Origin: an uncultured Bacilli bacterium
GTDB lineage: Bacteria; Bacillota_I; Bacilli_A; RF39; UBA660
Assembly (NCBI GenBank): GCA_944358235.1
Contig: CALVQL010000001.1
Coordinates: forward strand, 1 to 48,612
Reading direction: 5' to 3'
DNA length: 48,612 nucleotides
The position numbers and the translations under genes were made by a program. The notes below the pieces were generated by a model. It made no database searches. It saw only the letters and a program-made list of their open reading frames with translations, and had not been told where the DNA came from. Positions 1-48,612 of the stretch are shown piece by piece. Position 1 is the first letter of the stretch. Each line of letters opens with the position of its first letter.

Positions 1-361
1 CGACAAAATAGCGGAACTCCGATTCATTATTATAACCGATTACATTCTTTAAAAGTTTTTGGTACTTTTCATCATACCCAACGTTTCTTTGTGCAAGAGC
101 TAATATCGGTTTTTTTGATAAAACTGCATGCTTTAATTCCATATTAAATCCCATTGTCGGATTTGTAAGTTCGACGACAAATAAATCAGCTTTATCCATG
201 AGATCTTTGAAATAAATATCCTTATTTTCATCACTTTGAGGAAATATCAATTTATGTTGTGATAAATAATTACTTCGAAGAACTGGTAGATAAATGAGGT
301 CGTTATAATCTATTTTTTCCGAATGTACAAAATATATCGATAACTGATTGCTACTTGCCAT
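1..361 (-). CDS. hypothetical protein, N-terminal part only (gene runs off the left edge)
   Basis: ATG at 359-361 on the minus strand, preceded by GGTGA, and open to the window edge. Translates MASSNQLSIYFVHSEKIDYNDLIYLPVLRSNY... Absent from the ORF track because it is truncated. No family recognised with confidence. Confidence 0.5.
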   Translation of the reverse strand, partial: MASSNQLSIYFVHSEKIDYNDLIYLPVLRSNYLSQHKLIFPQSDENKDIYFKDLMDKADLFVVELTNPTMGFNMELKHAVLSKKPILALAQRNVGYDEKYQKLLKNVIGYNNESEFRYFV

Positions 362-435
362 AATATCACCAATTATATTATAACATATATTTGTTAATTT
401 GATAATCCTATGTTAAGATAAAACGGAAAAGAGGA

Positions 436-1551
436 ATGTCTATGGAAGTAATCGGTATTATAGCAGAATATAATCCATTTCATAATGGTCATTTATATCA
501 AATAAATGAGATAAAAAGGAAATACCCTGATGCAATAATTGTCGTCGTTTTAAATGGCTATTTTCTCGAGCGTGGTATAATTTCAATCGAATCTAAGGAA
601 GAAAAAACGCGTCTTGCTCTAAAATATGGAGCTAATATCGTAATCGAGCTACCAGTAGTTTTTGGAACGAATTCTGCTGATATCTTTGCTGATGCTGCCA
701 TTGAACTTTTAGATGCGATAAAATGTACAAGAGTAATATTCGGAAGTGAGTCGAATGATCTCGAAAAAATAAAAGATGCAGCGTCCATTCAATTACAGCC
801 GGCCTTTCATGATTCCTTAAAAGAACATATTAAGAGCGGCATTAACTATCCTACTGCAATTAATAAAGCTTTAAATCTTTCAATAAAAGAACCGAATGAC
901 ATCTTAGGCGTTTCTTATATAAAAGCTATTACTAAGATACAATCGAAAATAATACCTGAAACCATTAAGAGGACGAATAGTTATCACGATATAGAAAGTG
1001 ATACATCTATAGTATCAGCAGAAAACATTCGTAATAAAATAGCTAACAATCTTGATATTTCAAAGTATATTCCTGAAGGTAAAATTAATAAGATAGATAA
1101 AGATCTGTGGTTTTCACTTTTAAAATATCGAATCATTACGGATAGTAATCTCGATACTTATTTAACGGTCGATGAGGGAATTGAACATCGCTTAAAAAAA
1201 ATTATAATGGAAGTATCTTCACTTGATGAATTGGTTAGCAAACTGAAAACAAAAAGATACACCTATAATCGAATTATGCGAATGTTGTTCCATATTCTTA
1301 TCGGTTTAAAAAAGCAAGATAAAGAACTATTGATCCATAATGAATATTTAAGGTTATTAGGATTTGATGAAGATGGTCAAAAATATATCAATTCTCATAA
1401 AAAGATGTTTACTCTACCACTTATAACTAAATTTAGTACTTATGATTCTCTGCTAAAAGAATATGAACTTCGTGCTGCTAGCATCTATTCAATGCTTACG
1501 GGAGATGACGTTATAAAGTTCGAGCTACAAAATAGACCATTAACAAAATAA
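436..1551 (+). CDS. tmcAL: tRNA(Met) cytidine acetate ligase (YlbM/UPF0348 family nucleotidyltransferase)
   Basis: N-terminus VIGIIAEYNPFHNGHLYQI carries the HxGH nucleotidyltransferase motif. The following LNGYFLERGIISIESKEEKTRLALKYGANIVIELP block matches the B. subtilis YlbM/TmcAL layout as I recall it. Confidence 0.8.
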   Translation: MSMEVIGIIAEYNPFHNGHLYQINEIKRKYPDAIIVVVLNGYFLERGIISIESKEEKTRLALKYGANIVIELPVVFGTNSADIFADAAIELLDAIKCTRVIFGSESNDLEKIKDAASIQLQPAFHDSLKEHIKSGINYPTAINKALNLSIKEPNDILGVSYIKAITKIQSKIIPETIKRTNSYHDIESDTSIVSAENIRNKIANNLDISKYIPEGKINKIDKDLWFSLLKYRIITDSNLDTYLTVDEGIEHRLKKIIMEVSSLDELVSKLKTKRYTYNRIMRMLFHILIGLKKQDKELLIHNEYLRLLGFDEDGQKYINSHKKMFTLPLITKFSTYDSLLKEYELRAASIYSMLTGDDVIKFELQNRPLTK

Positions 1552-1578
1552 AGATGTGATATCACATCTTTTATTTTG
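1549..1578. terminator. bidirectional rho-independent terminator between convergent tmcAL and proS
   Basis: Perfect palindrome aagatgtgat/atcacatctt at 1551-1570, flanked by an A-run upstream and ttattttg downstream. Confidence 0.7.
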
Positions 1579-3262
1579 TCTCTTTTTCTATTAAATCACT
1601 AATATGGGAAATGATATTATCTGGTGAAACATCATAAACTTCAGAAGTCTTACGAATTTTTATCTCGAGTAAATCGTCATTAAATTTTTTTCCAACAGTT
1701 ATTCTAATTGGTATGCCGATTAAGTCCATATCGTTAAACTTTACTCCTGCTCGTTCATCACGGTCATCTAAAATAGTCGGAATTTTTCTTTTTTCCAGTT
1801 CATCATGAAGATTATTGGCATATGAAACAGCATTATCCGAATCATTAATTAACACTATTGCAACTTTATATGGTGCGATATTCATCGGAAGAATCATTCC
1901 GTGCTCGTCATTATTTTGTTCGATTATCGCCGCCAAAATTCTTCCTATACCAATTCCGTAACATCCCATCCAAACATACTTTTCAGTATTGTTTTCGTCT
2001 AAGTATATTAAATTTAATTTCTCCGAATACTTCGTTCCTAATTTAAAAGTATTACCGATTTCGATTCCTCTTTTAAAATATAAAGTACCTCCACATTTTG
2101 GACATATATCTCCTTCTACTGCATCAGTTATATTTCCAATTAAATCATACTCGAAATCTTCGGTATTAGCATTGATATAATGGTATCCTTCGCGATTTGC
2201 TCCAACGCAAAAGTTTTTCATGTGAAGAATTTCGCTATCTAAAACTTTTTTGGCATTTAAGGAAATCGGTCCAGTAAATCCAGGAACGGCATTACTAGAT
2301 GCAATAAGATCATCAGATGCAAAAGTTATTTCGCGAGCATTTAAAAGCTTGCAAGCCTTACTTTCGTTAAACGTTCTATCTCCTCTTAAGAAAAACACCA
2401 CTAGTTCTCCATCGACATTCATGAGCATCGCTTTTACAGTTTTAGAAGTTGGTATATTTAAATATGCTGCAACTTCTTCAATCGTCTTACTTTCTGGAGT
2501 TTTAACCAGTTCTAACGACTGTTTGTCTTCATTACAATCAGCAATTTGATAATTTGATACTTCTAAATTAGAAGCATAATCACAATGGTCGCATAAGACA
2601 AGATTATCTTCCCCAATATCGGTAACAGCTTGAAATTCCTCTGATAGACTTCCGCCCATAGCACCGGTATCGGCACGGACAATTTTATAATCAATTCCCA
2701 TACGATCAAAGATATTTATGTAAGCATCGTAAATCCTCTTATAAGAAATATCGAGAGATGCTTCATCTTTATCGAAGGAATAAGCATCTTTCATGAAGAA
2801 TTCCTTAACCCTAATAAGTCCAAATCTTGGGCGAGCTTCATCGCGAAATTTATCGCCAATCTGATAAAGAGTAAAAGGCATATGACGATAACTCCTAATC
2901 ATGCTTTTCGCAGCTATTGTAAATAATTCTTCGTGAGTTGGACCTAAGACCATGTCGCGATTAGCACGATCCTTTAACTTAAACATACTATCACCAAAAG
3001 CTTCTAATCTCCCACAAGAACCATAAACTTCGCTCGCAATTAAAGAGGGCATCAACATTTCTTGCGCTTCAGTTTTATCCATCTCTTCTCTAACGATCTG
3101 TTTAATATTATCGATAATACGGAGCCCAAGTGGTAAGAACATATAAATTCCCGTACTAGTCTTCTTGATCATTCCGCTTCTAACTAATAAACTTCCAGAT
3201 ATCGACTCTTCATCTTTGACATCTTCTCTTAACGTATAAAAAAAACTATTTTTTAATTTCAT
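1571..3262 (-). CDS. proS: proline--tRNA ligase (bacterial type with editing insertion)
   Basis: MKLKNSFFYTLREDVKDEESISGSLLVRSGMIKK... and GPTHEE, class II aaRS motifs, about 560 aa. I start at the ATG at 3260-3262 (GGAGTG 7 nt upstream). The ORF-track TTG start at 3280 lies inside the T-box terminator. Confidence 0.95.
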   Translation of the reverse strand: MKLKNSFFYTLREDVKDEESISGSLLVRSGMIKKTSTGIYMFLPLGLRIIDNIKQIVREEMDKTEAQEMLMPSLIASEVYGSCGRLEAFGDSMFKLKDRANRDMVLGPTHEELFTIAAKSMIRSYRHMPFTLYQIGDKFRDEARPRFGLIRVKEFFMKDAYSFDKDEASLDISYKRIYDAYINIFDRMGIDYKIVRADTGAMGGSLSEEFQAVTDIGEDNLVLCDHCDYASNLEVSNYQIADCNEDKQSLELVKTPESKTIEEVAAYLNIPTSKTVKAMLMNVDGELVVFFLRGDRTFNESKACKLLNAREITFASDDLIASSNAVPGFTGPISLNAKKVLDSEILHMKNFCVGANREGYHYINANTEDFEYDLIGNITDAVEGDICPKCGGTLYFKRGIEIGNTFKLGTKYSEKLNLIYLDENNTEKYVWMGCYGIGIGRILAAIIEQNNDEHGMILPMNIAPYKVAIVLINDSDNAVSYANNLHDELEKRKIPTILDDRDERAGVKFNDMDLIGIPIRITVGKKFNDDLLEIKIRKTSEVYDVSPDNIISHISDLIEKETK

Positions 3263-3278
3263 AATAAGCACTCCAATC

Positions 3279-3475
3279 AAAAAAGGATGATACCCAAGGA
3301 GTGCCTAGGGCACGGTACCATCCTTTTATTTTCTTAATTTTGATAATGGCAATAAGCCAGATGTATTTTACACATCTCTCAGAGGTAGGAATTATTTAGC
3401 CTTACCAATCTAGTTTCCACTATCCTAGAATCACTTTATGTAGATACTAAATAACATAGTCCTCATCATCGATTT
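3279..3475 (-). promoter_or_regulatory. T-box leader (tRNA-Pro sensing transcription attenuator) upstream of proS
   Basis: Read on the minus strand. GAUGAUGAGGA K-turn-like start. CUAGGAUAGUGGAAACUAG resembles the distal stem I of B. subtilis tyrS. Specifier-loop CCU (3387-3389) is followed by A. The T-box motif GGAUGGUACCGUG is at 3311-3323. Terminator GGAUGGUACC...GGGUAUCAUCC is followed by UUUUUU immediately before the proS RBS. Confidence 0.85.
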
Positions 3476-3486
3476 TAATCATAATT

Positions 3487-3738
3487 TTAAAACGAGTCAA
3501 TATTGACACTGACGCGATTTATTCCCATATTGTACGCAGCAGCTCGTATCAAGATACGCAAGGCATTAGCCATCTTACCATTGCGCCCAATAACGACTTT
3601 CATATCATCTTCGGGAACAAGTATTTCCAATTGGATTATCTCTTCATCTCCGAGAAACTCTTGGACTCTTACTAAATCCGGATCTTTCACTAAGGAACGA
3701 ACAAGATTTTCTGTAAAACTAATAAGTTCTTTATGCAT
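3487..3738 (-). CDS. khpA: KH-domain RNA-binding protein (YlqC/KhpA family)
   Basis: 83 aa, VIGRNGKMANALR GXXG-type KH motif, and the conserved position immediately downstream of rpsP. Confidence 0.85.
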   Translation of the reverse strand: MHKELISFTENLVRSLVKDPDLVRVQEFLGDEEIIQLEILVPEDDMKVVIGRNGKMANALRILIRAAAYNMGINRVSVNIDSF

Positions 3739-3740
3739 AA

Positions 3741-4016
3741 CTATTTTCCTTCTTTTTTATTACTTTTATATTTAGCCCATATTCCCGTTGTTGAAAGAAT
3801 ACTTTTTACAGTATCTGTCGGCTGTGCTCCATTATTGAGCCACTTTGTAATTTTTTCTTCATCAACTGTGATATTATTATCTTTCTTTGTCGGATCATAA
3901 GTTCCAACAATTTCGATAAATCTACCATCGCGAGGACTACGAGAATCAGCAGCAACAATTCTATAGAAAGGTTTTTGTTTAGCACCCATTCTCTTCAATC
4001 TCAATTTAACAGCCAT
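3741..4016 (-). CDS. rpsP: 30S ribosomal protein S16
   Basis: [35 protein letters not shown] is the canonical bS16 N-terminus. Confidence 0.97.
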
Positions 4017-4042
4017 TAGTTACCCTCCTTTTTCTAACAATA

Positions 4043-4071
4043 ATATTATCATAGTCAGCATTTTATGTCAA
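4043..4071 (-). promoter_or_regulatory. sigma-A type promoter for rpsP-khpA
   Basis: Minus strand: TTGACA (4066-4071), 17-nt spacer, TAATAT (4043-4048), with a TG at the extended -10 position (TGaTAATAT). Confidence 0.6.
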
Positions 4072-4145
4072 CCTTTTTTGGTTAACATACTTCTCTATTA
4101 AACATTTTGCCTATTTTTGCATACATTAAATTGAGGAGTGGTCAT

Positions 4146-4664
4146 ATGGCATATTATAAAGAGATCGTTACTAAGGCGGTCATCGGCAAAGGAAAAAAGA
4201 CGACAAAAGAAGTTCAGACGATTAATACGACAGAAAATGTCAATAATGTTTTGGGTTGTTGGGTAATCAATCATTCGTTTAGTGGTGTAATAGACAATGG
4301 AACTATTATAGTTAATGGTTCTTATGATGTTAATGTTTGGTACTCTTATGACAACAATACCAAAACCAATGTCATGATACGTCGATTCACCTATAGCGAT
4401 ACTATGAATGTGAAGATTAAAGAGAATTCCAAGTTGACAAATACTAGTGAAATTATCGTTCGTTCATTATCACAACCTAGTGTAACTGATGTATCAAATA
4501 ATGGAAGTGAAATAACTTTAAATATCGAAAAACAAATGGGCGTTGAAGTTGTCGGAGATACGAAAGTCCGAGTATCGGTTGCGGATGATTATGATGATTA
4601 TGAGGAGATCATCGATGATAATGACATCGATGTATCTGATGTTACTGATGACTATTTAAATTAG
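4146..4664 (+). CDS. cotE: outer spore coat morphogenetic protein CotE
   Basis: MAYYKEIVTKAVIGKGKK...GCWVINH...YDVNVWYSYDNNTKTNV...VVGDTKVRV plus an acidic D/E tail parallels B. subtilis CotE (MSEYREIITKAVVAKGRK...INVWYSYADNTKTEV...VVGETKVVV, acidic C-terminus). Start set at ATG 4146 (GAGGAG RBS), not the track's TTG at 4107. Confidence 0.85.
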   Translation: MAYYKEIVTKAVIGKGKKTTKEVQTINTTENVNNVLGCWVINHSFSGVIDNGTIIVNGSYDVNVWYSYDNNTKTNVMIRRFTYSDTMNVKIKENSKLTNTSEIIVRSLSQPSVTDVSNNGSEITLNIEKQMGVEVVGDTKVRVSVADDYDDYEEIIDDNDIDVSDVTDDYLN

Positions 4665-4705
4665 TAAGTTGGAATATTCTTTGATATAATAATAAAGGTG
4701 ATGAT

Positions 4706-5071
4706 ATGAAAGATTGCATTTTTTGTAAAATTATTAGTGATAAAAGTCCTAGTTTGACAATATTTGAAGATGAAATTGTGAGAGTTTTCATGGATAAAAC
4801 TCCGGATAATAACGGACATATTTTAATAGTTCCCAAAAAGCATATCGTCGACTTTACAGAACTGGACGATAAAACAGCTGTTCACATTAATCATATTGTA
4901 AAAAAGCTTAAAACTATATTGGACGAGAAATTAAATCCGGAAGGATATCGCTTTATAAATAATTCCGGGGGAACTCATATCAAACATTATCATCTACATA
5001 TGGTTCCTTATTATATACCTAAGCAAAAGATAGAATCTCCCAAAACGATATATGAAAAAATAATGCATTAA
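4706..5071 (+). CDS. HIT (histidine triad) family nucleotide hydrolase
   Basis: CIFCKII near the N-terminus and the histidine triad HYHLHMVP. Confidence 0.85.
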   Translation: MKDCIFCKIISDKSPSLTIFEDEIVRVFMDKTPDNNGHILIVPKKHIVDFTELDDKTAVHINHIVKKLKTILDEKLNPEGYRFINNSGGTHIKHYHLHMVPYYIPKQKIESPKTIYEKIMH

Positions 5072-5101
5072 AAAAAGCTCAATCGAGCTTTATTTTTTTT
5101 T
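5072..5101. terminator. bidirectional terminator between the HIT gene and rpe
   Basis: aaaaaaagctc-aatc-gagcttt hairpin followed by a T9 run. Overlaps the rpe stop codon. Confidence 0.65.
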
Positions 5102-5725
5102 AAGCAAATCTATCTGATGTTGATAGTCATCACTCATACAGATAAAAGAACCCGCTACAGCAATATCAACACCATCTAATTTAGTTATCGATTCAGAATT
5201 AACACCACCATCAAAGCCAATCAAGAAATGATATTGATAACTATTACGTATCTTATCGAGTTCGACAATTTTCGATATCGTCTCATCGATAATAGCTTGA
5301 CCACCTTGTCCCGGATTTACTCCCATAATTAGAACATAATCTATAAAATTGAGATATGGTGTTATTCTGCTGATAGGTGTCATGGGGTTTATAGCTAATC
5401 CCGCTCTAATTCCGTGTTGATGTATAAGAGAAACAAGAGTTAATGTATCGACATTTATTTCACTATGAAAAGTAATGTACCTCGTATTTAAAGTTGCTAA
5501 CTTGGGAATATATTCAAGAGGATTTTCAACCATCAAGTGAATATCTAATGGTTTTGCAACATCTTGCAACAATTCACTAATTTCATCGATTGGCATACTC
5601 TTTGCTGGGACAAATACCCCATCCATGATATCAACATGTAAAAAGTCAGCATCAGTTTCCATAATAGATGAAATCGTCTCTTTAAGTGGTAATTTACTTT
5701 TCAAAAAACTAACAGATACTTTCAT
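5090..5725 (-). CDS. rpe: ribulose-phosphate 3-epimerase
   Basis: FLHVDIMDGVFVP, HLMV, GVNPGQGGQ and FDGGVN motifs. Conserved position after rsgA. Confidence 0.93.
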   Translation of the reverse strand: MKVSVSFLKSKLPLKETISSIMETDADFLHVDIMDGVFVPAKSMPIDEISELLQDVAKPLDIHLMVENPLEYIPKLATLNTRYITFHSEINVDTLTLVSLIHQHGIRAGLAINPMTPISRITPYLNFIDYVLIMGVNPGQGGQAIIDETISKIVELDKIRNSYQYHFLIGFDGGVNSESITKLDGVDIAVAGSFICMSDDYQHQIDLLKKK

Positions 5726-6546
5726 TAACTCACCATTTTCTTATAACTTTCATAGCGCGATGTCAAGATTTCACCATCACTCACTTGCTTTAATACCGCA
5801 CAATCACGTTCATTAATATGCATACAATCGCTAAAACGACAGCCAGAATTGTCAAATTCGGGAAAAGCAAAACGAATGTCTTTTTTATCGAATGAATCCA
5901 GATCAAATGCTGAAAAACCTGGTGTGTCAGCTATTAAAGCTTTATGACAAGAGAATAATTCGACATGACGAGTAGTATGTTTACCACGTCCTAAAGCTTC
6001 GCTTATATCGTCGGTAGCTAAATGTAATGATGAATCGAGTTTATTCATCAAAGTCGATTTTCCCACTCCTGTTTGCCCGCATAATACGACTGTTTTATTT
6101 TCAATCAGAGTAATTAATTCAGATATTTCTGTATTTAAAATTGCTTTTATTCCAATAGAATTATAATAAGTCATGATATCATTAATTTCCTTTTGTTCCG
6201 TCGCATCTAAAAGATCAAACTTAGAAAAACAAATTATCGGTGTAATATCATTCAAAATTATATTGGCAAGCATTTTATCGAGCAGAAAGGCCGAAAACGA
6301 AGGCCTTTTACAACTGCTTACGATTAATGCTAAATCGACATTAGCTATCATGGGACGAGAAAGCGCATTTTTTCGTGGCTTAATTTCGAGGATATATTTC
6401 ATATCCGCATCAAAGACGACATAATCGCCGACAAGTGGCGTTATGTTGTCGTTTTTAAACTTACCACGAGCACGACATTCATATGTCTGATTATCGCTTA
6501 AAACGGTATATAAATTACTAATTATTCTTATTATTCGTCCATTCAT
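5725..6546 (-). CDS. rsgA: ribosome small subunit-dependent GTPase A
   Basis: Circularly permuted GTPase: FSKFDL then GQTGVGKSTLMN, DTPGF, and a C-terminal Cys/His zinc cluster (CRFSDCMHINERDC). TAATG overlap with the rpe start. Confidence 0.92.
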   Translation of the reverse strand: MNGRIIRIISNLYTVLSDNQTYECRARGKFKNDNITPLVGDYVVFDADMKYILEIKPRKNALSRPMIANVDLALIVSSCKRPSFSAFLLDKMLANIILNDITPIICFSKFDLLDATEQKEINDIMTYYNSIGIKAILNTEISELITLIENKTVVLCGQTGVGKSTLMNKLDSSLHLATDDISEALGRGKHTTRHVELFSCHKALIADTPGFSAFDLDSFDKKDIRFAFPEFDNSGCRFSDCMHINERDCAVLKQVSDGEILTSRYESYKKMVS

Positions 6547-8360
6547 ACGCCATCATCAGTAACTAAAGAATCATCCATGCCAACATCGACGTCAGCATCA
6601 GTTCCTTCTTCTACAGCAACTTCTTCTGAAATATAAAGTCTTAATGTTTGACCATTCATGACATTCGATCCAGCTTCTTGACTTTGATCATATATAGTTC
6701 CGGCTGGATATTCATCGGTCTGATTATATACAGGTAGTAACGTTACCCCATATTTTTCACACCATGCTTCGATTTCACTCAATGAATAACTTCCATCAGT
6801 AAAGTCTGGATACGTCGTACTCATATCTGGAATGTAAAGAGTTATCGTATCTCCTTCGGTTAAACGCTCTCCAGCTGCCGGTTCGGTACTGAGAATTTCA
6901 TCGGCATTATGATTTCCATCATCTTCGACACGTTTAACGATGACGTATAGATTATACATTTTTTCTAAGACACCTTTTACTTCGAGATAGTTTTGTCCGA
7001 CGAGATCTTCTTCGACGACATAGCCATTTTCACCAGTAGATACAAACAAAGTTACTTCCGTACCTTCTTTTACGGTTTGCCCTGCTAATGGACTTGTCTT
7101 GGTAACATTACCTTCAGCAATTTCCGAAGATGCTTCTTCGCGATTTTCTGATGCAACGATGAGTCCATACTTTTCGATTTCCTTTTCGGCATCGACGATA
7201 CTCATATTAGTAACATCGGGGATCGTTACTTCTTTTACCTCGGTTATCTTAGGAATCAAGAATACTAAAGTCGTTACTATGACGACTAAGCCCGTAAAAA
7301 TCGCCGCAAGAATTATCAACAATTTATTTTCTTTTTTCTTTAAATCTTTTTCAGTTATCTTTGTCGCTTTAATTTCAACATCATCCTTTGCTTCTTCTTT
7401 TTTAGCATCCTTCTTTTTCGGTTTTTCTACAACTTTCTCCTTCGATTTCGATGCTGGAGGCGTCTCTACTTTTTTCTTCGCTCCATCTCCTTCATCTTCC
7501 GGATACTTAAAGACATATTTCGGTTCGTTTATTCGCGAGTCCAAAAGCGCTGTTTTCAAATCATCATGCATTTCCTTGGCATCTGCATAACGATTCTTCA
7601 CATTTTTAGCTGTCGCTTTCATGATAATATTTTCTATAGACTGAGGAATATTTGGCAACTTTTCCTTTATACTTGGAAAAGGCTCCTTGATATGCTTTAG
7701 AGCTATTTCAACAGCATTGTCTCCACGGAATGGTAATGTTCCCGTTAAAAGCTCATACATCAATATTCCCATCGAATAAACATCGCTTTGAATCGTAGCA
7801 CCTTTACCACTTGCTTGTTCTGGTGGTAAATAATGCACACTACCCATAACACTATTAGTTTGTGTCAATTGTGTCGAATTTAAAGCCATTGCTATACCAA
7901 AATCCGTGATTTTTATCAAACCGTTTTCCAGAATCATGATATTTTGTGGTTTAATATCACGATGGATAATGTAAGAATCATGTGCGGCTGACATTCCATC
8001 GGTAACTTGTAGCATAATATCGACAACTTCAGTTAAAGTAAGATTACCTCGCTTTTTGAGAAGTTGCTTGAGATGCTTACCTTCGATATATTCCATGACG
8101 ATATAGTATGATCCATTATCTTCGCCGACATCATATACTTCGACAATATTTGGATGAGAAAGACTCGAAGCACTTAAAGCCTCTCTTTGGAAACGGCGAA
8201 CGAATTTTTCATCAGTTGCTAAGTCTCCACGCAATACCTTTACTGCAACATTGCGGTCGAGTATCGTATCATAAGCCAGATAAACATTCGCCATTCCGCC
8301 TTCACCAATTGTCTTGATAATTTGATAGCGATCGTTAATTTTTTGTCCTTTCATTATCAT
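6543..8360 (-). CDS. prkC: Ser/Thr protein kinase with extracellular PASTA repeats
   Basis: Hanks kinase motifs (GEGGMANVYLA, VAVK, HRDIKPQN, DFG), a K/E-rich linker, one TM segment (LLIILAAIFTGLVVIVTTLVFLI), then a repeated PASTA-like extracellular region. Confidence 0.92.
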   Translation of the reverse strand: MIMKGQKINDRYQIIKTIGEGGMANVYLAYDTILDRNVAVKVLRGDLATDEKFVRRFQREALSASSLSHPNIVEVYDVGEDNGSYYIVMEYIEGKHLKQLLKKRGNLTLTEVVDIMLQVTDGMSAAHDSYIIHRDIKPQNIMILENGLIKITDFGIAMALNSTQLTQTNSVMGSVHYLPPEQASGKGATIQSDVYSMGILMYELLTGTLPFRGDNAVEIALKHIKEPFPSIKEKLPNIPQSIENIIMKATAKNVKNRYADAKEMHDDLKTALLDSRINEPKYVFKYPEDEGDGAKKKVETPPASKSKEKVVEKPKKKDAKKEEAKDDVEIKATKITEKDLKKKENKLLIILAAIFTGLVVIVTTLVFLIPKITEVKEVTIPDVTNMSIVDAEKEIEKYGLIVASENREEASSEIAEGNVTKTSPLAGQTVKEGTEVTLFVSTGENGYVVEEDLVGQNYLEVKGVLEKMYNLYVIVKRVEDDGNHNADEILSTEPAAGERLTEGDTITLYIPDMSTTYPDFTDGSYSLSEIEAWCEKYGVTLLPVYNQTDEYPAGTIYDQSQEAGSNVMNGQTLRLYISEEVAVEEGTDADVDVGMDDSLVTDDGV

Positions 8361-9103
8361 TATTTTTCACCACTTTCTTTGACCAAGTAAGCGATTGATA
8401 TATTATCTTGTCCCCCACGAACATTACATTTTTTTATCAATTTAATGAGCTTGTCTTCGACTGCTAATCCCTCCTCATTTAGAACTTTTTCGATTTGTTC
8501 TTTAGTGAGCATATTAGTAAGTCCGTCACTACAAAGCATTATAGCATCGACATTAGTGTCGACATCGAAGATATCAAGTTCACATTTATCTGTAGCGCCT
8601 AACGCTTTCATTAAGACATTTTTCTTAGGATGATTTAAGGCCTCGGATTCTGTCAAATCACCTGTCTCTACTAAGAAATTAACTAATGTGTGATCTTTAG
8701 TAATTTTTTTTAGCTTGCCATTCTTAAAGACAAATCCACTGGAATCCCCGATGTTTACAAACATCAAAAATTCTTTCGTTAAAAGAGCCATAACACAAGT
8801 TGTCCCTAATCCCATTGCTTCCGGATGTTCTTCAGAATACTTGATAATATTCGAATTTATTTCATTTATATTTTCACGCAACCAATTAACTGCGTCCAAC
8901 TTTGTTCCAATCGTCGAAAGCTCTTGAAAACGCTTGCCGATTTGGGTTACAACCATCGATGAAGCGACTTCTCCAGCTCGATGTCCACCCATTCCATCTG
9001 CAACGATCATGAGATGCTCACTAGTAGCATTTTTTACTATTGTCACCGAATCTTCATTATGACTTCTAACCCGACCTGAATCAGTAATATAAAACGATTT
9101 CAT
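8360..9103 (-). CDS. prpC: PP2C-family Ser/Thr phosphatase
   Basis: RSHNEDS, ADGMGGH and CSDGL motifs. Overlaps the prkC start and the rlmN stop. Confidence 0.92.
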   Translation of the reverse strand: MKSFYITDSGRVRSHNEDSVTIVKNATSEHLMIVADGMGGHRAGEVASSMVVTQIGKRFQELSTIGTKLDAVNWLRENINEINSNIIKYSEEHPEAMGLGTTCVMALLTKEFLMFVNIGDSSGFVFKNGKLKKITKDHTLVNFLVETGDLTESEALNHPKKNVLMKALGATDKCELDIFDVDTNVDAIMLCSDGLTNMLTKEQIEKVLNEEGLAVEDKLIKLIKKCNVRGGQDNISIAYLVKESGEK

Positions 9104-10122
9104 TTTTCCACCTCACTAGCTCGCAATTGCCCACAAGCTGCATCAATATTACGCCCAAATTCTTTACGAATTGTAACGTTTATTCCACGTTTTTTTAAAG
9201 CATCATAAAACTTTAAAATCGTAGTTTTATCACTTTTTTTGAATTGTAGATGACTAGTTTCGTTATAAGGAATGAGATTGACATAGACATTTAATCCTCG
9301 AAGTAAATCCGCTAATTCATTAGCATTTTCGACACTATCATTTACATTATTAAGCATAACATATTCTATTGTCACTCGTCTATTAGTTTTTTTTATATAC
9401 TCATCTATAGACTTAATGAGACTTTCGATATTATATACTTTATTAATAGGCATTAATTCATCTCTAATAAGATTGTTAGGAGCATGGAGACTTATTGCCA
9501 AGTTTGTCTGTAATCCATTGTCTGCATACTCTAAAATCTTAGGAACTAAACCACAAGTAGAAACCGTTATATGACGTGCACCAACAGCAATTCCATACGG
9601 TGAATTAATTATTTCGATAAAACGCATAATATTCTCATAATTGTCAAACGGTTCTCCAATTCCCATGATAACAACACTATCAATTCGTTTTCCATCCACC
9701 TCTTCGATCGCTAGTAACTGACGAACAATTTCTCCACTTTCGAGATTACGAACCTTTTTCAAACGGCCACTTTCACAAAAGCGGCATCCCATATTGCATC
9801 CGACTTGACTAGATACACATACACTACGTCCATAATCATGAATCATCAATACCGCTTCGATGTAATTGCCATCGTCGAGGCGAAACAAATATTTTTTAGT
9901 TAGAGAACTACTCTGGACTTTTTCTATCTTTAAAGGCTTACACGAAAAGTCTGTTTTCAACTTTTCACGCAAATCTTTTTTTAAATTGCTCATTTCATCG
10001 AAATCAAATATACGTTTACGATAAATCCATTCATATACTTGACGGGCTTTATATTTTGCTTCACCAATGTTAGTAAAATATTCTTCTAAATCACTTATCG
10101 TACAGTCAAAAACACTTCTCAT
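9100..10122 (-). CDS. rlmN: 23S rRNA/tRNA (adenine-C2)-methyltransferase, radical SAM
   Basis: YKARQVYEWIY N-terminus, CNMGCRFC radical-SAM cluster, and ACGQL near the C-terminus. Confidence 0.93.
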   Translation of the reverse strand: MRSVFDCTISDLEEYFTNIGEAKYKARQVYEWIYRKRIFDFDEMSNLKKDLREKLKTDFSCKPLKIEKVQSSSLTKKYLFRLDDGNYIEAVLMIHDYGRSVCVSSQVGCNMGCRFCESGRLKKVRNLESGEIVRQLLAIEEVDGKRIDSVVIMGIGEPFDNYENIMRFIEIINSPYGIAVGARHITVSTCGLVPKILEYADNGLQTNLAISLHAPNNLIRDELMPINKVYNIESLIKSIDEYIKKTNRRVTIEYVMLNNVNDSVENANELADLLRGLNVYVNLIPYNETSHLQFKKSDKTTILKFYDALKKRGINVTIRKEFGRNIDAACGQLRASEVEK

Positions 10123-10154
10123 ATTTCCACCCTATTAACATTATAGCAAAAATA

Positions 10155-10186
10155 AGAAAAAAAGAATAGTATTCCAACTATTCTTG
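10155..10186 (-). terminator. rho-independent terminator after the AI-2E transporter gene
   Basis: Minus strand: AAGAATAGT-TGGAAT-ACTATTCTT followed by TTTTTTC. The stem overlaps the stop codon. Confidence 0.65.
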
Positions 10187-11392
10187 AAGTTTAGCCTTCA
10201 CTTTTTTCGTCTCTAATCCGTCAATTTTTGTATAGTACTCAGTTTCTGTTGGCATATTTTTCTTGCGAAGGCGTTTATTTACTTGTTCGACGATTAATTC
10301 ATAGATTATCGTAAAACATGGAACCCCTATTAACAAACCGACAAGTCCAAATAATCCTCCGAATAAAGTTATTGCAAATAAGACCCAAAAACTCGGTAAT
10401 CCCGTAGCTTGTTTTTGAATTCGTGGAGTAATTAAATTGCCATCTGTCTGTTGTAATACAATAATGAATAAGACAAATGTTATAGCTTTAACAGGATTTA
10501 CAAGACAGATTAGTAAAGCACTAGGTACCGTTCCAATGTATGGTCCAAAATATGGAATCAAATCCGTACATCCGATAATTACCGCTATCAAAAGAGCATA
10601 TGGATAATCAAATATAATTAGAAATAGAAATGTAAGTAAAGCGACAATTGATGAATCGCATATTTTACCGATCATAAATTGCCCAAATACATGATTAATA
10701 TGTTTCACTTCATCGATAAATTCGTTTACTTTTTCAACATTAAATATCGAATATAACGTCTTGCGAATTTGCGCTGCAAAAGTATTCGTATTAGCTAAAA
10801 TATAGACAGCAAATACTGTTCCAACAGCAAAATTAAATACAAAAGTAAATACTCCAAAAACCCCACTACTTAAGTTATTAATAGCACTATCGACAAATGG
10901 TAAGACGACATTGTTTAAAGCGTTCATGAGATAGCCCGTTATCGCATCATAATTATCTAAAACCGACTGTTCTAATTCGGAATTGTTATTAAGCCACCCG
11001 ACAATAGCATTTTCTAATTCTTTGACATAATTTGGAACATTGACAATTAATGACTGAATACTCAATAGTAATTCGGGAATAACGATACTTACTAAAGCAG
11101 TTAGTAGTCCGACAATCACAACAATAGTACATAAAATACTCAAATTACGACGCACACTTTTCTTTTCAATACGACTAAAGATTCTCCGTTCAAATAAATG
11201 AACTATAGGATGCATAATGTAAGCCAAAACAAGCCCGAAAATCAATGGCATAAGAATATTAATTATATGCTTAACAAAACCGAAGAGATCTCCTAATCGA
11301 AACAAAAAGAAATAAAACAAAATACTTGCAGCAATGACAGAAAAAGCCATAAGTCCAACCTGTACAACTTTATTATCCAATATTCTTTTCAT
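10178..11392 (-). CDS. AI-2E family transporter (PerM/YtvI-like membrane protein)
   Basis: Multi-pass membrane protein with the characteristic DLIPYFGPYIGTVP segment. Confidence 0.8.
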   Translation of the reverse strand: MKRILDNKVVQVGLMAFSVIAASILFYFFLFRLGDLFGFVKHIINILMPLIFGLVLAYIMHPIVHLFERRIFSRIEKKSVRRNLSILCTIVVIVGLLTALVSIVIPELLLSIQSLIVNVPNYVKELENAIVGWLNNNSELEQSVLDNYDAITGYLMNALNNVVLPFVDSAINNLSSGVFGVFTFVFNFAVGTVFAVYILANTNTFAAQIRKTLYSIFNVEKVNEFIDEVKHINHVFGQFMIGKICDSSIVALLTFLFLIIFDYPYALLIAVIIGCTDLIPYFGPYIGTVPSALLICLVNPVKAITFVLFIIVLQQTDGNLITPRIQKQATGLPSFWVLFAITLFGGLFGLVGLLIGVPCFTIIYELIVEQVNKRLRKKNMPTETEYYTKIDGLETKKVKAKLQE

Positions 11393-11487
11393 TTTCTCAC
11401 CTGATTATATTATAAAGAAGATTTAAAAAAATGTAAACAACATAGAATAAATAAATCATCTATGGTTAAAATAATACGGGTGATTAA

Positions 11488-12867
11488 ATGAATTTTTTAG
11501 AACTAGTTCAAGAAGAATATAAAGAAATTAGCGATCTCGTAATCAAACCTATAAAAGGTATTCATTTAATCTATTTAGAAACTCTAGCCGATCAAGATAA
11601 AATCAACGACTATATCTTAAAAGCTGTAGCTAGCAAACGTATTATAACAGATATCAAAAAAGTACTTCCCAGTCCAAATGTCAAAGATATAAAGAATTAT
11701 AAAGAATTAAAGTTATATTTAGAAACTGGGTTTACAATCGTCTTAACTGATAATGAAGCGATTGCCATTGAAACTAAAGCAAATATAACTCGTTCAATCG
11801 ATACTCCAAGTACCGAACCGACAATATTCGGACCAAAGGATTCCCTAACCGAAAATTATCAGATTAATCTCGGTTTAATAAAACGGCGTATCAAATCTAA
11901 TCACCTAAAAAATGAAGTTACGTATATTGGCCGTTTTACGAAGACTTTAATTAGTACTTTATATATCGACAATGTTGCTGAAAAGGAGTTAGTCGATCAA
12001 GTTCGCGAAAAAATGCAAAATATCGTCATCGATGGTATAAACGATATCGGAGAATTAAAACAATTCCTCGTAAAAGAAACGAAAAATGTCTTTCCCGCTT
12101 TTAAAATGACCGAACGTCCAGATATTATAGCGAAGTCGCTCTTGGAAGGAAAAATAGTTATCTTAATGGATACTTCTCCTTATGCCTTGATAATACCATC
12201 TTTTTTAGCAGATTTTATCAACCCAGTATCTGATGACTATACCAAAAACATAAATGTCAACTTTTTAAAAATATTACGTTTTTTATGTTTCTTTTTATCG
12301 ATAATAACTCCGGCTTTTTATGTTGCCATTACGACATTCAATCAAGAGACAATTCCTACTAGTTTACTAATTAATTTTCAAGCACAACGCGAAGGAGTCC
12401 CCTTTCCTGCGGTTATCGAATGTCTTATAACTTTGATAATATGTGAAATATTGCGCGAAAGTGATACGCGATTTCCCTCTAGTTATGGGTCAGCGATTTC
12501 TATATTAGGAGCTTTGGTACTAGGAGATGCTGCGGTATCAGCAGGGATTGTCTCGCCGATAATGATTATCGTTATTGCTATTACATTTATTTCGAGTTTA
12601 ATATTTACCGATCTGGAAATAATAAATGCTATCAGACACTGGCGATTTTTCTTTTTAGTAGTATGTAGTATATATGGTCTTTATGGTATAGGTCTTTCGC
12701 TGATCTTCTTCATTGCAAATATGTCAAATTATGAGGTATTTAATAAACCTTATTTCTATCCGATTTCACCGTTTGATCCGTCTTATATAAAAGAAACACT
12801 ATTTAAAATGCGAAATACACGTCGTAGTAAAATATTAAGTCATAATAAATATAAGGGGGAAGCATGA
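11488..12867 (+). CDS. spore germination protein, GerA family A subunit
   Basis: About 460 aa. Soluble N-domain with PSTEPTIFGPKDSLTENYQINLGLIKRRIK, then a C-terminal membrane domain (REGVPFPAVIECLI...), typical of the GerAA/GerKA family. Confidence 0.88.
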   Translation: MNFLELVQEEYKEISDLVIKPIKGIHLIYLETLADQDKINDYILKAVASKRIITDIKKVLPSPNVKDIKNYKELKLYLETGFTIVLTDNEAIAIETKANITRSIDTPSTEPTIFGPKDSLTENYQINLGLIKRRIKSNHLKNEVTYIGRFTKTLISTLYIDNVAEKELVDQVREKMQNIVIDGINDIGELKQFLVKETKNVFPAFKMTERPDIIAKSLLEGKIVILMDTSPYALIIPSFLADFINPVSDDYTKNINVNFLKILRFLCFFLSIITPAFYVAITTFNQETIPTSLLINFQAQREGVPFPAVIECLITLIICEILRESDTRFPSSYGSAISILGALVLGDAAVSAGIVSPIMIIVIAITFISSLIFTDLEIINAIRHWRFFFLVVCSIYGLYGIGLSLIFFIANMSNYEVFNKPYFYPISPFDPSYIKETLFKMRNTRRSKILSHNKYKGEA

Positions 12868-13826
12868 AAAAACTGATATTATTATTTATAACTCTATTTT
12901 TGGTGACCGGCTGTTATAATTATCACGATTTAAACGAATTAGGAATCGCTTCATCGATTTTAATCGATTATACTGATCAGTTTGAAGTTACGGTCGAAAT
13001 ATTAGAAGATGAAAAATCCGAAACTTATAAGGGAAGTGGCAAAACTCTCGATAATGCTTTTAACAATATCATACTAGGTACCGAAAGAGATCTTTATTAT
13101 AATCATTTAGATGCCATAATATTGACGGAAAATGTGAATGTAAAAGATATTATAAGTTATTTCATGCGTAATCCGGAAGTCAATAATACATTTTATCTCG
13201 TAATAACTGAAACGACCGATATTTATAAAGAAGATAAATTCGGCAAAACTCTTAGTAATATCTTAAAACGTGATAATATGAGTAATTTTTTCGATATTAC
13301 TCAAACACTGTTTGAAGAAAATCAAGATATGGCAATCCCCTATTTAAATAGACAGTTAAAAATTGAAAGTATTGCTGCTTATGATGAGCAATCTATCGCT
13401 TTTAATTTAAGTTTGGAAGAAATCGATATATACAAGCTTTTAACCAATAACACAGGAAGTAACATAGTTACGTCTTATGAAGGAGAAAATGTCGAGATAA
13501 AAGTCAACGAAATTACTACTAAATATAAATTGAATGATGAGATAAAGATCGCCATCGAATTAGAAGCTAGCCTCGTCGAAATAGATCAAACAATTGACAC
13601 ATCAAATTTAGATACGATAGCAAAAATTGAAGAGTCGTTAAATAAAGAAATAGTTAAACAAACTGCTACTTTTATCGATAAATTAAAATATACAAAAAGC
13701 GATATTTTAGGAATTGATAAAATGCTTTACAATAAATTTCACAATCTTTTAAAGACATTCGAAGATTATAATTACGAAATAGAAGTTAAGACGCATATAA
13801 ATAAGAAAGGATTACTTCTAAAATGA
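12864..13826 (+). CDS. Ger(x)C family germination lipoprotein
   Basis: Lipobox LFLVTGC near the N-terminus, size about 320 aa, and a start overlapping the A-subunit stop (ATGA). Confidence 0.75.
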   Translation: MKKLILLFITLFLVTGCYNYHDLNELGIASSILIDYTDQFEVTVEILEDEKSETYKGSGKTLDNAFNNIILGTERDLYYNHLDAIILTENVNVKDIISYFMRNPEVNNTFYLVITETTDIYKEDKFGKTLSNILKRDNMSNFFDITQTLFEENQDMAIPYLNRQLKIESIAAYDEQSIAFNLSLEEIDIYKLLTNNTGSNIVTSYEGENVEIKVNEITTKYKLNDEIKIAIELEASLVEIDQTIDTSNLDTIAKIEESLNKEIVKQTATFIDKLKYTKSDILGIDKMLYNKFHNLLKTFEDYNYEIEVKTHINKKGLLLK

Positions 13827-14767
13827 AACGAGAATTCAACATTTTAAATTACCTAAATTCACGAGCTTTATTCATGGGAATTGGTCTTTCAAAATTATTG
13901 ATTCAGGCTCACGAATATATTTGGATATCATTAATATTAGGAACAATTATTGGTGCTATTCTAATTCACTTTGTGAAATTCAAGATGAAAAAATCATTAT
14001 TAAATGTCGTGATTTGTTCTATCCTATTTGTAATTGGTTTAAATATTTTGATAAATATGATATCGACGATGTATTTAACAGAGATGCCGAAATTACTTGT
14101 CGGTATACCAATTATATTACTCGTAATGTACATTCTTAATAAACGAGAAGTAATTATCTATCGTGTCGCCAATATCTTGTTCGTTTTAAACATATTCTTG
14201 TACGTCGTAGCGATGTTATCATTAGTAAGTGATTTTCATTTAGAAAATTTCACATATTCTAATACTCCAATTCAAAATGTCATCTTCTCAGCTTTAGAAT
14301 TTGCCTTGTTTTCGACTTTACCGACATTAATTACTCGGGATGAGAATACTGCTAACATCTCATTAGTTAAAACATATATAATATCAGCAATAACTATGGG
14401 AACCTGGTTCTTGCTAACATATGGGATTTTAGGAGCAAATCTAGTGGATATTTATCGTTATCCAGAATATATCATTCTCAAAAAAATATCCATTATGAAC
14501 TTCTTAGAAAACATCGAGAATATAGTATCTTTCGTCTGGCTTTTCGATATAATAATATTTTTATTGTGTAATGGCAATGCAATTAAAAAGAATGTCGATA
14601 ACCCCAAAGTTATCAACATATTACTACCGATACTATTACTAATAACCGCCTTTATTAACCGTTTCTATATCCTAATTTTATATATTTATAAATATTCCTC
14701 AATAATCTTGTTAATATTAGCAATATTATTATTTGTTGCCAATAAAAAACGTCATCAGACATCATGA
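13823..14767 (+). CDS. putative germinant receptor B subunit (GerAB-like permease), short and divergent
   Basis: Polytopic membrane protein translationally coupled to the C subunit. The N-terminal SRALFMGIGLSKLL...YIWISLILGTIIGAILI pattern resembles GerAB-type proteins. At 314 aa it is shorter than the usual length of about 360 aa. Confidence 0.55.
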   Translation: MKREFNILNYLNSRALFMGIGLSKLLIQAHEYIWISLILGTIIGAILIHFVKFKMKKSLLNVVICSILFVIGLNILINMISTMYLTEMPKLLVGIPIILLVMYILNKREVIIYRVANILFVLNIFLYVVAMLSLVSDFHLENFTYSNTPIQNVIFSALEFALFSTLPTLITRDENTANISLVKTYIISAITMGTWFLLTYGILGANLVDIYRYPEYIILKKISIMNFLENIENIVSFVWLFDIIIFLLCNGNAIKKNVDNPKVINILLPILLLITAFINRFYILILYIYKYSSIILLILAILLFVANKKRHQTS

Positions 14768-14780
14768 TGGCGTTTTATTA
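14743..14780. terminator. bidirectional terminator shared by convergent, overlapping gene ends
   Basis: 12-bp stem aaaacgtcatca / tgatggcgtttt (one G-U pair) with a 7-nt loop. Both stop codons (14765-14767 plus strand, 14755-14757 minus strand) sit inside the hairpin. Confidence 0.6.
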
Positions 14781-15111
14781 AGCCAAATACGATCGCTAGG
14801 ATATGAGAAATATAAAGAATACCCGAAAAATACATCATATTAAAAGTAACTGAATTCATAATTTGATAGATTGATGAAAATACAAATAGACAACCAAAGT
14901 ATATTATATATAATATCCAAAAAATAACGTCGACAGTTGAAAAACTAGCTCTTTTACGATATAGATAAGCAATGCAAAGATAACTTAAAAATATAACGAT
15001 AAGAAGTGGTATTGAAATATATATATTCATAAAAGTTACAATATAATTTCCCAAAATTAATATACCTATTAGTAGATTTAAATAGAAAAAAATATCAACT
15101 AGACGTTTCAT
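14755..15111 (-). CDS. hypothetical small polytopic membrane protein
   Basis: 118 aa with about four hydrophobic segments. ATGA overlap with the upstream 186-aa gene. Confidence 0.55.
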   Translation of the reverse strand: MKRLVDIFFYLNLLIGILILGNYIVTFMNIYISIPLLIVIFLSYLCIAYLYRKRASFSTVDVIFWILYIIYFGCLFVFSSIYQIMNSVTFNMMYFSGILYISHILAIVFGLIKRHHDV

Positions 15112-15668
15112 TTTATCACCTCAATCAAGTCTCTTAAAACCATTATTTCCCAACTTTTTGTCGTATATGTTCCAGTTTGTTCGTGAGACTTTCGTAAGTT
15201 GTTGCGATTATAGAAGTCTTCTATGGTAAACTCATGTGATAGTTGATAACGGTTATATTGTTCCTCTGGAAATACAGTAGCACTTAAAGCTTTTACATAT
15301 ATTTCATCAGTATCATCTTCAATACTACATTGATTCACTACTCGTTCGTAGTAATCCGTAAATTTAAGATCTTCAGCATAATAACTACTCACATATTCGC
15401 GAAGAGAAACCGTTCCATCAGAGAAATGCGTCGCATTGATACGATCAACCATCGAAAATAAAGCTTCTTGACATTCCTCACTAGTATCGAGAGCATTAAT
15501 ATCATCATTGAGTTTAGTAATTACTTTCGAGTAACTTGATATATCTTTGACATTTATGTCGCTATTTCGCTTTATAAATATATTTATCATAAATAATATC
15601 GTCAATGTTACAATACAGATAAAAATTCCCAATAAGACATATTTAATACGTTGCATATACTTCACCAA
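15108..15668 (-). CDS. hypothetical membrane-anchored protein
   Basis: 186 aa with a single N-terminal TM segment (YVLLGIFICIVTLTILFMINIFI) followed by a soluble domain. No recognised motif. Confidence 0.55.
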   Translation of the reverse strand: MVKYMQRIKYVLLGIFICIVTLTILFMINIFIKRNSDINVKDISSYSKVITKLNDDINALDTSEECQEALFSMVDRINATHFSDGTVSLREYVSSYYAEDLKFTDYYERVVNQCSIEDDTDEIYVKALSATVFPEEQYNRYQLSHEFTIEDFYNRNNLRKSHEQTGTYTTKSWEIMVLRDLIEVIK

Positions 15669-15692
15669 TTACAGTATATCATATTTTGGCGA

Positions 15693-15721
15693 TACAAAAA
15701 AAATCAGATATTATCTGATTT
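15693..15721 (-). terminator. rho-independent terminator after the 423-aa gene
   Basis: Minus strand: AAATCAGATA-A-TATCTGATTT followed by a T8 run. Confidence 0.7.
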
Positions 15722-16991
15722 AAGTAATTAACGTATCATCAACCGAATAGCACTCCCCTAATCCTGTAAATTCGCATACTTTCTGTTTCGATGATGCTGA
15801 AAGGTTAAAAGCACTTTCCTTATAAGCTCTAATTGTACTAGAAGAGGCATTATAATCGCCGAATTTTGTGACATTGTATCCCGAAATCATAAATATATCG
15901 TTTGTAAGATATAAATAGTATTGAGGTATAGTCGTATCGCGATTATCAACTAATATATATCCTCGCATCGAGACATCTTTATCATATGATATATCCGTAG
16001 TAATATCGTAGATATAAATTCTCGCCGATAAATTACGATTCGTAAAATCCGTTTCAACTAATTTAGTCACATCTTTTGAAAACGTACTAAAATTATCTTT
16101 TCCCCCGTTTTCGACGTATTTGAGTGAAGAAAAAGATTCACAATCTTTACGGGTATAGTTTTCACAGACAGTTTCATCATCTAAATTATTGACGTATGCG
16201 GCATCATAGTCGACGATATCGTTCTTAGATAACTGTTGTTTTGTTGCGTTAAAATTTTGCACCATATATCTAGTATTATAAATCGTATAGACAAATTCCA
16301 ACTGACTTATATCTGTCGCATCGATTAATATATAACCATTCAGTTCCTGTTCTTCAGTTGTATTCATAGTCGATAAATCATATATATAATATCCACTTTC
16401 ATTTATACCATTTAAGGCATCGATATTATTTAAAAGATCAGTTTCCACTTTTTCAATATTTTGCATAAAAATATCTTTTTCCGACAAATTACTGATAACA
16501 TTAAGTGTTGCTTTAAATATAGTCATAGTATTTTCCATATTTGCTTTAAATGAAAGTTTGATGTATACCTTACTATTTTTATCGACAGGAATATTATAAC
16601 CTAAATTAGTATCGCCAGAAATTCGAGTATCGCTTGTTAGTTCATGATATTTTCCATCTATTTCACTAGCGTAAGAAATATCATATGTCAAACGTTCATT
16701 ATTTATCTCAACAGAATCCAAAGATACAGCAAATGACATTACTACATCATTCGGATTTGATACTTCGATATATTTGGTAATCTCGTTACCATAAGAAAGT
16801 TCTGTATCAATAAGATTTCCCTCATAATAAAGAATATTTAAAGTCATATCATTTATTGTAAGTTCGGTTTTAGAATCTGCTACTAAAGAGGGATTCCCCT
16901 CTTCTTCATCCCAAAACATCGATATGCTATATCCCAATATCGAGATGATTACAACACCAATTATAAGCATCGTAATATTTTTTTTCTTCAT
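15720..16991 (-). CDS. hypothetical N-terminally anchored extracytoplasmic protein with an internal duplication
   Basis: N-terminal TM segment (ITMLIIGVVIISILGYSISMF). Two copies of a module of about 70 aa: YIYDLSTMNTTEEQELNGYILIDATD...YNTRYMVQNFNATK and IYIYDITTDISYDKDVSMRGYILVDNRD...TNDIFMISGYNVTK. Confidence 0.6.
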   Translation of the reverse strand: MKKKNITMLIIGVVIISILGYSISMFWDEEEGNPSLVADSKTELTINDMTLNILYYEGNLIDTELSYGNEITKYIEVSNPNDVVMSFAVSLDSVEINNERLTYDISYASEIDGKYHELTSDTRISGDTNLGYNIPVDKNSKVYIKLSFKANMENTMTIFKATLNVISNLSEKDIFMQNIEKVETDLLNNIDALNGINESGYYIYDLSTMNTTEEQELNGYILIDATDISQLEFVYTIYNTRYMVQNFNATKQQLSKNDIVDYDAAYVNNLDDETVCENYTRKDCESFSSLKYVENGGKDNFSTFSKDVTKLVETDFTNRNLSARIYIYDITTDISYDKDVSMRGYILVDNRDTTIPQYYLYLTNDIFMISGYNVTKFGDYNASSSTIRAYKESAFNLSASSKQKVCEFTGLGECYSVDDTLIT

Positions 16992-17038
16992 ACCATCACC
17001 CTACTATAATTATATAGTAGATATTCGTTTTTAACAAG

Positions 17039-17362
17039 TTAGTCTTTTACTTTAAAGATCATTGTAATCAAAAAAGCCATGAGAATTGCAGATACTATTC
17101 CAACGGAAACGCCGCTTAACATATTGAGAACTCCGCTCTCAATTGCTGTCTTATATAAAGTATTGCCAAATGACATGATTATTACGCTAGCGCCATTACC
17201 AAATAAAGCTATCATCTTATCATATATTCCTAAAAATCCGAGTAATGCTCCTAGACTGACAAATAAGCTAGTTATGTGCCCACTAGTAAGGCGAGTATTG
17301 TCTTTAATAATTTGTGCGATCATACAAATAAGTCCTGTAAAAATAAACGATTTAATTATCAT
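17039..17362 (-). CDS. spoVAE: stage V sporulation protein AE (SpoVAEb-type)
   Basis: About 107-aa membrane protein, TSGHITSLFVSLGALLG motif, position after spoVAD. Confidence 0.85.
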   Translation of the reverse strand: MIIKSFIFTGLICMIAQIIKDNTRLTSGHITSLFVSLGALLGFLGIYDKMIALFGNGASVIIMSFGNTLYKTAIESGVLNMLSGVSVGIVSAILMAFLITMIFKVKD

Positions 17363-18321
17363 GATTCCACCTCGATTTCGACGACATGAGCTATGGCTGG
17401 TATACTGTTTTTCTGATTTATTAGGGTCGGATTATGCAGAGCACCAGTTCCAACAATTAAAATTTTCTTATAACGTTTTTGACGGATTATTTTGCTAAAT
17501 AATACTAGTGGTAAAACGGATGGCCCACTTCCGCCGGTATATTTGTTTTGGCTTTCCTTATAAATCATCGTTCCGGCATCATATATATTATCTGTACTAA
17601 TTTTAAAGTCGCGTTTTAATACTTCGTTTAATAGCTCAATACCTAATGTACCAAGATCGCCGGTGAGAATAATGTCATAATCTTTTGCTCTTTTATTCAT
17701 GTTAAATAAATGAGCGTTTATTGCCGAGGCCGCAGCCGGTGCCATTACTGCTCCCATATTATAGACATCTGTTATTCCATAATCGACGACAGATCCGATT
17801 GTTGCGCTGATGATTTTATATTTACTGGGAATATTGGAGATTATAGCACCGACAGCTGCAGTTGTTGTCGATGTCGTATAACAGGCTTTTAAAGCCCCAT
17901 ATTCAACGGGAAAGCGAAATTGACGTTCACTAGTAAGATTATGTGAACTAGTAAGAACACATATTTTATCGACATTGTTATTCATAATTAGATTGGAAGC
18001 CAGGAGTAATCCTTCGACAAATGTCGAACATGCATTATATATTCCCAAAAAGGATTTAGGAAAATCACGCATACAAGTATTTATCGTTCCAAGTTGGTTG
18101 GATAGATCACCACCAATAACTAAGTCAAAATCCGTCTTACTAAGCAAGTTATTTAAAACGGTCTTTTGCATCTTAACTTCGGCAGCTTCAAGAGTTTTTT
18201 CACCATAATAAAAATCTTTTAAATACATGTCAATATTCGAAAGGCGTCCCTTTCGTTCGTCATCACCAGCAAGAGTAAACCAATGATTTATATATGTATT
18301 TTTAAATTTTAAAGTAAGCAT
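17359..18321 (-). CDS. spoVAD: stage V sporulation protein AD
   Basis: Thiolase-like fold protein of about 320 aa (GGDLSNQ..., TGALHNPT) in the conserved spoVAC-AD-AE order. Confidence 0.88.
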   Translation of the reverse strand: MLTLKFKNTYINHWFTLAGDDERKGRLSNIDMYLKDFYYGEKTLEAAEVKMQKTVLNNLLSKTDFDLVIGGDLSNQLGTINTCMRDFPKSFLGIYNACSTFVEGLLLASNLIMNNNVDKICVLTSSHNLTSERQFRFPVEYGALKACYTTSTTTAAVGAIISNIPSKYKIISATIGSVVDYGITDVYNMGAVMAPAAASAINAHLFNMNKRAKDYDIILTGDLGTLGIELLNEVLKRDFKISTDNIYDAGTMIYKESQNKYTGGSGPSVLPLVLFSKIIRQKRYKKILIVGTGALHNPTLINQKNSIPAIAHVVEIEVES

Positions 18322-18710
18322 AATAAACCTCGCAATCCAGCTAAAATTGCTGCGGATACGATACCATATAAAATGACGGATCCGGCAAGCTTAAAATAAT
18401 TAGCACCAATTCCTGTGACTAATCCTTCCTTTTTATATTCTAAGGATGCACTTGTTACAGAATGCGAAAAACCAGTTATGGGAATAACAATCCCCATCTT
18501 CAATTTGTCTACCAAAGAGTCAAAAACACCAAAACCAGTTAATATCGATGATAGAACGATCCAAATAACGAGCATGGTCTGTACATCAAAACAACTTACT
18601 AAAAGATGCGATATAGACCCCATAACACCACCGGTTAAAAAAGCAACGATGCAATTTTTCCAACGATTCTCCTTGGGTGTCATCTTTTCCACTAATTCTT
18701 TATACGTCAT
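18309..18710 (-). CDS. spoVAC: stage V sporulation protein AC
   Basis: Membrane protein with AFLTGGVMGSI and PITGFSHSV segments. Start set at ATG 18708-18710 (MTYKELVEK), 9 nt after GGAGG. The track start at 18725 overlaps that RBS. Confidence 0.85.
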   Translation of the reverse strand: MTYKELVEKMTPKENRWKNCIVAFLTGGVMGSISHLLVSCFDVQTMLVIWIVLSSILTGFGVFDSLVDKLKMGIVIPITGFSHSVTSASLEYKKEGLVTGIGANYFKLAGSVILYGIVSAAILAGLRGLLCLL

Positions 18711-18742
18711 ATTAAAAACCTCCATTTTTATTATGGAGGTTT

Positions 18743-19357
18743 TTAGGAAATATATTCGAGTATTTGTCGTTTGCTTTTGGCTTCAATTCGCGATACTTTA
18801 ACTTGGGATATTCCTAGCAAATCGGCAACTTCGCTTTGTGTTAAATCTTCCTTAAAACGATAGTTGATTACAGCAGATGATAAAGGATCCAACGTGCTAA
18901 GAGATTCTTCGAGCATTATTAAATCATCGCAGTTGTTTTCAACGCCAATCTGAATACGCTCATATTCATCGTCCAAACTGAACATATCTTCCATCATTAT
19001 AGATACATATTCCAATTCCGATAAGTCCACTTCTAAATATGAACTCACATCTTTAAGAGTCACTTCCCTGTTTAACGATTGTGCTAAGGTATTTTTAGCG
19101 ATATTGATCGAGCGATATAACTTAAGATAGTTTTTATTTAGTTTTATATCGCGGCTTTTTAAGGACAGTTCATACATTTCTCCAAAAATGTATTTATAAG
19201 CATACGAGGAGAATTTGACACTTGTATCACGATAATTTCTATAAGCTTTTAATAGGCCCAAACAACCAGCTTGATATAAGTCCTCTTTATCAATATTGTA
19301 AAATCTCTTAGCAATACTGAAAATAAGCAGTGAATTTTCTTCTATTAGCTGATCCAC
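18743..19357 (-). CDS. sigF: sporulation sigma factor, SigF-like (group 3 sigma-70)
   Basis: Region 2 (DLYQAGCLGLLKAYRNY...FSSYAYKYIFGEM) and region 4 HTH (TQSEVADLLGISQVKVSRIEAK) parallel B. subtilis SigF (TQSEVAERLGISQVQVSRLEKK). Located between a STAS gene and spoVAC-AD-AE, as in Bacillus and Clostridium. GTG start overlaps the STAS stop (TAGTG). Confidence 0.8.
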   Translation of the reverse strand: MDQLIEENSLLIFSIAKRFYNIDKEDLYQAGCLGLLKAYRNYRDTSVKFSSYAYKYIFGEMYELSLKSRDIKLNKNYLKLYRSINIAKNTLAQSLNREVTLKDVSSYLEVDLSELEYVSIMMEDMFSLDDEYERIQIGVENNCDDLIMLEESLSTLDPLSSAVINYRFKEDLTQSEVADLLGISQVKVSRIEAKSKRQILEYIS

Positions 19358-19683
19358 TATATACGCATAAGTTCTAGTGCTACAAGTTCATTACTGACAT
19401 TTTCAAATTTTGCTTGTGTATTTATCCTGTTATTCACCAATAATACCTTCCCGTTATTCTCGGAAATCTCCTTCTCACCGGCAATAAGGGCATCTTCCCC
19501 GGCATTATCAATTTCCAAGAGATCGTTTAAGTTATAAACCATATATTTGATTCCGTAATCTTTAATAATGGGGATTGTGTACTCTTTAAATTTAGGTGCT
19601 GTATTAGCATTTAAATTTCCCTTCAAGCGTACGAACAAAATTCCTTTCCTATATTCCATATTAATCTTCAACATTTTTATCAC
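19357..19683 (-). CDS. spoIIAA: STAS-domain anti-sigma-factor antagonist (SpoIIAA-like)
   Basis: 108 aa. ILFVRLKGNLNANTAPKFKE...YMVYNLNDLLEIDNAGEDALI aligns by eye with B. subtilis SpoIIAA [20 protein letters not shown]...HIVLNLEDLSFMDSSGLGVIL. Confidence 0.75.
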   Translation of the reverse strand: MIKMLKINMEYRKGILFVRLKGNLNANTAPKFKEYTIPIIKDYGIKYMVYNLNDLLEIDNAGEDALIAGEKEISENNGKVLLVNNRINTQAKFENVSNELVALELMRI

Positions 19684-19918
19684 CTAGATTTGTTATATCG
19701 CTTAAAAGCGTTTAATGAAATACTTTCGACAAATGTGGATTTTTAATACAGATAATCATCGAATGATGTTAACACTAGACTGGCAAGTGTTTGACAATTG
19801 ATTAACGAAATATAATTCTTCTTAACTATGCAAATCGTGTTAAAGATGGACTTTTCACCAATTTTGTAGTATATTAGTAGTACCTGAGAGCTTTAGATAC
19901 TTAATTTAAGGAGGAATT

Positions 19919-21592
19919 ATGGAAAAAACAGAAACAGTTACATCTGTTTTTGCTTTGGGTGGCTTAGGAGAAGTCGGTAAAAATATGTATGTCGTCGAAT
20001 GTGGCGATGAGATAATAATCATCGATGCCGGAGTTATGTTTCCGGAAGATGAACTTTTAGGTATCGACTATGTCATCCAAGATGTAACTTATTTGAAACA
20101 AAATGAAAAGAAAATTAAAGCTTTAATTATTACTCATGGTCATGAAGATCATATCGGAGGAATATCATTCTTATTGCAGAATGTCGAAATACCAGTTATT
20201 TATGCTTCTAAGATTGCTCTCGATCTTATCAAGAATAAATTGAATGATAGAAATATAAAATATGATAATCTTGAATTATATGATGAAAAGACATTTATAA
20301 AATTTAAGAAGTTAAATGTTGAGTTTATTAGAACGACACACTCTATTCCTGATAGTTATGCAATCGTCGTTCACACTCCGAATGGAACGATAGTTCATAC
20401 AGGAGACTTTAAGTTCGATTTGACACCAATCGGTCCAATGGCCGATATTCACAAAATGGCACGCCTTGGTGATAAGGGAGTTAAGTTATTATTATCGGAA
20501 AGTACTAATGCTTTATCCCCTGGTTTTTCCGCTAGTGAAGCAATTGTCGACGAAGCTTTGGGTGATGTGTTTTCTAAAGCGCAGACTAATCGAATAATCC
20601 TAGCAACTTTTGCATCGAACATCTACAGAATTAAGCATATCGTCGAAACTTGTCGAGAAAATAACCGCAAGATTATCACATTTGGAAGAAGCATGGAAAA
20701 TGCTAAAGAGATTGCTATAAAGAACGGCCTAATCAAGGACTCTTCTATATTTATCGATACTAATGCTGCTAAAGATCTCAAAAAATCAGAAATATGTATC
20801 TTATGTACTGGATCTCAGGGAGAACCTTTAGCTGCCTTATCACGAATTGCCAATGGAACACATAAACAAGTTCAATTATTACCAGATGATATAATCGTAT
20901 TTTCATCTAATCCAATTCCTGGTAATAGTGCTAGTATCAATAGAATTATCAACAAATTATATCTTAAGGGTGTCAAAGTATATACAAATTCAGAACTTAC
21001 CGATATTCATACTTCAGGACATGCAAAAGCTGAAGAGTTGAAATGGATGCTCCGAATTATTAAACCAGAATATTTTATGCCGATTCATGGGGAATATCGA
21101 ATGCTCAAAGAACATGCTGATTTAGCAAAATCGTGTGATGTTCTAGAAGATCATATATTTATCTGCAAAAATGGTGATAGCGTAATTATGGATAGCAAAG
21201 GATGTCATCGTGGCAGAAGAGTTCAAGCTGGAGATGTTTATGTCGATGGATCACGTATTGGAGATATCGGTTCAGTCGTCATCAAAGATCGAAAACTCAT
21301 GAGTAAAGATGGTGTGTTAGTGACAATACTAAATATCGATCCACATACGCACAGTCTTTTGATAAAACCTAATATTACAACTCGTGGATTTGTATTAGTT
21401 AACGAAAATGCAGAATTAATTCACGAAATCGAAAATAAAGTTAGCGAAATCGTCAAAAAGTCTTTAACTACTAAATATAATATTGTCGATTTGAAAAACC
21501 AAGTTATTCTCGAATTAAATATGTTCATAAATGAAAAAACGGGTCGAAGACCGATGATTCTCCCAGTTATTATGGAAGTCAATAAAAAGTAG
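19919..21592 (+). CDS. rnj: ribonuclease J (beta-CASP metallo-beta-lactamase RNase)
   Basis: FALGGLGEVGKNMY, ITHGHEDHIGG and beta-CASP motifs, 557 aa, strong AAGGAGG RBS. Confidence 0.93.
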   Translation: MEKTETVTSVFALGGLGEVGKNMYVVECGDEIIIIDAGVMFPEDELLGIDYVIQDVTYLKQNEKKIKALIITHGHEDHIGGISFLLQNVEIPVIYASKIALDLIKNKLNDRNIKYDNLELYDEKTFIKFKKLNVEFIRTTHSIPDSYAIVVHTPNGTIVHTGDFKFDLTPIGPMADIHKMARLGDKGVKLLLSESTNALSPGFSASEAIVDEALGDVFSKAQTNRIILATFASNIYRIKHIVETCRENNRKIITFGRSMENAKEIAIKNGLIKDSSIFIDTNAAKDLKKSEICILCTGSQGEPLAALSRIANGTHKQVQLLPDDIIVFSSNPIPGNSASINRIINKLYLKGVKVYTNSELTDIHTSGHAKAEELKWMLRIIKPEYFMPIHGEYRMLKEHADLAKSCDVLEDHIFICKNGDSVIMDSKGCHRGRRVQAGDVYVDGSRIGDIGSVVIKDRKLMSKDGVLVTILNIDPHTHSLLIKPNITTRGFVLVNENAELIHEIENKVSEIVKKSLTTKYNIVDLKNQVILELNMFINEKTGRRPMILPVIMEVNKK

Positions 21593-21617
21593 TTCAAAAT
21601 AAACTACTTTTTTATTA
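21585..21617 (+). terminator. rho-independent terminator after rnj
   Basis: aaaagtagtt-caaaata-aactactttt followed by a T-run. Confidence 0.65.
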
Positions 21618-21639
21618 TAATAAATTTATGGTGATTTAA

Positions 21640-22275
21640 ATGTATACAGTAAAAAGAATTCAAAATTCTAATTGTGAAAATTTGTATGATTATCGTCTAG
21701 AAAACGATGATATCGTCATCTTACTATCATTCGAAGGTAATCTCGACTTTTATATGAGTGCTTTGGATAAGAATAATAATCAGCAGGATACTATTATATT
21801 CCCTATCGATAAATCTAACTATCAGATATATTCTTGTTTTGATAGATTGTTCAATACTATAATCGATGCTACTATTTATAAAACACATAGTGAGGATCTC
21901 TTGTTTTTTGATGATGATGAAATAAAAGAACGCTTAGATAGAATAGAAAGAATGAATAAACGCTTAAAAGATAGCTATACTTATAAAGAATTGATAAGAG
22001 ACGGCAATATCGTATGGCGAAGTGATGATGGGGATATCGATTCAGCAAATACTTTAACAATCGAACACAATGATGACATGTATTTTTTAAAGTTTAAAAG
22101 AAATAACAGGGATTTAAGTTTTAGTATTCCGATAAGATTTCGAAATAGTGGCAGCGATTATGAACCATTTAATTTAGCATTTATGGAATTTTATAATTCT
22201 TTACAAAATTATGATCCCGAATATCATCAGATTCATCTTGAAGAAGTGCTTTTAGAATTAAAATTAACAAAATAA
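21640..22275 (+). CDS. hypothetical protein
   Basis: 211-aa ORF with GGTGA upstream. Soluble and acidic, with no recognisable motif. Confidence 0.5.
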   Translation: MYTVKRIQNSNCENLYDYRLENDDIVILLSFEGNLDFYMSALDKNNNQQDTIIFPIDKSNYQIYSCFDRLFNTIIDATIYKTHSEDLLFFDDDEIKERLDRIERMNKRLKDSYTYKELIRDGNIVWRSDDGDIDSANTLTIEHNDDMYFLKFKRNNRDLSFSIPIRFRNSGSDYEPFNLAFMEFYNSLQNYDPEYHQIHLEEVLLELKLTK

Positions 22276-22308
22276 AAAATTAATCATATTATACCATGAG
22301 GGATATAT

Positions 22309-23094
22309 ATGATTGATTTTTTTTATGAGCTAAATCCACTTTGGCAAGCTTTTATAGCTAGTTTATTTACTTTTTCAATGACAACTTTGGGATCGGCATT
22401 AGTATTTTTATTTAAGAAAACTAATAAAAATATCATGGATTCATTATTAGGTATATCAGCCGGTATTATGCTAGCAGCTGCTATATTTTCGCTTTTACTA
22501 CCATCGATTGAACAATCTAATAGTTTGGGAATGCCGACAATATTAGTCGTATCTATTGGAATTCTTTTTGGGGGATTACTTCTAATTTTAGGTGATAAGA
22601 TATCTTCTAAATATGTATTAAAAGAAGAATCAAAATTAAAAAGAGTTTTACTCCTTACGACTTCGATAATATTACACAACATTCCTGAAGGAATTGCAAT
22701 TGGGGTTGCCTTTGGATCTGTAATATATGGTATCGAAGGAGCCACAATAGCTGCTGCTATATCTTTAGCTGCTGGCATTGCTATTCAAAATGTTCCTGAA
22801 GGAGCAGCAATAAGTATCCCCTTAAGACGTGAAGGCCTAAAAAGACATCAAGCTTTTTTAGTGGGTATGTCTTCGGGAATTGTCGAGCCAATTTCAGCAC
22901 TTATCGGAGTCGTACTAGTCTTAAAAATTAAGGTTATTCTTCCCTATTTATTAGCTTTTGCAGCTGGTGCGATGATATTTGTCGTTATTGTTGAGTTAAT
23001 TCCTGAAAGTCAAAGTAATAAAAACAAGAACTTGATTGCTCTGCTTTCACTGATTGGTTTTATCTTTATGTTGATGCTCGAAATAGGAATTTAA
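22309..23094 (+). CDS. ZIP family divalent metal transporter (ZupT-like)
   Basis: Polytopic. HNIPEGIAIGVAF and QNVPEGAAIS are the paired ZIP signature helices. Confidence 0.85.
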   Translation: MIDFFYELNPLWQAFIASLFTFSMTTLGSALVFLFKKTNKNIMDSLLGISAGIMLAAAIFSLLLPSIEQSNSLGMPTILVVSIGILFGGLLLILGDKISSKYVLKEESKLKRVLLLTTSIILHNIPEGIAIGVAFGSVIYGIEGATIAAAISLAAGIAIQNVPEGAAISIPLRREGLKRHQAFLVGMSSGIVEPISALIGVVLVLKIKVILPYLLAFAAGAMIFVVIVELIPESQSNKNKNLIALLSLIGFIFMLMLEIGI

Positions 23095-23120
23095 AAGCTT
23101 ACTCAAATGAGTAAGCTTTT
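23093..23120. terminator. bidirectional terminator between the ZIP gene and the ABC exporter operon
   Basis: aaaagcttactc-aaat-gagtaagctttt perfect 12-bp stem. Confidence 0.75.
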
Positions 23121-24940
23121 TAGTTTTCAAATTGTGAGTTATATATTTTGGCATAGAAGCCATTTTTAGCAAGTAATTCTTCATGATTACCTATTTCAAC
23201 AATATCTCCTTCATTCATAACGAGAATCATATCCGCATTTTTTATAGTAGATAGACGATGCGCTATGATAAATGATGTCCTTCCAACCATTAGACGATCC
23301 ATTGCTTCTTGAATCAACAACTCTGTACGAGTATCCACAGATGATGTTGCTTCATCTAAAATGAGAATTTTAGAATTGGCAAGAATCGCTCTAGCAATTG
23401 TCAATAACTGTTTTTGTCCTTGAGATATGTTGGTCATTTCTTCATCAATTTGCATATTATATCCATCTGGAAGTGTACGAATAAAATGATCGACATTAGC
23501 CATCTTAGCAGCTTCGATAACTTCTTCATCTGTGGCATCTAATTTTCCATAACGCAAATTATCCATTATAGAACCGCTATAGAGCCAAGTATCTTGAAGA
23601 ACCATTCCAAATGTTCGACGTAAATCTTTAACGTTATAATCATCGATATTGTGACCATCAATTAGAATCTCCCCACTATTGACATCGTAGAAGTGCATCA
23701 ATAGTTTGACGATTGTCGTCTTACCGGCACCAGTAGGACCAACGATTGCAACTTTCTGACCTTTTCTTACGCTAGCAGAGAAATCATTTATGATAATACG
23801 ATTAGCATCATAACCGAATTTTACATGTTTAAATTCGACATTTCCTTCAACTTTTGAAGAATCTAGTGGTAAAGTTCCGTACTCTTCTTCCTCCTCTTCG
23901 AGGAATTCAAAAATTCTTTCAGCTGCAGCAACCATCGATTGAATCTGATTCAATACTTGAGCTACTTGAGTAATCGGTTGCGTAAAATTCTTAGTGTAGG
24001 AAATGAATGATTGAATATTACCTACTGTTATACGTCCAAGAATAGCAAAATATCCTCCCAAGATAGCTACAAAAACGTATCCAAGATTTCCGATGAATTG
24101 CATTATAGGATGCATTAATCCAGACAAGAATTGACTTTTCCAACCACATTCATAAAGTTTATTATTATTTTCTTCGAATTCACCAATAGTACGTTCTTCC
24201 GCATTAAACGCTTTAATAACATTATGTCCACCAAACATCTCTTCAACATTACCATTGACATGTCCTAGATACTCTTGTTGAAGAGCAAAGTATTTTTGTG
24301 ATTTTTTGATTATCTTCATCATAAATAGCGAACTAACTGGTAATATCAAAATAGCAATAATTGTCATAGGAACATTTATCGATAACATCATGACAAGAAT
24401 ACCGATAACAGTTGTTACCGAAGTAATCAATTGCGTTAGTGCTTGATTAAAACTCATCTGTAGAGTGTCGACATCATTAGTGATAATACTTAAAACTTCT
24501 CCGTTAGTGCGTTTATCAAAATACTTAAATGGTAATTTGTGTATCTTTTCATTTAAACGATTACGTAAGCGATACGTATATCTTTGAGTAACTGTCGACA
24601 TAATGAAACCTTGAATATAACTAGCTATTGCACTTACTATATATAGAAGTAAACAAGTTATAAGGATTCTATGCACACTAGCAAAGTCTATTCCACCAGT
24701 ATTATTCAATTTATTGACAATTCCTGTAAATATTTCTTCAGTTGCATTTCCCAAAATTTTAGGTCCAATGATACTGAATATTGTCGATGCAATGGCAAAG
24801 ATAAAGACGACAATAATTGCTTTTTTATATCCACTTAACGAATCAAATAGTTTCTTTACAGTTCCTTTGAAGTCCTTAGCTTTTTCGCCACTACCCATGT
24901 TATTAGGTCCATGCATTACTCGTCTTTTTCCACCACTCAT
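23120..24940 (-). CDS. ABC exporter, fused permease/ATPase (type I exporter half-transporter)
   Basis: Six-TM domain followed by Walker A GPTGAGKTT, signature ISQGQKQ and Walker B ILILDEATS. Confidence 0.9.
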   Translation of the reverse strand: MSGGKRRVMHGPNNMGSGEKAKDFKGTVKKLFDSLSGYKKAIIVVFIFAIASTIFSIIGPKILGNATEEIFTGIVNKLNNTGGIDFASVHRILITCLLLYIVSAIASYIQGFIMSTVTQRYTYRLRNRLNEKIHKLPFKYFDKRTNGEVLSIITNDVDTLQMSFNQALTQLITSVTTVIGILVMMLSINVPMTIIAILILPVSSLFMMKIIKKSQKYFALQQEYLGHVNGNVEEMFGGHNVIKAFNAEERTIGEFEENNNKLYECGWKSQFLSGLMHPIMQFIGNLGYVFVAILGGYFAILGRITVGNIQSFISYTKNFTQPITQVAQVLNQIQSMVAAAERIFEFLEEEEEEYGTLPLDSSKVEGNVEFKHVKFGYDANRIIINDFSASVRKGQKVAIVGPTGAGKTTIVKLLMHFYDVNSGEILIDGHNIDDYNVKDLRRTFGMVLQDTWLYSGSIMDNLRYGKLDATDEEVIEAAKMANVDHFIRTLPDGYNMQIDEEMTNISQGQKQLLTIARAILANSKILILDEATSSVDTRTELLIQEAMDRLMVGRTSFIIAHRLSTIKNADMILVMNEGDIVEIGNHEELLAKNGFYAKIYNSQFEN

Positions 24941-27114
24941 GCTAATTCCTCCTCTTTTAATTGAGATAGCGCGATTTCCTTATAAATCTTACATTTCTTA
25001 TAAAGATTTTTATGAGTACCAATTCCGACGACTTTTCCTTCATCTAAGACGATGATTTGATCGGCATTCATAACTGTAGAAACACGTTGTGCAACAATTA
25101 TTTTAGTAGCTTTACTACATTCTTTAGCTAAATTTTTGCGGACCATGGAATCAGTTTTATAATCGAGAGCACTAAATGAATCATCAAATATGTATATTTC
25201 AGGATCTTTAGCAACTGCTCGGGCAATAGCAAGACGTTGGCGTTGGCCTCCTGATACATTTGTTCCTCCTTGAGATATTTCAGAAGCATATCCATCTTCT
25301 TTTTCCGCGATGAATGTATCAGCACAAGCAACTCTTGCTGCTTTTTTCATCTGCTCATCACTAATTTCTTTGTCAGCAAATTTAATATTGGATTCGATGG
25401 TTCCACTAAACAATAAACCTTTTTGAGGAACAACTCCGATAATATCGCGTAATTCTTTAAGATGCATGTTTTTGATATTTACACCATCTACTAGAATTTC
25501 TCCTTCTGTCACATCGAAGAAACGAGGAATAAGGTTAACAATAGTCGACTTACCAGATCCAGTTGAACCAATAATAGCAGTTGTCGTACCTGGTTTAATC
25601 TTAAAACTAATATTTTCTAAGACTAATTCATCGCCATCAGGATATTGAAAAGATACATTACGGAATTCAACTTCTCCACGTTTTTTAGGATTGATATCAA
25701 TAGGATTATCAATTTCGAGAATACTTGAATCCTTAGTTAATACATCACTAACACGGTTTATTGAGACCATAGCTCGTGGTGCCATTATCGAAATCATACT
25801 CAACATCAAGAATGCCATAATAATCTGCATTGTATAGGTAATCAAAGCCGTCAAAGTTCCAACCTGCATCGTTCCAATATCAATGGCATCTGCTCCAACC
25901 CAGTAAATCAACACGCAAATACCATTCATAATAAACATCATAACCGGACTCATTAAAGCCATAGTACGTTGAGTAAATAGATTAACTTTCATCAAGTCAC
26001 GATTTGATTTATCAAAACGATCTATTTCATACTCTTCATTAGCAAATGCTCTTATTACTGGTAGTCCATTTAGTACTTCACGAACAACTAAATTAATCTT
26101 ATCGATGAGTTTTTGAACCATACGGAATTTCGGCATTGCAACAAACAATAATATAAGTACAAGAATCATAATAGCTCCGACAGCAATTCCAATGACCCAA
26201 ACCATATCAATTCCAGCAACTTTAACTAAAGCTCCGATACCAATAATTGGAGCATATAAGACGATACGTAATAACATCGTAAATAGCATTTGAATTTGCT
26301 GAACGTCATTTGTACTACGTGTAATCAATGACGACGTTGAAAATTGATTGAATTCACTATTGGAATAACTCATAACTTTAGAGACGATCTTACTACGTAA
26401 ATCACGTGAGAACATCGAAGCGATTCGCCCAGAAAGATACGTCGATAAGATAATTATTGCCATAATTAAAAATGCCAAAGCGATCATTTTTATTCCCGTA
26501 GAGAAAAGATAATTCATCTGTCTACTTTCTAAACCAACTTCAAGAGTTGTATACTCGTCAATAACTGATGAGATAGCATATTGATCCAATAGCGCTGAAT
26601 CTAATTCTTCAAAGTTAGCATAATTTTCTTGAAAAGCTACTCCATCTTCACTTGCCATAATTCCAGCGATAATTTCCGGGGTTATTTCAACGTTCTCTCC
26701 TGCCAATTCATCAGACGATTTTATCATATATAATGCTATTTGCGGAACGACTATCTTTTCTTCCAATTCAGCTGTTTCCGATTCACTTAGCTCTTTTTTC
26801 ACATAGATGTTACCTTCTTTTAAATAAGGATATTCATCAATGTATTCTAAAGACGCGTCACTATCACTTTCGATTAATTCAAAATAATCCAAAATGCTTG
26901 CATCATTTGATAATGCCACAATAGAATTAAGTGTATTTTCAGTATACGCATTAGCAACACTCTCTTCAACACCCTTTTGTTGAATGCCAATATTTATAAT
27001 ATTAGATGTATATTCAGGTAATGCAAGGTCACAATTGGCTTGAACGACTAAAAGTATTACAATTAATATAATACCCAAAGTATACTTTTTCAGTATTTTT
27101 AAAATTTCCTTCAT
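24937..27114 (-). CDS. ABC exporter half-transporter with a long extracytoplasmic insert after TM1
   Basis: GSTGSGKST, VSGGQRQR and IYIFDDSFS motifs. About 170 aa of hydrophilic sequence lies between the first TM segment (residues about 10-30) and the next hydrophobic segment (about 205). ATGA-type overlap with the downstream partner. Confidence 0.88.
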   Translation of the reverse strand: MKEILKILKKYTLGIILIVILLVVQANCDLALPEYTSNIINIGIQQKGVEESVANAYTENTLNSIVALSNDASILDYFELIESDSDASLEYIDEYPYLKEGNIYVKKELSESETAELEEKIVVPQIALYMIKSSDELAGENVEITPEIIAGIMASEDGVAFQENYANFEELDSALLDQYAISSVIDEYTTLEVGLESRQMNYLFSTGIKMIALAFLIMAIIILSTYLSGRIASMFSRDLRSKIVSKVMSYSNSEFNQFSTSSLITRSTNDVQQIQMLFTMLLRIVLYAPIIGIGALVKVAGIDMVWVIGIAVGAIMILVLILLFVAMPKFRMVQKLIDKINLVVREVLNGLPVIRAFANEEYEIDRFDKSNRDLMKVNLFTQRTMALMSPVMMFIMNGICVLIYWVGADAIDIGTMQVGTLTALITYTMQIIMAFLMLSMISIMAPRAMVSINRVSDVLTKDSSILEIDNPIDINPKKRGEVEFRNVSFQYPDGDELVLENISFKIKPGTTTAIIGSTGSGKSTIVNLIPRFFDVTEGEILVDGVNIKNMHLKELRDIIGVVPQKGLLFSGTIESNIKFADKEISDEQMKKAARVACADTFIAEKEDGYASEISQGGTNVSGGQRQRLAIARAVAKDPEIYIFDDSFSALDYKTDSMVRKNLAKECSKATKIIVAQRVSTVMNADQIIVLDEGKVVGIGTHKNLYKKCKIYKEIALSQLKEEELA

Positions 27115-27115
27115 A

Positions 27116-27538
27116 TTATTCTCCTTCCAAATTATTTATTATTTTAATTATAAAATTATTCACTACTTCAAGTTCTTGCATACTTATATCGTTATAAATT
27201 TTTTCTTCAAAACGACAACGGTCGACTTCTACTTCTTCCAAAATTTCACGACATTTAGGGCATATAACAATTTTTTTGTTTCGCATATCTTCTTTATCAC
27301 GAACACGACAGATGAATTTTTTTTCTTCTAGACGCGATAAAAGCCCATTAATAGTCGGATTACTTAAGTTAAGTCCCCGTTCTATTTCTCTCTGATTAAC
27401 ATTGTTAGGCTGTCGCATTATAAAATGCAGAACTTCTAATTGAGATGCTGTAAGATCATATTTTAATAAATTTTTATCGAGATTGACTTTCATCAAAAAA
27501 AATAACGTTTTTAAATTATGCGCAAACTCTGATCTCAT
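27116..27538 (-). CDS. MarR family transcriptional regulator
   Basis: 140 aa with a winged-helix core (LTASQLEVLHFIMRQPNNVNQREIERGLNLSNPTINGLLSRLEEKKFI). First gene of the ABC exporter operon. Confidence 0.85.
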   Translation of the reverse strand: MRSEFAHNLKTLFFLMKVNLDKNLLKYDLTASQLEVLHFIMRQPNNVNQREIERGLNLSNPTINGLLSRLEEKKFICRVRDKEDMRNKKIVICPKCREILEEVEVDRCRFEEKIYNDISMQELEVVNNFIIKIINNLEGE

Positions 27539-27568
27539 ATAAACATTCCTCCATGAGTCACGTTTTTA

Positions 27569-27610
27569 ATTATAGTACTAAAAAAATATATAGTCAACTA
27601 TATATTTTTT
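27569..27610 (-). promoter_or_regulatory. sigma-A promoter of the marR-ABC operon overlapped by a 13-bp perfect inverted repeat (candidate MarR operator)
   Basis: Minus strand: TTGACT (27592-27597), exactly 17 nt, TATAAT (27569-27574). The palindrome aaaaaatatatag-tcaa-ctatatatttttt (27581-27610) spans the -35 element. Confidence 0.65.
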
Positions 27611-27618
27611 GGTGTCAA

Positions 27619-28515
27619 TTAAATAAATTCAATATCTTTACATATACAATCATGATAATTTTCTATTTTGAACAAATATTTTGTCGTCAAAGGTTCTTCC
27701 GATAATATATTAAAATTCATAATCGTTTGCATAAATGCTTTACTAACAAGCTTGGTATCGATTTTAACATTACCTTTTAAATCTAAATTTATTACTTCAG
27801 AAAATAGCATATCTTGATATTTCGAGTTATACTTTACCGAATATTCCGCGAAATCTCTTTTATCAAAGACGTCATCATATATTAAATCATAACCTCTATC
27901 TTTTCGATTAATTATCAACATATCGACTTGTAAGTCACGATATAAATCCATACTATCTATATCATATTTTTTCTTACAAAAATTGTAGACATTTTCCGTC
28001 ATACTAATAACAGAAATTCGACCAGAAAGATCATCTATGATCTCATCATATCCTTTGCTGATAAAGAAGTTTTTGTTATCTATTGTTAAAAATGCCAAAT
28101 TATCAACTTCTTTTAATAAGTCTATAGTCGATTCATCGAGATGATCAAGGATTATAACGTCGTCTCTTTTTATAAAATCAATTATTCTCATCGCATCAAA
28201 TTCTTCGACATATTCTTTATGTAATCGATCACAATAAGGACATGTTTTACTATAACCAAATTCATCATGGAATAAAACTTTACTCGGTTCATCGACTTCA
28301 TCACAAATTTGAACATCGATTCCCCTATCTTGTAAAGATCTCATTCCGATGCGGCCCTGATGATCATTTCCAATTTTAGCAAAAAAACAAGTTTTGTATT
28401 CAGCATTTAAGTATTTGAGAACATTGGCACTTCGGTTATTGCCAAGTATTCCCAAGATTTTGCCATTTTTAAAATAATACTCGATAATTATGGAGCCAAA
28501 TCCAATGACGCGCAT
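27619..28515 (-). CDS. hypothetical protein, degenerate PfkB/ribokinase-like N-terminal region
   Basis: The N-terminus VIGFGSIIIEYYF...GILGNNRSANVLKYL resembles the PfkB sugar-kinase beginning, but I see no C-terminal DTxGAGD-type motif. Contains CPYC and CIC cysteine pairs. Confidence 0.35.
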   Translation of the reverse strand: MRVIGFGSIIIEYYFKNGKILGILGNNRSANVLKYLNAEYKTCFFAKIGNDHQGRIGMRSLQDRGIDVQICDEVDEPSKVLFHDEFGYSKTCPYCDRLHKEYVEEFDAMRIIDFIKRDDVIILDHLDESTIDLLKEVDNLAFLTIDNKNFFISKGYDEIIDDLSGRISVISMTENVYNFCKKKYDIDSMDLYRDLQVDMLIINRKDRGYDLIYDDVFDKRDFAEYSVKYNSKYQDMLFSEVINLDLKGNVKIDTKLVSKAFMQTIMNFNILSEEPLTTKYLFKIENYHDCICKDIEFI

Positions 28516-28516
28516 A

Positions 28517-29767
28517 TCAATTCTCCTTGACTATTTTAGTAATGCATTTATTTGAAAAATCGATTTTATTTAACATTTCGTTACACTCTAAATAGGACAA
28601 ATTTTCAATATCTTCGATTGTATCTGGTTTTTCATATCCAATACTTAATATATTATCGACAAAGGCCGAAATCACCTTAGTATTCCCATCCTCACGTAGC
28701 AAGAACTTAATTATAGCATCATTTTTTAATAGATTAAAATATTCTTCAGATATGAATAGTTCTTTCATTTTTTGCTCAGCAATAGAAATGAATTCGGAAA
28801 AGTCTGAGGTAAAACAGCCGATAGATATGACAAAAAAATTTTTTAATATATATGAATCGAAATTAATACTATAATTTGATATTTTTTTAGTTAATACTTC
28901 ATCATAAGCAAGTGAGGATTCGTTAAAATTGTATTCGAGAAAAAAGCCTATATAGTATTCTAATTTTAAAAGGTCATATGGTTTATAATTCGACATGTCA
29001 ATTTTATAATTCAAAGCAACATATTCATCTGCTGTATCCCACTTTAATTCACCACTCTCTTTGGCAACACTGACATCTTCATCTGGAATAAAACTCGTCA
29101 CATTTAATTGCTTATAATCTAAAGATGCATATATATCCGTTACTAATTTTTTTATCTCATCAGGTTTGACATTTCCCGTTATAGCTAATAATTGATTTTC
29201 GGGACGGTAAAATAATGAGTGACATAATTTTAAATTTTCATAGCTCATTTCAGAAACATCTCGAAGCGTTCCAATTGGTAATTCTGACGTATAATTTTTA
29301 AATAAACAAGATCTCGTCACTTTAGAGAACTGGCGAAATCGATTATCATCACTCTTTCTAACTTCTTCTAAAACAGCTTTTCGCGTATAATCGACATCTT
29401 CAGGCGTGAATTCGGCTTTATTAACCATATAAATAAGGTCATGCAATAATTCATCAAAATCAGAGACTGTATCAATAAAGAAATTAGTCGACTGATTTCC
29501 TGTCGATCCATTGAATCTGACATCACGATCGGAAAAATACTCATAGATATTTCCTTTAAAACTATGTTCTATCAACAAGTGCTCTAAAAAATGTGCAACT
29601 CCACTGGGAATATTATGACACTTTCCATCTTTTAAATAACTAGCATTGATGCCTCCAAATAAAGTTATAAGATTAGCATTAATGGAATGACGAGTTGAAT
29701 CAGCATGTATAACTAATTTTAAACCATTTGGCAATTTATATAACTTAGTCTTTTTCATTTTTATCAC
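28517..29767 (-). CDS. M16 (pitrilysin/insulinase) family zinc peptidase, catalytic-type subunit
   Basis: Inverted zincin motif HFLEH in GVAHFLEHLLIEH, with a downstream Glu-containing segment (RKAVLEEV). About 416 aa. Confidence 0.8.
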   Translation of the reverse strand: MIKMKKTKLYKLPNGLKLVIHADSTRHSINANLITLFGGINASYLKDGKCHNIPSGVAHFLEHLLIEHSFKGNIYEYFSDRDVRFNGSTGNQSTNFFIDTVSDFDELLHDLIYMVNKAEFTPEDVDYTRKAVLEEVRKSDDNRFRQFSKVTRSCLFKNYTSELPIGTLRDVSEMSYENLKLCHSLFYRPENQLLAITGNVKPDEIKKLVTDIYASLDYKQLNVTSFIPDEDVSVAKESGELKWDTADEYVALNYKIDMSNYKPYDLLKLEYYIGFFLEYNFNESSLAYDEVLTKKISNYSINFDSYILKNFFVISIGCFTSDFSEFISIAEQKMKELFISEEYFNLLKNDAIIKFLLREDGNTKVISAFVDNILSIGYEKPDTIEDIENLSYLECNEMLNKIDFSNKCITKIVKEN

Positions 29768-31004
29768 CTCTTAGGAAATAAATCGTATCTAACTTTATAC
29801 GTTTGATAAATTTTAGAAGTTCATCAATATCTATTCGTGAAAGTTTATTTAATTCTACAGCTAGACTATTGCCACTTTCTAATTTATTATCGATAAAATT
29901 ATCCAATTCGTAAGTTCTAGAATCTTTCACTCTAATTAACTTTACCTTGATAGATCTTTTTAAATTATCGATGCAAGTTTCTAAAAGTTCGCGATCATTT
30001 AATGATGCAAAAACCTCATTAATTGTCGATATCGCTGCTTCTTTAGAATCAGAGTTTGTACAACAATTGACATATATACAACCATAATTATCATACATTC
30101 CAACATTAGAAGAATAGACTAACCCCTTTTTTAAACGAAGAGCTTTAAAAATCAAATTATTTTCTTTATTATTTAGGATTGCATATACTGTATTCAAATA
30201 GAATAAGTCTTTAATACGCATGTTTAAAACTTTATATCCCATATAAAGAACCGATTGATTATAATTTTTAATTTCCTCAACTTCACAAACTGTTTCACGA
30301 GGATTTTGGAAACTAACATAATTCTTATTAATGTGTATAATTTCGTCTGACGGATTAAAATATTTGTCAATATATTCTAAAAGCAATTCTTTATCCGTAT
30401 CAGCAGTTACAAAAAACAAAGGCTTATTATTTAAGACTATTTTCTTATAATAATCATATAATTTAGACGGAGTCGCTTGCAACAAAAGCTTAGCATCATT
30501 ACAATTTCTAATTATCAAATGACCATCACAATCATATAGCTTTAAGAATTGTTCATAACTGTAATGATATATATTTTTTTCATCGGCAGCAATCGTATTA
30601 AGTAAAAAATCACGTTCTCTTATAAAACATTTTTCATTAAAGGCATTATTTTCTACATTAGGTTTGTATATCATATCGTGAAAGAATTCAAAAGCGTCAT
30701 CCAACGAAAAATTCTTTACTAAACGGGGATTGGGAATCTTCAAAGTAAATGTAGCATAAAGATTTTTATAATATGTGTGGACATTAAAAGATGACCCAAT
30801 AATCATTCTTTTAAGATACTCTTTTTTAAAGTCACGTTCGTTTGGATACATAGCAGATGAATTGTTTACAATCCGACTTATCAAATCTAATTCATATGAA
30901 TGCTTATCATCATATTCATACGGAAATATAACTACCATCGTTATTGTATTTAAATTTTTCTTTCGAATATAATATGGTTTACTATTTAACTTCAATGTCT
31001 TCAT
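29745..31004 (-). CDS. M16-like peptidase family protein lacking the HxxEH motif (probable non-catalytic partner)
   Basis: Same size and layout as the neighbour and overlaps it by 23 nt. The region where HxxEH is expected reads ELDLISRIVNN. Start placed at the second ATG (31002-31004), just after GGAGGA. The track start is 31022. Confidence 0.6.
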   Translation of the reverse strand: MKTLKLNSKPYYIRKKNLNTITMVVIFPYEYDDKHSYELDLISRIVNNSSAMYPNERDFKKEYLKRMIIGSSFNVHTYYKNLYATFTLKIPNPRLVKNFSLDDAFEFFHDMIYKPNVENNAFNEKCFIRERDFLLNTIAADEKNIYHYSYEQFLKLYDCDGHLIIRNCNDAKLLLQATPSKLYDYYKKIVLNNKPLFFVTADTDKELLLEYIDKYFNPSDEIIHINKNYVSFQNPRETVCEVEEIKNYNQSVLYMGYKVLNMRIKDLFYLNTVYAILNNKENNLIFKALRLKKGLVYSSNVGMYDNYGCIYVNCCTNSDSKEAAISTINEVFASLNDRELLETCIDNLKRSIKVKLIRVKDSRTYELDNFIDNKLESGNSLAVELNKLSRIDIDELLKFIKRIKLDTIYFLRGDKNEKD

Positions 31005-31066
31005 AAATCCTCCACTACTCATATGCGTATTTTACTATAAATGCTTAAAAAAGACAAACACTAGTT

Positions 31067-31438
31067 CTAGCGTCTGTCAGCTTTATTTTCGATGTCTGTC
31101 TTCTCTTTGAGTTCCTCTAGCAAATTCTTCACATTTCGGGAATACTTACGCCATACAGTTGAGGAATCGACATCGTTATTCATAGCGACTCTATCAACTG
31201 CCTTAGTCACGTTTTGACCTTTTATAGCGATTTTATAAAATAATTCCTGCTCAATCCCTTTTAATTCCTGTAATTTGGCATCTATTTTGGCAAGAATATC
31301 CTTATGCTGATCCTTTAAAACAAGTAATGCAGCACGTTCTCTTTCCAAATAGTTTCGCAAATTATCAATGGCATCGAGACGAAGTTGCATTAGAGAATAT
31401 TCACTCTTTGTATTGATAAAACTATTCAGAATTTTCAT
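31067..31438 (-). CDS. small coiled-coil protein with a putative C-terminal helix-turn-helix
   Basis: 123 aa. The N-terminal half is heptad-like. The C-terminal segment QNVTKAVDRVAMNNDVDSSTVWRKYSRNVKNLL looks like a sigma region-4/HTH. Assignment is tentative. Confidence 0.35.
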   Translation of the reverse strand: MKILNSFINTKSEYSLMQLRLDAIDNLRNYLERERAALLVLKDQHKDILAKIDAKLQELKGIEQELFYKIAIKGQNVTKAVDRVAMNNDVDSSTVWRKYSRNVKNLLEELKEKTDIENKADRR

Positions 31439-31502
31439 AGTACCTCCACTATATTTTATTTCATGAAGGCATTATTTTCTTGTATCATAGTACTAATACT
31501 AT

Positions 31503-31964
31503 CTAGTAAATCTTTCCACCTTTTTCGCGATATTCTTGCATAGCATTCAAGCATTCCTCACGATCAAGCTCTTGGATATTTAATAACTCTCGTCGATCAC
31601 CTTTTAGATATTCATAAATTGCATCATCACGAAATCCTATATTAGCAGCATCAGTTCGCGTACAAGCATAGTAAACATCTTTTATATTCGCCCAGATGAT
31701 AGCACTTAAACACATTGGACAAGGTTCACATGAGGTGTAAATTGTACAATTAGAAAGATCACTTGTCCCAAGTTTTTCACAAGCCATCCTGATAGCATTT
31801 ATTTCAGCATGAGCGGTCGGATCATTACTAGATAATACCGTATTTCCAGCAATAACTAAAATTTCGCCGTCTGAGTTAACAATAACAGCACCAAATGGTC
31901 CACCAGATTTACTCTTCATCCCTTCTAACGATTTGTTATAGGCAATACTCATGTACTTATTCAT
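31503..31964 (-). CDS. guanine deaminase (CDA-fold, GuaD-like)
   Basis: GGPFGAVIV, DPTAHAEINAIR and YTSCEPCPMCLSAIIWA closely parallel B. subtilis GuaD (GGPFGAVIV...DPTAHAEVTAIR...YTSCEPCPMCLGAIYWA). Confidence 0.85.
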   Translation of the reverse strand: MNKYMSIAYNKSLEGMKSKSGGPFGAVIVNSDGEILVIAGNTVLSSNDPTAHAEINAIRMACEKLGTSDLSNCTIYTSCEPCPMCLSAIIWANIKDVYYACTRTDAANIGFRDDAIYEYLKGDRRELLNIQELDREECLNAMQEYREKGGKIY

Positions 31965-32064
31965 ATCATCTCTCCTATTTTTTTAGTATATCAATATCAC
32001 TAAAAATTGTAAAGAATAGTTAATTTTAATTCGGATTAATCATATATTTATTGAGGAGTGAAAT

Positions 32065-33006
32065 ATGAATAATCTAGATAAAAATTTTGAATTACTGTAT
32101 TGGGAAATAAAGCGAAAAAATATTGGTGAAATATACGAACATGTTTTGGAACATTATCTAAAAATAGATGAATATAATCGCTTTGCTATCGAATCATTTT
32201 TGAAGCGATTCGGATACTGGGGAAATCTTGATTCGGGTCACAATGATTTTGAAGAACTATACAGAAGATGCGACTCTCTAAAGAATCATATCGACGATTA
32301 TCGTTGGCTTTATGAAAAGTTAGGCGATTATCGTTCTAAAAATGTGTTATTAGGAATTCTTTATTATTGGTATAATTCGGATTTTACAGTACTCGAAAGA
32401 GCACGAGAGACAAATTATAACCAGTACTTCGATTTAGACCTAATCAAGGTATCACCTGAAGAAGTATTCGTCGATGTCGGAGCATATACAGGAGATACGA
32501 TATTAAGTTATATAAACACTTTTGGTTTTGATAATTATAAAAAAATCTATGCTTACGAAATAACTCAAGATAGTTTTACAACAATGTGCTCTAATCTAGA
32601 GCAATATCCGAATATAGTATATGGATTAAAAGCCGTAAGCGATACTGATAAAACTTTATACGTTTCGTCAAATGTTACTTCATCATCAGCTAATGTTGCT
32701 AATACCTCAGGTCTTATTCCCGTTAGTGCAGTATCTTTAGATGCTGACATCGATGAAGCTATAACTATGATAAAAATGGACATAGAAGGTGCTGAGAAAG
32801 AGGCGTTAACCGGAGCGATAAAACATATTCAAAAAGATTCACCAAAACTTTTAATATCTGTATATCATAATCATCAAGATCTGTGGAAGATACCACGGAT
32901 GATCGATTTATTTAATGAAAATTACGATTTTTACTTGCGTTACTTTGGCAATCAATTTTATCCTACAGAAACTTGTTTAATTGCAATCCCTAAGAACAAC
33001 ACTTAA
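32065..33006 (+). CDS. FkbM family SAM-dependent methyltransferase
   Basis: VFVDVGAYTGDT (SAM-binding loop) and IKMDIEGAEKEAL signature, with an N-terminal extension of about 110 aa. Confidence 0.8.
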   Translation: MNNLDKNFELLYWEIKRKNIGEIYEHVLEHYLKIDEYNRFAIESFLKRFGYWGNLDSGHNDFEELYRRCDSLKNHIDDYRWLYEKLGDYRSKNVLLGILYYWYNSDFTVLERARETNYNQYFDLDLIKVSPEEVFVDVGAYTGDTILSYINTFGFDNYKKIYAYEITQDSFTTMCSNLEQYPNIVYGLKAVSDTDKTLYVSSNVTSSSANVANTSGLIPVSAVSLDADIDEAITMIKMDIEGAEKEALTGAIKHIQKDSPKLLISVYHNHQDLWKIPRMIDLFNENYDFYLRYFGNQFYPTETCLIAIPKNNT

Positions 33007-33027
33007 AAAGTGGTTGTTCTTTTTTAT
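32992..33027. terminator. bidirectional terminator between the FkbM gene and the XRE-family gene
   Basis: aagaacaacac-ttaaaaa-gtggttgttctt followed by ttttt. The 5' arm lies in the last codons of the methyltransferase gene. Confidence 0.65.
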
Positions 33028-34349
33028 ATGATGAATTCTACTGAAAAATATTTACCGTCCACCTCTTTTACTAAACGATATTCACCACTTTCTAGTTCAC
33101 CATACATAACCTTCCAGAAAGCTTTCATTTCTAAAATATTATTTTCATCGACCATATAAGCCATCGAATTAAAAGCATATTCTTCACCAGTAGTTTTTAA
33201 TTCCTGATACTCGCCATTTATCTTTTTGTCGATACGGAACCAAGCACCATAAACGTTATTCATATCACTCGAATCATTAATAACGATTACTGCCTCACTA
33301 TTTGTCAAAGTTCCATCTTTAATCGTCATCGTAACATCATCTAATTCGTTTAAATCCGAAACGTTATCTTCATACTGATTGGCAGATATAATATCATTTC
33401 GTTGATTGTTTCCAATACGATCAGTTTCACTTATAGATGTAATGTGGGAATAAGTAAATATATTACTAATAGTATCAGTATAAATTTTTCGCGTAGTAAA
33501 TGTGAATTCATAATATTTCCCCACCTCTAAATCATATTTACTATTAATTTTTACAGTTTCACTATTATTCTTATTATCAATTAATGTAACTTCAGAGAAA
33601 TTTTTCGCTTCCGATTTATCAACATTTAAAATATGATATGTTCTAACGAACTTTTTAATTTTTTGTTTACTATATCCACAGTATTCACCATCCAAAAATT
33701 CGGCCATATTTGGTCCTCCAAAATACATATCATGATTACCGTCTAGCGTATTACATACTATAGTAGTGAAACGACTGCTACGATAGATCGCTGTACCTCC
33801 GTCATATACTATATATTTTTCAAGGTTTCCTAAATCATACTGAGATTTTAAAAAATTATTTAAAGAATCCAATGTTTTTTCCTTTTTGAGTGCGCTTTTT
33901 AATTCATGACATTTTCCATCAGAATTACAAAGATTGACATTATCTATTCCATAATAGTATATATCTCTTGTTTTGTTAGTAGCGACTTTTATAACTTCCG
34001 CTTCATTAATTCCAGATACTTCTATACTATAGATATCAAATTTTTGCCAAAAATGACTTAATATAACAAATAAAACAATTATTACTATACATAAGCCAGT
34101 TATAACTTTATTTCTCGAGTTCTTTGGACTTCTATGGCGTTTTTTTTCGCCATTAATTAATTCTTCGATAGATATATCCAAAATATCGCATAGCGCTTTA
34201 TAAAGTGATACATCAGGCATATTGCGACCATTTTCCCAATTGCTTATTGCTTTTTCACTGACTCCCAACTTTTCTGCTAATTCCTGTTGAGTCAATTTTT
34301 TATTTTTTCGACGCTGAGCGATAAACCTGCCCACTTTTTCCTGATCCAT
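33024..34349 (-). CDS. membrane-tethered XRE-family transcriptional regulator with a large extracytoplasmic domain
   Basis: N-terminal Cro/C1 HTH (LTQQELAEKLGVSEKAISNWENGRNMP), one TM segment (VITGLCIVIIVLFVILS), then about 340 aa predicted to lie outside. Confidence 0.8.
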   Translation of the reverse strand: MDQEKVGRFIAQRRKNKKLTQQELAEKLGVSEKAISNWENGRNMPDVSLYKALCDILDISIEELINGEKKRHRSPKNSRNKVITGLCIVIIVLFVILSHFWQKFDIYSIEVSGINEAEVIKVATNKTRDIYYYGIDNVNLCNSDGKCHELKSALKKEKTLDSLNNFLKSQYDLGNLEKYIVYDGGTAIYRSSRFTTIVCNTLDGNHDMYFGGPNMAEFLDGEYCGYSKQKIKKFVRTYHILNVDKSEAKNFSEVTLIDNKNNSETVKINSKYDLEVGKYYEFTFTTRKIYTDTISNIFTYSHITSISETDRIGNNQRNDIISANQYEDNVSDLNELDDVTMTIKDGTLTNSEAVIVINDSSDMNNVYGAWFRIDKKINGEYQELKTTGEEYAFNSMAYMVDENNILEMKAFWKVMYGELESGEYRLVKEVDGKYFSVEFII

Positions 34350-34434
34350 AATCTTCTTCCTTTCACGGGAAAATATACAATAAAAGTTCCGTTTTTTACA
34401 GGAAGCATAACTAGAGTTTGTGCAAACTTTAAAA

Positions 34435-34689
34435 TTATTTTATTCCCTCTAATACTTTTTTAGCATAAGAACACTCAGCAATAACTTTTCTTCCCCTTAA
34501 TCGCGCTTGTTTAACTACTTCGTCGACTAATTTTTTTGCTATTTCCTGTCCACGATACTCTTTTTCAACACTCGTATGAACAATATTCAATACATCATTT
34601 TCTTCGCAAAAAACACATTCTCCAACTTTAGTATTCTCAACATATGCAATAATTTTACATTCCTCTTTTATATATTTATACTCGATCAT
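34435..34689 (-). CDS. small GNAT-like acetyltransferase (YjdJ type)
   Basis: 84 aa. VEKEYRGQEIAKKLVDEVVKQAR and the C-terminal CSYAKK pattern are typical of the short GNAT_2-like family. Confidence 0.65.
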   Translation of the reverse strand: MIEYKYIKEECKIIAYVENTKVGECVFCEENDVLNIVHTSVEKEYRGQEIAKKLVDEVVKQARLRGRKVIAECSYAKKVLEGIK

Positions 34690-34717
34690 TAAACATTGTC
34701 CTTCCTGATTATCGAAT

Positions 34718-35428
34718 TTATTTTAAAGTCTTCATAATTTCATCTGTCGTCTTTGACTTATCGTAACGATTAACAATCAATATGATAATTATAACTAAAG
34801 CAAATATTACTCCATAGAGAATTAATGCTGTATGGAAGTTCCCTTCGACGATATTAGCTCCAGCTAGCGTCGATGTAATTATCGATGGAAAACGGGCAAA
34901 AGTCGATATTATTATAAAACGATACGGGCGAATCGGCAGGAGAGCAGCAAGATATACAAACAAATCTTTAGGAGTCCCCGGAATCAAAAATAGTAGTAAT
35001 ATGATAAATTCGATTCTCTTTGTATCTTTAAACAATTTACTATTAAGGATTTTCTTTACCTTGTCTTTCTTGTAGAAATTATAGACAAATTCCCTTCCAA
35101 ATCTGCGAACCAAAAAAAATATAAAACATGATATTAAAAGAGAAGATATCATCACGAATAAAGTTCCCCAGACAGCTCCATAGCACATTCCTGCCAAAAT
35201 TTCAATGGGTTCACCAGGAATAACAACTAGAAAAATCTGTGCAAACTGTAAAGCAAATAATAAAAATATGCCAAATATACCAAGATCATCAATACTCTGC
35301 TTAAAATTTTCTCTACCTGCCTCAGTCAACAACTCTTTGAATAAAGGCACAAGATAGATCAATAGACCAATTAATAATACAATAAAGATGATACTTACAA
35401 TTTTTTTAAATACTACTGTCTTACTCAT
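34718..35428 (-). CDS. TVP38/TMEM64 (DedA-related, SNARE-associated) family membrane protein
   Basis: Polytopic, VIPGEPIEILAGMCYG motif, about 236 aa. Confidence 0.75.
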   Translation of the reverse strand: MSKTVVFKKIVSIIFIVLLIGLLIYLVPLFKELLTEAGRENFKQSIDDLGIFGIFLLFALQFAQIFLVVIPGEPIEILAGMCYGAVWGTLFVMISSLLISCFIFFLVRRFGREFVYNFYKKDKVKKILNSKLFKDTKRIEFIILLLFLIPGTPKDLFVYLAALLPIRPYRFIIISTFARFPSIITSTLAGANIVEGNFHTALILYGVIFALVIIIILIVNRYDKSKTTDEIMKTLK

Positions 35429-35497
35429 GATTACCTCAACTTCTCAAATTAAATATAACACAAAAAGAAGTAGATGTCATTCTTCCCAAATAACTTA

Positions 35498-36811
35498 CTA
35501 CTTCTTTTTTATTTCTTCAATTCTATTTAAAATTTCTTGAAATTGCTTTTCATGACCACTATTCGTAGGATGATAATATTTGTGATCTTTTATACTATCT
35601 GGCAAACATTGCATATTAGTAATCTTATCTTCAAAATTATGGGCATATAGATAACCTTTTCCATTACCTAATTCACTATCCAGTTTAGTAACTGCATTTC
35701 GTAAATGAAGAGGAACCTTTTCTTGCATCGTCTTCTTGGCATCTTTAGCTGCTGCCATATAGGCAGTATATAAAGAATTCGATTTAGGACTTAAACTCAG
35801 ATAAACGACGACTTGAGCGAGATTGACATTGCATTCTGGCATTCCGTTATAATGGCACGCATTATAAGCACTGGTTGCTTGAACTAAGGCATTAGGATTA
35901 GCAAGTCCGATATCTTCAGAAGAGAAGCGAATAAGTCTTCGAGCAATGTAAAGTGGATCTTCCCCCGCTTCAAGCATACGTGCTAAATAATATAGAGCTG
36001 CATCAGGATCACTATTACGCATCGATTTATGTAAAGCCGATATCAAATTGTAATGTTCCTCGCCCTTCTTATCATATAAAAACACCTTACTCTGAAGTGA
36101 ATGCTCCAATTGTTCTTTATTTATAACTCTTTTCGAGTTCTCTTCCTTAGTAATATTTATAACATTTTCTAAAGTATTAAGAGCTGTTCTAGCATCACCA
36201 CTACTTACATCAGCAATTATTTCTAAACACTCAGCATTAATTGAAACGTTTTTGTATTCTTTACTCTGTTCAAGAGCACGTTTTAATATACTAATTATAT
36301 CTTCCTTAGATAAACTTTTTAGTACATAAACTTTTGTACGCGATAGCAGTGCCGAATTCACTTCAAAAGAAGGGTTTTCAGTAGTAGCTCCAATGAGAAC
36401 TATATCCCCATTTTCAACATATGGTAAGAATGCATCCTGTTGACTCTTGTTAAAGCGATGGATTTCATCGACAAAGACGATTGTTCGCTTTCCGTTTGCT
36501 TTGTTAAATTTAGCAATTTCGATAAGTTCTTTGATTTCTTTAACACCAGCAGTAACTGCTGATAACTCATAAAAATGCGAATTAGTCTGTTTAGCTATGA
36601 TTTTAGCCAGAGTTGTCTTACCAACACCTGGAGGTCCCCAAAAGATCATCGAAGTAATGTTATCACTTTCAATCATCTTCCGAATTGGAGAGTTCTTGCC
36701 AACGATTTCTTCTTGTCCAAAAAATTCACTTAAAGAAGTAGGACGCATCTTATCTGCAAGTGGTTTAAATGTAGTATTCTCTTCATCTATTGTATCAAAT
36801 ATATTTTCCAT
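35498..36811 (-). CDS. rarA: replication-associated recombination protein A (AAA+ ATPase)
   Basis: [39 protein letters not shown] and [17 protein letters not shown]. Confidence 0.93.
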
Positions 36812-36887
36812 AATATTACCTCAGCAATCATCTATATTATAACAAAAAAATGATAAAGTTGTCTTTTTCTAATATATGCGCAATTGG

Positions 36888-36923
36888 CATATAAAAACCC
36901 CGTTTATATCTAAAAAACGAGGC
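36888..36923 (-). terminator. rho-independent terminator after the flavodoxin gene
   Basis: Minus strand: CCUCGUUU-UUUAGAUAU-AAACGGGG (one mismatch) followed by UUUUUAU. Confidence 0.55.
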
Positions 36924-36938
36924 TCTATAAATTTTATT

Positions 36939-37415
36939 CTATTGTTTTAACGAATCAGTCCAAGCTCTAATTTCATCTTTTGTAATTTTTGATATATCAG
37001 ATGAGACTTCAAATTCTTTTGTTCCGATAATATTAGCATTATTACAAAGTTCTTTCATATCTTTTATAACTGTTCCAGGCCATCCGGCATTCGTCATAAA
37101 CAAAGCAATATTCTTGTTAGAAAAATCATTTTGAGACAAAAAAGTCAAAACTGGACTTGCCATTTTATACCACCATGTTGGAGTTCCAATAATTATTCGA
37201 TCATAATTAGCGATATCAAGTGAAATGGGTTTTAATTCTGGCATATAATTACGACCTACTTCTTCCTGTCCTTGTGCTACTACAGTATCATAATCAGAAG
37301 AATAAGGGATTACTGGCTCTAAAGAGATAATATCAGCATTTAAACATTGAGCTATTTGTTCGGCGATATATTTCGTGTTCCCCGAATAGCTATAATAAAC
37401 AACTAATGTTTTCAT
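36939..37415 (-). CDS. flavodoxin
   Basis: MKTLVVYYSYSGNTKYIAEQIA FMN-phosphate binding loop, 158 aa. Confidence 0.85.
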   Translation of the reverse strand: MKTLVVYYSYSGNTKYIAEQIAQCLNADIISLEPVIPYSSDYDTVVAQGQEEVGRNYMPELKPISLDIANYDRIIIGTPTWWYKMASPVLTFLSQNDFSNKNIALFMTNAGWPGTVIKDMKELCNNANIIGTKEFEVSSDISKITKDEIRAWTDSLKQ

Positions 37416-37432
37416 ATTAATTTCTCCCTAAT

Positions 37433-38086
37433 CTAACTTGTTTTTGCATTTTCAACAAACTTTTTTACTTTATAAAAATCCTTTTTAGAAGTATTTTCGT
37501 TTTTACATCCACTATTTACGTCGACCCCGTAAGGATTAACTATACAAATAGCTTCTTTAACATTATCTGGATTTAAGCCCCCTGCCAAAAAAGTTGGCTC
37601 TTTTAATATTTTTACCAATTCTTTACTTTTATTCCAGTCATGAGTTAATCCAGTTCCGCCGACTTGATTAGTCTTTAAGTTGAAACTGTCTAACAAATAA
37701 AAGTCGGCATATTTCATACTTTCATAATCAGTAATTATTTTTCCGGAATCAGATACATGAATAAGTCTAACTAATTTTATGTTTGGCAATTCTTCAACTA
37801 TTTTCTGTACTTCCGATTCGGAAATATTAGAATGTAGTTGAATGATATTGTTGCCGATATATTTTGTCAATTCAATTATCTCAGATGCATCAGTTAGATG
37901 TGTTACCATCGATATATCACACCTTTTGTTTACAAAATCAACAATACTTTTGGCAGTGTATTTATCGATAAAATCATTGCTTGCATGTTCTTGACCAACC
38001 AAAATGCCAATGATATCGGCTCCCGCGTTTAAACACATTCTGGCATCTTCAACACTTCTATTACCACATATTTTTACTTTTACCAT
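37433..38086 (-). CDS. trpF: phosphoribosylanthranilate isomerase
   Basis: VKICGNRSVEDA N-terminus, QLHS, GGTG, FLAGGLNPDNV and GVDVNSG motifs. Confidence 0.85.
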   Translation of the reverse strand: MVKVKICGNRSVEDARMCLNAGADIIGILVGQEHASNDFIDKYTAKSIVDFVNKRCDISMVTHLTDASEIIELTKYIGNNIIQLHSNISESEVQKIVEELPNIKLVRLIHVSDSGKIITDYESMKYADFYLLDSFNLKTNQVGGTGLTHDWNKSKELVKILKEPTFLAGGLNPDNVKEAICIVNPYGVDVNSGCKNENTSKKDFYKVKKFVENAKTS

Positions 38087-38132
38087 TTTATTTCTCTGAA
38101 TTCTATTAGTATTGAGCTATTAACGTTTAGAA

Positions 38133-38858
38133 TTATTTATAGTCTGAACAATCCAAGCCTCTCGTTATGTCCCCATCATCACTGACATATATACAACTTG
38201 TGTTATCATCATTGCAAATTGCATTAGCACATATATCTTCCTTTATACTTGGCCATAACATTGAGTAAAATAATGAAGAAAAAATAGCAATCATAAAAAT
38301 TAACATAATAGGTACACATATCAAGATTGCACCAGCAACATTTGTACCACCCTTTTGTTTCACAATTGAAGCTATATTGACTTGACTGTTAGATGATTGT
38401 GAAATAATTTTGTTAATTCTTTCTTTGGCATACTCCAAATACCATTCGTTAAATTTCAATCCAAATACAATCATTCCTGCAATAGAAATGATAGACATTA
38501 AAATATTGAGATCAAGCAAAGTGCAAATTAATGAACAACCCAATAATATTGCAAAATATATTCCTAGCATCTTCCAAGCTTTACGATATATTAGATATGG
38601 TCCTGTAAAAAAGAAAGCAGGCCATGACCATTTTTTTTGCTTTATATTATCATAATTAACACCGACATAGATTTGCAACAAGGATTCTTGATCTAAAACT
38701 GGATTATTATTGACAAAATTGACATTCCCATTAGCGATATTTTGATTAAAACTATTATCACTTGGAATCTGACTAGTATTATTTACTAAATTCTGTCCAC
38801 AAACGCTACAAAAACGCTCCCCATTAGAATATTCTCTACCACAATTTAAACACTTCAT
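38133..38858 (-). CDS. zinc-ribbon / DUF2628-type membrane protein
   Basis: MKCLNCGREYSNGERFCSVCG zinc ribbon, then WSWPAFFFTGPYLIYRKAW (DUF2628-like) and TM segments. ATG at 38856-38858 is preferred over the track's GTG at 38870, which abuts the AAGGAG RBS. Confidence 0.7.
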   Translation of the reverse strand: MKCLNCGREYSNGERFCSVCGQNLVNNTSQIPSDNSFNQNIANGNVNFVNNNPVLDQESLLQIYVGVNYDNIKQKKWSWPAFFFTGPYLIYRKAWKMLGIYFAILLGCSLICTLLDLNILMSIISIAGMIVFGLKFNEWYLEYAKERINKIISQSSNSQVNIASIVKQKGGTNVAGAILICVPIMLIFMIAIFSSLFYSMLWPSIKEDICANAICNDDNTSCIYVSDDGDITRGLDCSDYK

Positions 38859-38999
38859 ATAAACTGCCACTCCTTTATTCTATATAAATTATTTTAGCAT
38901 AGCAGTTCCTTTTTTTCAACGGCAGCTACTCCAATTTCCAGATATGTTTTAACGCGCTCAGTAATTTTTATTAACACATATTTTTAACATTCTATTTTA

Positions 39000-39350
39000 C
39001 TAGGACAATTTAAATTCGATTCCAACAATCTTCGAGTTATTTACTTCATCTTCTCCAAATATTTTATATAAAGCATCAACAAATTCTTCTTTGGTATAAT
39101 TCAACGCATTATTTGAAACTTTTTCCTTATCTTTCCATAATTCATCAACATCAGCATAAATATACTTATTAGTAACTTCGACGATTAAGAAATAGTCATT
39201 ATCTACTACTCGAAATTTTATCTTGTCACCTATTTTTATCCTTTCCGATTTTTCATTTAATAATCTGAACTCAATATTCTTTTGACCAGATATCATTTCA
39301 TCATAAACATTAGGATATATCCTATATTCAATTAAACTATTATGTTCCAT
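39000..39350 (-). CDS. ASCH domain protein
   Basis: 116 aa. ISGQKNIEFRLLNEKSERIKIGDKIKF resembles the ASCH beta-barrel signature. Confidence 0.6.
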   Translation of the reverse strand: MEHNSLIEYRIYPNVYDEMISGQKNIEFRLLNEKSERIKIGDKIKFRVVDNDYFLIVEVTNKYIYADVDELWKDKEKVSNNALNYTKEEFVDALYKIFGEDEVNNSKIVGIEFKLS

Positions 39351-39387
39351 TTTTTTAACATATCACCTATAAAATCAATCAATTATA

Positions 39388-39864
39388 TTACTCCCATGTA
39401 TATCTTGTCTTTAGCTCTTTCATACCTAGTTTCTTGTATAAGTCATTAGCTGGCATACCATACCAACACTCTAGTTCAATTCTAAGATTAGTTTGTCTTC
39501 GCAATTCCAATAATACATCCGAGCCAATTCCTAAATTTCTATACTTATTATCTATAAATATATTCTTTAAATAGATTATTTTTAAACCATCGATCTCCGA
39601 AGTTTCAATATTATATTCGAGTATTCCAACACCATGATTATTATATACGATAATAAATTGATAGTAATTGCTTTTTCCCATATGTCTTATAGCATCTTTT
39701 TCATCGTAATCATTCACTTTTTGGTCAATTAACCCTATTTTTTCGGCATATTGTTGATGCGATTTAATAAGTTCAACTTTATATTTAGCAAACAAATCAA
39801 TATCAGACTTGCTAGATAATTTCTTTAATTTTATAGGCAATACATGTTCCTTCTTTCTAAACAT
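39388..39864 (-). CDS. GNAT family N-acetyltransferase
   Basis: IFIDNKYRNLGIGSDVLLEL acetyl-CoA binding motif (Q/RxxGxG/A). 8-nt overlap with the upstream gene. Confidence 0.8.
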   Translation of the reverse strand: MFRKKEHVLPIKLKKLSSKSDIDLFAKYKVELIKSHQQYAEKIGLIDQKVNDYDEKDAIRHMGKSNYYQFIIVYNNHGVGILEYNIETSEIDGLKIIYLKNIFIDNKYRNLGIGSDVLLELRRQTNLRIELECWYGMPANDLYKKLGMKELKTRYTWE

Positions 39865-40606
39865 TTCCTAATTTATTGTATTCATCATCTGTTACAGGCT
39901 CACACCATTCATTTTGAGTTGCTTCACCTGGAACTTCAATAGCAATATGACTAAACCAAGAGTCTTTTTTAGCTCCATGCCAATGTTTAACATTTGCCGG
40001 AATAGTAATTACCATTCCTGGTTCTAAAGAGACAGCCTCACGTCCTTCTTCTTGATACCATCCTTGGCCATCAACACACACTAAAATCTGTCCGCCACCT
40101 TTTGTAGCATGATGAATATGCCAATTATTTCGACATCCCGGTTCAAATGTTACATTTGCCAAGAAAACATTTGTATTTTGGGGATTCGTTAATGGTTTGA
40201 GATAAGATTTTCCACTAAAATATTGGGCATATGCACTATTAGGTTCTCCTAGTCCAAAAATCCCTCCATGACTTCCTTCTGATGTATCATCAGCATAGAC
40301 TTCTTTAGCTAAGTTGAATACTGCCCAAGCATTTGGCCAACCAGCATAAAATGCTGCATGCGTAATAATTTCGGCCATTTCTTCTTTAGTAATACCATTA
40401 TTTTTAGCATTGATAAGATGATGCTTCAAAGAAGAATCGAATAAACCTTTTCCCATAAATACACATATGGTTACTAATGAACGGTCTCTTAAAGACAATT
40501 TATCTTCACGACTCCACACACTTCCAAATAAAACATCATCGTTTAATTCAGCAAACTTAGGAGCAAAATCTCCTAATTGATCTCTACCTGCAGTTTGTTT
40601 AACCAT
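39857..40606 (-). CDS. carboxymuconolactone decarboxylase-family / cupin fusion protein
   Basis: N-terminal CMD-like domain (LSLRDRSLVTICVFMGKG...EIITHAAFYAGWPNA). C-terminal cupin (NNWHIHHATKGGGQILVCVDGQGWYQ...KHWHGA). Confidence 0.8.
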   Translation of the reverse strand: MVKQTAGRDQLGDFAPKFAELNDDVLFGSVWSREDKLSLRDRSLVTICVFMGKGLFDSSLKHHLINAKNNGITKEEMAEIITHAAFYAGWPNAWAVFNLAKEVYADDTSEGSHGGIFGLGEPNSAYAQYFSGKSYLKPLTNPQNTNVFLANVTFEPGCRNNWHIHHATKGGGQILVCVDGQGWYQEEGREAVSLEPGMVITIPANVKHWHGAKKDSWFSHIAIEVPGEATQNEWCEPVTDDEYNKLGNV

Positions 40607-40635
40607 GTTAATCTCTCCAATCCATTTTTATGATT

Positions 40636-40779
40636 TTATTCTTCGACAATTTCTTCAAACATCGATTTAGGAACACCACATAAAGGACATTTCCAATCAG
40701 CTGGTAAATCCTCGAATTTTATATCTTGAGTGGCATCATCATAAATATAGCCACAAATTTTACAACGGTACTTCTTCAT
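40636..40779 (-). CDS. rubredoxin (47 aa, below the ORF-track length cutoff)
   Basis: Minus strand translates [47 protein letters not shown] with both CxxCG knuckles and the conserved W. AAGGAG lies 7 nt upstream of the ATG. Confidence 0.9.
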
Positions 40780-41067
40780 AAACTATCTCCTTTTCTATCA
40801 TATTAAGTATAACAAAATAATCGAGAAACCTCGTGCAAATACTTTCAATTTATTTACATAAGATAACGACATTTATGAACAACTATTAATCAATATTTAC
40901 AAGTTCATATTCGCGAGTACCTAAACCAATTTGTTCGGCATAAGGTAAAATGTGTCGCTCATTTTGTCTTTCTACTCTTTCGATAAAATACTACTTGTCA
41001 AGTGATGTCAATAGTCCAATATCATTCGTGCAATTTTTTTGAATTAGAATTACAATCGATATATTTT

Positions 41068-42783
41068 TTAACGGAATCCTCCGCCTCCGCCTCCGGAGCC
41101 GAATGATCCGCCGCCGCCTCCGCCAGAAGAGAAGCCGCCACCTCCAGATGAATAGCTTTCTGCTCTTTGTTTTGAGGTTGTTGCAACTCGCATCGAAGAA
41201 GATGCAATCGAATTTATAATTAAGAAATCCGTAAAACTGCATCCCATAGTATCATAAGCGTCTTCTAATAATTCAGGATACAATTTTTCAAATTGTTTGG
41301 CGACTTTATCAGCAATACCGAGAATTTGAGCATATATTAAATAATACTCCCACATATTAACTTCTATGGCCGTTTTGTCATCAATTCGGGAAAACTCCTC
41401 CAAGAAATTTTTTAATCCCTTTAGTTTTATTCCCTCTTCTTTCATTAAGAAATCAACTGTTAAAACTTTAGTCTTAAACAAATTGTTTTTAGTCGTTTCA
41501 AATACTTTTCCTTCATGAATAAGTATATATGTTTCACTATCGATGACTTTATCAAACCAATCAAAAATAATATCATAGTTTTTCTTACACCATTTTTCAA
41601 ACTCTTTGGATTCTAATACATCATCACGACTCGCCTTTTGCATCATTTGATGTAATTCTACTTCAAAATAATTATCAGAGGTAAACGTATCCGAATTAAG
41701 ACAGATTGCAGATGCTTCCTTCTTAACGATCAAACCCTCTTCAACTTTTTTAATTTGAATTTTTCCTTCCAATAGCCATTTTAAAAGAATTGCTCCTAAA
41801 AAATCCGTCTTATTTTTATTTAACTTGTATACCTCTGCAACCCAAAAAGCTCTATATATGTCTTTTTCAAATGGTATATCGCGAATATTCGGAACTTCTT
41901 TTGGTAAAATTCTCCCTTCTTTTCCAAAGGAGAAAACTTTTTTTCCAACAGTATTATTGGCTTTACTCACACTATTGATGATTAAAAATACGATACCTCC
42001 CCATGTTATTATGACGAAAAATGTAGAAATCATTTCCAAAAGTATTTCACTAAAATCTTTTTTATATGTAGTTGCTCCTTCTTCGGCCATATTAAAATAG
42101 TAATCAAAATTTTGATTAATACTATTCGAGGTATTAAAAGTTCCTTTGGTGAATTTAACTAATATCGTCATATATTCATCAGAATTAAGAGCTCCCTCGG
42201 AATTCATCTCAATATATCCATCATAAACATATGCCGTTCCACCGTAATTACCATATCCCCAGACTTCTAAATTACTGCTAAAATACTCATCCGAATATAT
42301 TTTTATATGAACATCATCCGGTTTAGATGATAACTCATAGGGAATTAAAGTCCAATAGATCATATCGGCATCAGTAAGAGTAGCAACAAACCCTTCAATA
42401 TCATACGTCAAAACATAAGTATGACTGCCATACTCACTAATTCCCCAACATAACTCAAAGCCATTTGAAAGATAATTTATTCCATTTTTATATGCTTTTT
42501 CATCAAATGAAGCATCCGTATCCCACGAGTCATCATATGTGTATTCTCGTCCATTTTCGCTTACTTTAAAATTTGTTATCTCGGCATTTCCGATATTATA
42601 ATATGGCTTATATCCTTCTGTTCCTTGGTCTAAATCAGCACTCCACGTTTCAGTTACATGAGCTGTTCCATCTTCATCTAAATATATGTCCATATCGATG
42701 CTAGATATGTCATTGGCATTTACAATTAAAGGAAATATAAACATCAAAATTGTAAATGGTATGAGTTTAAAGAATCTTTTCAT
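41068..42783 (-). CDS. DUF2207 family membrane protein with a glycine-rich C-terminal tail
   Basis: Signal peptide (FTILMFIFPLIVNA), then IDMDIYLDEDGTAHVTETW typical of DUF2207, central TM segments, and the tail SSGGGGFSSGGGGGGSFGSGGGGGGFR. Lies downstream of lemA, as is usual. Confidence 0.8.
   Translation of the reverse strand: MKRFFKLIPFTILMFIFPLIVNANDISSIDMDIYLDEDGTAHVTETWSADLDQGTEGYKPYYNIGNAEITNFKVSENGREYTYDDSWDTDASFDEKAYKNGINYLSNGFELCWGISEYGSHTYVLTYDIEGFVATLTDADMIYWTLIPYELSSKPDDVHIKIYSDEYFSSNLEVWGYGNYGGTAYVYDGYIEMNSEGALNSDEYMTILVKFTKGTFNTSNSINQNFDYYFNMAEEGATTYKKDFSEILLEMISTFFVIITWGGIVFLIINSVSKANNTVGKKVFSFGKEGRILPKEVPNIRDIPFEKDIYRAFWVAEVYKLNKNKTDFLGAILLKWLLEGKIQIKKVEEGLIVKKEASAICLNSDTFTSDNYFEVELHQMMQKASRDDVLESKEFEKWCKKNYDIIFDWFDKVIDSETYILIHEGKVFETTKNNLFKTKVLTVDFLMKEEGIKLKGLKNFLEEFSRIDDKTAIEVNMWEYYLIYAQILGIADKVAKQFEKLYPELLEDAYDTMGCSFTDFLIINSIASSSMRVATTSKQRAESYSSGGGGFSSGGGGGGSFGSGGGGGGFR
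41071..41154 (-). repeat. GC-rich low-complexity (GGN)n coding tract
   Basis: Plus strand reads cctccgcctccgcctccggagcc...ccgccgccgcctccgcc, a local GC spike in an AT-rich background. It encodes the poly-Gly tail and spawns two spurious Arg/Ala-rich ORFs in other frames. Confidence 0.9.
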
Positions 42784-42798
42784 TTTTTCCTCCTCATC

Positions 42799-42827
42799 GA
42801 AAAAAAGTCTACTGATAAAGTAGACTA
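42799..42827 (-). terminator. intercistronic hairpin plus U-run between lemA and the DUF2207 gene (terminator or attenuator)
   Basis: Minus strand: AGUCUACU-UUAUC-AGUAGACU followed by UUUUUUU, then the GAGGAGG RBS of the next gene. The stem overlaps the lemA stop codon. Confidence 0.5.
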
Positions 42828-43376
42828 GAATTTTACTTCGACATTTTTTCTTTCATCTTCGGTTGCTTCAAAGAAAGCTTTTGGTTTAAATCCGAACATC
42901 TTTGCAACTATATTAGATGGAAACATCTCTAGCTTATTTTTATAAGTCATTACTGCATCATTATAAAATTGTCTTGCAAAGCGAATCTTCTCTTCAACTT
43001 CATTTAGTTTATTCTGCAAATCCATAAAGTTCTGATTAGCTTTTAGATCAGGATAATTCTCTGCCAATGCAAATAATCTACCTAATGCTTCAGTTACTTC
43101 ACCAGCAGCTTTCATTTCCTCTTCTGCCGTCTTGGCATTCGTCGCCTTATTTCGTGATGTTATAACAGCTTCTAGAGTTTCACTTTCATGTTTAGCGTAT
43201 CCTTTTACAGTTTCAACGATATTAGGAATCAAATCATTCCTATTTTTCAACACAACATCGATTTGTGACCATTGATCCTCAACTTTATTTTTTACACTTA
43301 CTAATGAATTGTATGTTCCAATAACATATGCTATTAAAACTACTAATATAATTATCACTATAATAATCGCAATCAT
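42825..43376 (-). CDS. lemA: LemA family protein
   Basis: N-terminal TM segment, then YNSLVSVKNKVEDQWSQIDVVLKNRNDLIPNIVETVKGYAKHE and ENYPDLKANQNF, the classical LemA signature. Confidence 0.9.
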   Translation of the reverse strand: MIAIIIVIIILVVLIAYVIGTYNSLVSVKNKVEDQWSQIDVVLKNRNDLIPNIVETVKGYAKHESETLEAVITSRNKATNAKTAEEEMKAAGEVTEALGRLFALAENYPDLKANQNFMDLQNKLNEVEEKIRFARQFYNDAVMTYKNKLEMFPSNIVAKMFGFKPKAFFEATEDERKNVEVKF

Positions 43377-43474
43377 TTCTATCCTCCTTATATTAATATT
43401 ATATATAATAGAGTATTAAAAATAAAGCATTTTAAGCATTTAAACGACAAATTTTATTGCAAAATAATTTCTAT

Positions 43475-43711
43475 TTAACAAGCTAAATTCTGAATACTTT
43501 TATTCAAATCATCATTAAGCAAAATAGCTTTTTCGTTTATATCAAGTACTAAATCGATATTACGATTATTTATACGAACAAGAGTGGCGTTAGAGAAATC
43601 TGAAGTCATTTTTTCAAATGGAAAGCGAATAATTCCGGGAGTATTGAATCCAACGCCTAATTCTAGGAATAGTATCTTTTTATCTTTATTATCAGCGATG
43701 AATTCGTCATT
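43475..43711 (-). pseudogene. 3' remnant of a SIR2-family (NAD-dependent deacetylase-like) gene
   Basis: A 78-codon open frame with no start codon: NDEFIADNKDKKILFLELGVGFNTPGIIRFPFEKMTSDFSNATLVRINNRNIDLVLDINEKAILLNDDLNKSIQNLAC*. The LELGVGxNTPxII(K/R)xPF block is what I recall from the C-terminus of about 290-aa Firmicute Sir2-family proteins. Confidence 0.5.
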
Positions 43712-44091
43712 TCATGAATGTTACTGTCAAATACATCACCAAAGTTTTTTTCAAAATTGTCGACAAGAGCTTTGCCACCTCCGTTATGACCGTAGGTATC
43801 AGCCTCTTTAGTTGTATACTTATGAGAATTAGCTAAGAATGTACCTCCTGCCATATGATATGATAATAAAATGCCATCTACTTTAACATCGAGAGAAGCA
43901 ATATATCTTTCTAATTCTTCGTCATTATCGTAAAATGCCGGTGATTCAATAATTGCTAATTTTTGATTTTTCTCAAGTACTATGACCTGATTTGCTATCA
44001 AATCATTTGTATTATAATTATGTACTTTAATATCGCCCAAATCATAATTTATGACGCTTCCTTTATCTAAATTTTTAATATCTTTCTTCAT
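43663..44091 (-). pseudogene. truncated gene; the 5' half resembles an MBL-fold-like protein family and the last codons are out-of-family
   Basis: 142-aa ORF with RBS AAGGAG and a good upstream promoter (TTCACA-17-TATAAT). After ...NFGDVFDSNIHEMTN it runs into 11 junk codons and a stop. The adjacent frame continues as the SIR2 remnant. The family call is from memory only. Confidence 0.4.
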
Positions 44092-44214
44092 CTTAAACTC
44101 CTTTTAAATATATTCAAAGATGAACGTTCTTTCTTTGATAATTAAATTATAAATACTAGATTCTATCTTGTGAAGACTGCACTTTTTTGTAACATACTTA
44201 CCAATTAGTATAAA

Positions 44215-44245
44215 TTAAAAAAGATTGCATTTAATACAATCTTTC
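44215..44245 (-). terminator. rho-independent terminator after the 531-aa secreted protein gene
   Basis: Minus strand: AAGAUUG-UAUUAAAUG-CAAUCUU followed by UUUUAAUUU. Confidence 0.55.
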
Positions 44246-44295
44246 AGTAGATTCAGGACATCGATCAATACATCAATATTTTCTTGTTACCTACA

Positions 44296-45891
44296 TTAAT
44301 TTATAACAAAAGGATTCGTTACTGATCCATCTCCACTAATATATTCTGTTCCTGATTTTAAGGAAACTGCTGGTCGAACACCTCGAACATTACCTCCGTA
44401 ATCATTATCTAAAAGACCAGCAGAAGTCGTGTAGTAAATTCGAGTATCGACAGAATTAAAGAGTTGTGGTGACAAAAGCCAATAATGAGTTCCTGTATGC
44501 CTTCCACTTGTCCCTATCAAATTTGCTTCTTGATACGTAAGTAATCCGACTGGATAATCCAATGCCCCATTTCCTTTAGAGCTCTCCTCAACTGTAAATG
44601 AATCGATTTTATTTGGACAACTCAAATCTGTAGTATTATTATAAGAATGGAAATATAGATAGCTTGTTATATCACCACCATTAGGGTTCCATCCGCCCAA
44701 ATCATCTACACTCCTATCATTACACCATACTGTATCTTCCAAATAAGTGGTATATTCAGTCATATTAGCTTCATACCAAGTATCGATAGTGTCTTTTATC
44801 GTCGAATTCTTTGTATTAACATCATCGGCCGATAGCATCTCTTCTAAGGCTGTTTCTACCCTTTTTCCATCAGTTAACTTAATGTAATACGCTCCAGATG
44901 GATGTGATAAATATACATAATAAATTTCGTCTGTACATATACCTGTTGTATTAAAACAAGTATAATGGTTGCTATTTAATGAATTATACTCTGTTCCCCA
45001 ATTGTTAAGCGCTTTTGTATCAACTAATTCATAAGTGTTATTTTCGATGTCATACGTAAAACTATTTCCGTACATTCCTGTTAACCTAATGGCGTTCGTT
45101 TCGGAAGCCATTTGGTATCTGGTATTATACATATATCCGATATCTGCAACCGAATTAAAATTGAGATTAAATGCTGATGGACTATTTAACTGATTATAAC
45201 TTCCCCCCAATCCACAGTGTACACCATTATAAACAAGTTTAACTCCTCCCGTATCGGTCGTACGCACTATCTTCCAACAAAAGTTAGCAAACATCACGTT
45301 GTTGAATGTAGAATCATCATAGTAATATATTGCCGCATCATCTAACTTGTTTATTCCATAATTTCCGACATTATTTTTTATATATGCATATAAAGTAGAA
45401 TCTTCTATCTCTTCTCCAACATTATCTCGTTCAACAGCACTTGCTACTATTGTACAAGTAAATTCCGTTTCTATCTCTTCGGACGAATTCTTATTTAGTC
45501 TTACCGTTAATGTTCCTGATTCACTTGTCTTAGCTTCTACTATATCGGCATTCATTTCATTGGTAATCGTCAAGTATTCTGTACTACTTGGCGTACAATT
45601 GATTTCCACCTCAGCATCATATTGCGTCGAATTATTCGTTACGACATAATCTAGTACTGATGTCTCTCCCGCCACTTTTAAATCTTTGGTCGTATACGTT
45701 ATCGTTTTCTTGTCTTCGCTTATAAGATATGGAGAACTGACATTATCAAGTACTGCTTCACTAAAATAGATGTCAAAATTATCTTGATCAGCAATTATCC
45801 TAGCTCCACCATTTATTATCAATGTCGTACTTACTGCTGCAAATCCAACTGCCAATAACGATATCGCTATAAATATTCCTCTTCGTCTCAT
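44296..45891 (-). CDS. hypothetical secreted or anchored protein
   Basis: Start set at ATG 45889-45891 (MRRRGIFIAISLLAVGFAAVSTTLII..., AGGTGA upstream). N-terminal signal or anchor, a beta-rich N-domain, and a C-terminal region with YWLLSP...GVRPAVSLK...NPFVI, which recurs in uncharacterised Firmicute surface proteins as far as I recall. Confidence 0.6.
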   Translation of the reverse strand: MRRRGIFIAISLLAVGFAAVSTTLIINGGARIIADQDNFDIYFSEAVLDNVSSPYLISEDKKTITYTTKDLKVAGETSVLDYVVTNNSTQYDAEVEINCTPSSTEYLTITNEMNADIVEAKTSESGTLTVRLNKNSSEEIETEFTCTIVASAVERDNVGEEIEDSTLYAYIKNNVGNYGINKLDDAAIYYYDDSTFNNVMFANFCWKIVRTTDTGGVKLVYNGVHCGLGGSYNQLNSPSAFNLNFNSVADIGYMYNTRYQMASETNAIRLTGMYGNSFTYDIENNTYELVDTKALNNWGTEYNSLNSNHYTCFNTTGICTDEIYYVYLSHPSGAYYIKLTDGKRVETALEEMLSADDVNTKNSTIKDTIDTWYEANMTEYTTYLEDTVWCNDRSVDDLGGWNPNGGDITSYLYFHSYNNTTDLSCPNKIDSFTVEESSKGNGALDYPVGLLTYQEANLIGTSGRHTGTHYWLLSPQLFNSVDTRIYYTTSAGLLDNDYGGNVRGVRPAVSLKSGTEYISGDGSVTNPFVIN

Positions 45892-45944
45892 AGTATCACC
45901 TATTCTATATAAAATTATACAATAAAAAGCATTTGGACTCAACA

Positions 45945-46475
45945 CTATGATTCGGTCTTATTATTATCATACTTTTTTATAAATAATAGATAAATTAAGA
46001 TACTTAAAAATACTAAGTCGTAAATAGCAATGAAACCGCCTAGAAGGATATTTATACCAATATAACCGACGAAAATTCCTAACTTTATTAATAATGATAT
46101 TATGCCTTTATTTTTGGTCAAAGTAATAAGATAAGCCATTAGAGGTGAAAGACAAGCAAAAATAGTCCATCCTTTAATATATGTCCATCCATAAACTGAA
46201 TTCGTGAGTTCAGCTGTAATATAGTAAGTAATGAGCATACCAATACAAAATGTAAATATATTCATCATAGCAAATTTTTTATTCTTACTAAATAGACTGA
46301 TAATTACACCTATCAATATCCAGATTCCAATCTTAGAAAAGACATCACTTAGTGAAAATCCAAAATGTTGGACGTAACAATGAATGTCGATTTCTTTTAC
46401 GATAAAACCTGTAAATAATCCAATTATAAACATACTAATCGGATTTAATATGATGTTTTGGAGTTTATCTTTCAT
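45945..46475 (-). CDS. hypothetical polytopic membrane protein
   Basis: 176 aa with five or six hydrophobic segments and no recognised motif. Confidence 0.55.
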   Translation of the reverse strand: MKDKLQNIILNPISMFIIGLFTGFIVKEIDIHCYVQHFGFSLSDVFSKIGIWILIGVIISLFSKNKKFAMMNIFTFCIGMLITYYITAELTNSVYGWTYIKGWTIFACLSPLMAYLITLTKNKGIISLLIKLGIFVGYIGINILLGGFIAIYDLVFLSILIYLLFIKKYDNNKTES

Positions 46476-46538
46476 CTTTCACCTCGGCATTTAAATTTTC
46501 TTTTAAGAAGTTAATTCGCTTAGCTATGCTATCTTTTG

Positions 46539-47384
46539 TTATGCACTTCTTAAAACTCGGTCATATCCATGAATTGTCCCATGAGTTTCATTTAACAAGA
46601 CTCTAGCACCATTATCTTTTAAAAGCTTATAATATTCGATTCCTTCATCATGTAAGCAGTCGAATTCAGCAACCTCAATATAAGTATTAGGAATATATGA
46701 AGGCAATTTAGCATCGATTGGAGATGCTTCTTTTTTTGCGACTTCATTCAGTTTGTTCAAGTATAGGTTCCACATTTTAGCATTATTTTTACTATTCCAC
46801 AACGGGGTATCACTAAACTTTTTCATCGATTCCGTTTGCATCTTAGCATCAGTTGCTGGATATATTAACATTTGAGCACATAAATGATAATTATTCGTTG
46901 CACTAACTAAATAAGTTGTTATAGTTGCTCCAGCACTGTCTCCACCAACAGCAATTTTATCTGGGATGATTCTTAATTGTTCCGCATTTTGATACACCCA
47001 TTTAAAAGTAGTGATAGCATCTTCTTTTTGTTCATTGTAACCATACTTAGGCAATAGACGATAATCGGGAAATACTACTTTTATACCGACATTTTTAGCA
47101 TAAATGCATGCTAGTTTTTTATGATAGCCATCTGCTTTATAGCCGAAAGCTCCACCATGAAAATATATTAGGCATGGTCTTTTTATATTATCGTCTTTAG
47201 GTTCAAAAGTTTCAATTTTTAAACCGTTTTTTAAGACATAAACATTTCTCTTTATGTCTTTGGGAATACGCGTAAATTTTAAAATTATACTCTGAGGAAT
47301 TCGGGACAAATATATAATAGGAATACCAAAGGGAATTCTGAATAAATTATATTTTCTTAGTTCCTTATTTATACGATATTTCAT
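46539..47384 (-). CDS. alpha/beta hydrolase, HSL-type esterase/lipase
   Basis: Oxyanion-hole HGGAF and nucleophile elbow GGDSAGA. Confidence 0.85.
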   Translation of the reverse strand: MKYRINKELRKYNLFRIPFGIPIIYLSRIPQSIILKFTRIPKDIKRNVYVLKNGLKIETFEPKDDNIKRPCLIYFHGGAFGYKADGYHKKLACIYAKNVGIKVVFPDYRLLPKYGYNEQKEDAITTFKWVYQNAEQLRIIPDKIAVGGDSAGATITTYLVSATNNYHLCAQMLIYPATDAKMQTESMKKFSDTPLWNSKNNAKMWNLYLNKLNEVAKKEASPIDAKLPSYIPNTYIEVAEFDCLHDEGIEYYKLLKDNGARVLLNETHGTIHGYDRVLRSA

Positions 47385-47428
47385 AGTTCATTTTTCCCTT
47401 TCTTCGAATATTTTTTTAATCATTGTAT

Positions 47429-48262
47429 TCATTCAATTTCTACGGAAAATTTTTTGATTAGATTAAAAATCTCAGAATTACTTAAAGTCACTATAACATG
47501 ATTTGCATCATAATATTCTTTTTTATTTATATTTTCTATAAAATCACTATATTTTACGGTCTTACCATCTTTTAACATGACATACCAACTTGATATGCCA
47601 TCTATTTGATTTAGAACAATATATGGAGCGATGGGAACTATGCTCGGAATATCACTACCAATAGCATAAATACCAACTAATTTATCAGCTACTTTATATA
47701 CTCTTGGCGTAGCATAATAAGCATCTATTGATTGGATATGATGAAGATATTCGGAGAATTTTTCTAAATCATTATTAAAATAAGACACTTCCTTTTCTCC
47801 AATTGAAATAGGATTATATATTCCAAAAATTTCAAATCTTTGATAGCTATTACTACTAATTTTTTCCTTTAGATCATTAAGTCCAGCAATACTGGCTTCT
47901 TCGTCATATTCGATAAACTTATCAGAATCATTTAAATCAACTAGTTCCTCTTCACGAAAATATTTTTTTAACTTTAGATTATTACAAATATTAGTGATTA
48001 CTTTATAAAACAATCTTATTTCAGACGATGACGTTGGAAGACTAAGCAGGAGAATAATATCATCATTTTCTATCGACACATCGATCCCACGGGCCAAGTT
48101 ATTTTTATCATATAATAAAGTATGTTTAGCAAATTCATTGTCAATTAAACGATAATTTTCATCGCAAACTCCATAAGATAAATTTGTCATCTTGACAATA
48201 TCTTCTATTTTCAATTTTTTCTTAAATCGAGATTTCTTTGTTATTCGTACATTTACAGACAT
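47429..48262 (-). CDS. hypothetical protein
   Basis: 277-aa soluble ORF, 2 nt downstream of the preceding gene. No motif recognised. Confidence 0.5.
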   Translation of the reverse strand: MSVNVRITKKSRFKKKLKIEDIVKMTNLSYGVCDENYRLIDNEFAKHTLLYDKNNLARGIDVSIENDDIILLLSLPTSSSEIRLFYKVITNICNNLKLKKYFREEELVDLNDSDKFIEYDEEASIAGLNDLKEKISSNSYQRFEIFGIYNPISIGEKEVSYFNNDLEKFSEYLHHIQSIDAYYATPRVYKVADKLVGIYAIGSDIPSIVPIAPYIVLNQIDGISSWYVMLKDGKTVKYSDFIENINKKEYYDANHVIVTLSNSEIFNLIKKFSVEIE

Positions 48263-48264
48263 AA

Positions 48265-48585
48265 TTAAATGGCCTCACTTTTCTTAAAAAAATCAGTATA
48301 ATAGATGACTTCTTTATTTAAACTCTTGGCAAATTCAATTTCATTTTTGGTACTAGTACCAATATAGTTATCGACGTTGACAACGAATATAGCATCCGAA
48401 AGTCTAATCTTCTCCTTGTGCATTTCTCCGAGAAGTTGGTACTCTTCAGCTGTATATTCCGATTCATCACGAGTTACTAAATCAATTGGCGCTAATACGC
48501 AATTACCCGCAAGTTCTAATTTTTCAGCGACTTCTTTAATCTCTTTTATGAATCGATAACTACCACAAATTGTTATTATTTTCAT
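48265..48585 (-). CDS. hypothetical small protein, possibly nucleoside 2-deoxyribosyltransferase-like fold
   Basis: 106 aa. The MKIITICGSYRF...SDAIFVVNVDNYIGTSTKNEIEFAKSLNKEVIYY pattern (beta-strand/Gly start, late GxSTxxEIxFA) resembles small Rossmann-like NDT-related proteins. Tentative. Confidence 0.4.
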   Translation of the reverse strand: MKIITICGSYRFIKEIKEVAEKLELAGNCVLAPIDLVTRDESEYTAEEYQLLGEMHKEKIRLSDAIFVVNVDNYIGTSTKNEIEFAKSLNKEVIYYTDFFKKSEAI

Positions 48586-48612
48586 CTCTTAGGTATAAAG
48601 CTCCTTTCATAT

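What the first reader, a model, noticed from the sequence alone, without database searches (positions are those of the whole stretch)
17039..19683. Sigma-F locus without spoIIAB, and a SpoIIAA-like protein with no phosphorylatable Ser
In Bacillus and Clostridium the forespore sigma locus is spoIIAA-spoIIAB-sigF, often followed by spoVA genes. The flanks are conserved here: a STAS gene, a SigF-like sigma, then spoVAC-AD-AE 17 nt downstream. However, the STAS stop (TAG, 19357-19359) overlaps the sigma GTG start (19355-19357), which leaves no room for the HATPase-type anti-sigma kinase. The B. subtilis phosphorylation motif DLSFMDSSGLG (Ser58) corresponds here to DLLEIDNAGED, which has no Ser or Thr anywhere in the segment. 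The sigma is also about 50 aa shorter at its N-terminus (204 vs 255 aa). Together this points to a rewired partner-switch module. Sigma-F might be controlled directly by the STAS protein, by an anti-sigma encoded elsewhere, or by something not yet described.
Basis: partly seen in the sequence, partly recalled or inferred. Interest (0 to 1): 0.7.

Follow-up and report, generated by a model that had tools for sequence, protein, structure and literature searches.

The report
Kinase-less sigma-F operon in gut Bacilli
An uncultured, small-genome gut bacterium (order RF39 or close to it) keeps the first sporulation sigma factor and its STAS partner under Spo0A control, but has lost the kinase between them and the partner's phosphorylation site, so the supposedly universal switch that starts forespore gene expression must work differently here.

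Summary
On the minus strand, a 105-aa STAS gene ends in a TAG that shares one base with the GTG start of a 204-aa SigF-like sigma gene. spoVAC-AD-AE follows. There is no room for spoIIAB.

The same layout occurs in about 60 species-level genomes of uncultured small-genome Bacilli, including RF39 members. The STAS protein has a confident SpoIIAA fold, but its kinase-facing motifs are rewritten. The phospho-Ser column is unconstrained, yet the gene is under strong purifying selection (dN/dS 0.066).

A Spo0A box sits 53–60 nt upstream of the STAS start in 61 of 61 loci, so this is the orthologous spoIIA operon and not a paralogous module. Relatives carry normal spoIIGA-sigE-sigG. At least three sub-lineages have also deleted the STAS gene, leaving the same promoter in front of sigma.

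A 2024 gene-content survey already noted that spoIIAB and spoIIE are scarce or absent in RF39. So the gene loss is known, but the anatomy described here is not.

How sigma-F is controlled here remains inferred. I rate this a new variant of a known system, of moderate to high interest.

The parts
19692..19731 (-). Promoter of the STAS-sigma operon. It has a Spo0A box TGTCGAA (19731..19725), a weak -35-like TTTCAT (19720..19715) and a -10 TATAAC (19697..19692).
   Evidence: TGTCGAA lies at -53 to -60 from the STAS ATG in 61 of 61 distinct loci, against a background of 0.057 per 250 nt. The conserved architecture is TGTCGAA-N3-GTTTAAA-N~16-18-TATATT/TATAAC. That the box binds Spo0A is inferred from the B. 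subtilis consensus, which I recalled rather than tested.
19357..19674 (-). SpoIIAA-fold STAS protein, 105 aa, with Asn in place of the phosphorylatable Ser and rewritten GELD / DS[ST]GLG motifs.
   Evidence: Pfam STAS E 1.9e-11. TIGR02886 spore_II_AA scores 38 bits against a cut-off of 114.75. AF2 model pLDDT 91. Best Foldseek hit is SpoIIAA 1THN_B, TM 0.86. Motif columns. dN/dS 0.066.
18743..19357 (-). Trimmed sigma-F orthologue, 204 aa with a GTG start that overlaps the STAS stop by 1 nt. Domains sigma2, sigma3 and sigma4 are present. The N-terminal ~36 aa and ~13 aa of the 3.2 linker are absent.
   Evidence: Best NCBIfam model is spore_sigF, 118 bits against a cut-off of 321. 33% identity to B. 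subtilis SigF, and closer to SigF than to SigG. Best PDB sequence match is 1L0O_C sigmaF, 3e-31. Alignment. AF2 model. The N-terminus is conserved in 17 relatives.
18729..18757 (-). Forespore-type (sigmaG/sigmaF-like) promoter motif GAATA-N17-CATAATA at the sigma/spoVAC junction. The -35 lies inside the sigma's last codons (LEYIS).
   Evidence: GHATR-N17/18-CATNHTA is present at 53 of 77 distinct junctions, against a background of 0.0022 per 90 nt. The consensus was recalled from the B. subtilis literature. Function is not shown.
18713..18745 (-). 13-bp hairpin (-16.4 kcal/mol) followed by a T-run. It looks like the terminator of the STAS-sigma unit, and its 3' arm contains the spoVAC Shine-Dalgarno GGAGG.
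   Evidence: RNA fold. A similar hairpin is found in most close relatives but not in the more distant sub-clades. The simple terminator scan did not report it.
18309..18710 (-). spoVAC (133 aa from the ATG at 18710; 138 aa if from 18725).
   Evidence: Pfam SpoVAC_SpoVAEB 4e-25. TIGR02838 1.9e-35. Gene callers use the 133-aa form.
17359..18321 (-). spoVAD.
   Evidence: Pfam SpoVAD 2.9e-89.
17039..17362 (-). spoVAE (SpoVAEB-type).
   Evidence: Pfam SpoVAC_SpoVAEB 9e-18. TIGR02839 2.4e-21.

Best explanation
This is the orthologous spoIIA operon of an RF39-type small-genome gut bacterium, in a reduced form that has no kinase.

Shown: a promoter with a fixed Spo0A box drives a two-gene, translationally coupled message. 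It encodes a SpoIIAA-fold STAS protein and a trimmed sigma-F. The anti-sigma kinase gene spoIIAB, which separates these genes in all characterised spore-formers, is absent from the operon throughout the clade. The STAS protein keeps its fold core and is under strong purifying selection. Its kinase-facing residues are overwritten: the phospho-Ser, the Asp of GELD, and the Leu-Gly after DSSG.

Inferred: control of sigma-F by the SpoIIAB kinase / SpoIIE phosphatase cycle has been abandoned. The STAS protein now acts without phosphorylation, made in step with sigma-F. It modulates sigma-F either by binding it directly or by binding some unrelated inhibitor. It is an accessory rather than an essential part, because several sub-lineages have deleted it and placed the same promoter and ribosome-binding site directly in front of sigma-F.

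Sigma-F is then expected to launch the otherwise ordinary cascade (spoIIGA-sigE-sigG are intact in relatives). spoVA has its own forespore-type promoter.
For: - Layout and overlap.
- Clade-wide conservation of STAS-sigma-spoVACDE, with a junction from -14 to +23 nt.
- No SpoIIAB/RsbW-like coding potential in the window plus 86 loci (761 kb).
- Spo0A box in 61 of 61 loci, and a conserved promoter.
- Sigma is SigF-like by HMM ranking, BLAST, PDB match and tree.
- A separate, well-conserved SpoIIGA-SigE-SigG lies on the same contig in L049. Full-length SigG (257 aa) is widespread in the lineage.
- STAS fold.
- Phospho-site column is N18 S10 E10 D6 K6 L5 I2 G2 T1 R1 M1 of 62, the 8th most variable of 104 columns, while D57, G60 and G76 are invariant. 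The GELD Asp is kept in 1 of 62.
- dN/dS: STAS 0.066, sigma 0.098, SpoVAD 0.080.
- STAS-less loci keep the same promoter and SD. There were at least three losses.
[quoted passage not shown] Ca. Coprovivens (L067, L070) is RF39 (PMC8035907). The cultured neighbour Turicibacter has the canonical trio (PMC13492147).
- Other sporulation genes in the window (CotE, GerA/B/C, SpoVA).
Against: - I could not search the whole genome, so a relocated SpoIIAB-type kinase or a SpoIIE is excluded only by a one-sentence KO survey of RF39 and by indirect evidence.
- Eleven of 62 family members do carry Ser or Thr at the site.
- The window organism's RF39 membership is inferred from a shared protein family, not from marker genes.
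- Sporulation has never been observed in this lineage, and one classifier scores RF39 MAGs as non-sporulating (PMC12536801).
- Nothing here shows what the STAS protein binds.
- Repeated loss of STAS weakens the idea that it is a central regulator.
- In B. subtilis, unrestrained sigma-F is toxic (from memory), so some control not seen here is likely.
Confidence: 0.65

Rival explanations
1. The STAS protein has itself become the anti-sigma or escort. It binds sigma-F directly in 1:1 stoichiometry, with no kinase, and is released or degraded in the forespore. This would be a minimal two-protein switch.
For: Translational coupling and a conserved 1-nt overlap or tiny gap between the two genes. Strong purifying selection on STAS. 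The old kinase-facing surface has been replaced by conserved charged residues, G-[KE]-x. No other regulator lies in the operon.
Against: I know of no precedent for a STAS antagonist binding a sigma directly. The co-fold could not be run. At least three sub-lineages dropped STAS and kept sigma and the promoter unchanged, which is hard to reconcile with an essential inhibitor.
Confidence: 0.25
2. An unrelated (non-HATPase) anti-sigma-F is encoded elsewhere. The STAS protein antagonises it in response to a signal other than phosphorylation, as the non-phosphorylatable RsfA does for UsfX/SigF in Mycobacterium tuberculosis.
For: STAS is retained and constrained without a phospho-site. Structural similarity to mycobacterial antagonists, e.g. 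8IH8 and 4QTP, among the Foldseek hits. There is a general need to restrain sigma-F.
Against: There is no candidate gene. The only conserved neighbours of unknown function (the 423-aa family) are confined to one sub-clade. Losing STAS would leave sigma-F locked off unless the inhibitor were lost too.
Confidence: 0.2
3. A SpoIIAB-type kinase (and perhaps SpoIIE) persists elsewhere in the genome, and the classical partner switch still operates in trans.
For: The whole genome was not searched here. The KO survey says 'reduced presence or complete absence', not absence everywhere. Ser or Thr is present at the site in 11 of 62 relatives.
Against: The window's STAS has Asn at the site and no Ser or Thr nearby. 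The column is among the most variable, and the GELD Asp and GLG are also lost, which argues against a conserved kinase interface. No such gene lies within 4-10 kb in 86 loci.
Confidence: 0.1
4. The module is a relic in a lineage that no longer sporulates. The sigma has been repurposed or is drifting.
For: RF39 has no cultured member and no observed spores. SpoMAG gives RF39 MAGs 0% sporulation probability. All the sporulation proteins here score well below curated cut-offs.
Against: dN/dS is 0.07-0.10 for STAS, sigma and SpoVAD. The Spo0A-box and forespore-type promoters are conserved across dozens of species. CotE, a GerA-type receptor, spoVA and spoIIGA-sigE-sigG are retained.
Confidence: 0.08

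Closest known systems
spoIIAA-spoIIAB-sigF (spoIIA) operon of Bacillus and Clostridium, followed by spoVA
   Same: The position is the same (STAS upstream, sigma-F, spoVA downstream). Control is by a Spo0A box. The antagonist has the SpoIIAA fold. The sigma is closest to SigF. spoVA has a forespore-type promoter.
   Different: There is no spoIIAB gene. The antagonist lacks the phospho-Ser, the GELD Asp and the GLG motif. The sigma lacks about 36 N-terminal residues and most of the 3.2 linker. All components score far below the equivalog cut-offs. The promoter looks sigmaA-type with an abutting 0A box, not the sigmaH type I recall for B. subtilis spoIIA.
Turicibacter sanguinis sporulation regulators (nearest cultured relative with described sporulation; PMC13492147)
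   Same: It is a related reduced-genome gut member of the Bacilli, with sigma-F, E, G and K.
   Different: Turicibacter retains SpoIIAA, SpoIIAB and sigma-F as adjacent genes. This clade has lost SpoIIAB.
RsfA / UsfX / SigF of Mycobacterium tuberculosis
   Same: It uses a STAS antagonist that is not regulated by phosphorylation (redox-regulated, from memory). The STAS fold is shared (related entries 8IH8 and 4QTP).
   Different: The mycobacterial system still has a HATPase-type anti-sigma (UsfX) next to sigF. None is present here.
RsbV-RsbW-SigB stress module
   Same: The STAS antagonist fold is shared (6M36), and the sigma belongs to the SigB/F/G subfamily.
   Different: The sigma scores lower against SigB (61 bits) than against SigF (118 bits). 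The context is sporulation (Spo0A box, spoVA). There is no RsbW and no phospho-Ser.

Membership tests
SpoIIAA (anti-sigma-F antagonist, TIGR02886) | STAS / SpoIIAA fold | tested here: met
   AF2 pLDDT 91. Foldseek top hits are SpoIIAA chains 1THN_B, 1TID_B and 1TH8_B, TM 0.83-0.86.
SpoIIAA (anti-sigma-F antagonist, TIGR02886) | Conserved phosphorylatable Ser at the N-terminus of helix alpha2 (Ser58 in B. subtilis) | tested here: not met
   The window has Asn. The column is N/S/E/D/K/L/I/G/T/R/M across 62 relatives.
SpoIIAA (anti-sigma-F antagonist, TIGR02886) | Scores above the curated equivalog cut-off | tested here: not met
   38 bits against a cut-off of 114.75.
SpoIIAA (anti-sigma-F antagonist, TIGR02886) | First gene of the Spo0A-dependent operon that encodes sigma-F | tested here: met
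   It lies immediately upstream of, and overlaps, the SigF-like gene. A Spo0A box is present in 61 of 61 loci.
SpoIIAA (anti-sigma-F antagonist, TIGR02886) | Binds SpoIIAB and is its kinase substrate | not testable with these tools
   There is no SpoIIAB in the operon or within the fetched flanks. The docking motifs GELD and GLG are not conserved.
Sigma-F (TIGR02885 spore_sigF) | Best match among sigma families is SigF, and closer to SigF than to SigG or SigB | tested here: met
   SigF 118 bits, SigG 83/77, SigB 61. The same ranking holds in relatives. BLAST. PDB 1L0O_C is the best match. The NJ tree groups it with SigF.
Sigma-F (TIGR02885 spore_sigF) | Scores above the curated equivalog cut-off | tested here: not met
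   118 bits against a cut-off of 321.45.
Sigma-F (TIGR02885 spore_sigF) | Full group-3 architecture, including the N-terminal segment before region 2.1 and a full 3.2 linker | tested here: not met
   About 36 aa are missing at the N-terminus and about 13 aa in the linker. The model shows sigma2, sigma3 and sigma4 joined by a linker of about 8 residues.
Sigma-F (TIGR02885 spore_sigF) | Distinct from SigG and SigE encoded in the same genome | tested here: met
   L049 carries this sigma plus SpoIIGA, SigE (315 bits) and SigG (271 bits) on one contig. This was not shown for the window species itself.
Partner-switching module (antagonist + HATPase anti-sigma kinase + PP2C phosphatase) | HATPase_c-type anti-sigma kinase encoded with the antagonist and the sigma | tested here: not met
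   The STAS stop and sigma start overlap. No gap exceeds 23 nt in about 60 genomes. tblastn with SpoIIAB and RsbW finds nothing in 761 kb.
Partner-switching module (antagonist + HATPase anti-sigma kinase + PP2C phosphatase) | Such a kinase, and a SpoIIE-type phosphatase, anywhere in the genome | not testable with these tools
The literature reports both as reduced or absent in RF39 (PMC10868615). The only PP2C in the window belongs to the rlmN-prpC-prkC operon.

The most novel reading that the evidence does not exclude
A whole order of gut bacteria starts its forespore programme without the SpoIIAB/SpoIIE phosphorylation switch. A remodelled SpoIIAA acts directly and stoichiometrically on sigma-F as a kinase-independent anti-sigma or escort. 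This would be a minimal two-protein sigma-F switch of a kind not yet described.
Probability: 0.25. Interest if true: 0.8.

Novelty: new variant of a known kind. Interest (0 to 1): 0.6.

Why it matters
The SpoIIAA/SpoIIAB/SpoIIE partner switch is the textbook mechanism that confines sigma-F activity to the forespore. [quoted passage not shown]

Here a large, prevalent, uncultured gut lineage keeps Spo0A control, sigma-F, sigma-E/G and spore genes under selection, but has dismantled that switch. It kept the antagonist in a non-phosphorylatable form, and in some branches lost it too.

If these bacteria sporulate, compartment-specific activation of sigma-F must be achieved another way. This gives a natural experiment on what is minimally required.

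It also matters in practice. Classifiers that treat spoIIAB as a universal marker score RF39 as non-sporulating (PMC12536801), and they may be misjudging how these gut bacteria are transmitted.

Tried and rejected
- Co-folding STAS and sigma as a linker fusion, using a 34-row MSA paired by locus.
- Whole-genome search for SpoIIAB or SpoIIE. This was not possible.
- Using the longest-contig fingerprint to find the window species' own SigG among hits to an RF39 SigG. It was not in the 120 hits listed.
- Supplementary tables of PMC10868615 for per-family spoIIAB/spoIIE counts. The one file held as text has no such terms.
- Literature phrase searches for spoIIAB being absent and for the GTDB placement of CAG-582. 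These returned nothing usable.
- BLASTP of the window STAS against B. subtilis SpoIIAA gave no hit, although the L049 homologue did (27%, 5e-14). The relationship therefore rests on HMM and structure comparison.
- The idea that one conserved single-TM protein family is always linked to this operon. It is rejected. The 423-aa family is limited to the window's sub-clade and has no Pfam or NCBIfam match.
- The PP2C at 8360..9103 as a SpoIIE candidate. It is rejected. It sits in the rlmN-PP2C-PASTA kinase-rsgA-rpe housekeeping operon.
- Look-up of the ProRS ORF, which failed because the listed TTG start is not the called one.
Full report
**What is there**

On the minus strand of the window, ORF listing and domain searches give the following:
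- A STAS-domain gene (Pfam PF01740, E 1.9e-11).
- A 204-aa sigma-70 family gene. Its best NCBIfam model is spore_sigF (118 bits, far below the 321-bit equivalog cut-off). SigG scores 83/77 bits and SigB 61.
- spoVAC, spoVAD and spoVAE.

The STAS stop codon TAG (19359..19357) and the sigma GTG start (19357..19355) share one base. Nothing can be encoded between them.

Gene callers in public assemblies, and the conserved N-terminus MLKINMEY, put the STAS start at the ATG at 19674, giving 105 aa. They place the spoVAC start at 18710, 32 nt after the sigma stop.

**Is it real, and how widespread is it?**

The identical locus occurs in many independent gut metagenome assemblies. These include a 1,436,489-bp contig that is probably a near-complete genome.

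A scan of one genome per species returned 80 loci encoding this sigma family. All are from uncultured 'Bacilli / Firmicutes / Tenericutes / Mollicutes / Erysipelotrichales bacterium' MAGs.

About 60 of these loci have STAS-sigma-spoVAC-AD-AE in the same order. The STAS-sigma junction ranges from a 14-nt overlap to a 23-nt gap. tblastn with B. subtilis SpoIIAB and RsbW finds nothing in the window plus all 86 loci, 761 kb in total.

Two of the loci are Candidatus Coprovivens, which its describers place in GTDB order RF39, family CAG-1000 (PMC8035907). So the family belongs at least in part to RF39. The window organism's own placement is inferred.

**It is the spoIIA orthologue, not a side module**

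- A perfect Spo0A-box core, TGTCGAA, lies 53-60 nt upstream of the STAS ATG in 61 of 61 distinct loci. Background is 0.057 per 250 nt. It sits within a conserved TGTCGAA-N3-GTTTAAA-N16-18-TATATT/TATAAC promoter.
- The sigma is 33% identical to B. subtilis SigF. It is always closer to SigF than to B. subtilis SigG or to its own lineage's SigG.
- Its best solved relative is sigma-F from the SpoIIAB complex, 1L0O chain C, E 3e-31.
- In an NJ tree the family is monophyletic and sister to B. subtilis SigF, with SigG as outgroup. The tree has no support values.
- In relative L049 one contig reads RNase J | unknown | STAS | sigma | spoVAC-AD-AE | spoIIGA (Peptidase_U4, 1e-43) | sigE (315 bits) | sigG (271 bits). 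So SigE and SigG are separate and ordinary.
- SigG in the lineage is full length (257 aa) and 48-49% identical to B. subtilis SigG. SigE is 55-60% identical to its counterpart. The sigma-F orthologue alone is fast-evolving and trimmed.

**The STAS protein**

With a 36-sequence alignment, AlphaFold2 gives a confident model (pLDDT 91, pTM 0.83). Its best PDB matches are SpoIIAA chains from the SpoIIAA-SpoIIAB complexes (1THN_B, TM 0.86, 22% identity), followed by other antagonists such as RsbV and the mycobacterial ones.

Aligned with SpoIIAA and RsbV:
- The fold-defining residues G20, L22, D57, G60 and G76 are invariant in 62 family members.
- The kinase-facing residues are not conserved. The phospho-Ser column reads N18 S10 E10 D6 K6 L5 I2 G2 T1 R1 M1, and is the 8th most variable of 104 columns.
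- The Asp of the GELD motif survives in 1 of 62.
- The Leu-Gly after DSSG is replaced by charged residues.

The gene is still under strong purifying selection. Median NG86 dN/dS over 36 species pairs is 0.066, against 0.098 for the sigma and 0.080 for SpoVAD. So it is a working protein that no longer looks like a kinase substrate.

**The sigma**

Compared with B. subtilis SigF, it lacks about 36 N-terminal residues and about 13 residues of the region 3.2 linker, plus a few others. The short N-terminus is shared by all 17 aligned relatives. Some sub-clades (216-223 aa) keep more of the linker.

The AF2 model (pLDDT 82) shows sigma2, sigma3 and sigma4, with only about 8 low-confidence linker residues. 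Region 4.2 is nearly identical to that of SigF and SigG. Region 2.3/2.4 differs.

**STAS can be lost too**

In the Coprovivens-type clade, in a second clade (L063, L072, L079-L081) and in L083/L086, no STAS gene lies upstream of the sigma. In most of them the same Spo0A-box promoter and Shine-Dalgarno sit directly in front of the sigma gene.

On the sigma tree these loci fall in at least three separate places, while the earliest-branching group still has STAS. Outgroups such as Turicibacter have SpoIIAA-SpoIIAB-sigma-F (PMC13492147).

The most economical history is therefore:
1. Loss of spoIIAB in the ancestor of this clade.
2. Remodelling of the antagonist.
3. Repeated later loss of the antagonist.

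**Literature**

[quoted passage not shown] So the absence of the kinase and phosphatase is on record at KO level.

I found no description of any of the following:
- the retained non-phosphorylatable antagonist
- the overlapping gene pair
- the conserved promoter
- the trimmed sigma
- the secondary STAS losses

[quoted passage not shown] SpoMAG lists spoIIAB among nine genes universal to predicted spore-formers and gives RF39 MAGs 0% probability.

**How it most likely works**

Shown:
- operon anatomy
- promoter conservation
- protein folds
- loss of the kinase gene from the operon
- loss of constraint on the phospho-site
- purifying selection on the STAS gene

Inferred:
- Spo0A~P switches on a bicistronic message.
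- The STAS protein and sigma-F are made in step.
- There is no kinase/phosphatase cycle.
- The STAS protein modulates sigma-F without phosphorylation, by direct binding or through an unknown partner.
- Sigma-F then starts the sigE/sigG cascade.

I give about 0.65 to the core reading (a kinase-less, phosphorylation-independent spoIIA orthologue). Within that reading, about 0.25 goes to direct STAS-sigma binding and about 0.2 to an unknown, unrelated anti-sigma.

The main rival is a kinase relocated elsewhere in the genome, at about 0.1. It is disfavoured by the relaxed interface, but I could not exclude it directly. A pure relic is unlikely, given the selection and promoter conservation.

**Limits**

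- The whole genome was not searchable.
- The Spo0A-box and sigma-G/F promoter consensuses, and the roles of the GELD and GLG motifs, come from my memory of the B. subtilis literature.
- The tree is a simple NJ tree.

Noticed in passing
window 18729..18757 (- strand): A forespore-type promoter motif, GAATA-N17-CATAATA, sits at the sigma/spoVAC junction. Its -35 lies inside the codons for the sigma's conserved C-terminus (LEYIS). The motif is conserved at 53 of 77 junctions, and the -35 shifts together with the -10 in different clades. The inferred transcript would start only about 12 nt before the spoVAC ATG, at the edge of the Shine-Dalgarno.
   Followed up: partly
window 18713..18745 (- strand): A 13-bp hairpin (-16.4 kcal/mol) plus a T-run lies right after the sigma stop. 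Its 3' arm is the spoVAC Shine-Dalgarno, so read-through transcripts would have the ribosome-binding site sequestered. It is present in close relatives only. The simple terminator scan missed it.
   Followed up: partly
window 15720..16991, 15108..15668 and 14755..15111 (- strand): Three genes after spoVAE have no Pfam or NCBIfam match: 423 aa with one N-terminal TM segment, 186 aa and 118 aa. The 423-aa family is conserved directly downstream of spoVAE in about 15 species of the window's sub-clade, and is not detectable elsewhere.
   Followed up: partly
window 4107..4664 (+ strand): A clear CotE (outer spore coat morphogenetic protein) homologue, Pfam E 5e-46. No NCBIfam model reports it.
   Followed up: no
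window 11488..14767 (+ strand): A GerA-type germinant receptor operon with GerA (PF03323), GerC (PF05504) and a very divergent GerB-type permease. The permease has no Pfam hit and matches TIGR00912 at only 2.5e-10.
   Followed up: no
L049 1..8639: In some relatives the early sporulation regulators form one super-cluster: STAS, sigF-like, spoVAC-AD-AE, spoIIGA, sigE and sigG, all on one strand within about 5 kb.
   Followed up: partly
L063, L066-L068, L070-L076, L079-L081 (upstream of sigma): In the STAS-less lineages the gene upstream of the sigma promoter is usually a single-TM protein of about 415-465 aa with no known family. It is not detectably related to the window's 423-aa protein.
   Followed up: partly
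window 5090..10122 (- strand): A housekeeping rlmN - PP2C (prpC) - PASTA Ser/Thr kinase (prkC) - rsgA - rpe operon. This PP2C is the only phosphatase in the window and is not SpoIIE-like.
   Followed up: yes
window 21640..22275 (+ strand): A 211-aa ORF between RNase J and a ZIP transporter has no Pfam or NCBIfam match. It is present in all assemblies of this species.
   Followed up: no
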